Assembly (NCBI GenBank): GCA_964057225.1
Contig: OZ059898.1
Location: 6,634,001-6,698,000, forward strand
From: Auanema rhodensis
Taxonomy: Eukaryota > Animalia > Nematoda
Length of the DNA: 64,000 bases
Reading direction: 5' to 3'
Shown here: positions 1 to 64,000 of the stretch, one piece after another
Layout of the letters: every line of letters starts with the position of its first letter
How positions within the stretch are numbered: the first letter of the stretch is position 1
Program-made: the position numbers and the translations under genes
The notes under the pieces: model-generated
Databases searched by the model: none
What the model saw: only the letters and a program-made list of their open reading frames with translations
Told to the model about the DNA's origin: nothing

Positions 1-622
1 TTAAGGTTTAAATTAAACTTATTCGGTTAAGGTTCCATGGCATAGTTTTTCTTTGCATAGGAGGTAGATCTCTTGTTCCAAGTAAAACATCAAAATCAAC
101 AGAATCCCATGAATTAAATGTAAATTCAGCCATTCTTAACATCTAAATCATGTTTTTATCTTATAAAATATGTGAAATAAGTTAATTACTTCAATAGTTG
201 CTAAAGCTGTTGCATTATCAGTATCAGATACATCTACGAACGCTCCTTCAAAATTATAAAAAATAATTTTAATTGACAAGTTTTAGTTTATTTTTAGTTT
301 TTTATTCTTTTAGAATTACAATTTAAAAATCAATCTAAAGTCATTTTATATACTATTTGCCCTTTTGAAATATAAATATAAAGGAGACAAATAAGATGTG
401 ACAATGAATCTTTCTATAAATTATATTTATATTTCATCAAGAAAATATATTCCTCAAACTTTATTTCTGAATAAATTTCTATTTTGATCAAATTTTAAAA
501 AATAATTTTGTTTGTATTTTATATTTATAAAGAAACATACGTAATGGTAATTTTCTTGTAGATAATATAAACTGAATTAACATTAAAATAAATAATATTT
601 TAAATAAAAAGCCGTAGATCAT
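1..622 (-). CDS. glr-2: 5' part of AMPA-type ionotropic glutamate receptor subunit (runs off the window's left edge)
   Basis: Spliced translation MIYGFLFKILFILMLIQFILSTRKLPLRAFVDVSDTDNATALATIEMLRMAEFTFNSWDSVDFDVLLGTRDLPPMQRKTMPWNLNRI. It has a signal peptide plus a VDFDVLLGTRDLPPM..WNLNRI block matching my recollection of the C. elegans GLR-2 N-terminus; GT-AG introns. Confidence 0.85.
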
Positions 623-3600
623 TTTTGAAAAGAAAAAAGGCTCAGTCGATATTTAGAAGGAAAGCGAAGAAACAACAAAGTGCTTCTGACCGGACGGAAA
701 GAACGTCGAAACCAATTTGGGTTGGAATTTGAGCAGAAAATGGATGAGCAACCTACGGTCTCACCCTGTCTTTCTAGGGTAATAGGAGAGCTAGTTTATA
801 TATTAGCTTGGCTCTAAGCTAACCAAGATGGCTTATGTTAGAGTATTGAAGTTAGAAAGATGCTATTTACTAGAAGGGATAGAAGGATATATGAAGATGA
901 ACATACAATGAAATTTAACATTCTATAATTTATTTCATATATACTTATCCTAAATATATTTGTTAATTATATGAGTTAATTATATATTATAAGAAATATT
1001 TAATTATTTGTAAATAAATGAATATAGTATATATAGAATAAATTAATTTTAATAGTATACATTAAGGAAATAAACTAAATTCATAAAACTTTCTGATAAT
1101 ATTAGGATTATGCATTCAAAACAACCCTAATTTTGAAAAAAGTTTTAAGAAAATAGATGAAGCAATTGATATTTTCTTAGAGCCAAATCAGGAAAATAAG
1201 CTGCTTGATCAAGAAGATCTCAACCTAACTCTTCCAATTTCTCTTTTGTCCTCTTGCTCACATGAGGTTTTGCATTATCCTGTGTTACTCTTCTTCTTTT
1301 CAGTCTTTTTTCTATAAATTGTAATTTCACTTTCTGTAACTGTCTTACCATATTTCAAAAATAAAAATATAATTAGAATATATTATTTTAAAACTTTTAA
1401 TTAATCTTATTGTTAAAATTTCTTTCTTTTTACATTCCAATTAATAAATTTACTTAATAATTCTTCAATTTCATATATCTTTATATTATTTTCTATAAAC
1501 TATATAGATAATTAATAAAAAAATATTTTTTATTTGAATAATATAATTAAATTTTAAAATATTTTATATACATTTACATGTATATACATAAGTATGTATA
1601 AACTGGATATCTTAGTATCAACAAATGAATGTTGATAAGATGCCATTCAATACAATCATTTGATCATTAAAGATAATGACTACCATGACTATCTTCTATC
1701 CGGTAATGCTGCTTAGCTGATCACAAAAAAAGTTGGTTATATGACTGGAACATTGAATAAGTTCTGAAATGTGGAATGTAAAGAACATTGTTTTTAGTTG
1801 TTGATCTCAAATAAAAGTTAAAAATAAAATAATCTATAATTTAATTATTATTATATATTATATATATATATATATATATATTAATAGTTATTAGATATTA
1901 TATTTTATTTTTCTAAATAAAATCCCATAATTAGTTGAAGTTTGACTCTATTTTTCTTGATTTGACTTAAGGCAGAAAATAGATGAGATAGAACCGGTTA
2001 AAGAGGTCATTTCATTTTTCGATTCTTTAAATAATAAATATTATTTCTTTTTAATATTTATTAAATTAAAATTATTATAAATATTGTTCTTCTTAATTAT
2101 ACCAATTCATAATTATTGAAAATGAAATGTGTATGCTTTTATAAATTCTTTTCTTATATGAAATAAGTAAAAGAATGAAAGTCCCAGTACTTTGAGAAAC
2201 AGACTAGAAGAGGTACATTCAGAAAAAGACTAAGGAATCTATGTGTTGGTAGCTTTTGTCGTCTATAACGCTATCGTTGGCCTCGTAGATGATGTCGTTT
2301 TTGGCGTTGCTCCTATAACGACCGGTCCGGGATGTCGCGGTCGCGCGGCCGGAACGCGCAGAGAAACGCCTTGAACAATCTGTTGAGCGCGCTTCCTTTA
2401 ACTAACAGTCTCTCTAATGAAACTGTGCTGGGATGACACATATCTAGGATACAGAAGACTTGGATTTACGGCAGAAAACTGCATACAGATTATGACGTTA
2501 CTGTTTCTAATTCTTGGCAACATTAAGAAAGATAATTTTCTTTTATTAATGAACTTAAACAGCTGAGATTTCAAGAGATATTTGAGCGAAGAAATTGATG
2601 TCCTGAGAGAGATGTTGAACTTTACAGTGATAATGAGAATGATATCAGTGTCTTACTCTGATGATATTCTCATACGTTGCTTTACTTAATATACATGTCA
2701 GACTAGTCAAGTATGTAGGCGTAGATCAAAAAGATTTTCAAAAAATTTTCAAATCACATTATAGTTTGATAGAAAATTTCTTTTTCTATTTGTTTTTTCT
2801 GTAGAATAAATGAACACAGATCTTGAAGACACTATTTGTAATTATAATCAATTAGTTTAGATCAGTTTTTTTTGAAATCCCATAGTAATCATCTAATTAA
2901 GAAGAAAAACAGAAAAAAAGACTTACAAGTGTAAGGCTTACAAGTTCGATCACATTCCACTGATGTCATCAAAAGCTTTTTGGGTGGTAAGATTTATATC
3001 AACTAAAAAGAGATTTTCGTCATAGCATTGTGTTCAAAGTCTATTCCAACTATAAGACTTATAGACAAATGAAAAGCTGTCGACGGAAGTGGAACATTAT
3101 TCAAAAAATCTTGTATGGCATTGTATAGTGGAACATTAGATTTGAAGAGTTATCATTTCATTAACTGTTAATAATGAAATATCTTCTTTTTTTTTCAAAA
3201 ATATAATTTCTATTAAAATAAAAACAAAAAATTATCAACAAGTTATACAAATTTCAAAATATTCAATTTATTTATTTTAAGTTCAATTAGTTTAATATAA
3301 AGTTTATAATCATACAAATATAAATACAATTTATAGTATTGCTTTATAATTATATTTTTTAAAAAAACTGGATACAACATGTATTGGATAAGAAATGATG
3401 ACTGATGATTGTGTGATACTAGACATTATGGCGTCCTCCAAATAATATTATCTTAATATTAAATTAATTGTATAAAATCAAAAATATACATATATCTTTA
3501 ATTTCTGATCTTTACTATAACTTTCTCATCAAATAAGCTTAGAAAGCTATGAGGCCTTGTGCTGGTTTGAGCCTTACAATGGCATCCCGTTCATCATAGC

Positions 3601-4137
3601 CGTTCTGCTTATATGATCAAAAGAAAAACCGCTATTGAATCAAAAATCAACAAAAATCAATCACATGTAAAGATTTTTTGAAATTTTCAATACAAATAAT
3701 TCTTTAGCTGGTTTTATATATAATATATACATATATAATTATAACCCCTAACTTATTATAAAAGAATATTGGTATGACCTTCCTGATCTTCATATTTGAC
3801 TTTCATTTGTAGGCGGTACTTTTCAATGTTCTATTAATTTTTCCTCGTTCGAAACTTTATAAACTTCACATTCCTAAGAGAGAAAAAAAACAAAAAAAAA
3901 GGGGGAAGAAAAGACTTTTCCAAGCTTTCTACAACCTTACTCTCTTGTTTTTTCTTCTCCCTAAATCTCTTTTTCTTTTCAGCTTCTCATAGTTTCTGAT
4001 GGTATTTCTTCATATGCATGCCCTCTGCTTAGGGCAAGCCCCACCCCTTCCGCGTTCTCTTATTGGATAATTGCCTGGCCGGATAATGGTCCGCCTACAA
4101 ACTGGCGGAACGTCGTTGAAGAAAAGATAGCTGGCCT

Positions 4138-4145
4138 TATATAAG
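4138..4145 (+). promoter_or_regulatory. TATA box (TATATAAG) with nearby GATA sites, likely collagen promoter
   Basis: TATATAAG ~470 nt upstream of the collagen ATG; GGATAA twice just upstream, AGATAAG downstream; TTTTCAG acceptor at ~4532-4538. Confidence 0.5.
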
Positions 4146-4613
4146 CTGAAGACAGCCATTGGCTTCTCCCGTCTCATAGATCAGCAGGCTTCATCATCTT
4201 AAATAAAGTTTGGTTTTCGTTAAAAACTGTCAGATAAGATATTCTGTATCAGTCTATTCTCGTATATTACCTATAACATATCAAATAGTACTACTCATGG
4301 TTCTACATGACTTATTTGATTGATGCTTCTCTATATTTCTATATATTTGGATAACATGCAGATGTCTTTAGTTCCATTCTTATTTTATTCTAACCAGTTT
4401 ATTATTGCCGGTTAAGAATTTTGTTAAAATCTCTTTTAAGCCTCCGTCTTCGGAATGCATTATGAGATTTTTCATTCTACATCTTTCAGAATCATCTACC
4501 AATTATTTTTATATATTTCCTGTAATATATATTTTCAGTCTTATACAATATATTTGTTTTATTCATATATTTAATATATTTCTTATTTTTTTTATTTTTG
4601 GGCCGTTCTCAAA

Positions 4614-6539
4614 ATGGAATCCGAGCGGCGGGAGCGGGCTTACCGCTTTGTAGCCTACTCGGCTGTCAGTTTCTCTTTGGTAGCAATTGTTGCTGTATTT
4701 ATAACTCTTCCTATGGTCAACAATTATATCAATTCTGTACATTTACGAGTTCAATCTGAAATGGAATTTTGCAAGGTAATGATAATTTATCATTTGTATA
4801 TCAAAAAATTTAAATAATGGAAGGGTTTTATAGCATTTGTATTAACTTAATTTTCTTTTTTTTTTCTTTTTTTTTATATATATACATGGATGTATTTCTA
4901 ATTTGGGGTTTTTGGATTCATTAATCTTGAAGAAAATATAAGCCCCCTACCCTGTAAAACAGGTTTCGTGTTTTGAACTGGAACCATGTTCAGCATGATT
5001 GTTGGCTAATATTCGATTTTTTTATTAATATTATTTGAAACTTGGTTAAGCTTGAAAAAGATTTTGAAATTAAGAATCTTTAAAAATTTGAAAATTTAAA
5101 AAATAGTTTCGAATAGTTTTCTCTTTTTTTTGAAAATCAAGAGGATTATTTGATACATCGTAAAACTGGATAGCTAACATCTACTTATGACGATGAATGA
5201 AGTATATGAAGAAAAGAGAAGACTAAACGAGGAGAAGTGAGGTAGTAGATGTGGGATAAATGATGTGGCAATTTCTCTTCAAAGCCCTCATCTCATAGCT
5301 TTCTTTTATGATTTCGTTCCACTTGTTGACCGAAATAAACGAAAACTCTCTTAAAATCTTAAAAAACGAAGAAAGATCTATAACTGAAACTGAATAAGGT
5401 ATACATTCGAAGATTATACGTATTAATTTAGCTTTCCGCTCGTGATGTAATGATGGAAATGGCTGAGTTCAGATCTGTCTCTCGATCCCCTGTTCCTTCC
5501 TTTTTGAGACCAGCCAATAGCACTCAAAGGCAGAAAAGGCAGGCTGGTGGATGTCAAGGTAATTTTTATTCAGATGAATAAGTTTTATCTTAAACAAAGT
5601 TTTTGATCCGTTCATATTAATGAAAGATCAATTAAATTTTGATGAATCTTATATATTTATTGTATTCCAGGATGCTGCCTCCCTGGACTTCCAGGACCAG
5701 ACGGACTCCCGGGAAAAAATGGTGTGCCAGGAAGACCTGGAGCACCAGGAGCCCCCGGATTTCCAGGACGGCCCCCAGCGTAAGCTATAATTGCTTATAA
5801 TTATTTATATTTCAAGAACATTAATTTGTTACAAAACAAACAACTTATATTTTAATTTAAGAGTATGCGAGGAAGTTACTGCCCCACCATGTGTACCTTG
5901 TCCACCAGGAGAGCCAGGTCCACCAGGTCCTATGGGAGATTCTGGTATATAATAATTAACATGATAGCTCAAACCCTCTTCATTTCAGGATCTCCTGGAC
6001 AATCCGGACATCCTGGTAGAAACGGTAATGACGGACCACCTGGTCCTCAAGGTAACTTTACTTATGAAAGAAATTTCTACAAATTTGTCTCTCAGGACCA
6101 CCTGGCCCACCTGGTATTCCTGGAGAACTTGGACGTCCTGGACCACGTGGAGAACAAGGAAGACCTGCGTTCTCCACTCCTGCTATTCCTGGAGATCCAG
6201 GAACTCCAGGAGAACCAGGACCACCTGGACTTCCCGGAGACCCTGGACAGTCAGGTAATTATTATGACATATAAAATTGATTTTACTTTTATTAATTTTA
6301 TAGGTAGACCAGGAGCTGACGGACAACCAGGACCACAAGGACCACCAGGTCCACCAGGATCTATGGGACATCCAGGAGAAATGGGACAAACTGGACAAGC
6401 TGGACAACCAGGACCACAAGGAGAAAGAGGTGAGTATTTCGTGACAGCAGTTTTCAATGATGAGTTGCTTGCAGGAATTTGTCCCAAATATTGTGCTTTG
6501 GATGGAGGAATTTTCTTCGAGGATGGAACTCGTCGTTAA
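4614..6539 (+). CDS. Nematode cuticle collagen (Col_cuticle_N + Gly-X-Y)
   Basis: Exon 1 4614-4775 ([26 protein letters not shown]), exon 2 from 5432 with RQKR furin-type site and C-x-x-C-C, interrupted Gly-X-Y blocks, C-terminus [21 protein letters not shown]; AATAAA at 6912-6917. Confidence 0.97.
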
Positions 6540-9500
6540 ACTTCTAACCTATATTCTCGTGACGTTGTCACTTCACTCCGTGCCTTCGTCCCGCCCACTC
6601 GATGGGTAGTTTTTTGTCCTTTTAATGTCCTTTTCTATAGAATGTACATGTCTTCGTACGTTCCATTGGTTAGTACAATTTGGCATTTTTTTTCTCTAGA
6701 AAAATCTATCATGTCTTTCGGCAAATATCCTGCCTTATCGGGTAGATAGAACTATTTTGTGGTTTGTCACTTTGTCCCCCCCCCTCCCATGGTATCCTTT
6801 TTACCACCTTACATGCTAATATCCCTGTATATAAATATATATATATATGATGTAATTCGTATAAAGCGTGTTTAATCTGTCCCAAAAAGTTCCATGTTTT
6901 GCACCAAGTGTAATAAATTTATTTCAACTACTATGTTTTAGAATACAAAAAGAAGATTAAATGAAGCCTATAAGAGCAGGAAATGAAATCGTTTTCAGAT
7001 TTCAATATCAGTCATGAATATTTTAGAATGTTTGAGACAATCATATGATAACAAACTTCACAATATTTTGAACTGCTTGGATAACAGTTGGCACAAAAAT
7101 CAAATATAATTGTAGAAAACAAAGATATATCTCAGTTGATATGGCATGTGTGTAAGGGCAAATTCAAAACATATAACGATCTGATTTAACCGTAACAACA
7201 TGCATATATCGTTCGCAGAACAAATCCGATAAATGCTAAACTTTTTTTTTTGAAAATTCATCCGATGCTTTTATCAGGATAGCTACATCTGAAAATGAGT
7301 TTGTTGTAACAGCACGTGCATATAGCAGGAATTTCAGGTGGATATCATGCGTCATCCTGCCACCAACTTCTATCTGCACTACTCAGAGGATAGAATACAA
7401 TAATCGTCATCTTTCTACAATGTCGTCACTTTATTTTATGTCCAGCAGGACAAACATTGTGAACTTTATTATTTTCCTTCCATCTTCTTCGTGATATGAT
7501 ATAAAAACTGCATTTGTATTGGTATTTTGACAGCAATATTTTTATTACTTATCAGCTACATATTATTCATTATTTATTTAGTCTGTTGTCGTGTTTTCTT
7601 CTCATTAAAATTATAAAATTTTTATAATTAACCCTATGTCTCATGATACTTGTTTTCCTTATCTGAATAATTTTTAAAAATTATTATTAATAGTTAATCT
7701 TTGGTTTATTATTTTTAACGAGCCCATACGAAGAAGTCAAAGTACACTAAAACAAATTTGAAAAAAAGCGTCTAACTATAATTATTTCATTTGTATAGTT
7801 TTTATAGTACAGAAAAATATTTATTTTTCCAATAACATTAAATTCAAGCCAAGAATGTGAAGTTCAATTCTGCAAAAAAAAGCTGTACATTTTAACACTT
7901 ATTTCGAAATGAACAATAATCTCTATAAGTTTAATAAACGATCGAATGATGTCATTTGTAAATTATAGCTAAAGACCCGCCCAATTGCTCTCAGTGGCAA
8001 TTATTGTCACTCAGGGAAATAATTTCTTGCATTTCCGCACAGCCTTTATGCTATATAAGAAAATGAAAATTTTATTCAACTAATGGGTTAAATGTTCAAA
8101 TTTTGGTTGCGGGACCATTTCTAGTGGTCGTGCACTTTTGAATTGAAATTTGACTGATTTTGTTTCTTTCAATGCCCTTTCGTTCTATATCACATTTTCC
8201 CTGTGAATTCAATTATTTCTCCTCTTATCTTTGATATCCCTTGTCTTTAATCAAAAGTTGTTTAAATAACCTTACTTCTCAAACATCGCAAGAGATTGTT
8301 CCGCTGAGTCTCACAAGATCATTGACGTCTTCAGCACACTAGTCATTAGGTTTGTCATCTGACTACTTCTGCTTCTAAAATAGCAGCTGTCGCGCTTGAG
8401 ATTCTGCGTGGTTTGCTTTTCTCCTAGGCCAGATGCAACAAACTTCGTGACCTAAGCCTAGGTTTTCAAAAACATTTCCTCAATGAATTGCGCGTAATCA
8501 TAGAACCGAATGGTTCAACAAGAATATTCTGTTTTGGAGGAATTTCAGTCTTTTTCTAATTGTTTTATTCCGGCATATAATGTGGTTGAGTTTTCAATTT
8601 TTTCAAATTTCATAAAATTCTGATATTCTTATGTTTATGAAATTAATTAAATGATATGATCTTTGATATTACTTTGGATCTGTGTACTTCTATAAAGATT
8701 ACTACCATTCCAACGTGAGAAGTGCAGAATACATCATGTCGTACTTACTATCACACTGCTTATCATACGAGTTTTATAGTTTAAATCCTGATTTCTTCTT
8801 CAGTTACCAGTTAATCATGCCTGCTGGATATGTGCTCGCTAAATTTGTCTTAGATTTGTATTGTTCCTCTCTCATCGCACGTTGCTCTAGTTTATATATC
8901 AAGTCAAACTTTAGTATCTTATTATTTCTCTATGTGGAATAGTTGAAATACGAAAGCTGGATGTTGTAATAATAAAGCCAATTTTTATTGATTCTGCCCC
9001 AAAAGCCTAATCGCCAATATCCCAATCTTACTCGACCTCTATTGTTTATGCTAGATGGCTGACCTATGTGGAAGCGAATCCATATATCGACTGCTTCTGT
9101 CATATTGAACATATGGTCTGAATATAATTCTTACTATTTCCTCTTTTCCCCTTTACCCCTTTACCGGCCCTGACTCGCTAATTATCTTGCTTTTGATTTT
9201 TGATCAAATGTGATTTGATCACAACTACCTTAGGACGGTGTTAGAAGAGATCACAGTAATATTTTACAATGTAGAGTTCATATATATCAGCTCTAGCATC
9301 ATAACGCAATTCTACGTTGTTTCAATCTATAATAACACCCAGAAATTCCCTTTTATAGATTGGTCAACCTGTTTTTAGTTCTTTACCAATTTATTAAACG
9401 GAGCTATCTTAACCTACTACGAAGAATACTTTGTTTTCAATAATCATTCGAAAACTGGTCTTTATTTGCGCAGACACAATGAACTATTTTTTTAACTATC

Positions 9501-10540
9501 GGGGACCACCATCATTTATGGGTTGGTAGTGATTATCATCCGTTCTTAAGTAGATCTGTAATCATACTGGCCACAAAGAACGTGAAAACATACCCTGACG
9601 TCAATCACATTCTACCGCTCTCTCTTGTTTTCTCGTTTAGATGATAAACATTAGAACCCCTCATTTTGACATTATAGGCGGAGCATAATTAGGATCATTT
9701 TCTCTATAGGGTCATACAATAGTAAGATTCAACCCTCATTGTTTAAGTTCTTATCATTGTGAGTTTGTTGATACTATTACCTCTCAGCTTCTGTATATAA
9801 AACAGTTTTAATTGGCTTTCAATATTATTGTTCATATCTTGTTCTCCTTATTTATATGCTCTTGTTTTTCAATGTTTACAACATCTGCTTTGCAGAATTT
9901 CAAAATGTCTACTGAGAAGAGTTTCTGGGCTTCAGCAAAAAGTTTCTTCAGTCTTTCTGCTCCTGTCTCCTTTGCTTCCGTGTCTGCTGTGAGTGCCTCA
10001 GGTTTGTGTTCGGTCATATCATTAATACTAATTATTATTGATTACAGATAAACGCTCTGATTCCAAGAGATTATTCACTGAACAAAAACTAGTTGGTTCA
10101 GTCACCTCCAACTCCGTTTTCATCGATTCTTTTGGATCACTAAATATGCCATAACTGGAGTTATTTTGTTTTCTTGTGCCGCCTGCTTTTCGAGTACTTT
10201 TAGCGCATTATAATCTGGCACGTTAATTATATTTGGATCTCATATCTAGCGGTTTTTGCCTTACTAACATGTCAAACAAATCCTACATTTAATGGATATA
10301 TATCTTTGTTCTCAATTGTTTTCCAATAAAACTGTTAGATTGAATGTTTTTTCTATTAAAAACTGCAAAAAATTTTTTTTGAAAGAATGGACATTCATGT
10401 GATACTGTTCAATTACTATTAATTTTTTATCTTCATTTGATGAACTGTTGATACAATAAGTTATGCAATCATTGAGCATATTTTCATTACTTAATGGAAG
10501 CCCGTAATACAGTAAATAACTTGGAAATATACATATTTGG

Positions 10541-11196
10541 TTACTGGTTAGTAATTACATGCTGAATACCAGATTCAGTGAGAACTTCTTTCAGAATCTC
10601 TAACTTCTCCTCAGTGTCCTTCAAATCATTTATAGATTCATCTAGAGATGTAAGCAACTAAAAAAAAAACTTAAAAATTAATCATTTAGCGACGTTTTTA
10701 CCTCTAATGTTCTATTCTGTTCAAGCTCAATCTCGCGAATACTCTCGTCATGAAGATTTTTCCAATAATTAACAGTTTCTGTTTCACTTTCAAGATCCTA
10801 CAATTAGTGAATTAGATATTGCAATTATAAATATAAAATTACATATGCTGTTATTTCACTTGCGGGTTCCATGGCAGAAACTTCAGTTTGTACACTGCAG
10901 CTTGAGGACTAAACTTCATTTTTCTTCAATATACGAATTGTAAAATATTTTTACCTCAACATTGACAGTTTGCGAAAAATTCTCCTTGTTCTCTTCTCTT
11001 ATCATAGGACTAGGGGCAAATGTCTTCTTCAAAATTAGCTTCAAAATATTCAACTTATATATTATATATATGCAACACTATATGATACCTTGCTGGGGCT
11101 ACGACTGGTTAAATCTTGGCTTTTGTTCAACTGAAATTGAGTAATAGCAGGGCTATTACCCGAAACAGTTTTAAGTCCTTGACGAACAGCGGCCAT
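10541..11196 (-). CDS. gmn-1: Geminin (DNA replication licensing inhibitor)
   Basis: 5 exons: MAAVRQGLKTV (RxxL D-box)...NKENF (KEN)...SVQTE...DLESETETVNYWKNLHDESIREIELEQNRTLE|LLTSLDESINDLKDTEEKLEILKEVLTE. Resembles recalled C. elegans GMN-1; TTCCAG acceptor just upstream of ATG. Confidence 0.8.
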
Positions 11197-11379
11197 TTTA
11201 ATAACTGGAATCAAGAAAATTAACAGAACAAATTAACATAAAAATCGAAATATGAAAACGTGAAACACGTTACAATTCATAGTTAAAGATCCCTGAGCTC
11301 ATTTTATTATACTTTCAAAGAACCTTTTTACACTATGCACAAAGAAAAGACAAAAAATATAAATTATAGATTAAACGAA

Positions 11380-11862
11380 TTAAGAATTAGTTTCAGTATC
11401 CTCTTCTTCATTTTCTAATACAGAGGCAGCTACAGTGAATAGTTTTTCGTATTCTTCCAACTTCTCACTTTTAAGTGTTATATTATGTTGTATTTTTTGT
11501 TCAATCTAAAAAAAAGTACATAATTCAATATATATGCATATATAACCTGTTCATTATCATATTGCACTTTTCGTAATTCGTCCATCTTAAGTTTTGCAAC
11601 AGCAGCCCAATAAGCTAACTCATGATCATTTTGTACATCTAGATCAAACGGTATACTTATCGAGGTATTTTCACAAGAATCAGCAAATCCCTTTTCCTTA
11701 AATTAAAATAAATAACAATCACTAATACTAAAACCTTACATCTGTTTGAACTTCAACAGTTTGCTTGTCAAATACATTAATATCATCTTGAGAATCCTCG
11801 AATACAGAAAATGTGTTAGAAGTTGTGGAAGATTGTGAGAGCTTTCGTGCGAGATTCAACAT
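11380..11862 (-). CDS. Second geminin-family coiled-coil protein
   Basis: 3 exons: MLNLARKLSQSSTTSNTFSVFEDSQDDINVFDKQTVEVQTD|EKGF...HELAYWAAVAKLKMDELRKVQYDNEQ|IEQKIQHNITLKSEKLEEYEKLF...; YW-x2-VA-x6-L-x6-NE-x-I spacing matches the geminin coiled coil. Start codon less certain. Confidence 0.72.
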
Positions 11863-11903
11863 ATCAGATCAACATATAAAAATGGTAAAAATCCAATGGG
11901 ACG

Positions 11904-11961
11904 TTCGCGTTTGGCGTGTAGGGTTCCCTAGCGTCTCTTTTGAATTTTTATCGTTCGCGCC
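11904..11961. promoter_or_regulatory. E2F/DREAM-like elements upstream of the geminin pair
   Basis: TTCGCG (11904-9), TTTGGCG (11910-16), TTTGAA (CHR-like, ~11939-44) and TTCGCGCC (11954-61) clustered 40-100 nt upstream of the ATG at 11862. Confidence 0.5.
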
Positions 11962-12624
11962 GTTATTCCGATTGTGGTTGACGCTAAACTACGGCCATAT
12001 GTTTTTTTGTGGATTTTCCTTATTTACGGAGCGTTATTGTTATGTCATGCTATATTTGATGCATATCTTCTGATTTTCAATCGTTTTTCAAGTCGTTTTT
12101 GGCTTTAATCCTCGGAAAAGGCTTAAGAAACTTGATTCTCTTTTTCTTAATACTTAGAAATTATCTGTTGTTGCCTGTCTTAGCCTTATAGCTAAACTTC
12201 TGAATACATTTTCTTCTATAAATACTATTCAATTGAAAGCTATTGATCATATATATGTATATATTACATATATATGTTTAATGATTTGCGTTATATATAT
12301 GAAAAGTTTGCAAATCCACAGTTTCACTCAAATTTCTCACAGGTAAGTACTAGGGCAGTACACAGTGTTGTGTAATATTTTATGATGTCCTGTAGTTTGT
12401 TTATACGCAAGAGTTTTTTTATGTAATTTTGTTTTGAAGGAGATCGTCCTTATGTTGTTTATTGATTTATATGGTCGTTCACTTCTTATATGTATTTATG
12501 TTCGTGGAATGGCGTTAAATTTGCATAAGTTAATCGCTAATCGACCATTTTCAATCATTCTTTTATAAAACAGTGCATCACATTATAATGATTAGAGTAA
12601 AATTTTGGGAATGATATGTTCTGC

Positions 12625-13032
12625 TCAAATCACATTGCACTGGAACGAGCTCTTCGGGCGATATGGGTTCATCTTGTCGTTGGGAAATCCTGTAATCAGA
12701 GCATCTTCTCTGCTAAGCTCCTGTGTGTATCTGAAATAAATATATATAATAATAATCTACATTGTTGCTATAACTGCACATTTTGATTTTAATACTAGCT
12801 CAATGACTCTAATTGGGATATCGTTTGTTTGAGGTGGGTGTGGTTTATGTGTTGCAAAATGAAAACATTGCAAGATTTTGAAAAATGCATTAGCAATTTC
12901 CTATTAGAAAAACACAAACCTAACGAGATCAGCTGCTGTTTGGGAAATTGGTGTTCGACGCATATTTCTTTCACCACGTAGTTGATCTACTTGTTTTTTA
13001 GCATGTTGAACAGCTTGATCTCTCCCGCTCAT
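12625..13032 (-). CDS. Heterotrimeric G-protein gamma subunit (GGL domain, CaaX), 72 aa
   Basis: Exons 13032-12920 and 12730-12625: MSGRDQAVQHAKKQVDQLRGERNMRRTPISQTAADLVRYTQELSREDALITGFPNDKMNPYRPKSSFQCNVI*. Has V-x-QLR-x-E, D-x-L, NP[YF] and C-terminal CNVI. Confidence 0.93.
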
Positions 13033-15950
13033 TCTAAAGTTATCATTTGAACTTGAATCTTAAAAAAACTTGTTAAAGTATAGCGAACAGTTTAGCTAAT
13101 AAGAAAATAACGTTTACGTCTTCTGCTTTTTTCACGTGGAATAAATTTAAAATTTTATCTGCTTATATGGTGAGGTCAGAATTTATTTTCCAATATAATA
13201 ATCAGACCTGATCCATGGATTTACAGCATTGATCATTTAAATTTCATAGTTTTGACTTGTTCGATGGCTTTCCAAGAACGCAAGAGAGTGTAATACAAAA
13301 TTTATGCTGACCAAGTTATGTAAAAATCGATATTCCTGAGGTCTATGCTGCTAGTAATATGCAGATGTAGATGAGAAAAAGCAGATACGGAGTTAGAAAT
13401 TCTATTTAATTTATTTCTGATTAAGTTTTATAATTTATTATTTTAAAAATGTGCTTTTCTCTAGCTTACGATTTTTATATTTTAACTTTAAAGCTAAATT
13501 ACGAGTTCTAATCTACCAGATTTTTTATTAGTTTCGTGTTCCTAAAATCATTTAACTTCACGGTTCAAATCAGTTTAGGCTTATTGTTCTTGATAGAATT
13601 ACTATTTTTTTTAAATTTTAATAAGGTTCATATCGAGGTCAAATTGCCAATCGTAAGCAAGCCAATAACATAGGCTATTGAACATCTGGTAAACAGCCTA
13701 CTGAGCTCATATATTATATTATAATATGCCTACCGCTGTATTATATTTAGCTGCATTTTTGAATTAGCTATACCAAGAGGCCAGATTTTGGTGATAAATC
13801 TGGATAATATGTGATTTTCACGTAGAGATATATTAAAAATTTGCCGATCGTGCACTAAAAAGCTATACTTTCGAGTTGCCTAAGGTTAGGTTACAAAACC
13901 TTTCTTAGTTTAGGCGATTTGATGCATAGATTTACCAATTACAATCGCATGGATCAGTTTACAAAACATTACTATATTATTAGTGTTGAAAATCAGATAG
14001 TGGAATATTGTTTGATAAGAGTGACAACACAGAGGAGGACTATCAATTTCAGAAAAGAAAAGAGAGAAATCAACACATGATCACCGATGAAAGGCAAAGA
14101 AATGCACTAATGTTATCTCAAATCGAGAGCCAAAGGTAACTCAAGGCAATCGACCCGAGAAGCTGCAAACAAACACAGAAAGAGAACGAGGATGATGAGT
14201 TGGCTGTGATGGTTTGTCTAGTCAATGAGTTTACCAGGTCTGTTTGTTGAGAGAAGACTGAATAAAAGAACGAAGTAAGATGAGAAATCATTGTAGAAGA
14301 ACTGAGGCCATGTAAAATCACTCACAAGCAGAGGAAACGTGAAACTGAAATGTAAAGAGGGGAAGGATTGTTCCGTGAATGTGACGAAGAGAAGAGCGAG
14401 GGAGGATAGTCCAGGGAATCATGTCGACGTCGTATACGAAAATACCCAGATGAGTGTAGGCAATTTGACCGATGACGACGAAAATGACAACTGCCGCCAT
14501 TCGGGCAATAGGAATGTTATATGGAACTACAACATCAGTGAGAAAGGAAGGGACATATTATTTTCGAGGAAGATTTCAACTAATAGAACTAGGGCAGGGG
14601 AATAATATCATACTTCAGGCTTAACATCGCGTGCACTTCTTTTACTAAACAGCTATTTAGAACGTTGTTTCAGTTATGAAATAATTGAAGCATATCCATT
14701 ATAAGGTGTAAATAGGCCGATCTTTATTGACCAATACATGCTCATTCCGAGTTATCTGCTTCTGAACATTTATGGCTGCATGCTAGAGTGTACTTTTGTG
14801 ATACTTACAAACAATCTTTCTTTCGAATCCATAAATTAATTTCGTAAACTGTTCTTGCAGCACAGGATAATAATCGGTGGATTGTGGGCTATGGTTGTGG
14901 TTGTTGGAATTGTTACGACTTGACACCAGATAATCGGCCCGCGTCGCTTTGATCGGTGTGATCATTAATACTTAGTTGGTTTTCAAATTTATAGTTTGTG
15001 ATGCCATATGTATAATAACCATTATCGATGTTTCCAGAAAAGGTGAACATTTTACTAACGTTCTCAAAATATTTATTGGCCAATCCTGGTTGAATATACG
15101 CAATGTCTATATTTTGATGAAAACAACTTACAGCAGATTAAAATACGAGAACCTTAGAATAAGTAAGGAATAAGACAAAGGAGACACGAGTTTCCCCATA
15201 TGCGTTACCAGTAGTTTGTCAGCCAACAGTTCAGTAGGATTGGCGCTGATTCCTTGAAAATTTCTTAAATTTCGGACCGATTATCGACGCCACGTGGAGA
15301 TGACCTGATAGTCTGCTATCACTTATACACTATGAGAAGACAATGATAGCTGACGATGAAGAGCAATCATCCGAAGCATGAACGTAAAAAATATTGCTAA
15401 GATTTGGAGAAGGGTGTCATGTTCTTGTTCTTTGCAGTCCAATCTTTTATAGAATGATCAATAGGTTAGACTGTATAGGACTCTACTGGTGACTAGTAGT
15501 ACAAGTAAATCAAACATTGTATATATACATACCTATATACTAAACAATAGAGAAACTTAAAAACATACTCGTAAAGAAGAATAATGAAGCTTTGAGCTTA
15601 AATATTTTCGTTTATAAATTATATCAATAGGATGTTCTTAGTAGGACACATTTTATAACTTGAATATCCAACAGCCGGAAAATAGTAGAGAAGAAAACTT
15701 ACTACTTCTCTGTCGAAAGTACACGCCCATCGTTTGTATTCGAAATTTCGCGTCAATTAATTCGTCACCAGCCGCAACTTCGGTACGTTCCATGGCAAAT
15801 GGCCCAAGACATCAGTGCGTAGACGCGCCAATCATACATCGCATTTTCATTTCGAGCTTGACTTTCTTAAGAATCGGTTGATTTCCACTTCGCCAGACCG
15901 GTCGGCATACACACACTCACCCACTCATTCTTCCTTCATTTGATTCGCAC

Positions 15951-15974
15951 ACATATATATATACATATACATAT

Positions 15975-16011
<37 letters not shown>
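15951..16011. repeat. (TA)/(CA) microsatellite
   Basis: Direct reading. Confidence 0.9.
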
Positions 16012-16014
<3 letters not shown>

Positions 16015-19000
16015 TCATAGATGGTAATGAGCGATTAGATATATGACCCCGATAACATGTGGCATGTTCCGAAGTGGAATAAAATCAGCTAAACGGCTTT
16101 TCAGTTTGTGCGAACAGCACCAACAGCAGCACTAACACCGCAACCAGCGACATCGTTAGCTGCAGCAGCAGAAGCCCAACGGCCACAGCAGCTTGAGTGA
16201 CGACCAAACAATGAACTGACCCCGTGACCAGTCCACATTCGTCTTGGTTCCACTCTATTCTTAGATTGATACTGGAAGTTCAGGAAAGACGACAATTTCC
16301 CATGTAGCTATTTATCGACTTGATTCATCTCCTCTTTTTTAAGACAATTTCTTTAATGTATTCTTTAACAAAAACAGATTTAGCTGTTCTATCGAATGGG
16401 TTTTTGTCTCATGACCTTTGCCAGTTATGTGCAACAAAAACAACCCACGTAGCGTTTGTTTGGCTTACATCTATTTATAATTAGGAACCGGAAACGGGCT
16501 AAACGAATATATCATATTATATAAATGTATATGTATATACACACCCATTCTGTTGGAAAAATGTTATGTCCCGTAATAAATACTGGCTTTTTGAAAAGTT
16601 TAGCTTTCGGACTTATTGCAGAGTGAAGTTTTCAATCAATAAAATAAAAGTACTTGTATTCATGAAATTATATGGGTGCTAGCATTTTAAAGACTTACTA
16701 AAGCCGACCTAATCGATTCTTATTGGTGGTAACCTGGGTATTTGACTTAACCCCGGCAAACGAATTTGGGCTATGGCGGCTGTGTGAATATAGTGGTATA
16801 TGTGAACAACGCCAACTGCGAATATTACAAACTGCAATTCTTCTTCAAGATCTCCTCGTTTTGACATTCATATGCTCATTTATACAGAGGCTTTCGAATA
16901 CCTTATCTAAGGCTTTACATCGGACACCATCAGGCTCACTCGGATTGAGAGGTGCATGATTACCTGAAATTGTATGCACACATGGATCGCGTTAATCTAT
17001 CCTAGCTTAAACAGCACGCTGAGCAACGGGACAAACGGGAATCGGTAGTACTACCGGATATTGTTCAGTACCTTTTCGTTCAGGACCTCAAAGGTTCTGT
17101 AGTACAGAGACACGGAGAACTTCTCTCCGTCCCTGTGAGCTGAAATAGCGCTTCTTACTTAGAGAGAGAGCCCCATGTGTGAAATAGTGTCTATGTGAAG
17201 GAGATTTCCTTCCCCAGTGTTCGCTGATGGAGATGGGAAAGATAGCATGTAGCGGAGGCCACAGGCGTCGATGCGAATCGATGCAAAAACGACCATGCGG
17301 AAAAAGGAGGGCGCAGGCAGTTATACAACTGGAGAGAGTCAAATAGCTATTGAGAGCGCAGCAAAAGCTATCGATCAGAGTGGACGAGAAAGTGTGTACA
17401 CAAGAGAGGGCGCTTCTACAAGGCCGGCCCCTCCGACCAGTGTTTTGTTTCCCTGCCTACATCGTCGCTCTAGCCTCCCTACCACCCTCCCTATCTAGAG
17501 AGACGGAGATCAAGTCGTTTACTACCGTATAAGGAAGAAATCGGTTAAAAGAGGTATGTAACTCGTCCCTCTAATGCTTAAAAACTTTAAGGTTACCGGA
17601 AATTTATAAGCTGATTTTTTTTCCGCTTTAAATAATGTAAAAATTGGCCAAAACACAATACTCTTTCTTACTCTTTTCCTCTGATCCTCTCTCTATTATT
17701 TTTAACTCTCTCTATTTCCATCCTTTTATTTTTTTTCTTTTCCTTTCCTATTTCTCCATTAATACCATCACAACGTTCAGCATTGTGAAGTTAAATGAGT
17801 ACGTTCAAACTTAACATAATATAGATTTATGAATAACTAAGGGACGCTTTTTTCCTAAAGATAGTCTGAATAAATAATATTTTTCAACTTCTTTTGGTGT
17901 AAGAAACAATTTCAATAAATTACTAAGCTTTTCCTGAAATATATAACTAAAATAGCCAACCTGTGTGAACCTTTCTAATATTTCATTCTGGGAGCGTAGC
18001 ACGTGACTAACCCCTGTGCTACCCACTAACATACCAAAATCGTTTTTCCTTCTCATAAATGCTATTCATAAATTGACTCATTATCAATTTAATTGATAGT
18101 AAACTAAATTAGAGATTTATAATATTTTTTTTTAATAATTTTCATCAAAACGGAACAAAATCGAATATTTCAATTCACTCTTTTTTACAATATAAAATAG
18201 TCTAACCCAATGCATCCACAATAATGGAAAATGGTGGCTAGCGTCTTTTGCCACGACCATGTGGACTGATTCTCGACAAGCTCCACTTTTCTCGTCAGTC
18301 AGCAGGCATAAGAACGTTTACAAGAAGAAGACGCGCTAGCTGGTTGAGGAGAACGAGATCCATCGAGTATCCGCAACTCATAGGTGATGAGACGAATTGA
18401 AAACTTAGGAGAACTCTTGCTCTTTTTTACTACTAACACTACCAATGAAAGTCCCATTTTGACTGTTTCCTTTATTTCTATTCTCTCCTCTGCCTTTCTT
18501 CCGATGTTATCCCCGTCTCGTGGCCTACCACTCTCTCGATCAATACACTGACGTGTATATCGCCAGTCTTTGCACTCTCTAGGCTTGACATACTGTTTAG
18601 CGTCTGTCTAGTCACCCCCCTTGTTTGCTTTACTCTCTCGCGAAAATTAGCCGCACGCACACTCCCTGGGACGCGTGCTATTTTCGGTTGGCGTCCTCGT
18701 CACTCAATGCAGTCTATCCTTGCATTCCGATTTGTTACCATCTTTGCCCTCTCTCTTCACTATAGTCTCAGTTTCGGTGGGAAGATTTAATATTTGAAAT
18801 TCTGAAGCTTCTTCTTCCTTAACATCTATTCTTAAATATATATATATATAATATATGGCTTGACAATATAGGTTATTATCGATTTTATTGGAAAGCCGTT
18901 GGCGTTCTCCGTCAAATTATTCGTCATTGCTCATATCCAATCATCTTATAAAGATCAGCTTTTCTTCCTACGATTTACAGTTTTAAATATTATTTTAAAT

Positions 19001-19183
19001 TTGAAATATAATTTATGCTTTTAATTATAAAAATCTGAATATACAATAAATGGAAGTAATCGATATTTCCTTCCCATTCTTAACCGTTATTAATTTATTG
19101 CAATCGTTTATTATCTTGTAATTATATTGTTGTTCCTTGAATGGTCTAAGCTAAAACGAAAAAGGTTTTTCAGGACTTGAAAA

Positions 19184-21640
19184 ATGAATCAAAATATAAC
19201 GTATACATATACCGCTGATCCTCGAAATAATCAACAGCAGCAACAAAATCAGCAGGTTTCTTTCCATTGAAATATAACAAGTATAAACAAAATATTTAGA
19301 AATTTCCTATGAGAGAGCACATACAGGGGCTCTCGTTTCACCCTTCATCATATCAAGGTGCAACTTACACAACATCTACTTCAACTCCTTTCCATGCGAA
19401 TAATGCTTCATTTCTCCAGAGCAATGTTGTTGGTTTTTATATTGGTTATGAAGTAATTGGTGTTTTAATTTAGCTTCATGCTATTCCACAATCTAGCGTT
19501 CAAGCACGGCAGCAGCAACAGCAGCAGCATCAAAATGAAACAGAAGAGAAGGTTGGAATTGTATAATTTTTTGTATAAGCTCTTGTTATTTTAGCCAAGA
19601 ATTACATCAATGATGGAGGCATACTTTGTTGAGCCCAATACATCAACCAGCAACAATTGGGCGCATCACTCTCAGGGACAAGTAAGTCTTTTTGAGCTGT
19701 ATATAGCTAATTAATACTTTCTAGGTCACTTATACAAATGGAACGCTCATTGCTGGATCCCCAAACATTAAGGTTGTTATACTTTTCTCAATGTCAATCT
19801 TACTTTTATATTTTATAGAATGTTACAAAAATTAATATATCCCCTGATAAAGCCGAAAAGGAGAGACTTAAAAAAGCACGCCAAGCTGAAGCTGCTCGGA
19901 TGAGGTAAGCTGATTGATATAATCATACAATGCTAAGGTTTATGCAATTAATTTGTAGATATCACCGACTTACTCCTGAGGAAAAACGCGAACTCAATTT
20001 GAAGAGAACATTAGCTCAAAAGAGAAAGCGACAAAGAGAAAAGGAATTGGAAGAATTAGATAATATTTTAAGAGAAACAAACGATATTCAGGTGCGCATA
20101 TTGTGGCGGATTCTTAATTAAGCTCTATATTTATAGGAAGACCCGGACATCACTGAACAACTTCGCGAGAAAAGAATGAGAGCGAAATGGGCAGAAGCTG
20201 CTCGAGCACGTTATGCTAGAATGACACCGGAAGAGAGGAGAGCTCATAACAATCGCAGAAGGATGAGACAAATGCAGAATGCTTTAGCTGCTGTCAAAGT
20301 ACGTTTAAGTTCATATGGCTGTACGCAAATATATTGGATGAGATTATCATAAATTATATTCATACTTGCCTAATTGAATAAGCACCGTGACGCAAAACTT
20401 ATTTCAATTTATTTTAAGGGTAATTCGGAATTTTCTGGATTACAAATGGTTCCCAGCGGTGACCCCGTAAAGGATGAAGAAGCGGTTAGGCAACATATCA
20501 AAAGTCAAAATGCTAAAAAAGCTGAGGCTGCTAGACAAAGGTAATTCACCCGAATAGGGATGTAATAATAAGAAACTTAATATATTAAGGTATCATAGGA
20601 TGACTGAGGAAGAAAAAAGGCTTTACAATCAGAGACGAACTGAAGCTTTCCGCCGAAGACGAATGGAAGAGGTTATCATAAAATAATGGATTCATCTTTA
20701 ATGATTAATTTCAGGAGATGCTTTTGGCTATGCCCATAGGGAGAATCAATGGTGAAGCACTAGACCGAGCTCAGCAAATTGTCGTTAGAAACGCTAAACG
20801 TGCTGAAGCAGCTCGTGCTCGCTATCAGAGAATGACTCCTGACCAGCGAAAGGTATTAGGAAAAGTATATCTTCTTTTCGGGAATTATAGTAATCTAATA
20901 TTTATAGAGTTATAACCAAAAACGATATACTCCCAAAAGACGAAGCGATCGTGTGGTAACCCCTGGAGGCGAACCGGCCACTCCCGCTCCTGCCACTCCC
21001 ACTGCAACTGTTAAAAAATCTGAAGATCTTGACGCACTTTCCTCGTTAGAGAGAGATGTTCTGAAGCGCACACAACAAGCTCAACAAGTGAGTTTATTAT
21101 TTTGATACATCTTAAAATATGTTTTGTCACAGGTGCTGATGAGGCAAGGACAGCGTCTTACTAGCAGCGTCTCAACACCAGCTACTGGCTCTGGTGGTAA
21201 TTCATCATATATTATACAGCAAAATCCTTCTCATTTGAACAGTCAGGTATTTAGTGTACATTTATTTTGAAACCTCATGTTGTGTTTTCAGCTATCAAGT
21301 TCGGGAAGTAATCATCAAAATGTAGTTCATGTTTCTCATCAGATGCAAAATACATTAAGTCAATCTCTACTCTCTCAGCAACAAGTTTGTTAATAATCAT
21401 ATACGTTTTACTTATTTTTTCTAGGGTCATCATGCGGTAGTACATCATACTCCCACTTCGGGGCATTTAAGTGTCAATCACCCGTCATCGCACCAGGTAG
21501 GATAGAACTAATGTTATTTTTCTATATCCTACAGTTTCCAGGTTTCTTACACATCTAATGGAAATATGATGATTAACGGTCAACATAGCGTAGGTCAGCA
21601 ACAAGTCATAAATCCCTATGGTGCCCCACAAAGAAATTAA
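19184..21640 (+). CDS. Q-rich protein with four basic helical repeats (AEAARxRYxRMTPEE[KR]RxYN), paralog A
   Basis: TTTTCAG then ATG 19184; multi-exon frame through four repeats and LERDVLKRTQQAQQ; stop TAA 21638-40. Confidence 0.88.
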
Positions 21641-22175
21641 GTGCCTGCTTGTACTGCTTTGAAACAGTCGGGTGATCTCGTTTTATTTTCCAAATATGCG
21701 GTGAGTTAAATTTCACTAGCAGAAAATTTTGAATTTCCCAAGTTTTCATTGTCATCGTGGCTTAACACGGATTTTGTTATATTTGAAATGTGTAACGGGA
21801 TTTGAATGTGCTAAATATTTGATTTATATTATATGGGAGTTGGTAGTAGACGAAGAATTAATAAGTCTAGTAGGATATCAGGATGTTGTATGTTCCTCAT
21901 TGCCTATACATATTTATCCTTTACACTTTGTTTCTCTTCATGTTGTTTTATCTTAACCATCCTTGTATTGTTTGTTATACCATTACGGACAACTCCTGTT
22001 CGCAATTCTATGATTTAATAAGTTTTTTTATATTAATAAAGTATCACACAATAAATCATTTGTATTACGTCTTTTTATCCAAATCATGGTATTTTGTACC
22101 ATTTTATATCTCATATTTTAGTTTTTTAAGCCATATTAATGTTTTGATGTTGCTTAATTCTCTATTTATAGGGTG

Positions 22176-25100
22176 ATGAATCAACACCCCATATATATGA
22201 CTGCAAGCAGTCCGCGAGATGATCGGCACCTGGATAACTTAACGTCAGATAGCAATGGACCTACATTTCAAGCATTGGGCTCCTTTCATCCCCAGGTATT
22301 TGCTTACTTGAAATTAGGATAAGTGTATATTATTTATAGACTACTACTTATTATTCTCCCGCTCCCACAACATTTCATGTTACGACTCCATACGGACAAG
22401 ACCGAAAGGACTATGTAAGCTTTACAGTTTTTTGAATGCGTAAAGTATGAGTTTTAAAGTTATCATCAATACATGGATTGACACCTGTTCGGCTCCCAGA
22501 ATTATCGTCGTCCCTTTCTGGGAATAATTCATCTGAGATGGTAAATACATTATTCGCAGTATAACTATTAGTTATTTTTCAGATGTCAACCCTTGGAACT
22601 TTGAAAGAACATCCTGCGGCAGTTCAAGCTGATCAAATGAACGCATATATGGAATTCTTCGTTGATCCAGAGCAGGGTACATCTAGTCAGGTGGTACATC
22701 AAGAAAATATTGTTGTAGATGATGAAATCGGCCATCATTCTTCTCATTTGCTAGTTTCTGATAAGTATGTTTTCTTCTAATTATTCGTTGTTTATATTAT
22801 GTTAAGGATGATGCTGTCTCCTCTCACAGATGATTCTATTTTGGATGGTCTAGGGGGTAGCAAAAGGTTAAATTATTTTTATAAAAATAAATGATTGATT
22901 ATTTCAGTTTTAGGTATCATATCTTATCAGATGAACATAAACGAGATGCTAATTTAAGAAGAGCTGATTTGCTAAAAAAGAAGAGACAAACAGAAAAGGA
23001 AAGGAAAGAGTTAGATGAAATTTTACGACAATCGAATGATATTGATGTAAGCTTAATTATATTGTATTAAAGCAACACTTTTTTTCCAGGATCCTGAAGC
23101 GATTGAGAGGGTTCGAACTGCTCAAGCTCGAGCTCGACGTGCTGAAGCGGCACGTTCTAGGTACCAGAGAATGTCAGAAGTGGAACGAAAGTATGATCTC
23201 TTGCCTTATTTTGTGTCTCACAACTACATAATTAAGGGCATTTAATCAACGACGGCGATTGAAAGCTTTAGGAATTGATCCTGATAGTCCCAAGGCTTTA
23301 CAAGATCCTAATATAGTGAAAGATAGTATACGCTTGGCAAACGCTAAAAAGGCTGAAGCTGCTCGGTTACGGTAACTATTTTTATGTTCAGAACATTTGT
23401 AAATTAATGTATACTTGAAGTTATCATCGCATGTCTCCTGAGGAACGAAGAGAGTATAACCAACGTCGAACAGAATCTTTTAGACGCCGTCGGATGGAAG
23501 AGGAGATATTGTTATCAACGCCAGCAGGTACCTGGATAAACTAGTTTAAAATCTGTTTTAGAATTTCACGATTTAGGTCGCATCTCTGCTGATGCTTTGG
23601 CTAAAGCACAACAGATAATGATTAGAAATGCACGTAAAGCTGAAGCAGCAAGAGCTCGATACCAAAGGATGACTCCAGAAGAACGCAAACAATACAATAT
23701 TCGTCGAGCTCAGTCAAAGAAGGCGCGTAATCGGGCAATTTCCGAGGCTCGTGCTGCAGCAGTAGCCGCTGCCAGTGCTAATATGTCATCCGACTGTTCT
23801 CTAAACAGCTCACAAAGTATGTTTTTTATTCTTAAGATTTTGATTGAAACAACCTGAATTTAGTTTTAGGTTTGGGTGCCACTTTGCATTCTTCTCTTGG
23901 CTCTCAATTCCCTTCGGAACCTCCAGCAAATATACTAGAGGTGTGCTATAATCCGCAGTTTCAGTTAGTATTGTTTTATTTCAGGGCTTGGGTTCTGATC
24001 CAACTCCCCCCGCTTCTGTACCTGCTCCTGCTACTAGTACAAGTTCTGCTCCTGTATCATCGCCTAGTTCCATATCTACCTCAGCTGATGTCAAACCCAC
24101 CATGTCCACACCAACTGCTACTACCAGCTCATCTCCTATTCCATGTAAAGATACTACCACCGATGATATTTTTCAACAAATGGAACGAGATGTTATGAAA
24201 CGAACAAAGCAAGCCCATCTCACACTTGCCAAACAGAGGCAAGTCGAAAATGCATCAAATCTTACGTAGCTTTTACTTTTAGGTATTTATCGACGTCTTC
24301 ATTAGGAAACCCACTTACAACTACACCGCCCTCTGGCAATTCTTTATCTAATGTTTCCTTAAATAATGTATCGCTCTCTAACGCTCCCTTGTCTAATTCA
24401 TCTGTTATTCACCATGACCAGCATAATATATCATCCGATCAGCATTTACTAGACGAATCTCAATTACAACAATTTTCTCACGTATGTGTTAATATTCAAA
24501 ACATATATTTTGTTGAATTTTAGAGCCAGCAAATAATGATCGACGAGAAACTGTTACGACAAATTCTTGTTACTGGACGGGATCAAAATGGTCAAGAAGT
24601 TGAGCTTCGAACTATGGATGGTCGTATAATCCGGGAAGAGAATGAGCTCAAGTAATCATCATATTCTCTTGTACGGATATAATATTTTCATTTCAGTGCG
24701 CTTGGCCGAGGAACTCCTATTCTTATTCATCCTAGGCAAACTACACCAATTACTCTAAGTCAAGCTTTTTCTAATCATTTGGGACCGTCTACATCAGGAC
24801 AATCTAATATCTATGCACATCCTACTACACCGAACCGATATAGATCAAGTTAGTTTTTTCTTTTGAATATGCATTCTAATCCACATGTTTAGACGAGCCC
24901 TCTAACGGCCAACCTGCTGTACTTGATAAGCAATCTTTAGCTAAAGCTAGAAGAGCTGAACGAGCTCGCATAAGATATCATAGCATGCTTCCAGAAGTTC
25001 GACAAGAACAGAACGCCCGTAGAGCAGACTTGTTAAGAAAGGTATTTTGACTTTTTCAGATTAGTAAAATATTAATTCGTATTGCAGTCTCGACAACGTG

Positions 25101-25622
25101 ATGAACAACTAGTACAGCTTGCAGAAACTGTTGATGTTGACACTCTCCAACCTGAAACTAGACAAGCTATAATCGAAGCCCAAGCCCGAAGAGCACGTCG
25201 AGCCGAGCAGGCTCGAGCAAAATATCATCGAATGAATAGGTTTGTTGAGCTTAAAATGACTTCACATAAGATACTTATTTCAGCGAAGAGAGAAGACAGT
25301 ACAATGCTATGCGTGATGCGCAGAGAAGGCAAAGAAAGAGACAGCAAGAGAGCAGAGGTCGAGACGAGCCTACGACTTCTTCCTCAGTATCAGCAGGAGG
25401 ATCTGGTTCGATTTATTTACTTGTTGCGTTGTAACAGATATAACTTCAGGTGACCAACTGAATGCTCTGGGTGAAGCCACAATTAGTAGCGCTAGTAATT
25501 CATCTCTCTCGCCTCATCGACAAAATCACTCAGGAGATGATGGTGTTCGAGAACAGCAAATGATCTATGCCACATACGATATGTACGATGATTATAAACC
25601 GTTATCTGGCTGGGATCATTAG
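22176..25622 (+). CDS. Paralog B with six basic helical repeats
   Basis: MNQHPIY... N-terminus similar to paralog A; repeats such as NAKKAEAARLRYHRMSPEERREYNQRR, NARKAEAARARYQRMTPEERKQYN, RARRAEQARAKYHRMNSEERRQYN; MERDVMKRTKQA; stop TAG 25620-22. Confidence 0.88.
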
Positions 25623-28273
25623 TAGTGTAAGTAAAACCAACTCGATACTTTGACAGTGTTGCCTATACCATTCCATATTGCATTTATTTTGCCTGATACC
25701 AAATTATATTTAGTCAAGAAAACCGTTGTTCAATATTTTTCGCTTTAAATATTCCTCTTTCCCTGTTTCAGCACGCCCCACTTAAAGCAATCCTTTCATC
25801 CCCGAGTTTAAATTGGTGAAGCTATTACGAGTAGATATTCATTTATTTTGTTATATTGATTTCATGTGTTTGTATTATCTCCATTGAGACTATTTATCAG
25901 AGTCATAGATTTCTGGGTATTTTATGCGTGTTAATCATTCTTTCTGTTTCTTGGCTTTATGAAATAGAGTCGAGCCATATTGACAGAGAATGCTTCTTTT
26001 CAAAGTATTTGCAAAATTTTTAATTTATCTTGCCGTAGTCAGTTTTCAATGTGTACAAAATGTTTCTATTTGTATGTATATATATATTTTTTATATATAC
26101 GTGGACGAGCTTGATAGTTTAGTAGCCAAGGAGATTATTACACATATTCCGTAATCTATAATCGAAATTATCTCACAATCTCTGGTGTGCTTATCGTTAT
26201 TAAATGCTTTGATCCATATCACAAATTTATTCCATGCCCTTGACCCTTTCTTCATCACTTTGTTGTTCATTTAATGTAATAATAATGTAATAATAATAAT
26301 AATGTGAGCTGTTCATAATACAGTTTTCTTTTTGTACGTGCAACGTGAAAGAGCATATTAAAACATTTATCTTTTTTTTTCATTTTATGCTTGATTGCGA
26401 TTGCTCTCAAATAGAGAATTGTGGTTATCCTGTATAACAATTTTTATAGTGATGATATGTACATTCCTTTTTGGTAAATGAATATTAATTATAGGTACTG
26501 CTTAAATAAATACTTCAAAATTTTGTCAAAGTTCAGTATTGAACGCTTGAATTGTCATTTAGTATGATGATCAAAAAAATAGTCACAGGTGATACAGTAT
26601 GTTCACTAGAACAAGTGTTTCACAATGCTAGCAGGTATTTTCTTTATTGTAACCTCTGCCGGTTGAAATACTGTGTTCTATTTCGCCTGTTGTTTCAGGC
26701 TCCTAGCAGGCACATAGCCTATCTGTTTATATTCAGGAACAATTGAAATTGACCGTGATAATGATGTCAATTTGGAGGTCAGTCGTTACATTCAGGTTAG
26801 CCTAGACAAAGCAATTGCTATATTCCCTATTTCACTGAAGTTTTGATGTTCACGTAATTTCAGTAGTTTTTCTCTTTCACATGAGAGTAATATTTGTATG
26901 AGAACTTTAAAATAATACTGAGTAACATTACTTTTTTATTTAAGTCGACTCGGTCCAAGAGCCGGAAAATTGATTATCATTTAATATAAGAATGATAATA
27001 TATATAAATCAAATATATTTTTCATAACTTCTTCTTAGTAGACCTTATAATCAATCAATTACAAATCGAATTAACAGTTTTTCATGTTTGCTTATAGTGT
27101 CTTAATGCCTGTCAATATGCTGAATATAGATTATTATCTAATTTCCATATAAGGTTTATTCACCTGCTTTCGAATCATCTTTACAAATAATAGTACGAAT
27201 AATTGTCTACCTCACAGTATACATAAACGTATACATAAACACGCTAAGAAATTCATAAGTATTGAAAGGAATATTCGGAACCTTATGTTGGAAGTATTTT
27301 TGTGCCGATCTTCTCGCATTCTACTCTCAGAACAGTAGTTTGACTCTTCCTTCTCATCTCTACGTATTCTTTCTCAAATCTCTATTTCGTTTGCTGTTCT
27401 TCTCCTCTCCCTCTCTCGCAGAAGTAGTGTGACTAGTGTCTTCTCCTAAGATCACCCTTTTCTCTCGTTTGGTTGCGTCGCCTTCTCTTACAGCAAGTGT
27501 ACAGATAGATGGACTGTCCGAGAGGTTTGACAGGTCGCCTAAATGCTTAGTATTCAGCTATTTATATATAATATTCAATGGTTTTTATTTTTATAATATT
27601 CTTCTTATTTGTAATTTCTTGTTATACATTTTTTAGAACTATAAGTATAATTTAATATTGAATGAAAGATTTACTTAACCTTGAATAGGCTATATCCAAT
27701 TTATTATTGGAACTATTTTTTTTCTTTCAATTCAATTACCTTAATATCTAATATTGTTCTTTACTTAATAAAAACTAATTAATCCTTACCTATATTTGAT
27801 TCTTATTAGCTCTTCAAGTTCCAAAAGATCATAAGTTTTTAAAAAGATTCTTATATTCTATTTATTCATTGATGTTGATGTTGATGAATCGATCGATTAT
27901 TATCTCAACACTTATTCAACGTGAACGACGTGTATATTCCTTTCGAAATACATCTTATTTTTGCAAATCTTCTTTTTTTCTAAACGCCGTTTTCGAGACT
28001 TTATTGATGCGATCAAAACAGCTGTTCCAATCGAAATCACACAAAATATTCTTTATGAGATGTAGCTTGTTTAACATCAATTTTTAAAAAAGTTCAATGC
28101 TGAATTCGTCTTTGGTTACAATTTATACATTAGAAATTACTAAAACTCGATGGTTTGAAATCTCAAAAACAAATTTGTATCTCAGCCCGTGAAACAATTT
28201 TTAAATTTTTTAGACTTTGTTAAAATGTTTATCTTTCTTTCTTCAGAAGGGTCTTTGCCTCTACTAACGATTA

Positions 28274-30932
28274 ATGCTGCCGCGTATACGTGCAGCGCCC
28301 TTGTGCATCTCCTTCATAGGAGCATGGATGCTATTGTCTTTCTACTTTTTTGGTAAAATCGGGAGTGCAACTAACCGAGAGGACTTTATCTTCGAAGAAT
28401 TAAAACCAATGGAAGTTGTTAGACAACATTCACAACATAAGCAAGCTGATATGCTAGAACAAGCCTTAGCTGCCAATGATGAATATAAAAAGGTATAGAC
28501 CAATTCCAACAACCAAGTATATATTATTCCAGGTTGCGTCAAAATACGATTCGAAAGTTTTCAAATCTGCTGAGCAAGACGATAACAAAGAAAGCCATGA
28601 AGATGGAGCTCACGAAGAACATGACGAAGAAGTTGAAAATAAACTTGAAAATCATCCAGTTGCACCAGCAATGGCAATTGTGCCAATTATTGAAAGAGAA
28701 CCTGAAGTTGATTTAGATAAATTAGCAGCGATTAATTCTCCACAAGAGAAGGTAAAATTTGCTCTCTAATTGTACAGAGTAATGGTTTTTAGCTTGACAA
28801 GGCCGAATTATTTGAGAAATATCAATTCAATGGGCTCTTAAGTGATCGAATTGGAGATAGAAGAAAAATACCTGATACCAGAAATCAACTGTATGCTTTT
28901 GTATTGATTAAAATTTAAAATTATTAATTATAGATGTCCACGGAGTTTTGGATCAACAGTAGGATTACCAAAAGCTTCTATAATTATTTGTTATTTCAAC
29001 GAGTCACCTTCTGTTCTTATTAGAATGATTAATTCAATATTAGATAGAACACCACTTGAACTGATTCAAGAAATTTTATTGGTTGATGATTCAAGTGAAT
29101 GGCGTAAGTAAGAGTTACATATTTCTCAAATGTTATTTTGTATTTTTCAGCGGAAGCATCATTAGCTGCAGCAACTTATAAAGAGAAACATCCTCAATGG
29201 GGAATGGTCAAAATGTTACAAACGAAAAAAAATGAAGGCTTAATAAGGGCCAAAGTTTTTGGCGCTAAGAAAGCCAGAGGAGAAGTTTTGGTACATTAAT
29301 GCTGAACATTTATTTTAATAAATTATTTTATTGTTTATAGGTGTTTCTAGATTCTCATTGCGAAGTTAATCAACAGTGGTTGGAGCCTTTATTACAACGA
29401 ATTCAGGAAAAAAAAGAGAGGTGAGCTATTCGTTTTACTTTTTATATTATAATTTATTACTTAAACAGAGTTGTATGTCCTATAATTGATATCATTGATT
29501 CGGAAACCATGAAATATGTTGAATCTCCAGTTTGTTTCGGTGGTTTAACTTGGGCAATGGTATTCAAGGTACAATGATTTTTCCTTAAGAAATCAATTGC
29601 TCAACGTTTTCTTTTTCCAGTGGGATTATCCGCATCGCTCATATTTCGAGGATTCTCAAAACTTTATTCGACCCATTCGATCTCCTACAATGGCCGGTGG
29701 ACTATTTGCAGTTGATAGGTATAGGGTTCATCATAATACAGTTCAAGTATTAATCTTATATTTTCAAGGGATTACTTCTTCCATATCGGTACATATGACG
29801 AAGGTATGGATGTTTGGGGAGCTGAAAATGTTGAAATTTCCTTCCGTGTAAGCAGTAAAAGATATTATCGTTTCTGTAAATCAATCTTATAGATCTGGCT
29901 TTGTGGTGGAGAATTAGAAATATTACCTTGCAGTAGAGTTGGTCATATCTTCAGAAATAAACGTCCTTATGGACTAAAAAATGATTCAATGGGTAAGAAC
30001 TCTTTACGTGCAGCTCGGGTGTGGTTAGATGAATATTTGGTAAATGACAGCGTTTTTTTGAAATTATTGACATTATGTTTTTAGCCTCAATTCTACAAGA
30101 CCCGGCCATTTTTGATCAACGTAGATGCTGGAGATCTAACTACGCGTCTTAAACTAAAAGAAAACCTGCAATGCAAACCTTTCAAGTGGTATCTGGAAAA
30201 TATTTATCCGGATTTATTACCGGGAAATACGCCTGAAAAATTCATAGAACCACCAAATGAAACAAATAATATTGGCCGAAAGTTTCATGTAAGAGTTTCA
30301 TGTATAATGTTCTTTCGAAACCTAAGATTTAAGATTCGTCTTGAAAACTCAACCCGCTGTTTGACTGCAGAATCATCTATGGGACGTATAGCTCCGATGA
30401 ATCCTGTTGAGTTACATGGTTGTAGTATAACAGAACGAATGCAGCATTGGCGTTGGACAAATAAGGTTTCTTTTTACCAATTTCTAGTTAAGAGCTTGCA
30501 TTTAGTATGAACTACGCCCAATGGGATCATCTCGACTCTGTCTTGACGGATTACGAGGAGTTAAATTGATGAAATGCCATAATCAGGGAGCACATCAAGA
30601 ATGGAAAATAACGGTGAGCGATGTTGAATATAAGGGAATATTATATTTGAATGATATAGCAACTTTCGGAATAAAAAATGAAAGAAAGAAAACAGTTTAA
30701 GCGTTTAGAAATGTTTATTAACTGACATCTACATCATAGTATTTCATTATGTTGAAAACGTTTTTTGTCCAAGTTCAAACATAAAACAATCGAATTTCAG
30801 GAAGATGGAAGACTTTATAATCCATCATCTGGTAAATGCATCAGTAGCGATAATAGCACTAACAGCCTGGCCAAGCTAGTGTTTTGTGGAATGGCAAAAC
30901 CCTTTGAATTTGATGACGTCAAAGTGAATTAG
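28274..30932 (+). CDS. gly-11: Polypeptide N-acetylgalactosaminyltransferase (GT27 + ricin-B lectin)
   Basis: Type II TM anchor; [34 protein letters not shown] (DxH), [27 protein letters not shown], QxW ricin repeats. The [13 protein letters not shown] block matches recalled GLY-11/GALNT11. Confidence 0.92.
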
Positions 30933-31439
30933 GATTTATAATTATATTGTCATCTTCTTGTTGCGGGTTGTTCAATTTATATTACTTTCTATGAAACACA
31001 TGGGGATTTTTCTGTAGCATTAATAATTTTCTTTGAATCCCAGTAATTTGATTGTACACGGGGACTGGTAGTATAAGTTGTTTAAATGAGTAACATAGCA
31101 TAGTTTTATATCAAATTTTTGGTTAATCATCATTCATAACAAGAAGTATAATTTAAAAAAGAAGTGAAGTTTGATCTCTTTTCTAAAGAAAAAGTTGCAG
31201 AATAATAAAAGCATAATAAATTCATAGAAATTTGTGATTATGGTGATATGTGATATAATGAATATTTGAGATTCTTTTCTTTTTTTCAATATACAGTATA
31301 TAAAATAATAAATAATTTGAAACATGAATGAATTGCTACATCTACGTACATCTATTTCTCTTATTATTTAATATATCCGTATATTTATAATGGAACATAC
31401 AAAAACACAAACATATGCACATATTTTTTTCTTATACGA

Positions 31440-33750
31440 CTAGATAGACGTTTTACCCATGGTAGTAGGAGCCTGAAAACAATTCACATTTCTAATAAAA
31501 TATTGTTATATCCATATAATAAATGAAGAAATGCTTACCCGATTTCAAACTCATTTTATTACTTATTTTTATGGCCAATTTGTCGTGAGATTCAATTAAA
31601 TTTTCTTTATACACAAAGTAGATTTAAAATTTGAATTTCCAATATAGAATTATTTGTTATTTGTTCAAACATCTTTTAATCGAGACTAGATGATTTGATA
31701 CAAATTACACTCCCGATTAAAGTTAATTTAAACCTATCTCTGTTGTACACCTTTGGATAGAGTTTTATACAATTGTTTTATTGCTTAGATTTATATGTAA
31801 TATTTGATATTAAGAATAATAAGAAATGTGAAAGAATATGGTACTTCGAACTAATTCAACGATTTTAGGTCGCAATGATCTATCTCACTTTTGAACTTTA
31901 CTAACCGTTGTTCGGTTTGGTCGGATTTGAACAATGGTCTGCTCAGCTATGCTGTTCCTAGAACCATATAAGATTGCTTTGAATGCGTCTCGGAATTCTT
32001 TGCCCGTTAATAAGTACAAAATAAACTTGAAAGACTGTAAATAATACTTTTGTAATTACAATAAAACATGTTTCTACCTGAAAAGCTGCATTACTGTATG
32101 TAACAAAAATATTCTGTTGAGATTTTGTGATATTCCACTTGAAAAAATTAAGCATAATGTATATCTAAACGAGTATAAGTTTATCTTTATAATTATCTTG
32201 TAGTCCAACCATACTGCTAGAAGTTAGCAATACACATGATATGAAACTAACTACCAAAATCGGCTTAATGGACTGAAGCTCCTTCACATTGACATCTTTC
32301 ATGATTAGTTTTGCCGTGATGAACGCAGCTGCGGACGACAGAAAGCCGCCAATCTTTAATGGAATTTGACATAAAAACATTTTCAGCGAATATTCAATTA
32401 TATTTCAAAATAATTTCAATAGGTATAATCGATTAAAATATGTATATATATATGTGTATAAATGTAGATACATACTTGACAAACTATATTATAGTTTTGA
32501 TGAAATAATGCAAAGTCAGGAGTAACACTACCAGATACACCACAATAATGATCACTTTTAACTATTTCATCATCCAAATAAGAAGTTAAGAACATGATAA
32601 ATAATGATATAGTTGGAATAACTACACATAATATTGTTATAAAAAAACGATAACCATGACTAATGTAAAATCTTAAATTTGATGCAAACTTTGTTAAAAT
32701 ATTGGCAAAGATGCTACTAACCTGTATTTTACGGGGAAGTAAACAGCACCTAACTTTTCCAACGACATAATTAACATTGTGGTTGCTACTAATTCTGGAC
32801 CAAAAATACGGAAGACCATATTCATTTTAATAGCACAACCCCATAGAGAAATCTCTTAAAAAATATATTTCTAACACATACATACATATATATATATATT
32901 TAATTCTCAAATATTAAAGAATAATAATACATTTTTATGTGTTTTATGAATTAAAAGTTTACTTACTTTCATAGTATGCACCTGATGACATTTCAATTAT
33001 ACGAGTTATACTTGGATATATTAAATAACCACCATCAAGCATATCACCAACACAAACAATTGAGAAGTATACATACTTTTCTCTCATTATTTTCCTTGAG
33101 TTTAAAAATACTATAATATATAGAAACAATTGAATATGTTTGCATAACTATAATGTTACTTACAAAATAAAATTAAATTGCATATTACCATAAAGAAACC
33201 AATGTAGATTCGGATATGTTCCGAATCTACTGTTTCGCTTTCTGGTATAGACATATACAGAGTATTGTAGCACGAAGGGTAGGAATCTAAATCAGCATTT
33301 TTTCAAATGTACATAGTTGGAATTTTTTTATTTGTGTACTCCTGCTTCACGAGAAATTTCAAAAAATGTAAAGAATCCGAGGAAATCCAACAACTCAGTA
33401 ATGCTTTACCATAAGAGCTCAAACATTAGAGAGTTATGTACCGATTCATAAAATTGAATTCCAGTAATATTGAAAATTAATCGTTTTTTAATAAAAGAGT
33501 ACGAAATTTGAAAAAGAAAGAATTTGAATATATATGAAAATTAGAAATCTAAACATTTCTCAATCGTTCACATTATTTTTTGATTTCACATGCTAAATGA
33601 GCTAATTGTCGAAGTACTTATATTAATAGGATGAATGAATTTTAATAACTTTCACTTACCCATGAATGAATTCAAAGATTTACATATATCTTCTGATAGG
33701 CAACTGTTTCCAGCTGATTCCCAGCCAATATAACATGAAGAGGACACCAT
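31440..33750 (-). CDS. 7TM GPCR (srsx/class A-like) with short Cys-rich N-terminus
   Basis: Spliced frame MVSSSCYIGWESAGNSCLSEDIC...DSYPSCYN...VGDMLDG...MSLEKLGAVYFPVKYR (TM3 ER/DR-type motif)...FKFILYLLTGKEFRDAF (TM7/helix 8)...TTMGKTSI*. Confidence 0.8.
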
Positions 33751-34802
33751 TGGTCTTTTTGTCCTTAAAAATTAATTTAAAACTACGAAAGAGTATATAG
33801 TTGGTATGGAATAATCAGAAAGTAAAAACAAAATCCATGATTATATATAACAGTTACCAAAATTATTAGAAAAAATAAAAAAATAGTGTTTCATGAAATA
33901 AAGCAAGCTGGTTAAATTTTTGGTTTCATAGTTCTAGATTACGTTTACAAGTATTTCATACGTCTTGTTAATTTTCGTTTCTAATCAAGTTTATAGCTGT
34001 CACGGAAAAGCATGTGTATGTGAATGAATTTCATTGAGTTCATTTATGAAATACTAAGAGTTTTTTAATCAACTTAAATACGAAATAAGTCAAAAATAGA
34101 ACCAAAGATACAATGATTCAAGTCTTAGAATGTGGGAAAAAAAGCATTATGTCACAATGGAATCTGTGTGAGGTAGTTCTACCAGATTTTTTCTTCCAAA
34201 AAAATATTAAAAATAATGAATTTATTGTGCTTTTCTACGGCAGTATAATTTCTTTTCCTTTCCCTCTTTCTCTCTGTCTCTCACAAATTGTTAAAATACA
34301 TACTATTATGAATATTTTATTTTTATTAATATTGTAATCCAGCTTTTACTATATATGTATATGTTACATTATAATTAGATTACTTAAATGTGATATTATT
34401 ACCGCTGCTACTTTATGTACTTCTGTAATACATAAACATAACACATTTCTAATTTAATATTTTTACTGTAATTATTAAATTTCAAGATTTGTATATGTTT
34501 TTTTCAAGTAACTGCTTGTATGTGTTATGTCTCTACTAAACAAATATGTTGATGTAGCCTAGGATTGAAGTGCGCTCTAAATAAACTTCACACTAGTAAT
34601 CTTGTTCGTTATATTAATTTCTAGTTTTTGTAAAAGAAACATGAATGTATTATTCAATTTTAATTTGAGGAATCATAAACCCTTAACAAATAAAACATAT
34701 TTATAACTTGCTGACGTTTTGTTTGCTTCATTATATGTTTTTGTTACTTCCGTATACTGAAATGTGAAAACGGGAATTCAAAATTTCAGCTTTTTGATCA
34801 GC

Positions 34803-36303
34803 ATGGGTAAAACTTCTAAGGATAAACGAGATATTTATTATCGTAAAGCCAAAGAAGAAGGCTGGAGAGCCAGAAGTGCTTTCAAACTTATGCAAATCGA
34901 TGATGAATTCCAAATTTTATCAGGTAAATATTTTTGTGAGTTCAGTTAGGTTGTAGCTGCGTTGTTCAGGTGTTACAAAGGTAGTAGATCTTTGTGCTGC
35001 TCCTGGGAGTTGGAGTCAGGTAGAATAAAAAAATATTATCTAGATTGTATTAAGCTTACTGTTTAAGGTTTTATCGAAACGTTTATATGACGAGAAGGTT
35101 GCTGCCGATGTAAATCCTGTGAAAATTGTTGCTGTTGATTTGCAACCAATGTCTCCGATTCCTGGAGTTATTCAGCTTCAGGGAGATATCACAGAAGTAG
35201 TAATTCAAACAGACTTTTATTTTGACTTTTTTTTCAGATCTCAACAGCAACAAAAATTATTAATCACTTCGATGGAGGTAAAGCCGATTTAGTTATTTGT
35301 GACGGTGCTCCGGATGGTTGGAATATTTTTTTGAAATAATGAATTTAATTGGTTTTTGTTTAGTTACCGGACTCCATTCATTGGATGAGTTTATGCAGAG
35401 TCAATTGTTGTTGGCTGCGTTCAATATCACCTCACATGTTTTGAAGGAAGGAGGCAATTTTGTAGCTAAGGTATACTTTACATCCACGTGGAGAATAAAA
35501 ATTTTGACTGTAATTTTCAATGCTTCTTTAGATTTTCCGTGCAAGAAATGCAACGTTACTATACTCTCAGATGAAAATGTTTTTCAAAGACGTATATTGT
35601 GCGAAGCCAAAAAGTAGTCGTCAAAGTAGTTGTGGTTCGTTCTGAAGATATTATTGAAAAACTGATTCATTTACTTTACAGAAGCATTTATTGTGTGCTG
35701 TGATTATTCTCCACCTAAGGACTATGTACCTACAATGAAAAACCCTATGTTCGCCAAAGATTATGGTACTTTAATGCTTCTCGTTTCCTGTTTCCATTTT
35801 CTTTTCTTTTTTTCTATGTTTATGGTTTTTAATTAAAGTTATTTTTAGATGAGGAATTAAATCAACTTGTTGGCGTAAATAGAGTTTTAGTTCCTTTTCT
35901 CGCGTGTGGTGATTTATCCGGGTTTGACAGCGATCGAAGTTATCCCCTAGAAATGCCGGAAATTTTCTCTGGAGCACTTCCTGAAAGGTATCACTCGCAT
36001 TGGATGATAATAATATCAATAAGCTTTAGATATATTTTCCGTGAAGTTGTACAAAGTCCGACAGAGCCAGCATACAAGAAAGCATGTGAACTGAAGAAGG
36101 GTGATAAACTAGCCAAACCAGAAAACCTCATGAAAAAGGTAATTTTCAAGAATTTACACGAATGTTTTTTTTATAAAAATGTTCTTAAGGTACTAGATGA
36201 AGTTAAGAAAAATGAAGTAAAGAAACCAGTGGGGCCGGAGCAAAGCGATATTGGATATGAAGCTGAGTTGTTAGAAGGAATTTCTACAATCTTCAGTAGT
36301 TGA
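34803..36303 (+). CDS. FTSJ1: tRNA (cytidine32/guanosine34-2'-O)-methyltransferase, FTSJ1/Trm7 ortholog
   Basis: [81 protein letters not shown]. Confidence 0.95.
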
Positions 36304-37082
36304 TCTAAGTCAATCATTTCACTTACTGTAGCATCAGTCTAAATCTTAGGACAATATTTCTTCGTTGTGTTTTCCTGAAATTCAGATTTTTTCCGTTTCT
36401 TCAAAATTCTTACGTGACATTAATCTGACTATTGTTATGCCTTCATTGGTATTTGTCAAATTTACTACTTTATATATGCTTATAAGATGAAAGAACGTCT
36501 TTTGATTTTCCTTCGTGTGATACTTTTCCTATCTTCCGGTTATTGTGACCTAACAATGTTTTATTTGGTCTACGTGGGGCCCGTTGTTAAACTTGTTATG
36601 CCTTTTATGCACATTGCAATTGTTGAGAATAAACATTATATGATTGGAAACGGTGTGCTAACCGTGCTCAGCCTTCAATACAGTGTAATACAGTGTTGGA
36701 CAGCTTGCCTTTTTATATTTGTGGTTCTTAGGTACTCCTGACTCACCTTGATCCTCTCTCAAGTGTCATGACAGCCGTTCTATCGTCATGCTTCATTGAC
36801 GCTGCTAGTTCTTACGCCATTTTTCTTGAAAAGTGCTATTTCTGAAGTTTTGAATTGATGAGTCATGCCAGTTGAAATAATTTAATTTTTTTTCTCTCAG
36901 AGTTTATCACTGCATAGACGAGCTTAAGCAGGTGTTATTGCTTGTCACAAATGATGTTATGTCGCTCTTATATACCTTTCTCTCTTTCTCCATCTCTTTC
37001 TATATTTTTATTAATTCATTGTGATAATTTTAATTTAAAATTTGTACTTTTGTACTTTTGTGATTATTTTTTTAGAGTTTTC

Positions 37083-38324
37083 ATGGGTGAAATCATTGTT
37101 TCATTAGATGTTGAAGGAGTTTTATTTAAAACAAAACTGTCAACGTTATGCTCAGCACCGGGCTACTTCTCAGAACTGTTCAAAAAGGATTGGATCAGAG
37201 AATTAGATAAAGTAAATAGCTATATGTTTTTTTAATATTTATATTATTTTCTCTATAGAATGGATGTTTATTCATAGATAGAGATTCAATAATATTTCGA
37301 ATTATATTGAACTTTCTTCGTGACGGTCCAACTATTCCTTTGCCTGATGACGATTTTACATTGATGAGAATTGCTCAGGAAGCGAAGTAATACCTATAAA
37401 ACCAAACTTTTAAGTAATTGATTATTTCAGTTTTTTTGGTTTAACACAGCTGAAGAACATAGTGGAACGGAAAATATCATATGATCCTCTACCTTTCAAG
37501 GAAAAAACAAAGAAAATGTTAAACTTGTAAGCCATTTTTGTATAATAATATAAATTATATATAATTTATGAAATATATATATAAATTTAGAAAACAACAC
37601 AAAGAAGCTAGTAGCAAAAAGCAAGAAAAGGATAGAATTCAGAAAAAGAAGATTGGTAGAAATTCTTATGAAGGACGTAGCCTTCCTCCAACACCATTTG
37701 AAAGTACTCCCATTCTTAATGATTGTAAGTATTCATATAATATATCTCAGTGATAAATTTTTTTAATTTTTAGATGATAGAATGTTGATTGATTCTCCAC
37801 CAATTCCAATAAGAAAATCAACATTAGAAAAACAAAAACGTAAAGAAAGCGTAGATTCTATAAGTCATCCAAGGAACTTTACGTAAACTTTTTCTCGAGT
37901 ACTTTCTGTACACAAATTATTTTCAGACATGTGGCTCATGTAGGATGGAATGGATCTGGAGTTATCTTCGAACAACGCTTAGCGAATGCGGATAAAGCTG
38001 TTAAGGCTATTATGAGAGCTGCTGGCGAGGCTGATTTAAATGTATTTTATTTGTCTACAATCTTAAACATTTAAGAAATTTTCAGCCTGTTTATAATGTT
38101 GTCAATGGAGAAGATGCTCAATATGGTAGTAACTCTGTTGAAGTAAATATATTTTAAAATTAGAAAAAATAACAGATTAATTCTAGGTGTTCTTGGCTGG
38201 TCCTCATATGAAAGCAAAAGATTATACAACCACAGTATGCTATAGTTCTCCACAAAAACGACCATTACCTCCACCGAAACCACTACTCATTCAGCCACAA
38301 AGACCGGCTTCTGCAAATGAGTAA
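37083..38324 (+). CDS. KCTD-type BTB/T1 protein with CRIB (PBD) motif and proline-rich motifs
   Basis: VSLDVEGVLFKTKLSTL...FIDRDSIIFRIILNFLRDG...EAKFFGL (T1 BTB); spliced ISHPRNFTHVAHVGW (CRIB); RSLPPTP and RPLPPPKP; stop TAA 38322-24. Confidence 0.88.
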
Positions 38325-38626
38325 TATATCAAAATCATAAACTATCTATCTGTACAAAATATAAATATAGAATTATTTCTATATATGACAAAAAAAGAAT
38401 TATAAATTAATAAATTGTTTCTTTTTTTTGTATTATTCATTATCTGTGTAACTGCTACTAGATTCTTAGAAAATATTACTAATTATCAAATTATACAAAG
38501 ATGTTTTTAGAAAATATATGATACAGAAGTATATGTATAATTTTAAAATATCCCCAAATTGAAGAAATTATGAATCTGTAGAGAAAAGGACTACTGCTTT
38601 AATGTTTTTCTAGGTCATGCTTGAAT

Positions 38627-38640
38627 GTTACCATGGTAAT
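38627..38640 (+). promoter_or_regulatory. X-box (RFX/DAF-19 site)
   Basis: GTTACCATGGTAAT, a near-perfect X-box palindrome ~180 nt upstream of the ift-139 ATG. Confidence 0.85.
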
Positions 38641-38817
38641 AGCAGATCGCAGACTACGGCAAGATTATTGCGTACAACTTAAGCTCTTTGATATTATTTT
38701 ATTTTAGCTGTAATTATTATAATTAATATGGATTTTGATAATATATGGTTTAAAACTGTTTGCGAGAGAAATATTTATGTACGCGTTTAAACCGTAGTCG
38801 TTTTATTTTCAGTCAAA

Positions 38818-41800
38818 ATGCAAGATAATTCTGATCCTCGCTTGAGTACGATTGCTACAATTATGTATTACATTAGGTATGTTTCTCTATTGAGAAAGAA
38901 ACAAGGTAACACGTTTCAGAGAAGGGTTTTATGGCACTGCTTCCAACTATTGTGATACCAAAGGAGTCTTAAGAAGTGATGTTGATCATGAGATGTTAGT
39001 ATTGAAAGGAGTTTGTAGTATTCTAAATGGTATGACTGGCATTTTGCTATTGCCAATTCGGTGTTTGTAAGGTAAAACAGCTGAAGCTCTTCGTATTCTG
39101 GATCCCGCTAAAGATGGACCATGTGGCTTAGGAGCTCGGTTTGCTCTTGTAATTGCACATCAGCGAGCTGTCAATCCAGGTTACAAAATATAGATAATAT
39201 GAAAGCGTAATATCGTTTTTAGATAAACAATCAATTGTTGAATTGGAGAATGAAATCCGAGAATTGTCCAAAAATTCTTCGGATATTGGAATGCTCTCAG
39301 CTGGAGAAGTTCTATATTTTTTGGATCAACCACAAAAAGCTAAAGTAGTGATGGAGAAGCTAATAGAGTTCGAGAATAATTATCCGGAGTCTCGTAAAAA
39401 TCCTAAAGTTTTAACTAAATCCATTCATAAAATAATACTTTACTTTTAAGTTGTTATCTCTTTTGGCCTGGATTGACTTAGCATTAAACAAAGAACAACG
39501 AACAACAAGACAACAATTTGAACTTGCTGCTCAATTGGTAGATTCTAGATTAAAGTTAAAAACGTTAAGTCATTGCTTAGGGGTATCCCGACGGTTTTGT
39601 GGGTGTATCAAGAATTTGTGAACTACATCGTTCTTCTGCAGAAATGAAAGTTGTTGCAAAGGTTTTAAAAACATTTTGTTGGAACGTATATAAATGAGAA
39701 AACATTTAGGATATGATTACAAATTTTCCAAACTTTATGCCTGCCCATATTGAAAAAGCTAAAGCAGGAATTGTGGATCATGATTGGGAATCTACAATTA
39801 ATGCTCTACAGAACAGTATTATGGCATCAGAAGTTAATAATTTATTTAAAACAAGTATAAATATAAATATTTAGGGATATAACGCCTATATTAGTTTTTT
39901 ACATGTACTTTATGCTGTATGTGCTAATGAAACTAAGGTTGAAGTAACCTTGCAGGAATTAAGGGTAATTCCAATTTTTAATTTTTTTTTACATCATGTC
40001 TTTACATGTTTCTTTAGGAAGCTCTCGAAGCTGCAGAAAAGGATAATCATAAACTTTATTATCGTATATCATCAATATTAATTCGCTGTTGTGTTAGAAA
40101 TAAGCATGTTCTAGTAGCTTCAAAGTGGGAAAATCTTAATTTTTTTAAATTTTTATTCTTTTTTTTTAAGACAGCTACTAGCCAAAGCTATACAACTTCA
40201 TGGAGCCGAAAAATACATGGTTGAAGAACTTCGCCTAGCTATGGCAATGGAAGATGTAAAGGAAGTTTCTGAAATAGCTAAAGATTTAATTCGAACTGGA
40301 AACACCGATCCTTATGCTTTATTAGGTAGATTGCTAGAATTCTGATATGAAAATTATTGCTATTTTAGGTGTTGCAATCAGTTATCTAATGAGCGGAAAA
40401 ATCATAGAAGCTTCTGAACAGCTCGAGTTTGCCCAACAATCCTATCCCAACCTGACGTCTAGTCCGGTAAAGGAACTTCAGCTCTTATCGGTTTCAACCA
40501 CCCCCATTTTATTCTCATGACGCGCACTTGTGAATGAATAATATTAGATATATTCTGTAGATGTTAGACTTACAGATTCATAAAGAGCGGTCATCTGGAA
40601 AAAAAGAAGAAGGGGTAGCACAAAACCGATTAGAGTGGGAAGGGCTTGTCAAATTTAAAATTTTTTTAATTTAGATTTTACATCTGATTGCTGCAATTGT
40701 TGCTAAAGAAAAACAACACGATTTCGAAGCTTTTCGTAGAAGTATTAGCGATGCTTTAACAGTTCATAAAACTTCACTTCAAGTTTGAGTTTATAAAGAA
40801 ACTTCAAAAATTAGTTTTTCACAGAATATACCATATGGAATTGACTACCTATTTGTTTTTGATGCTGATCTTCTATTCACTATAGCCTTACAGCTCTTAG
40901 ACTTCGCTCCCCTGGTGGTATGTTATTAATTGCTTCTTGTAAATACATGACGTTTAGCCAGTCAAAAATCCTGATGAAACTCTCAAAATGGCAGAATCTT
41001 TGTTACAACAAATTGTAGACTGTTCTCCAGGTTTCGAATTGATGATATGTCTCTATGTTTATTCTATGCCATGTTGTTAGGTTTGAGTCAGATAGTATAT
41101 ACCTTAGCACGTGTGCTATATTTAAAAAGTGAAACTGAAAATGCGGAACAGATAATTAAGCTTTGTCTGAAGAAGAATGAAACAGTAGCTGAAACATATC
41201 TTTTAAGAGCTCAGGTAATCATAATATAATTTAGTAATTTTGAGCAATAATTATCATTATTATTTAGATGCTTATTGATAAAGGGCAAGTTGCCGAAGCT
41301 GATGCATGTTTAACCACAGGACTTAATTTTAATTTCGCTGTCCGAGAAAGTTCTCTTTATCATCTGATCAAAGCAAAAGTTTTCCAGGTAATCAAAATTT
41401 ATTAATAAATTAAGAAATTTAAAAGAAAAATTATAAAACCCGTAGCGTGTCTAAAACAAATTCAAATGGCAAATGTTAATCTATGTAGACATTAGTACTC
41501 GATAGTATTCCAAAGCAGTAACGAAAGTATTATCTTTCCATACAGCTCTCACAAAAGTAAACCTGAAAAAAAAATTTTAAAAATGTTTTAAATCATTTTG
41601 CCACTAACCAATTTCGCTCTGAAAAGTTTTGGATAGAAAATGCGTCTTTCTCTAGGCAAGATAATTCATTACGAAGTTTCCTGATAGATTTCTCGAATTC
41701 TTCAACTTCTTCGGTTACAAACTGCCTTTCTTGGTGAGCGTCTGAAAATCAACATAACATAAATGAAAACCAGCAAAATAACATACGGGAATGCATTGCA

Positions 41801-44800
41801 TTCATTGTATCTTTCCTAGGTTTTAAATCAGCAAGGGGAACAAGGACAAGCTTATCATCCTCTGGTAACTTTATCCTCTTAGAATCCTTGAACAGAGATC
41901 TGAGGATTCTCACCCTACTCGTCAAAACTGTATGCGAAAAATCACTTCCTTTCGCTTTGGTTAAGATAAATACTAAAGAAATTATAAAATAAGAGAAGAG
42001 GAAATTGAGATTGCTACCTAAGTTTACACGGCGATCAGCATTTATTGAAGGTAATCCATTAATAGTTATACTAGCAGCACGAATACCTTCAGCCAAACGA
42101 ATTATCTGTAAAAGATGGATTATTTTTTTCCAATTTTTGAATTAGTTTACTCGGAACAGTTCCATATCAAATAGCCAATCATTACAAACCAAAACAGTCT
42201 GACATACTTGTAAAAGAAGTGCTATGATATCAATGCACTGAAATATATCAATGTTACACATAATTTAAAGATTCATACCTCAAGATTATTAGATAGTTCT
42301 AATCTTTCTTCCGATTTATAATTATGTCGTAATGCTTCTTCTAACATTGAAGAACAATTCGTTGCCTAAATATAGTTAATTGTTTATATAATAAACATAT
42401 TGAGTAACCTGACAATCTAGAAATATTGTTCTAGATTTTCCGACATAAGCGAACAATTTCATTGTTTGATATCTTGATGATTCAATTGCTTCTCTAGAAG
42501 CTGGTCGGAAAACATAGTATCTATATATTTTTTTGCATTCTATTCAAAACTCCTAAAAATTTCTTACCTGTACATATCTTGGGGATCATTACCACCTAAC
42601 ATACTTAAAATTGTTGATTTTCCTGCTCCTTGAGGACCAATCGCGCCTACGACATCAAAGTTTGTATTATCAGTCAAATATTCCTGAATTAATGATATAA
42701 CCATATATATATATATATATATATTTGAATAGTTTACGTTGAAAAACTCTTCAAAGCTCATAGAATCATTCAAAATCTTCTTAGCACTTGGCATTCCTTT
42801 TTCTTTAGTAGTAGGTGTGGGTGTTTCATTTGTAATAAACTTACGACCTTAAACAGTCTACATATTAATTTAAAACATATTAAAATCAACCATGATGTGA
42901 ATAAGCAGTTGAAGAACTCGGATTAGCTTCTCTTCCACCATAGCTTTCATGAGTAGTAACAACATCTTCTTTTTCCAGAATACTGTCATTTTCACGTGGT
43001 CTAGTTAAAAGCTGTAGTGCCCCTTTGCGTGATGCTAATTTTGGTGAAGTTAAATCTTCCTAAATTTTTACTTTAAAATGTTATTTAACAATACTATTAT
43101 GCTCACCCTCCTATGACTACTATGTCTTAAGGTTCGACTTCCTCCGGGAGGTCCATTCCATGACGATTCTCTACTTTTCATTCTTTAAAATAAACAAATG
43201 TTACTTGAATATAAATAAACAGAAAAATTATTCGAGATGCAAAGCTTTTTCGCTTTCAAAAGTTTAATAAGGAAACAAAAAAGTAGAAAATTCATTTATT
43301 GGATGTTGGGGGAGACGCCAGAGAAAAAATGAAGTCAGGGACGCAGAGTTAATATTATATGGGAGTAAAATAAATAAATAATTTTCATACGGGATAAAAA
43401 CGAGAATACTTGAAATTTTTATCAAATAATTTGGAAGTTAAAGAAAGACTTGCGTACTTAATATAGAGATGCATAATTATTTATAATTTACATATCACAA
43501 AGATCGGTTGATCTTAAAAAAATTGAAACACATACATGTGTAATCTGAATATTATTTAGCGCCGCGGGGAAACGGAACGAGCAGTAGAATTGCTGAGAAA
43601 TGGCCTAAAACTTCCTCAAAAAGAAGTATCTTCTAATTATTTGGCCAGGAAAGAGGGTACCGATGCTCATAGAATTTCCATACAATTACAATTAATCGAT
43701 TGTTTACAAACACTCAAAAGAACGGTAAGAATGCTGTTTTGAATAGTACGAATTTCATTTTCTGAAGCATGAAGCAGAATCTGTCATGGACAGTGCAATG
43801 GAACAATGGCGAGGCAAACCTGAAGAAGAAAAATTAATTCTTTTAAATGCTCAGTTGCAAGTAGCAAAGGGTGATCCCGATGGCGCTTTAGCTATACTGA
43901 GCAAGGTGAACTTTTTTTTGAGCAATCAGAATAATCTTTGAGTAATAGGTTCAACCAAATCAGCCAAATTATCAAAGTGCTCGAATAAAAATGGCTGAAA
44001 TATATTTAGATGAGAAAAAGGATAAACGCATGTTTACTATGTGTTATAGGTATAGTATTCTTATATTCTTAAAACATTTTTGTTTTTAAGAGAATTGATG
44101 AATTCTGTTCAAACCCCAAGCACTTTAACCCTGCTAGGTGATGCGTACATGAGCATTCAAGAAGTTTAAACAATTATTTTATTTACTATGAATTGTTTAT
44201 ATTATTTTTAGCCCGATAAGGCAATTGAAGTTTACGAAAAGGCTCTAAAACTATCAGGATCCAGAGATTTGGCTCTAACCGAAAAAATCGGAGAAGCTTA
44301 TGTGAATTGTCATCTTTTCTCAAAGGTTGCAATTATTTTATTTTATTATACTTCTTTAATTACATTTTCAATTTCTAGGCTGTAAATTTCTATGAATCTG
44401 CTATGAATTCCAATAAAGATAGTAAAATGAGATTGAAGTTGGCCGACCTTCTTCTAAAATTGGGTAATACTGAGAAATGTGAGCGTATACTCAAGCAGCC
44501 TCTTAATGATGATCCATCTCCTATTGGTAAGAATTTTTAATTACATATCTGTCCTTTAGTACGATTTATGTTCAATGCTATAATGCAAGCTTCTGTTTCT
44601 CACATCTCTTGAGAGTAAATTGAGCTTATTGCAGCTGAAATTTTGCCTAATTATAGAATTATGACGTGATTAAATATTCAGACCCTATGGTGATTTCGGC
44701 ACATGTTCAATACCTACAGCTGCTTTCTAGGCTTCACCTAGAAAATGGAAAAATAGCCGAAGCTTTAGAAGATCTTTATAAGTAATTGAGATGTTCGGGT

Positions 44801-47800
44801 TATTAAGTTAATGGTGTGATTTACAGTGCTAAACAACTACAGCTGAAGCTTATTCAACGTAATGTTTCTGATTCTCCTTCTAATACGTTGGCTAAAAAGG
44901 AGGTTGCCAAGTCTGTTCAATGAAAGTTCCATATTGTATTAAACAGCTCTAATTTAAGAATTGACTGTTTGATGGCTGAACTACGTATGACGCGTCGTGA
45001 AATGAAGGAAGCATTGGAATTATATAATGATGCTTTAGCATATGAGCCAACTAATCTAAAAGTAAGAGATACTGATTTTCAATAATACATTCTTCTCTTT
45101 TGATAATTATCTAACTTGACTACTTTAGGCTGTTCTAGCTATGGCAAATATACATTTGATATGTAATCGTTTAGCCAAATGTCAGGAATCATGTAAACAA
45201 GCTCTAGTAATGGATCGTCACAATGAACAAGCTATACTAGTGAGTTGTGCTAAATTAATGGGGAGGGGGTAAAGAGAAAATGTATACAATGTCAAGTGAA
45301 AGGAAGAGCGACACTATGGACTCAAGTACCAGCTTTAATTGGCTTCATAATAAGTATAATAGGTTTCATTGTGGGTTATAGACATACAATTGTTCCTATT
45401 TATTAGTGCAATTAGTATTATTTCACATGAAAGGTAGCCCCTTCTAGCGAATCAGATTAAGAAAATTCTAATATCAAATGAGATCTCTAGCATGTTTGAT
45501 TCAAAACTACCGTTAATAGCTGTTCGACTCATGCATTATATTTCACTAATACAGCTTAGCGACGGAAACATAATCAGAGATTAAGGCTCATGGGCCCATA
45601 TATGAAATGGGTTCACCTTTGCGCTTACGTGCAGCTGTAATTGTGATTAATCCTGAGGTTTCGGTTCATCACAAATCAATATAGTTGGTACGTTTCTTGA
45701 GCATCTGTTCCTATAATAATCCCATTGATTGTATGAATAGTGTGCTGCCGGTATGTTTTTTAAACCAATAGATCGATATTCACACATATATTAAATCTAT
45801 ATATAGTCGTATAGATAGATAGATATATGTAATATACTAAAATAGTCAGCCATGTGCTGCGCTTGATGTCCATATAAGCATTAATATAGCTTGTCATTAT
45901 ATTATTTCATGCGTAGATCTTCTCCTCTGAATTCCATGCTGAGCACTCGTAATTAAACAAGCTACATTACTCCTCATCTGTCAGTAATCTTCATTCAACA
46001 TGTAAATATATTTAATTAAGGCTATATAACGTAAAACATCATCATATTTCTAAATGCTTAGTATGATGCTTTTATCTTAATAATGCTATATATTTAGCTT
46101 AAATGAGCATCTGAAATTTGTATAACATATCCTTAAAGATTTATTTTGCATAGATAAAAAATGAGAAAAAAAAAACAATTAGGCTACAACAGCTATTAGC
46201 AATTCATTTATTGATTCTGCGCTTCCTTTTACTCAGAAAATAGATAAATACTACCTATTAATGATATTATGAAATATTACTTATAAAGTACACCTTTATT
46301 TAATAATTTTGAGAAATGTTTTCTATGTATACTAAAGAGAAAACCAGAACCAGTAGCTTGTTCACACTCAATACTCTTGGCCTGCTATGCTAAAGATGAT
46401 GGTTCAGTTGACAAATGGAATGGACGATTAAATTTGGTTGGAAACTTCCTTTCCTGTCTGAAGAAAGTTGTGTGAACTATTTAAGTTTTAAAAACTGAAA
46501 CAGCCTGAGCAGCATCAACAACTGCACAAGCAATTTTCTAGAACTCATAAACTCAAATGGTTCGAATCGATTTGCCATAGGGACAAGTGAATGAATATTA
46601 GATGGTCGTAGTCTAAACTGCAACAGCAGGCGCAATTGGAACAACAGAAACATCAGCCATTCACTAAATTCCATGTGGCAATAAAAAGTAAAAAAAGACG
46701 TTCAATTCGAATTTTCGACAGATATACTAATGGAATACTACAGACTCTTTTGGGTATGTGCTCTATCTAACACCAAGCATGACACTCACGACCGTTGAGA
46801 ACTTGAACTTCAACAATCGCGTATTGTGTCATAATTGGAGCTAGTGATTGGTGGAGAAATGGGAAGGCGGGAAACATATTTATATTTTGAAATAAAAGAA
46901 AAAGGGAAATTGATATTCTCCCGACGTTATGCATGACACAATCGAATCATCATGAACCAAGCGTATGATGGTTCGCTTTGTGTCATACACAAAATCCAGG
47001 AATCAATTAGTTAAACGTGGTAATATTATAACCAAAAAAAATAAAGCAAAGGTACAAAAAATTATTATTTAACGTTGTGTAGCAGCAAAATGTAAAACTT
47101 AATACTAGTCTAAAGCGTAGCAGCTTACGAATATATTCCATATGTCCGCTATATGGGCATAGAATAGTCAGGCAATGAACGGCATGCTAGAGCAGATGTG
47201 GATTTTTGAGGTCAACGAAGGAACAGATGCCTTGTCCGCAGCCCGTGGCACTGACAGAGAGAGAGTGAAGGGAAGGGTTGAGGGAATAAGAAACGAATAG
47301 AAAATGCAGAATTTAGCAGATGAACACCAACTGAATTTTCATAATGACTGACGAAGTATAATACTAGCTTTTTTGGAGAGGCTCAATAGGCGCCAAAACA
47401 GTGAATAGGTGCAGTGATCTACAGTGATCTTTGACCAAAATAACAGAATTATCAGTTCAAATACATAGTAACAAACTAATAAAAGAGCTGTTAAGAACTT
47501 TGTGGAATTAGAAGAATACATAATTACTGGGACTCGATCAACACATGCCGTGCACGACATAAAGGAAGCATCAGGTATTCAAATACTGATGCTTCGCTTT
47601 AGTGTCATAGACGGCATGGTGATTCGGACCAGTATTGTCGAATTACGGTGGAGGTAGAATGGGTCAGATGTAGCAATTTTTGAAAAGAGTGGGGTTAGGG
47701 CGGGTGGGGGGAAGTGATATTCACCGGACTTCGTGCACGACACAACCGAATCATCATAGCCTGTACGAATGATGGCTCGCTTTTGTGTCATATACGAAAT

Positions 47801-50800
47801 CAGGGAAAGATGATAAGTGGGATACTACTGGCCTTATTTTTTACGAAATGAATGATATGTAGAAACAGCCGCATGGGATGAAATATACACTAATGGAAAC
47901 AGGTGGAAGTAGAGCATAAGCGGAATAAGTAGTTGAATACTGAAGTAATACTGAAACAAGCAGAGTCCCCAAATGACTCTGGCATAGGCAGCATGACAGA
48001 GAGGCCGAGGAATCGAGGCACCTTATAGGAGCAATCGATCTCGCAGCAGGCGTTGGAGGCACAAGGGCCACACGCATACATAGACATACAGCTATACATA
48101 GGCATAGACACATGCTGGCTATTGAAACGGCCTTCGTGCAGCAGAATAAAAGCAGAATAAACTAATGAGAGTGGAAAAGAAAAGTATTAAGTAATAGCTT
48201 TCTGTTTCAGCATCATCATTAGAAATTCTAATTGTGAGGCTACTCATACAGTTGGCAGCAACATCAACTTAACTATTACATAATCATAAAGTTATCATAG
48301 CACCATACAACTATATGATATAAAACAAATTGCTCTCATCAGTAATATGATGATAGCTGTTGAGAATAGCTGCTACTCATTTGAACTGTAATCATCGTTT
48401 AAAGAGTAATTGTAGATCAAACATAGCAGAAAATTTTCAATTTTTTGATGTGTACTCGTAAAAAAAGATTAAATAAGAATAATGTTCATACTACAAAATG
48501 ATAAAATGAGGGTAGAAAAATGATTTTCCATTTTTTAATCATTTATTGGCCTTTATATAAGGAAAATACAGGTGTCGCTAACGTGTCGTGACATACAACA
48601 TACACATTTTGTTTTTATCAATATTCTCATGTACATCTGAATCTGCATAGGCGCCGTTGTGATCGCCTTTGTGTATATATGCGCATGTTGCATGTTGTTG
48701 TGACGTTGCTTGCGTGTCTGTATGTATATGTGCGGGTGATCAGTGAAAAGAACGATAGGGCGGGCGCAAACGGCTAACGACATGCCTTATATAGCAGGCA
48801 TATATGGGCGGAGCGAGTAGTGCAGATTAGGAGGCCGGCCATGTGTCAGAGATAGGCAGTAGTGCATGACATAAGAGAGATGGATCTAGAGAAATCAGAG
48901 ACATGGAGATGAAAGAGAGAATACGAATGAGAGGATATAAAGAAGAAGAACGAGAAAGAGAATGCGAAAGACTGCATGGCAACTGGAGACTGGAGACTGC
49001 CGCTGGCAGTATTGGTCCTGATGCTGACGAGCTGCCCGGTATGGCTCTCTCTGTGGCTCTCTCCAATTTGCAGTTTCTCTCAACATCTCTCAACTTAACA
49101 AGCCGATCGGCTCTCTTGTGTCCGCCCTCAACTGCCCCTCAGCACGATGGCAGGTTTTGAGCTTGTGAAGAGACTCAACTCAAAGTTTAACTAGTATTAC
49201 TAGCTACGGCTTCATAGAATGAGTTTGGGCTACTAGATCTTGGAAAGAGGGCGTAGACTGACCCAGCGAAGTGATTGGGCATAATACATATATCCTGAAG
49301 TTATTGAGAAGTTAGAAGAAACAGGTCAAATTCTCAAGTTAAAGACATTGAGCTGCTAAAGGGGTATGAGAAAAATGTGGAGAAAAAGAAATATATACGT
49401 ATATATGGAATGAAATATATTAATTTAAATGGAAAATTTTGTATAAATTAGAAGAAGTAATAAATCAATCAATGGAGAACTCCAGAATAATTTTTTTTTC
49501 AGATGATGGCTGATTTATTATATCTTCAAAATAATGTTGATGGAGCTATGGTTCATTTTGTCAATTTATTAGATAAATGTCCAAGTTAGATAATTATATT
49601 TCTACTGATTTTCAAAAATTATTTTAATTTAATTTTCAGATCATTATCATGCCTTAGCTCGATATATAGAACTTGCATGGAGAAACGGGCATGTAGAGCA
49701 GGTTTGTATAAAATGAAATGTGTGACGTAGTATATACCTGAATTTTAAAGGTCGAGAAACAGCTTAAAAGGGCTTTGGAGCATAATCCGAGAGCTGCAGT
49801 CGATTCAGGATACAACTATTGCCGTGCGCTTCATCAATGGTGAGTGGATTGCTATTTGAGGGGGAGGGATGAAAGGATGTTGGTGTTTCTAATAGGGATA
49901 TACGAATAGGGTAACCATAGATGTATCTTTATAAATGAGGAGAAAAGAGTGAAAAACGAGTAATGAATAGGAATATACATAGAAGATGAAGAGTAAAGAG
50001 GAACAAAAAGATGAATTTGTTCATCTTTATTCAAATGCAAGTTATAGGTACTCTGGAGAAACTAATTCAGCTCTGCAATCTTTCAATCGAGCTCGAAAAG
50101 ATTCTGAATGGGGAGAGAAGTCAATCTGCAATATGATCGAAATATGTTTAAATCCTGACAACGAAGTTCAAGGAGGAGAAACTATGGATTATGAAGATGG
50201 GTAAGCTATATATAACCTGTGGACAGTTGATTGTCTATAAGATTCAATAGAAATTGCAAGTTTTAGCAAAAGAATACATTATTGTAGTTTGTAAGAAATA
50301 GAAGAAGAATGAGAATAAAACGAAGAAGAGTGAGAGAGAAAAGAAAAAAACGTTCTTTTCCTCTTTTTTTTTTTGATGGAAAAAGCGAAAGAGTTGTATT
50401 TGAGACCATATGTGATGTCTTTGTTCAATCGAATAAAACATAAACAATCACTTTGACTGTTATACTTTATTCAACATTCTGCTTATTTTCAATTTTTTTT
50501 GATCAAACGCGTTGTTCTCTATAATGTTTGTGTGTGGACTTGATCAAAATTTTCTATTTTTAGAGATCAGGCTGATCGTGAAGTTGGAGTTAAAACAGCA
50601 GAAAGATTTCTTAATGTAAGTTTATTTTGAAATAAAAGAGATATTTGTTTTGAGATTTATTATTAAATGAAAACATCAAAGTATATGAGATATGATGATA
50701 AAAAGCAAATTTTTTGATTGAAAGAGAATGTAACACGATCTATTGCATATGGAGAAATTATAAACTACAGAGCTATGAAAGAATAAAAGAAAGAATGAAA

Positions 50801-53088
50801 GAAACTTATACTGTAATTATACAAATTATATTTGATATTATACCTTGTAGGAGCTACGATTAAAAGGCCAAAGCACAGAAAATAGATATCAGTTGATGGA
50901 AAATTTCATTATGGTATGTAGTCGTGATCGAAACAAGGTACAACTGGCTTTACAAAATCTTTTAACAATGGTTGGACCTGATTCAGTGAGTTTGTTATAT
51001 TTGATTCAAAATATTGTTAATACAACTTTTAGGATGATATATCACGAAAAATAAAAAGCGCTGCTGGTGATTTAGAAGGAAAACAAGTAAGAGATTTAAT
51101 GACAAATTTTCTGAATTAAAGAAATATTATAAAAGTAAAAAATATATAATATATATATATTTATATTTATAAAGTTGGCTTGGTTAAGAGGTACTACAGC
51201 ATACAATAATTCTGCTCCCGATATTGACTGACCTATAGGGGTCACTGTAAAATTGCTATCAGCAAGATAATAGGATCAACAGCAGTACATACCTTCGTAC
51301 ACAATAACACATAAAGCAATAGAAAAGAATATAAAAGAAAGAAAAAAAAGAAGGGAAAATCTAATTATTCTTTCGATATATGAAGATTTTATATAAAAAT
51401 TATGAAATTTCTTGCGATAAATTTATATGAATGTATGAGATTTCATAATTCATTTTCATGTGTTCTCAATCATATTCTCTTGATCTATATCATATAATAT
51501 AAAAGAAAAGAGAGATTAGACAGGATAAAAGATATATATCAATGAGAATAATATAAATAAAAATTTAAAAAAGAGAATAGAAATTTTGATTTTATAAGCT
51601 ATATTATAAGAAAATATTATAGGATACACCTGTAGATTCTGTTGGAGCAGTACTTGGGGTTGCACGAGCATATATGCTACAGAAAAATATTCAAAAAGCT
51701 AAACAAATTCTAAAAAGAGTTGTTAATTATCCATGGTCATTAGAAGATGCTGATTATTTGGAAAAATGTAAGTTTTTCTTATTATTAATTAATTAAAAAG
51801 AAGAAGAAGAAGATGAAATAATTTTTAAATGAAATAGAATAGTAAAAAGAGAATGAATATATAGATTAGACCTTTATATATGAGAATAATTCTTTATACA
51901 GATATATATAGTTAAATAAGATTTTTCTTCAAAATAATAAAAAGAAATAGATAAAGAACATCATAAATGAAATAATAATATTAAAAACATATCATGTTCT
52001 TCTTTTTTTTTCATAAATTTTAATAGTAATCATAGTTAGCAGATTGAGAATAAGTACATTATTATCGTTTCTCATTTAAGATAATTCTCGAAATTCTATA
52101 GTAAAAGCTTAATTAGTTGGAATGTGACCTTAAGACAGAAATATAGGATCAAAGTTAAGCTAATGGGTAATGATAGTACAAGAAGACATTGAGCTTTTGT
52201 TCCTTTATCGTTCTCTTTGCAACGTATGCTTTCCTTTTGAAATAAAAAAAAAGGACAAATAAGATCTTCTTTTCAACGATATGAACAGGAAGAACCTGTT
52301 GTAGTGTATTCTCACCTATGGTGGGCAATGAGAAATAGGAACATCTCGTTTTTTTATGGAACAACGTTCAATAAAAAAGGACGGATGTATCTATTAAATG
52401 AAATAAATATAATAAGGAAGTACTCAAAAATACTTAAAGCTTAAGCTGTTTTAACATTCATTTATTTATTTTATTAATAATTGCTATAGTTAGTATAGTT
52501 AATATTAGTTATATTATTAATTGATAGAAATATTAATTTAATTCATAATCCTCTTATAAAAAATTTCTTCAATACTAATAATAGATTCTCAAAATCATTA
52601 TAGACTTCTGATTCCTTTCAATTTTTTTTGTTTTAAATTCAATTTGCGCCTATGTGAGCCTTGATATGTTTGGTTGTTAGGAGTTAATGGCTCTCTCAGT
52701 GAATACATGTGGTGATTAGATTCAAATATGGATTGTAGGAAGAAATTACTCAAAGAAAGAGGAGGGGATGGCGAAAGAGAAAAAAGAAGATTGAGGAGAA
52801 GGTAAAATTAAAACAAACGAAGAACAGATCGATTAGAGGAGCCTTTAGGGTAGATTTCGAAAACAAGTACAAGAGAAAGGAATACTAATCATGTAAAGTT
52901 GTGATAGAATATTTGAATGATCTAAGCAATTATAAAAAGAAATATCCAGTTCAAATATTTGAAATTTTAGCATTTTCATGCGTGGAAGTAGCTGGCATTA
53001 ATAGTGATAGGATGTTATCAAATGAATTGTTCTGTTGTATTGGGCAAGCGTATCGTTTTATCAGTTTTCTCGACTAAATAGAGAAATC

Positions 53089-53124
<36 letters not shown>

Positions 53125-54583
53125 AAGAGAGGTTACCGGGTGTTGCGAAAAGGATGGAAACAAAATCTACCTTCTTATCGTTCATTTTTATATCTCTTAC
53201 CTATTTCTACCTCAAATTTGACTATCTTTATATTTTTAATAATTTGTTTTATTAAATAATATCTATAACTATATATTATAATAATATCTTCAAATATTTC
53301 TTTTTAATTTTATACAAAAGAAAAACAGTGTAAATATTGTTCAACGACAAAAAGCTCTTATTCGAAAACTCCTCCCAACTTTTTGACTAAGCATTCACAC
53401 ACTTTTCTAGTTCCCAAAAGTTCTTGCCACTCTTCTGGATAGCTTTGCATTTTCGGGATTGAGAGCCCGCCGAGCACTTAGCTTTTCAGCTCTAGCGTGC
53501 GAAAATTTTAATTTATACCAAAGTTAAAATGTAGAAATTTGCTTGCTTCAATAGCATATTCATGAATAGCAATAACTAAAATTATATTTTATTTTCTATT
53601 TCCTTTATTATTCTTCTGATTCACTTGTATTCATCTTCAAGATATGACACTTATGCAATTAAAGATCTTATGAATATGATCTTATTGCAAAGTGTTATGT
53701 CTTGCAGTTGATATACATACATACAGTATATACTATATTCATTTTAATATTTAATTTTAAATTATTTTATATAAATTTCTTTGAAAAAAAAAAGAAAAAG
53801 AAGAAGAAGAAATCAATTGAAAGTAATGTGATGAGCTTGAATTCAGTTTGAAATGCTTGGCATTTGTCCTATGTGAGTGTGAGTGTGTGTGTGATGCATT
53901 ATGAAAACAATCTAAACGAATCACAAAATGCTTTCTATTGCAAAAAAAAAAATGAAGTCAAGTTCAATTATTGATTCAAAGAAAAGATGTGCGGTCACTA
54001 AAGCAGCTGTTCTATAGAATAGTAAGAGATATTTAGATAGATATAGCATTAAAGCGATAGAGAGAAATATTAGAAAGAACTTGTAATATAGATTGAAATG
54101 TTAAAAATTGTAGAAATTTGATTTTAGAATACAACAACATGTATTGATTTCTATTTGTTGTTGTTGTTATTATTATTTTTTTATTTTTCAATCAAAAACT
54201 AAAAATAAAGATGAGATAGAATAAAGAAATAAAAGGCTTAAAATCATATAAAATGATAAATGTTTATAAAGATTATAATTATATTTATTAAAACACAAAT
54301 GATTAAGAAGATATGTGAAAAGAAAAATATGATGGTTTGTAGTTAAACATTGTTGTATTATGCTCTTCTTTTCGTTGGTAATATCTAAACTAGAAAGAAA
54401 GAACTAACAGCTGTTACGATGATGATGGTTGATGCTTCATCCTCCTTTTCAATGTTTTGCCTATTGTAAGATTCATAAAGATAAAATCATTTTTATAGAA
54501 AATTAAATGATACACTTAGTTTACTTTTATTTTTTTAAAAAGGTGTCTCTCTCTCTCTCTCTCTCTCTCATAGCCTCTCTCTC

Positions 54584-54642
<59 letters not shown>

Positions 54643-56271
54643 CTCTCTCTCTTACATTTTGGTAGCATCTAGGCTTTCATGAATTATAATTCTTTTTCTG
54701 CCGTTTTAGTTTTCTCCATGACAACGACGATGTCTTCGTGGGAAGAAAGTTACTGAAACTGATCTGTGGATGAAATAAAAGGGAAAATGTAGATGATGTT
54801 AATAGAAATGAATAGAAATATCATTTATAAAGATTTATAAAGAGGGAATAATTTAAATACAAATCAAAGAATAATATCCCATCTTTTTTCTTTTTTTTTT
54901 CAAAACATTTTAAACGGATTATGAGGAAGTTTGTTGATTTTTTGGAAATTTTTTGTAATCAATGATTGCTTTAATAATTATTTTCAAAAACTAAATATAT
55001 ATCTATATCTATATCTATCTATATCTATATATATAATTATTTATATACTATGATGTATGAATTAGAAGAAAATTCCTCGTTTCATTATACTTCCTACTTT
55101 TGATAATTCAATTCTTCAATTATTAAATATAATTAATATACATATACTATAGTAACTATATGAACATATATATATATATATAAAGCTAATTAAATTTTTT
55201 CCTAAAATTGATAACTTTTAGAGAAATCTTTGATGTTTTTCATTAACTCAAATAAATTTCAAATATAAGTAATATCTATCTCATTTAGATATTTGTATCT
55301 AATTTATATAATCTGATTACTATATATGTATAAATGGTTTGAATTGTCTCGATATTATTATTTCCGATTAAATTTCATATTTATTAATAATCTATTTAAA
55401 TTCAAAGCTAACATGTTTGATACTTCATAAGCTTCTGATAATATGAACAAAATTCAAAATGACGATTACTATTGTGAGATGAGGGAGTTAGATAGCAGGA
55501 TAGTTGAAATTATAAAAATGAAGGGAAACATCGAAACATACATCGAGTAATGACAGCTGATTAAATTTTATTTAATTGTTATATTTACAATGCCAATTAT
55601 ACAAATCTTTGGCTTTTATTTTAATTTTTTAAAAAAAATAAATAATATTTTGTTTTTTTTTTAGAAAAAAATTATTTTTTAAATTAGAAAAATATAAAGG
55701 AGAGAGAAATAAATAGAGAGAAAATGGATAGATAGATAGAGAGAGAGAGGGAGAGTGAGAGGGAGAGGGATAGTGAGAGGGAGAGGGAGAGAGAGAGAGA
55801 GAGAGAGAGAGGAAGTTACAAAAAAAATAAATTGTTGTTAAACAAATTATATATTTATAGGTTGGTTATTGTTAGCTGATATCTACATAATTCAAAATAA
55901 ACCAGAACAATCTGGAAATATATTGAAAACAGTTTTATCAAAGAATAAATGTAGTTTAAAAGCTTATGAATTAATGGGTTATTTAAATGAAAAAGAAGGA
56001 AAATTCATGGATGCAGCAGAATATTATGAAACTGCATGGAAACTTAGCTCCAAAAATAATCCAATCGTTGGTAAGATTCTTATATAATTTTAAAATAATT
56101 TTAATTAAAATATATTTCTTTATAGGTTATAAGTTGGCATATAATTTCTTAAAATGTCGAAGACTTTTTGAATGTTTAGAAGTATGTCGACATGTACTTG
56201 ATAAATATCCAACATATCCTCGAATTAAAAAAGAAATTATGGATAAAGCAAGAATGCAATTAAGATCTTAA
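38818..56271 (+). CDS. ift-139: Intraflagellar transport complex A subunit IFT139/TTC21B (TPR repeats)
   Basis: TTTTCAG/ATG 38818; many TPR exons; [31 protein letters not shown]; [12 protein letters not shown]; [10 protein letters not shown]...[25 protein letters not shown]. Large introns 41388-43559, 45240-49502, 51768-55860. Confidence 0.93.
41481..43181 (-). CDS. smg-9: NMD factor SMG-9, nested antisense in an ift-139 intron
   Basis: [24 protein letters not shown] (P-loop), [39 protein letters not shown]; complete ATG-to-TAG model inside intron 41388-43559. Confidence 0.9.
46773..46838 (-). ncRNA. pre-miRNA hairpin, mir-63/64 family; predicted 5p UAUGACACAAUACGCGAUUGUU (46833->46812)
   Basis: ~66-nt hairpin; G-U wobbles favour the minus strand; seed AUGACAC. 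Confidence 0.75.
46927..46992 (-). ncRNA. pre-miRNA hairpin, mir-63/64 family; predicted 5p UAUGACACAAAGCGAACCAUCA (46987->46966)
   Basis: Near-perfect stem (ATGACACAA/TTGTGTCAT, CGAATCATCAT/ATGATGGTTCG); paralogous to the hairpin at 47730. Confidence 0.8.
47544..47618 (-). ncRNA. pre-miRNA hairpin, mir-63/64 family; predicted 5p UAUGACACUAAAGCGAAGCAUC (47609->47588)
   Basis: CATGCCGT...ACGGCATG basal stem and GAAGCATCAG/CTGATGCTTC upper stem; first 15 nt differ by one base from recalled cel-miR-64/65 UAUGACACUGAAGCG. Confidence 0.85.
47730..47798 (-). ncRNA. pre-miRNA hairpin, mir-63/64 family; predicted 5p UAUGACACAAAAGCGAGCCAUC (47792->47771)
   Basis: ~69-nt hairpin TTCGTG...TACGAA; same seed; close paralog of 46927-46992. 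Confidence 0.8.
48786..48793 (-). promoter_or_regulatory. Candidate TATA box for the antisense pri-miRNA
   Basis: TATATAAG on minus strand ~1 kb upstream of the first hairpin, in a locally GC-richer segment; a second TATATAAA on minus at ~48552-48559. Confidence 0.45.
53092..53121. repeat. (GA)n microsatellite
   Basis: Direct reading. Confidence 0.9.
53638..53704 (+). ncRNA. pre-miRNA hairpin, mir-63/64 family, sense to host; predicted 5p UAUGACACUUAUGCAAUUAAAG (53643-53664)
   Basis: CAAGATATGACACTT pairs with AAGTGTTATGTCTTG using G-U wobbles valid on + strand; TGCAAT/ATTGCA and AAGATC/GATCTT upper stem. Confidence 0.78.
54545..54652. repeat. Interrupted (CT)n microsatellite
   Basis: Direct reading. 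Confidence 0.92.
55739..55812. repeat. Interrupted (GA)n/polypurine tract
   Basis: Direct reading. Confidence 0.9.
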
Positions 56272-57038
56272 TTTTTATAAAACATATATATTGTATTATT
56301 TGAATTTAATTTATATTTATTATATAAAATATATTTATTTATATTGATATATCTTATGTATTATCACATAAATCCATAATATTTAGAAATTCTAATATAG
56401 TTTGCAGTTTTATATAACATTATATTTTTAATTTAAATTATAAAATAATCACCTGGTTAAGAAAAGAAAAAAAGATAATTACGTTTTCATAAGTTATAAG
56501 CATTTTTGCATCTTCTCATGAATTAGATGTTCAATTTTTCAAATATAATATCTTCAATAAAGTTATTGATAAGATATATCTTTAGATATTTGCATCATAA
56601 AAGGTTGGAAAAGATTGATTTATGCTTAAGATCAGTAAGCGTTGATGAAATTGGTATATGAGAAGATGATGAAAATCATGAAAATCCACAAAGGACAAAG
56701 GTTAAAACTGAAAATAATGTGAAACATAGTTGAAAGGAATACGCTTATTATCCGAGAAGAAATCCTAATTATTTGAAGTTTTAAATTTCTTTTTCTATTC
56801 TTAACTGATTGAAAAAAGATTTCCAAATATGAATATTTGAGATTTTAAGAGATTTTCGATTTAGAAAACTTGGAACAACTTAGTACAATGTATTCATACA
56901 TTGAATAGGAGCCTGTATCAGATTAATTTTATTTTTTCTTCTAATTAATTTAATTAAATATATATATATATATATATATATATTTATTTATTTAAAAATT
57001 TTATATATAAATAATACATAAACAATCTTTTGTTTTTT

Positions 57039-60000
57039 TTAAAAATCATAAGAGAGGCCAGATCGTCTAATTTCCCGGGTGATTTCCATATGTGGTGAGC
57101 TAGTAGCATATTCAAATCTAAAAATAGAAATATAATTATAAAGAAAATGATATAATATTAAAATATTTACCTATATCTATCAGCAAATGATTCTTCTATT
57201 GGTGTTAATACAGATTTTCCAGATGTTTCGTCAAGTAAAGCTTCGTCTGGATTACAAGTTGGTATCTGAATAAAAATATTTATATTATATATATAATTAT
57301 AATTATAATACTTGTGATCCTTGTATAGAATAATGACTGAATGTTATAGTATCATCTAAAGCTAAATCTTCTGCTTGATCTTCACTAATAACAGTTAATT
57401 TTCGATTAGAAGACGATCTAATAAGATTAATATAAAACTATTAGTTAACTATATGATATAGTATATTACCGCGAGTTATTATCAGTCATTTTTTGTTCCA
57501 AATATTGTCTTGTTTCATCTATTACACTATATTTACCACTTATATCACTATATAAAATAATATTTTAAACTAATTATATAATATAATATACCTAATATTA
57601 GTTGATTCTATATGATCGCTTGATATTGAAGATGGTATATCATAATCTAATTGAATTCTAAATTAATTAATTTTATTTTAATTTACAAAAAAAATTATAA
57701 AAACCTTTTAGAAATTATAGTTTTTTGCAATTCTTCCAACATATCGTTATTACTTGGATCAGGTGGTGGTGGAGGTGGGGGTGCAAATGTTGGCAATGTT
57801 TTTAAATTATTTTCCAGACTTAAATAGGAAAAAAAAAGTTAATTATATATATATAGTTAATATTACCCTATTTCATTAGCTAATATTCGATTATATAACT
57901 GTCGTCCTGATGAAAATCCTTCATCATCATCTTTTGTATAACGATAAGATGATTGTCTAAGAATAAAATTATATAAATTTTGAAAAAAACAAAAATATAA
58001 AATTACATTTCAGTTTTAGTTGTTTCTGAATCAATGCTCTTATCTATTAGATGAAGCTTCATCAAATCACCAGAAATTTTATTCGATTCTATCTTATGGT
58101 CATACTTATTTGGATTAATCTCTGCTGATGATGGTGGACTATGAAAAACTTGTTCAGGCTTCTTAAGCCTTACAACTGTGATGCTAGAATTTCCATTATA
58201 ATCAGATGCTTGTAAACAATCCTAAATCATATAAAATTCAAATTGATATGAATAATATTTCAAACCTGTAATCGTTTTGATGCTACTTGAGGATTTAATG
58301 AACGACAAACATTATCCAAAATATCTGATAAGGTTAAATTATCCCATAAAGCTCGACTAGCCAATACTATATAATCAATATTTGCTTAAAATAAATAAAT
58401 CTAACTAATCAGTTAATATATAAACTAACATATAGGTATTGAATGAAAATCAGGATCAGGTACAACAGCTGGATGAAGATAGTACAAACCTAATTGACGA
58501 GCATAAGGAGTTAAGCCATTAATCAGATTATTCTGAAATATATATTATAAAATATTTCTTAATTACATGAATATATACTTCATCAAGAATATGTCCTCGA
58601 CGTCTTATTTCAATATAATCATGATCATCTATTTCATTATTTAAATATAATTGAATATTATTATCATTTGATATAGTAGCTAATCCAATACCACCAGCAT
58701 TACATACTTCTAAATGTTTTTGTCCCAAACGAAGTATCATAGAGCCTTAATTATTATTATTATTATTTATTTTTTTATAAATATATTACTTGCTCCAAGT
58801 CTTTCAGCTTGTTCACCAAGTTTTATATGAGTATTGATCATAAGCTTGTTTAAATCAATATTTTCCTAAAATAAATTAATAAAATAATTATATATATAGA
58901 TAGATAGATAGATTACTAACATCTAATTCTATTATTTCTAACATTAGTTTGATAATATCTTTTGGTAATTCATAATTAGTTCCACCATCTACTAATCCTA
59001 ATATATTTCCGTGACGTAATCGTCTTATACATAATCTATTATATATGTATATTTATAATTAAAATAAAATAATATAAAACCTATTCTTGGTACCAGTTGT
59101 TTCAGCAAATCCAACTTGAATTTGTTCATCTTCTCCTCCAATATTTACAAGTGATACATGCTTTCTTTTATGTCTATTAATATAATATTAATAATTATAT
59201 AGTTTAATATAAATTATCTATTATTATATTTTAATATTTCTTAAATTATCTTTCTAACTTACCGTAATGTTCCACCATCAACTTGCAGACCCGAATTGCA
59301 TGTGACATCAAGAAAACGTAAATTTGTAGCTGTGGTAAATGATGGATGAAATTGATTAATATTATTATTTGATAAATCCACTAACTATAATATATAATTA
59401 TAAAATAATTAATATATAGATATAAATATATATTTTAATACTTGAAGTGTTAAAGATGATGAAAGATCAGGCATTTTTTGAACTTGATTTGAATGAGCTC
59501 GTAGTGTTGTTAATGCACAAAGTTGTGGAATTGATGTTGGTATTGCAGTTAAATGATTACTACTTATATTAATTTCTTCAAGAAGTGTTAAACTAGTTAA
59601 AGCACTATAATTAATTAATTAATATATAATATATAATATTAATAACTACCTATCATCAAAATATCGTAATCGATTATTACTTAAATCTAAAATCTTAAGT
59701 CTTTTCATAGATACAACAGTTGGAACTATTGTTTCATCCAATTGATTTGATGATAATCGAAGAATTTGTATACGATTTGAATCAACATGTAAACTTGTAG
59801 ATGGTATAGATGTTAAATGATTATTTGAAGCATTAAAATGACGAAGTCTTAATTATATTAAAATTATAATTAATTATATTTAATATAATAAAACCTTTTC
59901 ATTGATTTAAACATCATTAATGGTAAATGATCTAAATTATTATGTTGAATAAAGAATGAATCTAAAGATGAATCTTCAAATTCAGTTGGTAATACTGATA

Positions 60001-63000
60001 TATGATTATTTTGAACAGCAAGTAATCGTAAATTTGGCATACAGAATATTCTAAAATAATATAATAATTATAATATTTTAATAAATTATATAGTTAACCC
60101 TTTTGGTAATGATAATAGACGATTATGATGAACTTTTAATGAATAAAGTTGTTGTAAATCAGCTAACCAATCAGGTAATTGCTCTAATTGATTATAACTT
60201 ATGTTTAATGTTTGCAAACATGATGGTATTGGCATTATAACTATTGTATCTAATACTAAAATTATAATTAAATTAATATTAATTATTAAAATTATTAATT
60301 TATCTTACGATTATGATCAGCTTGAAGATTTAATAATGATTGACCATTTAAATATAAAGCTGTAAGTTGCAAACGAGAACAGAAAAATGTCTAAAAAAAG
60401 ACAAAAATAGGTAACTATATATATAATTATATGAAAATAACCTGTAAAGCTGGTAGATTTGTTAAATATATAGCTGAGATCTGATGATTATCACGCAAAT
60501 CAACATAAGATAGATTACTGTATTTGCCTGTTGGTAAACGAAATGTACTATCAAGATTATTCCTTGATAAATCAAGCTATAAATAGTAAATATAATAAAT
60601 ATAATAATAATAATAAAGAAAACCTTTTCAATAATATCTAAAACATCATAGTATGTATCAATATGTTCTATTAAATTTCCTGATAATAACCAATTTGTAA
60701 TATTATTCATTCGAGTTAATACAAATGGAATCTATAATAATAATAATTAATATAAATATAAATAATAACAAACCCCAGAAAACATATTAAATGATAAATT
60801 TAAATGATTTAGTTTTAAACATTCTGCTAAAGATATTGGTAATGTTGATAAACGATTATTTGATAAATCAATGTAGTTTAGGCTGAAATTATAAAATTTT
60901 ATTAGAAATATTGAAAAATTGTATAAACTTTGTCATTAATTTGATTTGAGATGGTATTGATGATATTGAATTAGATGATAAGTTCAAATGAATTAAATTT
61001 GGTAATTGGGTTATAGCTTCTGGAAATGACGACATGCGATTTGCGGATATATCCAGAAACGTTAATGAATGAAGTCTTGGAAGATCATTTAAATATCCTA
61101 ATTGTGGTACTATCTGTATAAATTATAATAAAATATATTAACTATATACTAACTATACCGTATGAATATCATCTCTATTATTTGCTGTTGATAATGAATT
61201 TCGACGTAAATTTAATTTTTGAAGTTGACCACAACCAACAGAAAATAATGTTTCAGGTAGTAATGTAAGACGTTGATCACTTAGATCAATGATATTACTT
61301 TGTACACTCTATATACATATAGTAAACTGATAATTAATATAATAAACTAACTTGTTGACTTCGTGTTAACCATAATAATAATGTTTCTTGATCATCAAAG
61401 CAAAATAATGTGAATGAACCACTTCCAGAAACATCACTAACACGTAAGCAACGTCCACGACGAACATCATGTAAATCAACACGTAAACGATTTAAATGAA
61501 GTACATCATCTTCACCAGTATCTTTATATAAATATATAATAATATTATATTATAGTTAATATAATATACCTTTTTGTATACGTATAGTACCATTATATAA
61601 AATACATTTATAACGATGCCATTTATGAAGTACAGTACCTCTTCTTACATAACATTCAGCAAGTAATATTTCTGAACGTATAAGGCTTGAACCATTAAGA
61701 ATAGGACGACCTATAATATATATATTAAATTATATTAAAAATATATAATTGTATTATACCAAGAAAGAAAGCTATAATACTTCTTAAATCATTATCAGCT
61801 CCAAAATTGCGTAACTCAACATCACGAATACCAATAGCATTAATATGATCCACAAAAATTAGTAATGGATGTGCATCAGGTGGAAGACATCTATAAAATT
61901 ATTTTTAATTCCATATATATATATAGTAAACTTCTAATCATATATTAAGGTATTGAGTAATTTTAAATTATTCACGTGAGTTGAATACATTCACGCTTTT
62001 CACGTGATTCACGTAATTAGCTATTTAAATTAAAATGAAAGAATATGAACGGTTGTTGTTCCATTTATCAAAGTTTAAAGCATTTTATTGTTTTTGTTAA
62101 ACTTAATTTCATAAAGTTGGTAATGAATAAAGAAAATTAATCCAACTTTATAATAAAACATGATCGTACAGGTTAAAATGGTATGTTTTCTTATGTTTTT
62201 TTAAAGAAAAAGAAATCCGGTTTGTCTTTTATTATAGGTTTCCGAAATCATTTTTTGCTTTATATTGTATAATTAGCATTGACTAGGAAGTAATATTATT
62301 TTTTTATATTCAAAATCTCTATAGATTCTCGATTGATGAATACTCTCATTTGAACTTTTTTTTTTGGATTTTACTTTAACCTTTGAAAATATGCATATTA
62401 TATGTGAATATATGAGTGAAAGAAAAGAAAAATAGGATGAAGGAAGATTTTGTAGAATAGGACATTCGATTCGTTGAGAGCGTCCAAAAGGACTAATTAC
62501 TTCTCTGCGCACATCTCGCCTTGTATTTTAGGTTTCTACACGTGTATGATGATGATGATGATGGCATGACTTGTATAAAGGTTAAAAAGAATGATCTATA
62601 GATAGAATAACTATATAATTATTGAAAACTATAAATACTATATGTATATATAACCTAATAAATCCAATAATAATGTTTGAATGCATCTTGTTTGTATGAT
62701 GATGATGATAATTGTGAATAGGGAGGTAGGAGTGTGGATAACGTAAATAAGGATAAATACATGTTTTTTTGTTGAGTAAATTATATTAAAATTCTAACCT
62801 TATATGAAAATTTCCAGTTTGTACATAAACTGCATCAACTTTATAATTATCAGATATTTGTTGACATGTTGTATCACGACTTATACTTGCAACAGTACTA
62901 CGATCTCCTTCAGCTGAATATAATCGCAATGAACATAATTGCTTATTAGATATAACAGGAGGTCGTATAGTTGATTTCTAATAAATATAATAGTTAATAT

Positions 63001-63094
63001 AGTTAATATATAATTAATATATTACCTGGCTTACATATTTTCTTTGGTATGTTAGACCAGATGCTGTATTATTTGAATTAGATCTGTTGATCAT
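57039..63094 (-). CDS. phlp-2: PHLPP (RA-like + PH + LRR + PP2C-like domain)
   Basis: ATG 63094; LRLYSAEG..., PH segment HKWHRYKCILYNG...LLLWL, many LxxLxLxxNxLxxLP repeats, PP2C-like LGLVDGG, NAG, AVVPDPD, IVLASRALWD; ends SGLSYDF*. Confidence 0.9.
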
Positions 63095-64000
63095 TTCATT
63101 TCCACTTTCTTATAATTATAAATTGTTATTCAGTAACTAAAATAAAAATAATTTAATTTATATAATATATAAATTAATAAGATTATAAGATTATAAATAA
63201 AAAATAGTTTGTATGAATACTAGAGAGGTATAGATTGAAGGTGAGATGACTAGGGAGAGGTAATGCTAGAATAGGTTGGTTAGGATAGTTGGGGAGAGCA
63301 GGTCCATAATTGACCATAATAAGCGATGCGTGTTCATCTTTCTCTTCTTACTCTTTCTCTCTATTTCTCTCACCTCATACTCATTTTCTCTTTTGACCAT
63401 CATCAGGCCTTTTCTCTACCTACAGCTAGATACCTCTTTCAACTGACTGTCAGAAGGTCAGCCAAACTTCCCTTCTCCACTAGGTTTCGATGTAGTATGT
63501 TCATTGGGACCATTTCTGAGATTTAAAAGTTTTTTCAATGAAAATAAAAAAATGTTGAAGTTAAGTATAAGAAAGAATATAATTATAAAAATAAAATAAA
63601 AAAGAAATATCTTTGATTATATAATATTCGTTTATTTTCTTATTAAAATTATATTTTAAACTGTTAAATAGAAGGAATAAGAATGAATCTGATATCTCTG
63701 GATATACATATACATGTTTTAGATATAATTTTATAACTTTTTAAGAAATTATAAAAAGAAAAGTTGATAATAAAGTAATGTAGTATACAATATATTATTA
63801 AATATATGTATATATTTACTTATACATATCTATTCTTCTATATATAATTTATGTTTTTTTTCTTTTATGTGTTAAAACAATTTCAGAAAATTGTTGGAAC
63901 TGCAAAGAAGACGATAAAGATGTGAAAACGAGCCTTACAGGCGTGGCTTTTAGCTTCAAAAAAGTGGTCGTACCAACGGATTTTCTTTGATACGCTTTAG

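Follow-up and report, generated by a model that had tools for sequence, protein, structure and literature searches.

In metazoans, origin re-licensing is held in check mainly by geminin, which prevents a second round of DNA copying within one cell cycle. Nematode geminin has diverged so far that recognising it was difficult, and knocking it down has surprisingly mild effects. Nematode operons often bring together genes that are functionally linked and non-homologous. By alignment, even C. elegans gmn-1 is described as scarcely recognisable (PMC9641140), and most gmn-1 RNAi embryos survive (PMC3265957). In Geminin-Idas (MCIDAS) and Geminin-GEMC1, paralogous coiled coils prefer to heterodimerise and thereby modulate Cdt1 inhibition (PMC3814758, PMC4631479).

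The locus described here, from an Auanema nematode, consists of two adjacent genes, A and B, within a window (the whole stretch of DNA analysed) of 64 kb. Like geminin (GMNN; C. elegans GMN-1), both predicted proteins are small, with a disordered N-terminus bearing putative APC/C degrons and a central coiled coil (parallel in geminin) that begins at the sole Trp and spans about six to nine heptads, and they are preceded by a cell-cycle-type promoter. A further shares with geminin the FDL-(9)-YW spacing, A-L-N-I at the a positions and an acidic tail, and B shares with it an R..LK.[IV]-type D-box at the N-terminus. The locus differs from geminin in that two genes stand for one and the Pfam Geminin profile matches neither, in that the coil resembling that of geminin (A) is on a different polypeptide from the D-box resembling that of geminin (B), and in that A carries an ABBA-type motif, of which we know of no description in geminin. 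As in Geminin-Idas and Geminin-GEMC1, a heterodimer would be favoured, for A:B by a crude count of core and g-e' pairs; the vertebrate paralogue genes are unlinked, however, whereas A and B share one operon, and Idas and GEMC1 carry long extra regions for multiciliogenesis transcription, whereas A and B are minimal (132 and 156 aa).

Two further systems invite comparison. Rhabditid SL2-type operons show, as here, a poly(A) signal about 100 nt upstream of the trans-splice acceptor, an intercistronic region that is U-rich and has a hairpin, separate mature mRNAs and a bridging precursor; here the gene B contigs show 1-4 non-genomic letters in place of a full leader. APC/C substrates and pseudosubstrates with several degrons (cyclin A, Acm1, BubR1) use ABBA, KEN and D-box motifs together to engage three coactivator WD40 sites (PMC5717348); there the motifs lie on one chain, whereas here, as read from sequence, the ABBA candidate is on A and the D-box and KEN candidates are on B.

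Gene structure and probable operon processing

The gene models are as follows.
11380..11862, minus strand: gene A coding sequence, 132 aa in 3 exons (ATG at 11862, stop at 11382-11380)
11862-11740, 11696-11547 and 11505-11380 (stop included), minus strand: exons of gene A, from the sequence and RNA contig joints
10541..11196, minus strand: gene B coding sequence, 156 aa in 5 exons (ATG at 11196, stop at 10543-10541)
11196-11089, 11038-10955, 10908-10843, 10797-10702 and 10657-10541 (stop included), minus strand: exons of gene B, from RNA joints

RNA support took the form of assembled contigs rather than reads, from four runs of a single study. All six introns, two in A and four in B, correspond to joints in these contigs, with CT..AC borders that are GT..AG on the minus strand. 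Gene A mRNA contigs have 5' ends at 11929, 11926 and 11915 and 3' ends at 11298, 11294 and 11293, and gene B contigs start at 11206 and end at 10500, 10489 or 10463, so that A and B are expressed as separate mRNAs. A first-pass annotation made from the sequence alone had placed two same-strand genes about 185 nt apart and had staked its reading on the upstream gene being expressed and not joined to the downstream one; both genes are indeed on the minus strand, with 183 nt from the A stop codon to the B ATG, and A is expressed, with its mRNA separate from that of B in the contigs. Fusion of A and B by cis-splicing was also considered and was rejected, since no A-to-B joint occurs in the RNA contigs and the contig bridging the two genes retains the A stop codon.

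The region between the genes contains the following elements.
11303..11344, minus strand: conserved block in the A 3'UTR, including UGUGCAUA and ending in AATAAA (11308-11303)
11205..11292, minus strand: intercistronic region of about 88 nt, with hairpin, U-rich tract and splice acceptor
11271-11257, minus strand: hairpin AACGTG-TTT-CACGTT with a 6 bp stem, from the sequence
11210-11205, minus strand: splice acceptor ttccAG 5' of gene B; B contigs stop at 11206

The A contigs terminate 5-10 nt beyond AATAAA, and the 5' end of gene B falls on the splice acceptor about 90 nt past the A poly(A) site, where contigs carry 1-4 extra letters that are not genomic. One contig, X1, runs unbroken from 11505 to 11089 and bridges A and B. 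The operon layout follows from the position of the B 5' end relative to the A poly(A) site together with this bridging contig; the contigs thus support both trans-splicing about 100 nt past the upstream poly(A) site and co-transcription, the marks of an SL2-type operon. Auanema sp. JU1783 keeps this layout, with a TTCCAG acceptor and a similar hairpin in its intercistronic region, and the A 3'UTR block is about 93% identical between the two species, though synonymous sites are saturated. The predicted RNA fold of the intercistronic region was no better than that of shuffled sequences (z = -1.3). With its spacing from poly(A) site to acceptor, its bridging contig and its conserved layout, the pair, earlier called operon-like, is well supported as a two-gene operon that undergoes operon processing, and the B mRNA may carry an SL2 leader. 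On a neighbouring gene, SL1 was seen at 9894.

Conservation within Auanema and the promoter

The tandem A-B pair is kept in JU1783 with identical intron positions. The A orthologue (P0001) is 73/46/71% identical exon by exon, and the B orthologue (P0004) 83/79/82/81/58%, at a divergence where pS is 0.86-0.92 (saturated) and pN is 0.21 for A and 0.16 for B. All motif features of A and B described below are conserved in JU1783, except that YW of gene A is FW there. The JU1783 annotation gives both orthologues no name beyond "unnamed protein product".

Word-index searches with P0001, with the open frame of L001 that holds B exon 1 and with the B alignment matched no named protein and nothing beyond Auanema, and two metagenome scans returned nothing. 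When A exon 2 was compared by phmmer with 1.84 billion representatives, the only true relative was the JU1783 orthologue. Two long repeat proteins, P0002 and P0003, also matched A exon 2 (residues 8-34) and were taken as spurious since these matches resemble the biofilm-repeat match obtained in the exon-wise PDB search.

C. elegans DRM/DREAM targets are marked by adjacent E2F/DP and LIN-54 sites that form a hybrid motif (PMC3093354). A comparable arrangement lies 1-35 nt upstream of the A contig 5' ends.
11930..11965, minus strand: promoter block upstream of A, conserved in JU1783
11954-11961, minus strand: E2F-like site GGCGCGAA (plus strand TTCGCGCC), part of the promoter block
11939-11944, minus strand: CHR-like site TTCAAA (plus strand TTTGAA), 9 nt after the E2F-like site, with GACGCT next

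The JU1783 counterpart, GGCGGGAA...TTCAAA...GACGCT, aligns with this block, and the remaining promoter has diverged. Both species thus present GGCG[C/G]GAA, 9 nt and TTCAAA, the sequence arrangement of a DREAM/E2F promoter; TTSGCGC occurs only 5 times in the 64 kb. The suggestion that the pair is E2F-driven finds its counterpart in this conserved E2F-like and CHR-like block, and a single promoter with such a DREAM-type module would drive both A and B.

Candidate destruction motifs, coiled coils and proposed family membership

The motifs and coils referred to above are located as follows.
11794..11811, minus strand: FSVFED, ABBA-type candidate, A residues 18-23, a consensus match identical in JU1783
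11155..11184, minus strand: RQGLKTVSGN, D-box candidate, B residues 5-14, identical in JU1783
10979..10987, minus strand: KEN box, B residues 54-56, with Asn at P-1, in the block IREENKEN that is identical in JU1783
11383..11609, minus strand: A coiled coil, from YW (residues 70-71) to about residue 122, split by a phase-0 intron (11546-11506)
10544..10767, minus strand: B coiled coil, from YW (residues 97-98) to near the C-terminus, split by a phase-0 intron (10701-10658)

FSVFED fits the ABBA consensus Fx[ILV][FY]x[DE], and Asn or Asp is preferred at KEN P-1 (PMC5717348). The ABBA candidate, belonging to a motif type that binds Cdc20/Cdh1, lies within the N-terminal block that is best conserved in A, in a region predicted to be disordered (pLDDT < 50 in the AF2 model of the A orthologue). 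Gene A has no RxxL and no KEN; its N-terminus offers FSVFED where B offers RQGLKTVSGN and KEN, all of these as motif matches. In shuffles of the orthologues the ABBA pattern arose with a frequency of 0.0105, KEN in about 10%, RxxLxx[ILVM] in about 17% and RxxL in 56%. The B D-box candidate follows the R..LK.[IV] pattern seen in the D-box of vertebrate geminin. A D-box has also been reported in C. elegans GMN-1 (PMC12124362). The complementary APC/C motifs first noticed in the sequence, D-box and KEN downstream and ABBA upstream, are thus present and conserved in JU1783. The same is true of the features that the two genes were said to share: VQTD in A and VQTE in B precede YW by 23-28 residues, for either gene in either species, a lone Trp with Tyr directly before it occurs in each protein, and in both genes a phase-0 intron lies exactly 22 codons after that Tyr.

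A long helix starting at the unique Trp, as in geminin, is predicted for both proteins. The AF2 models of the orthologues each contain a single helix, over residues 60-122 for A (pLDDT > 90 over most of it) and residues 84-152 for B. A Foldseek search of the PDB with the A model returned vimentin alone (E 3.5), and this fold search is uninformative, since each model is a single helix, which cannot discriminate folds. For heptad comparison the translations of each gene's two coiled-coil exons were placed in order, and the geminin register was taken from PMC4631479. With Trp at d, the A coil has A, L, N and I at a and W, K, V/I and I at d, against A, L, N and I at a and W, R, A and L at d in geminin; Asn at a(+18) is common to A and geminin, where B has Thr. 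The tripeptide FDL lies 9 residues before YW in A.

Profile and alignment searches gave a mixed picture. The first-pass annotation had proposed the Pfam Geminin profile as a check and had named a lack of profile or structure match in the upstream protein as grounds against its reading; hmmscan with PF07412 at E up to 10 gave no match for the eight window exons, P0001 or P0004, so that at the profile level the reading formally fails by that standard. Phmmer of P0001 against 177,635 PDB sequences placed Geminin 2zxx_A first (E 0.5, per-sequence 6.6e-6), in an ungapped alignment of 43 residues across FDL, YW and the coil, and geminin chains (1uii, 2zxx, 4bry) made up three of the four matches of a two-species A profile. 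The E-values of these PDB matches of A, 0.45-2, are not significant database-wide and are equalled by an unrelated I-BAR protein. B, searched as a single sequence, a profile and a coiled-coil segment, had no geminin match in the PDB. Exon-wise Pfam and PDB searches yielded nothing useful, the exons being too short. In the ESM Atlas, a language-model search over 7.7 million clusters that gives neither alignment nor E-value and is of lead grade, Geminin PF07412 clusters came top for P0001 (12 of 20 hits, 0.92, 191 of 256 shared features) and likewise for P0004 (0.94, 203 of 256); small acidic coiled-coil cell-cycle proteins may attract one another in this space, where SKAP was also listed. Direct comparison of A with B by BLASTP and hhalign detected no significant similarity, and a Trp-anchored score was little better than that of heptad-preserving shuffles and inflated by the anchoring Trp; being weak and biased by its anchor, this permutation test was not used as support.

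Support for placing both genes in the geminin family is genuine but indirect, and is carried by the ESM Atlas result for both and by the best PDB matches of A, against the missing Pfam match and the missing A-B similarity. The assignment of the canonical geminin to the downstream gene was not supported: by sequence, it is the upstream gene A that fits the Cdt1-binding and coil signature, B having no geminin match in the PDB. Family membership of A and B is moderately supported, and on balance we consider both to be very divergent geminin-family proteins; overall, the original interpretation is largely supported.

The same asymmetry suggests that A alone could be geminin, the true licensing-inhibitor orthologue, with B an unrelated coiled-coil APC/C substrate in the same operon. 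A alone matches PDB geminin and has the FDL-YW-coil signature, B resembles neither A nor geminin in Pfam or the PDB, the best simple heptad register of B sets its Trp one position off that of geminin, and an operon of non-homologous, functionally linked partners would be usual in nematodes. We nonetheless consider this unlikely, as the ESM Atlas neighbours of B are Geminin clusters scoring above those of A, B has a geminin-type N-terminal D-box such as that reported for GMN-1, its intron matches that of A in phase and in position relative to YW, and with Trp at d its polar d positions +7, +14 and +28 mirror R, A and K of geminin.

Conversely, B might be the GMN-1 orthologue and A an unrelated, fast-evolving coiled coil (exon 2 identity 46%) that resembles geminin by convergence or chance. 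The E-values of A against geminin, near 0.5, are no better than the spurious I-BAR match, A has no Pfam match, and its PDB match is not independent of the observation, since the geminin pattern had been chosen by eye at the first reading. Against this, geminin ranks first among all the PDB sequences, ungapped and with the FDL spacing kept, in both species Trp at d is combined with A-L-N-I over four consecutive a positions, language-model search, a separate method, also puts Geminin first for A, and the intron position of A is common to B, which makes this reading improbable. That neither protein is geminin, and that these are two lineage-specific coiled-coil proteins with chance short linear motifs, would agree with the lack of significant sequence-profile matches and of relatives beyond Auanema and with the frequency of RxxL and KEN in shuffles, but is more improbable still, given that Geminin clusters rank top for two neighbouring genes (very unlikely by chance), that the motifs in disordered regions are kept across saturated divergence and that the E2F/CHR promoter block is conserved.

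A working model for licensing control

We probably have here, in our best explanation taken as a whole, a two-gene operon encoding two very divergent geminin-family proteins that act in APC/C-timed inhibition of CDT-1. Its precursor would be cleaved at the A poly(A) site, and B would be trans-spliced about 90 nt downstream. Each protein would comprise a disordered N-terminus with short APC/C-recognition motifs, followed by a long helix from its sole Trp. A would retain the Cdt1-contacting part of geminin (FDL, nine residues, YW, the A-L-N-I coil and the acidic tail), with an ABBA-type motif where geminin has its D-box, and B would retain the geminin-type N-terminal D-box and add a KEN box. Both may serve to inhibit CDT-1 in replication licensing and be destroyed at a time set by the APC/C.

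The coils hint at how the two chains may be paired. In a crude core count for both species, with Trp at d, AA would bring together three Lys-Lys core pairs, and BB a Glu-Glu core pair with 4 repulsive g-e' pairs, whereas AB would be free of like-charge core pairs and would have 2 attractive and 0 repulsive g-e' pairs, so that an A:B heterodimeric coiled coil may be favoured over either homodimer. Such a heterodimer would put ABBA, D-box and KEN on one particle and is the most economical working model; like Cdt1 binding and APC/C control, we infer it from sequence features. In a stronger and rather doubtful form, rhabditid geminin would be an obligate operon-encoded heterodimer that splits the ancestral functions, with the Cdt1-binding signature and ABBA on one subunit and D-box and KEN on the other. 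Since the motifs are divided between two chains, the dimer would then present a tripartite APC/C degron in trans, and its destruction, or its inhibition of the APC/C, would need both subunits.

Because the customary destruction signals are found in one gene and a different signal in the other, two-part control of replication in this worm is possible. If true, the A/B pair would be an invertebrate counterpart of the vertebrate Geminin-Idas and Geminin-GEMC1 heterodimers and a natural case of three APC/C degron classes spread across two chains, and the two unnamed genes of JU1783 can receive a provisional family. A second, co-transcribed geminin-like protein would also supply a specific candidate for an obligatory partner or for redundancy, and a cryptic second subunit in C. 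elegans, if present, could account for the viability of gmn-1 RNAi embryos.

Gene structure and RNA processing

Genes A and B lie next to each other on the minus strand, A upstream of B, with 183 nt between the stop codon of A and the ATG of B.

Features of the A-B locus
11965-11930, minus strand: conserved promoter block, 1-35 nt ahead of where the A contigs begin
11862-11740, 11696-11547, 11505-11380, minus strand: gene A coding sequence, 132 aa in three exons, ATG at 11862, TAA at 11382-11380
11196-11089, 11038-10955, 10908-10843, 10797-10702, 10657-10541, minus strand: gene B coding sequence, 156 aa in five exons, ATG at 11196, TAA at 10543-10541

RNA evidence was taken from assembled contigs of four runs of a single study, in which ~46% of the window's words are present; the contigs placed on positions 9600-13200 were recognized as RNA assemblies. 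All six predicted introns of A and B were found as joints with CT..AC ends (GT..AG on the minus strand). The upstream gene is expressed, being represented by contigs with spliced introns, and the two ORFs are distinct: in three runs A (11929/11926/11915 to 11298/11294/11293) and B (11206 to 10500/10489/10463) form separate contigs. Splicing of both into one ORF is ruled out, since no joint between an A exon and a B exon occurs among the RNA contigs of the four runs.

The A contigs end 5-10 nt past an AATAAA at 11308-11303, and the B contigs halt at the AG that closes the acceptor ttccAG (11210-11205), plus 1-4 non-genomic letters, as would be expected of a spliced leader with a terminal AG. 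The deepest run yielded one 1044-nt contig that extends unbroken from 11505 to 11089 through the A 3′UTR and the ~88-nt intercistronic gap, with introns of both genes already removed; it fits a polycistronic precursor, but a contig does not prove that one molecule spanned the region. The layout is shared by Auanema sp. JU1783, down to the TTCCAG acceptor and a small hairpin. The precursor would be cut after the AAUAAA and B trans-spliced ~88 nt further downstream.

Directly before and including the AAUAAA is an A 3′UTR block of ~41 nt (window 11303-11344, minus strand; positions 6534-6573 of L001, the JU1783 contig bearing both genes), with ~93% identity across the two Auanema species despite saturated synonymous sites. 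It holds UGUGCAUA (UGUGUAUA in JU1783), resembling a PUF-protein site, and could serve translational control in the germline or belong to the operon 3′-end signals.

The promoter block shared with JU1783 reads GGCG[C/G]GAA, 9 nt, TTCAAA and GACGCT, resembling the E2F/DP and LIN-54 sites that stand side by side in C. elegans DRM/DREAM targets (PMC3093354). By its motif content it fits a cell-cycle and germline promoter for both genes, and would drive A and B together. The A 5′ leader also contains a second E2F-like half-match pair (TTCGCGT, TTTGGCGT; plus strand, 11901-11917) and a CCAAT (11893-11897), both within a gap of the JU1783 alignment and not conserved.

Convergent with B is a small SL1-trans-spliced gene (9894-10313, plus strand; intron 10002-10047) encoding ~68 aa from an ATG at 9905, with canonical SL1 as the loose end TAATTACCCAAGTTTG at 9894 and a 75-aa JU1783 counterpart in the same place. 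A contig of one RNA run (X1) carries at 10141 the loose end CATTTTGAAATTCTCAAACTTGGGTAAT, the SL1 reverse complement plus the first 12 nt of this mRNA, joined to the gene's own 3′ part; this inverted chimera is probably a cDNA or assembly artefact. Upstream of A lies an expressed G-gamma gene (12557-13035, minus strand) with a spliced intron at 12731-12919; its JU1783 counterpart (PF00631) is at L001 1452-1843. Two opposite-strand genes (181 and 170 aa) that stand between G-gamma and A in JU1783 are absent from the ~630-nt window gap, or at least not expressed.

Conservation in Auanema sp. JU1783

Searching 1.84 billion representatives with A's longest exon (phmmer) returned one credible relative, P0001 (137 aa, E 2e-9), an unnamed protein of JU1783. 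L001 is arranged like the window, bearing in order the G-gamma gene, the A orthologue, a 161-aa same-strand gene 170 nt downstream and a small convergent gene; the B orthologue P0004 (157 aa) was recovered by searching B exon 1 within an uninterrupted L001 frame. Exon identities are 73, 46 and 71% for A and 83, 79, 82, 81 and 58% for B, with all exon boundaries at the same places. Since pN is low (0.21 for A, 0.16 for B) against saturated pS (0.86 and 0.92), both genes are protein-coding and under purifying selection.

Identical in both species are FSVFED of A with its surrounding 26-residue N-terminal block, FDL, the Trp at the coil start, and the D-box and IREENKEN block of B; EVQT[DE] is also kept, B reading CSVQTE in the window and CEVQTE in JU1783. 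Relatives beyond Auanema were found in none of the searches, which were short-query or word-limited and hence are not evidence of absence. Two long proteins, P0002 (1085 aa) and P0003 (2589 aa), repeatedly matched residues 8-34 of A exon 2 (E 4e-6 and 2e-4). Both look like the repeat of a biofilm surface protein from bacteria, which was also the PDB match of this exon, and were set aside as chance similarity to a repeat unit.

Evidence on geminin-family membership

The full-length JU1783 orthologues stood in for the spliced window proteins in searches and models. The proposed geminin assignment found no backing from the Pfam Geminin profile, which at E up to 10 matched neither any A or B exon nor full-length P0001 and P0004; this failure carries reduced weight, since even C. 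elegans gmn-1 has been called "barely identifiable by sequence alignment" (PMC9641140).

Among 177,635 distinct PDB sequences, the top phmmer match of P0001 was mouse Geminin 2zxx_A (E 0.5, per-sequence 6.6e-6), aligned without gaps over 43 residues that begin at FDL, include the aromatic-Trp pair and reach into the coil, and a two-species A profile drew geminin chains (1uii, 2zxx, 4bry) as three of its four matches (E 0.45-2.1). None of these E-values reaches significance database-wide, and the score of an I-BAR protein is equal; the weight lies in a family named beforehand topping the list with its structural register preserved. With Trp at heptad position d, as for human geminin Trp99 (PMC4631479), the first four a positions of A are A, L, N and I in both species, identical to those of geminin including the conserved Asn, and the d positions are W, K, V/I and I against W, R, A and L in geminin. 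For B, neither the sequence nor a profile nor the coiled-coil segment drew a geminin match from PDB.

By a separate method, feature search in the ESM Atlas, 12 of the 20 matches listed were Geminin (PF07412) clusters, with scores of 0.92 for P0001 (191/256 shared features) and 0.94 for P0004 (203/256), feature counts such as genuine members usually show; a score of 0.9 for one family or another is attained by 4-10% of shuffled proteins. That two neighbouring genes would both draw Geminin from 7.7 million clusters by chance is very unlikely. In the AF2 models the N-terminus is disordered and a single helix is predicted with confidence (60-122 in the A orthologue, 84-152 in the B orthologue), and fold search on such a single-helix model was uninformative. 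We regard membership of A as quite probable and that of B as likely, if a little less so; that both belong is somewhat favoured.

A and B show no detectable similarity to each other, and a comparison anchored on the Trp is marginally above heptad-preserving shuffles, inflated by the anchor itself. In each gene a phase-0 intron lies precisely 22 codons from the YW Tyr, a coincidence with a chance of ~1-3% for four introns in 156 codons. This shared position and phase, with the similarly placed VQT[DE], argues for common descent; a duplication, if that is their origin, would be old or the divergence fast.

Complementary motifs and a candidate heterodimer

The motifs of the first-pass annotation are all present, namely VQTD in A, VQTE in B, YW with a single Trp in each, the phase-0 intron, RQGLKTVSGN and KEN in B, and FSVFED in A, which has neither RxxL nor KEN; the complementary APC/C set is real at the level of motifs and conserved in JU1783. 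RQGLKTVSGN is a candidate D-box sharing R..LK.[IV] with the D-box of vertebrate geminin. FSVFED lies in a disordered region within the best-conserved block of A and matches the ABBA consensus Fx[ILV][FY]x[DE] (PMC5717348), as do ~1% of shuffles of the protein. The KEN of B is preceded by Asn, favoured at P-1, and C. elegans Cdc20 uses the ABBA motif of Bub1 (PMC5717348); C. elegans GMN-1 is reported with a D-box (PMC12124362).

Both proteins are expected to form parallel coiled coils. Core and g-e′ pairs, counted crudely in the geminin register for both species, come to three Lys-Lys core pairs for A:A, one Glu-Glu pair in the core and four repulsive g-e′ pairs for B:B, and no like-charge core pairs with two attractive g-e′ pairs for A:B. 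The count mildly favours the heterodimer, a preference like that of Geminin-Idas (PMC3814758). In such a dimer A would supply the Cdt1-contacting FDL-YW segment, the acidic tail and the ABBA motif, and B the D-box and KEN.

Nearest to the pair among known systems are geminin/GMN-1 and the geminin-family heterodimers of vertebrates; it differs from them in its two-gene operon, in having the geminin-like coil on one chain and the geminin-like D-box on the other, and in an ABBA-type motif within a geminin-like protein. We found no description of a second nematode geminin in the literature, and the pair may be Auanema-specific, or widespread and overlooked.

Follow-up and report, generated by a model that had tools for sequence, protein, structure and literature searches.

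A probable polycistronic mir-63/64/65/66/229-family microRNA gene, antisense within a TTC21/IFT139 intron of an Auanema-clade nematode

Are four closely spaced hairpins in an intron of a nematode cilium gene the precursors of microRNAs and, if so, from which strand would they be made, under whose promoter, and to which family would they belong? The question was raised for a 64-kb stretch of DNA (hereafter, the window) by an earlier note, which had proposed an antisense cluster of four mir-63/64-family pre-miRNAs inside an ift-139 intron, independently transcribed and expanded by local duplication. The evidence assembled here makes it very likely that this is a genuine miRNA cluster, and we regard it as highly probable that the locus represents a polycistronic microRNA gene of the mir-63/64/65/66/229 family, lying antisense in an intron of the TTC21/IFT139 gene of an Auanema-clade nematode.

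Five copies of the 8-mer TATGACAC are present in the window, where 1.8 would be expected when both strands (128 kb) are counted. Four of these five copies lie on the minus strand within a span of 960 nt, their 5' ends falling at 46833, 46987, 47609 and 47792, exactly where the earlier note had placed the common start of its four 5p arms, and each belongs to a strong hairpin whose 5p arm begins with UAUGACAC (Table 1). The minus-strand folding energies of hairpins 1 to 4 are -35.4, -38.6, -45.0 and -36.7 kcal/mol, with z values of -5.5, -6.0, -9.0 and -4.8, and none of these energies was equalled by any of 200 dinucleotide shuffles. In a sliding fold of the entire intron the same four hairpins rank as the top four minus-strand structures, and an RNAfold-type check of both strands returned these strong minus-strand folds together with plus-strand folds that are worse in three of the four cases. 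Beyond the common 8-mer the four 5p arms diverge, past about nt 8-16, which bears out the claim of a shared start with differing 3' parts. The size that had been given for the hairpins, 65-75 nt, holds approximately: the predicted pre-miRNAs of the five window hairpins (the fifth is described below) are 58-59 nt long, and the full stems of hairpins 1-4 measure 78-110 nt. The hairpins and their common seed are, thus, established features of the locus.

Table 1. Features of the antisense hairpin cluster, its putative promoter and its host intron, with the islands that align to the orthologous intron of A. melissensis (locus L001).
Feature	Window position	Strand	Description	Position in L001	Identity
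Host intron, TTC21/IFT139	45240..49502	+	4263 nt; GTGAGT...TTTTCAG; spliced RNA contig		
Hairpin 4	47734..47792	-	First in transcript; predicted pre-miRNA 59 nt; 5p UAUGACACAAAAGCGAGCCAUCA; full stem 47720-47807		
Hairpin 3	47551..47609	-	Predicted pre-miRNA 59 nt; 5p UAUGACACUAAAGCGAAGCAUCA; full stem 47525-47634		
Hairpin 2	46930..46987	-	Predicted pre-miRNA 58 nt; 5p UAUGACACAAAGCGAACCAUCAU; full stem 46908-47008		
Hairpin 1	46776..46833	-	Last in transcript; predicted pre-miRNA 58 nt; 5p UAUGACACAAUACGCGAUUGUUG; full stem 46767-46844		
Hairpin 5	53643..53701	+	Sense to host, in a later TTC21 intron; 5p UAUGACACUUAUGCAAUUAAAGA; dG -38.9 kcal/mol, z -7.8		
TATA box (TATATAAG) of putative pri-miRNA promoter	48786..48793	-	Predicted start site near 48760		
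Conserved upstream promoter block	48807..48855	-	49 nt; ends in CTCCGCCC; contains TAATCT		
Candidate polyadenylation signal AATAAA	46295..46300	-	First one downstream of hairpin 1; weak, inferential		
Hairpin 2 island	46923-46999			11673-11748	88%
Hairpin 4 island	47714-47810			12155-12251	83.5%
Promoter block island	48807-48855			12744-12790	88%

The identity of the host, and with it the orientation of the cluster, could be settled from protein domains and from RNA. Plus-strand exon pieces between about 38.8 and 56.3 kb match the Pfam TT21 domains (E values down to 1.9e-23), and since these run in order on that strand (N-terminal, 2nd, ARM_TT21, 5th and C-terminal), the host is a TTC21/IFT139 orthologue, as the name ift-139 in the earlier note had implied. 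One RNA contig stops at 45243 and its loose letters match 49507, a junction that yields the intron listed in Table 1 and confirms both of its proposed boundaries; GT..AG splicing on the plus strand was likewise seen in the assembled RNA contigs of three runs carrying the same species label, low-depth contigs that cover host exons and not the intron and are uninformative on small RNAs. The identity of the host and its splicing are thereby established and, because the host gene lies on the plus strand and the hairpins on the minus strand, the cluster is antisense to its host. The protein closest to that encoded by the C-terminal exon of the host is CAI4231394.1, from Auanema sp. JU1783 (89% identity), the next relatives reaching at most 60%; JU1783 is A. 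melissensis (PMC9984802).

Comparison of the window with this A. melissensis locus by BLASTN gave 65-82% DNA identity in the coding exons, and within the 4.3-kb intron only three islands could be aligned, comprising hairpin 2, hairpin 4 and a block upstream of them that we describe below as part of a putative promoter (Table 1). The orthologous conservation of these hairpins and of the promoter is, thus, established. In hairpin 4 identity extends over more than 40 nt of the 5p arm and lower stem; the loop and a large part of the 3p arm have diverged, a pattern that is expected if the 5p arm is the guide. Both hairpins 2 and 4 are conserved where their flanks cannot be aligned, as is expected of canonical miRNA genes. 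The A. melissensis intron is 1.5 kb long and holds two hairpins, the orthologues of 2 and 4, against the four found here, in keeping with the local expansion that had been proposed; no counterpart of hairpins 1 and 3 was found in that intron, and these two are therefore either gains in the lineage of the window or losses in A. melissensis. Judged by this alignment, hairpins 2 and 4 were already present before the lineage separated from that of A. melissensis. In four to five other rhabditids the corresponding intron is short, at 33-470 nt, and contains no hairpins (it was seen in Mesorhabditis spiculigera, Caenorhabditis auriculariae, Ancylostoma ceylanicum, Dictyocaulus viviparus and Heligmosomoides polygyrus; that of C. 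remanei was not located). As far as sampled, the cluster and its promoter would be an innovation of Auanema.

The host gene carries a fifth hairpin of the same kind. Hairpin 5 lies in a later TTC21 intron and shares with the antisense cluster its seed, its host gene and its pre-miRNA geometry (59 nt), but is found on the opposite strand, that is, sense to the host, and is therefore probably co-transcribed with it. An orthologue occupies the same intron in the same orientation in A. melissensis (81.5% identity, with a U-A to C-G compensatory change), and a counterpart, again in the same intron and orientation, is present in D. viviparus (positions 18714-18790 of locus L006; 5p UAUGACACUUCUGCGAAAAGGGA; dG -41.5 kcal/mol), between exons homologous to window positions 51623-51774 and 55863-56072. 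In Mesorhabditis and in two species of Caenorhabditis this intron is 41 nt long or missing, and the A. ceylanicum and H. polygyrus loci stop short of it. Because hairpin 5 is shared with D. viviparus and the cluster was found in Auanema only, hairpin 5 is the older of the two, and the antisense cluster may have been derived from it by inverted duplication.

The variation among these hairpins supports both the stem and the proposed strand. An alignment of eight sequences (hairpins 1-4, hairpin 5 and the three A. melissensis orthologues) has a consensus stem of 25 pairs, in which standard pairs occupy 89% of the cells, compared with 26-46% when the partners are slid by one to three columns. Two-sided changes are present in 14 of the 25 pairs, and the observed values were reached by none or one of 500 shuffles. 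Covariation is strongest in the lower stem, where one pair is CG in four sequences and UA in the other four, and the pairs of the seed are invariant. G·U pairs number 28 on the proposed strands versus 11 on the opposite ones; the proposed strand gives the better fold in eight of nine hairpins (the D. viviparus one included), and with a covariance model of the alignment the proposed strands score 65-84 bits and the opposite ones 18-42 bits. In hairpin 1, the minus strand is better by 15 kcal/mol and has five G·U pairs versus one. Both the covariation and the strand asymmetry are, on these figures, established. The geometry is equally uniform: in all nine hairpins the first U of the 5p arm pairs with G, a wobble that brings the weak end to the 5' terminus of the 5p arm, and the lower stem below the predicted cropping site is 9-26 bp long (9-22 bp in hairpins 1-4). 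With stems of 28-33 bp, the hairpins show the form of canonical miRNA precursors, namely an imperfect stem of about 30-35 bp, a lower stem of about one helical turn and a pre-miRNA of about 55-70 nt.

The assignment to the mir-63/64 family, which the earlier note had made from the seed, stands. AUGACAC occupies nt 2-8 of the presumed guide arm in hairpins 1-4, and the resemblance extends past it: cel-miR-64-5p is UAUGACACUGAAGCGUUACCGAA (PMC3997968, PMC2632898), and the 5p arm of hairpin 3, UAUGACACUAAAGCGAAGC..., is identical to it at 14 of the first 15 nt. A downstream GCGA is common to hairpins 2 and 4, and in hairpin 1 the seed is followed by CGCGA. Rfam, searched at its gathering thresholds, returned no match in the window, the gathering score of mir-64 (RF00846) being 51 bits. 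In E-value mode this model matched only hairpin 3 among hairpins 1-4, below threshold (29 bits, E 0.031), hairpin 3 also having a weak match to mir-977 (32 bits), and neither hairpin 5 nor the D. viviparus hairpin had a match to mir-64 or to any other relevant model. With a single sub-threshold match in Rfam, it is the seed and the 5' half that place the hairpins in the family, and not a likeness of the precursors. Since the mir-64 model was presumably built from Caenorhabditis precursors, the Rfam miss bears on similarity of the precursor and not on membership of the seed family. A full-text literature search with the four mature-like strings found no paper.

If the cluster is antisense, what drives it? 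A minus-strand TATATAAG, which had been noticed about 1 kb upstream, begins at 48793 and lies 1001 nt from hairpin 4. It aligns between the species (TATATAAG here versus TATAAAAG in A. melissensis), and about 13 nt separate it from the end of the conserved promoter block upstream. Given that the hairpins are the sole conserved elements downstream of the TATA box on that strand, the simplest reading would be an independent Pol II pri-miRNA starting near 48760, although a conserved promoter could in principle serve a different transcript. The independent transcription proposed in the earlier note gains support in the same way, conservation of the intron in A. melissensis being limited to the TATA box, the 49-nt block and two hairpins. 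As to the other end of the transcript, no AATAAA is present on the minus strand between 48541 and 46301, the stretch that contains all four hairpins, and past the last hairpin the motif occurs at 46300, 46212 and 46145; these positions suggest a pri-miRNA of about 2.5 kb, with the caveat that another minus-strand AATAAA lies at 48547, between the TATA box and the first hairpin. A Pol III promoter, consisting of a PSE plus the TATA box, was also considered. In the window a T4 run follows the TATA box within about 40 nt, one comes close behind it in A. melissensis too, and nothing is conserved immediately downstream; the Pol III reading was rejected because the T4 run would terminate the transcript well before the hairpins.

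Other explanations of the same hairpins have to be weighed against a minus-strand miRNA gene. The hairpins might be sense intronic miRNAs, processed from the host pre-mRNA on the plus strand and lacking a separate promoter: expression and splicing of the host were observed, hairpin 5 uses the sense strand of the same gene, and the plus strands of the four hairpins also fold (-20.5 to -42.7 kcal/mol), those of hairpins 1 and 2 even presenting CAUGACAC at the 5p position. This last feature is no evidence for bidirectional use, because a near-perfect stem yields it automatically. Against a plus-strand origin, three of the four hairpins fold 6-15 kcal/mol worse on that strand, hairpins 3 and 4 read CACGACA there and so lose the seed, the G·U pairs favour the minus strand, as do covariance-model scores of 65-84 bits there versus 22-39 bits for the plus strand, and the conserved TATA promoter points in the minus direction. 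We therefore consider processing from the host pre-mRNA very unlikely. The invariant part of the hairpins is exactly a known miRNA seed, which is not what would be expected had they arisen from a dispersed MITE (an inverted-repeat transposon) or from some other palindromic repeat, a possibility suggested by the close spacing of four similar inverted repeats and by the lineage specificity of hairpins 1 and 3. Moreover, hairpins 2 and 4 sit at orthologous positions although the introns are otherwise unalignable, and the arms of the hairpins vary in a compensatory manner and have G·U pairs that are specific to one strand, features that a palindrome in DNA would not maintain. A covariance-model search of the 64-kb window and seven TTC21 loci (about 146 kb) found no further copies except the syntenic orthologues (for A. 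melissensis those of hairpins 2, 4 and 5, for D. viviparus that of hairpin 5), so that the many dispersed, near-identical copies typical of a MITE are not seen in the window and these related loci. On the evidence of the window and these loci, a repeat origin is, in our view, very unlikely.

It could also be argued that these are conserved intronic structures with a role other than that of miRNAs, acting on host splicing or transcription through antisense or double-stranded RNA, and that the seed is coincidental or vestigial. The host, to which the cluster is antisense, is after all expressed in a very specific pattern, and a conserved promoter within an intron could yield an antisense regulatory RNA. 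However, the 5p arm is the most conserved stretch and starts with an 8-mer identical to that of cel-miR-64, and pre-miRNA length, lower-stem length and the U1·G pair are uniform across nine hairpins, as substrates of Drosha and Dicer require; a splicing element would not need such uniform geometry. We hold such a role, too, to be very improbable.

From the geometry of the hairpins, and from what is established for the family, we infer how the minus-strand miRNA gene would operate, including its transcription, its cropping and dicing positions, the choice of the 5p arm as guide and its targets. RNA polymerase II would initiate on the minus strand about 25-30 nt past the conserved TATA box, and the transcript would run for about 2-2.5 kb across hairpins 4, 3, 2 and 1. 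Drosha/Pasha would crop every stem at a height of about 9-13 bp or more from the base, producing the 58-59-nt pre-miRNAs, from which Dicer would release 5p guides of about 22-23 nt with a 5' U, this U1 having been paired with G in the stem. Loaded into miRNA Argonautes, the four guides, with their common seed and different 3' parts, would repress mRNAs that carry GUGUCAU sites. Hairpins 1 and 3 would have been added by local duplication in this lineage, or their counterparts lost in A. melissensis.

The system to which the locus is best compared is the mir-229/mir-64/mir-65/mir-66 cluster on chromosome III of C. elegans, which lies in a gcn-1 intron (PMC10086521) and spans 754 bp (PMC2486268). 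There, as here, four clustered hairpins within about 1 kb are intronic and carry AUGACAC on the 5p arm, and the resemblance to miR-64-5p continues past the seed (UAUGACACU.AAGCG). In contrast to the C. elegans cluster, the one described here is not in gcn-1, so that synteny is lacking; its host is TTC21/IFT139, its orientation is antisense and accompanied by a conserved TATA promoter of its own, the 3' halves of its mature sequences differ, and its hairpins fall below the Rfam gathering score for mir-64. The statement in the earlier note that the C. elegans cluster has gcn-1 as its host, and that the host here is a different one, proved correct on both counts (PMC10086521; Pfam TT21). C. elegans mir-63, a single gene rather than a cluster, is another case. 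It belongs to the same seed family (PMC2486268). Ibanez-Ventoso et al. (2008) grouped miR-183/96/263/228, whose seed is AUGGCAC, with miR-63/64/65/66/229 (PMC2486268, PMC10086521). The miR-183/96/263/228 family is related to the present hairpins in its 5' region and differs at one position of the seed, and its predicted target sets therefore differ as well. Members of the miR-183 family are expressed in ciliated sensory cells, with which the residence of the present hairpins in a cilium gene may, by analogy, be compared.

This analogy, together with the age of hairpin 5, allows a broader and more speculative history to be drawn, which we consider unlikely as a whole but worth stating. TTC21/IFT139 would be an old home of AUGACAC miRNAs, hairpin 5 having resided in its intron since before the divergence of Auanema and the strongylid Dictyocaulus and being co-expressed, as part of a cilium gene of the RFX/X-box type, in ciliated sensory neurons, in parallel with the related miR-183/263/228 family, which is expressed in ciliated cells. 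Later, within Auanema, a copy lying inverted in a neighbouring intron would have gained a TATA promoter for itself and multiplied to between two and four members. If this were true, the seed of the antisense cluster would be decoupled from the expression of the host, and miRNAs with one seed would arise from both strands of a single gene under two separate controls.

Taken together, the hairpins are unannotated additions to a well-known, duplication-prone family of nematode miRNAs and not a new type of element, and the locus leaves unchanged what is known of how miRNAs work. It is mildly unusual in two respects: the cluster is antisense and has a conserved promoter to itself, and the same cilium gene houses a sense partner with the same seed. 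Because no catalogue of Auanema miRNAs was found in the searchable literature, these would be the first annotations of the family in Auanema, a three-sexed model nematode; the family is one of relevance to lifespan and stress, as is the mir-229/64/65/66 cluster of C. elegans (PMC10086521). The conserved 49-nt promoter block would provide a ready-made reporter reagent. More generally, the locus offers a clean and small case of miRNA birth and turnover, in which the layers can be told apart: an old, sense intronic member; a genus-specific antisense cluster with its promoter; and a species-specific doubling from two hairpins to four.

The intron of TTC21/IFT139 that hosts the antisense cluster of microRNA-type hairpins (45240-49502) occupies an old intron position, as revealed by comparison of the window with the TTC21 loci of other rhabditids (L002-L007), and it has grown: where other rhabditids have 33-470 nt, A. 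melissensis has 1.5 kb and the window 4.3 kb. The gene as a whole spans ~17.5 kb in the window versus 5.5 kb in Mesorhabditis. Read along the minus strand, the TATA box of the cluster's putative promoter is closely followed by an AC/GT-rich stretch that contains a plus-strand hairpin (48655-48744, -33 kcal/mol), for which BLASTN found no conservation in A. melissensis.

A further hairpin with the AUGACAC seed, hairpin 5, lies in the intron preceding the C-terminal exon of TTC21/IFT139, and has counterparts in A. melissensis and in a strongylid (Table); in Mesorhabditis and in two species of Caenorhabditis, this intron either measures 41 nt or is missing. The last TTC21 introns also carry GA/CT microsatellites, which give rise to spurious open reading frames (RERERE/SLSLSL) and also match the GA repeats of the A. 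melissensis locus.

Features of the TTC21 locus in the window and in A. melissensis (L001) and Dictyocaulus viviparus (L006)
Feature	Location	Strand	Remark
Hairpin 5, AUGACAC seed	window 53643-53701	+	sense to TTC21/IFT139
Counterpart, A. melissensis	L001 15862-15944	+	position and orientation kept
Counterpart, D. viviparus (strongylid)	L006 18714-18790	+	position and orientation kept
GA/CT dinucleotide microsatellites	window 53076-53131, 54547-54658, 55734-55824		last TTC21 introns
Nested protein-coding gene	window ~41749-42806	-	in TTC21 intron; aligns with L001 7779-9488 (-)
X-box-like palindrome GTTACCATGGTAAT	window 38627-38640		~180 nt upstream of TTC21 start codon
Counterpart GTTGCCATGGTAAT, A. 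melissensis	L001 5269-5282		conserved

An earlier TTC21 intron than that of the cluster hosts the nested minus-strand gene, whose match in A. melissensis is a minus-strand gene model of 411 aa, around which the annotation of that species divides TTC21 into two genes. One of its exons encodes a Walker-A P-loop (GPQGAGKST), with no above-threshold Pfam family. Upstream of the host gene, the conserved X-box-like palindrome is consistent with control of the cilium gene TTC21 by RFX/DAF-19.
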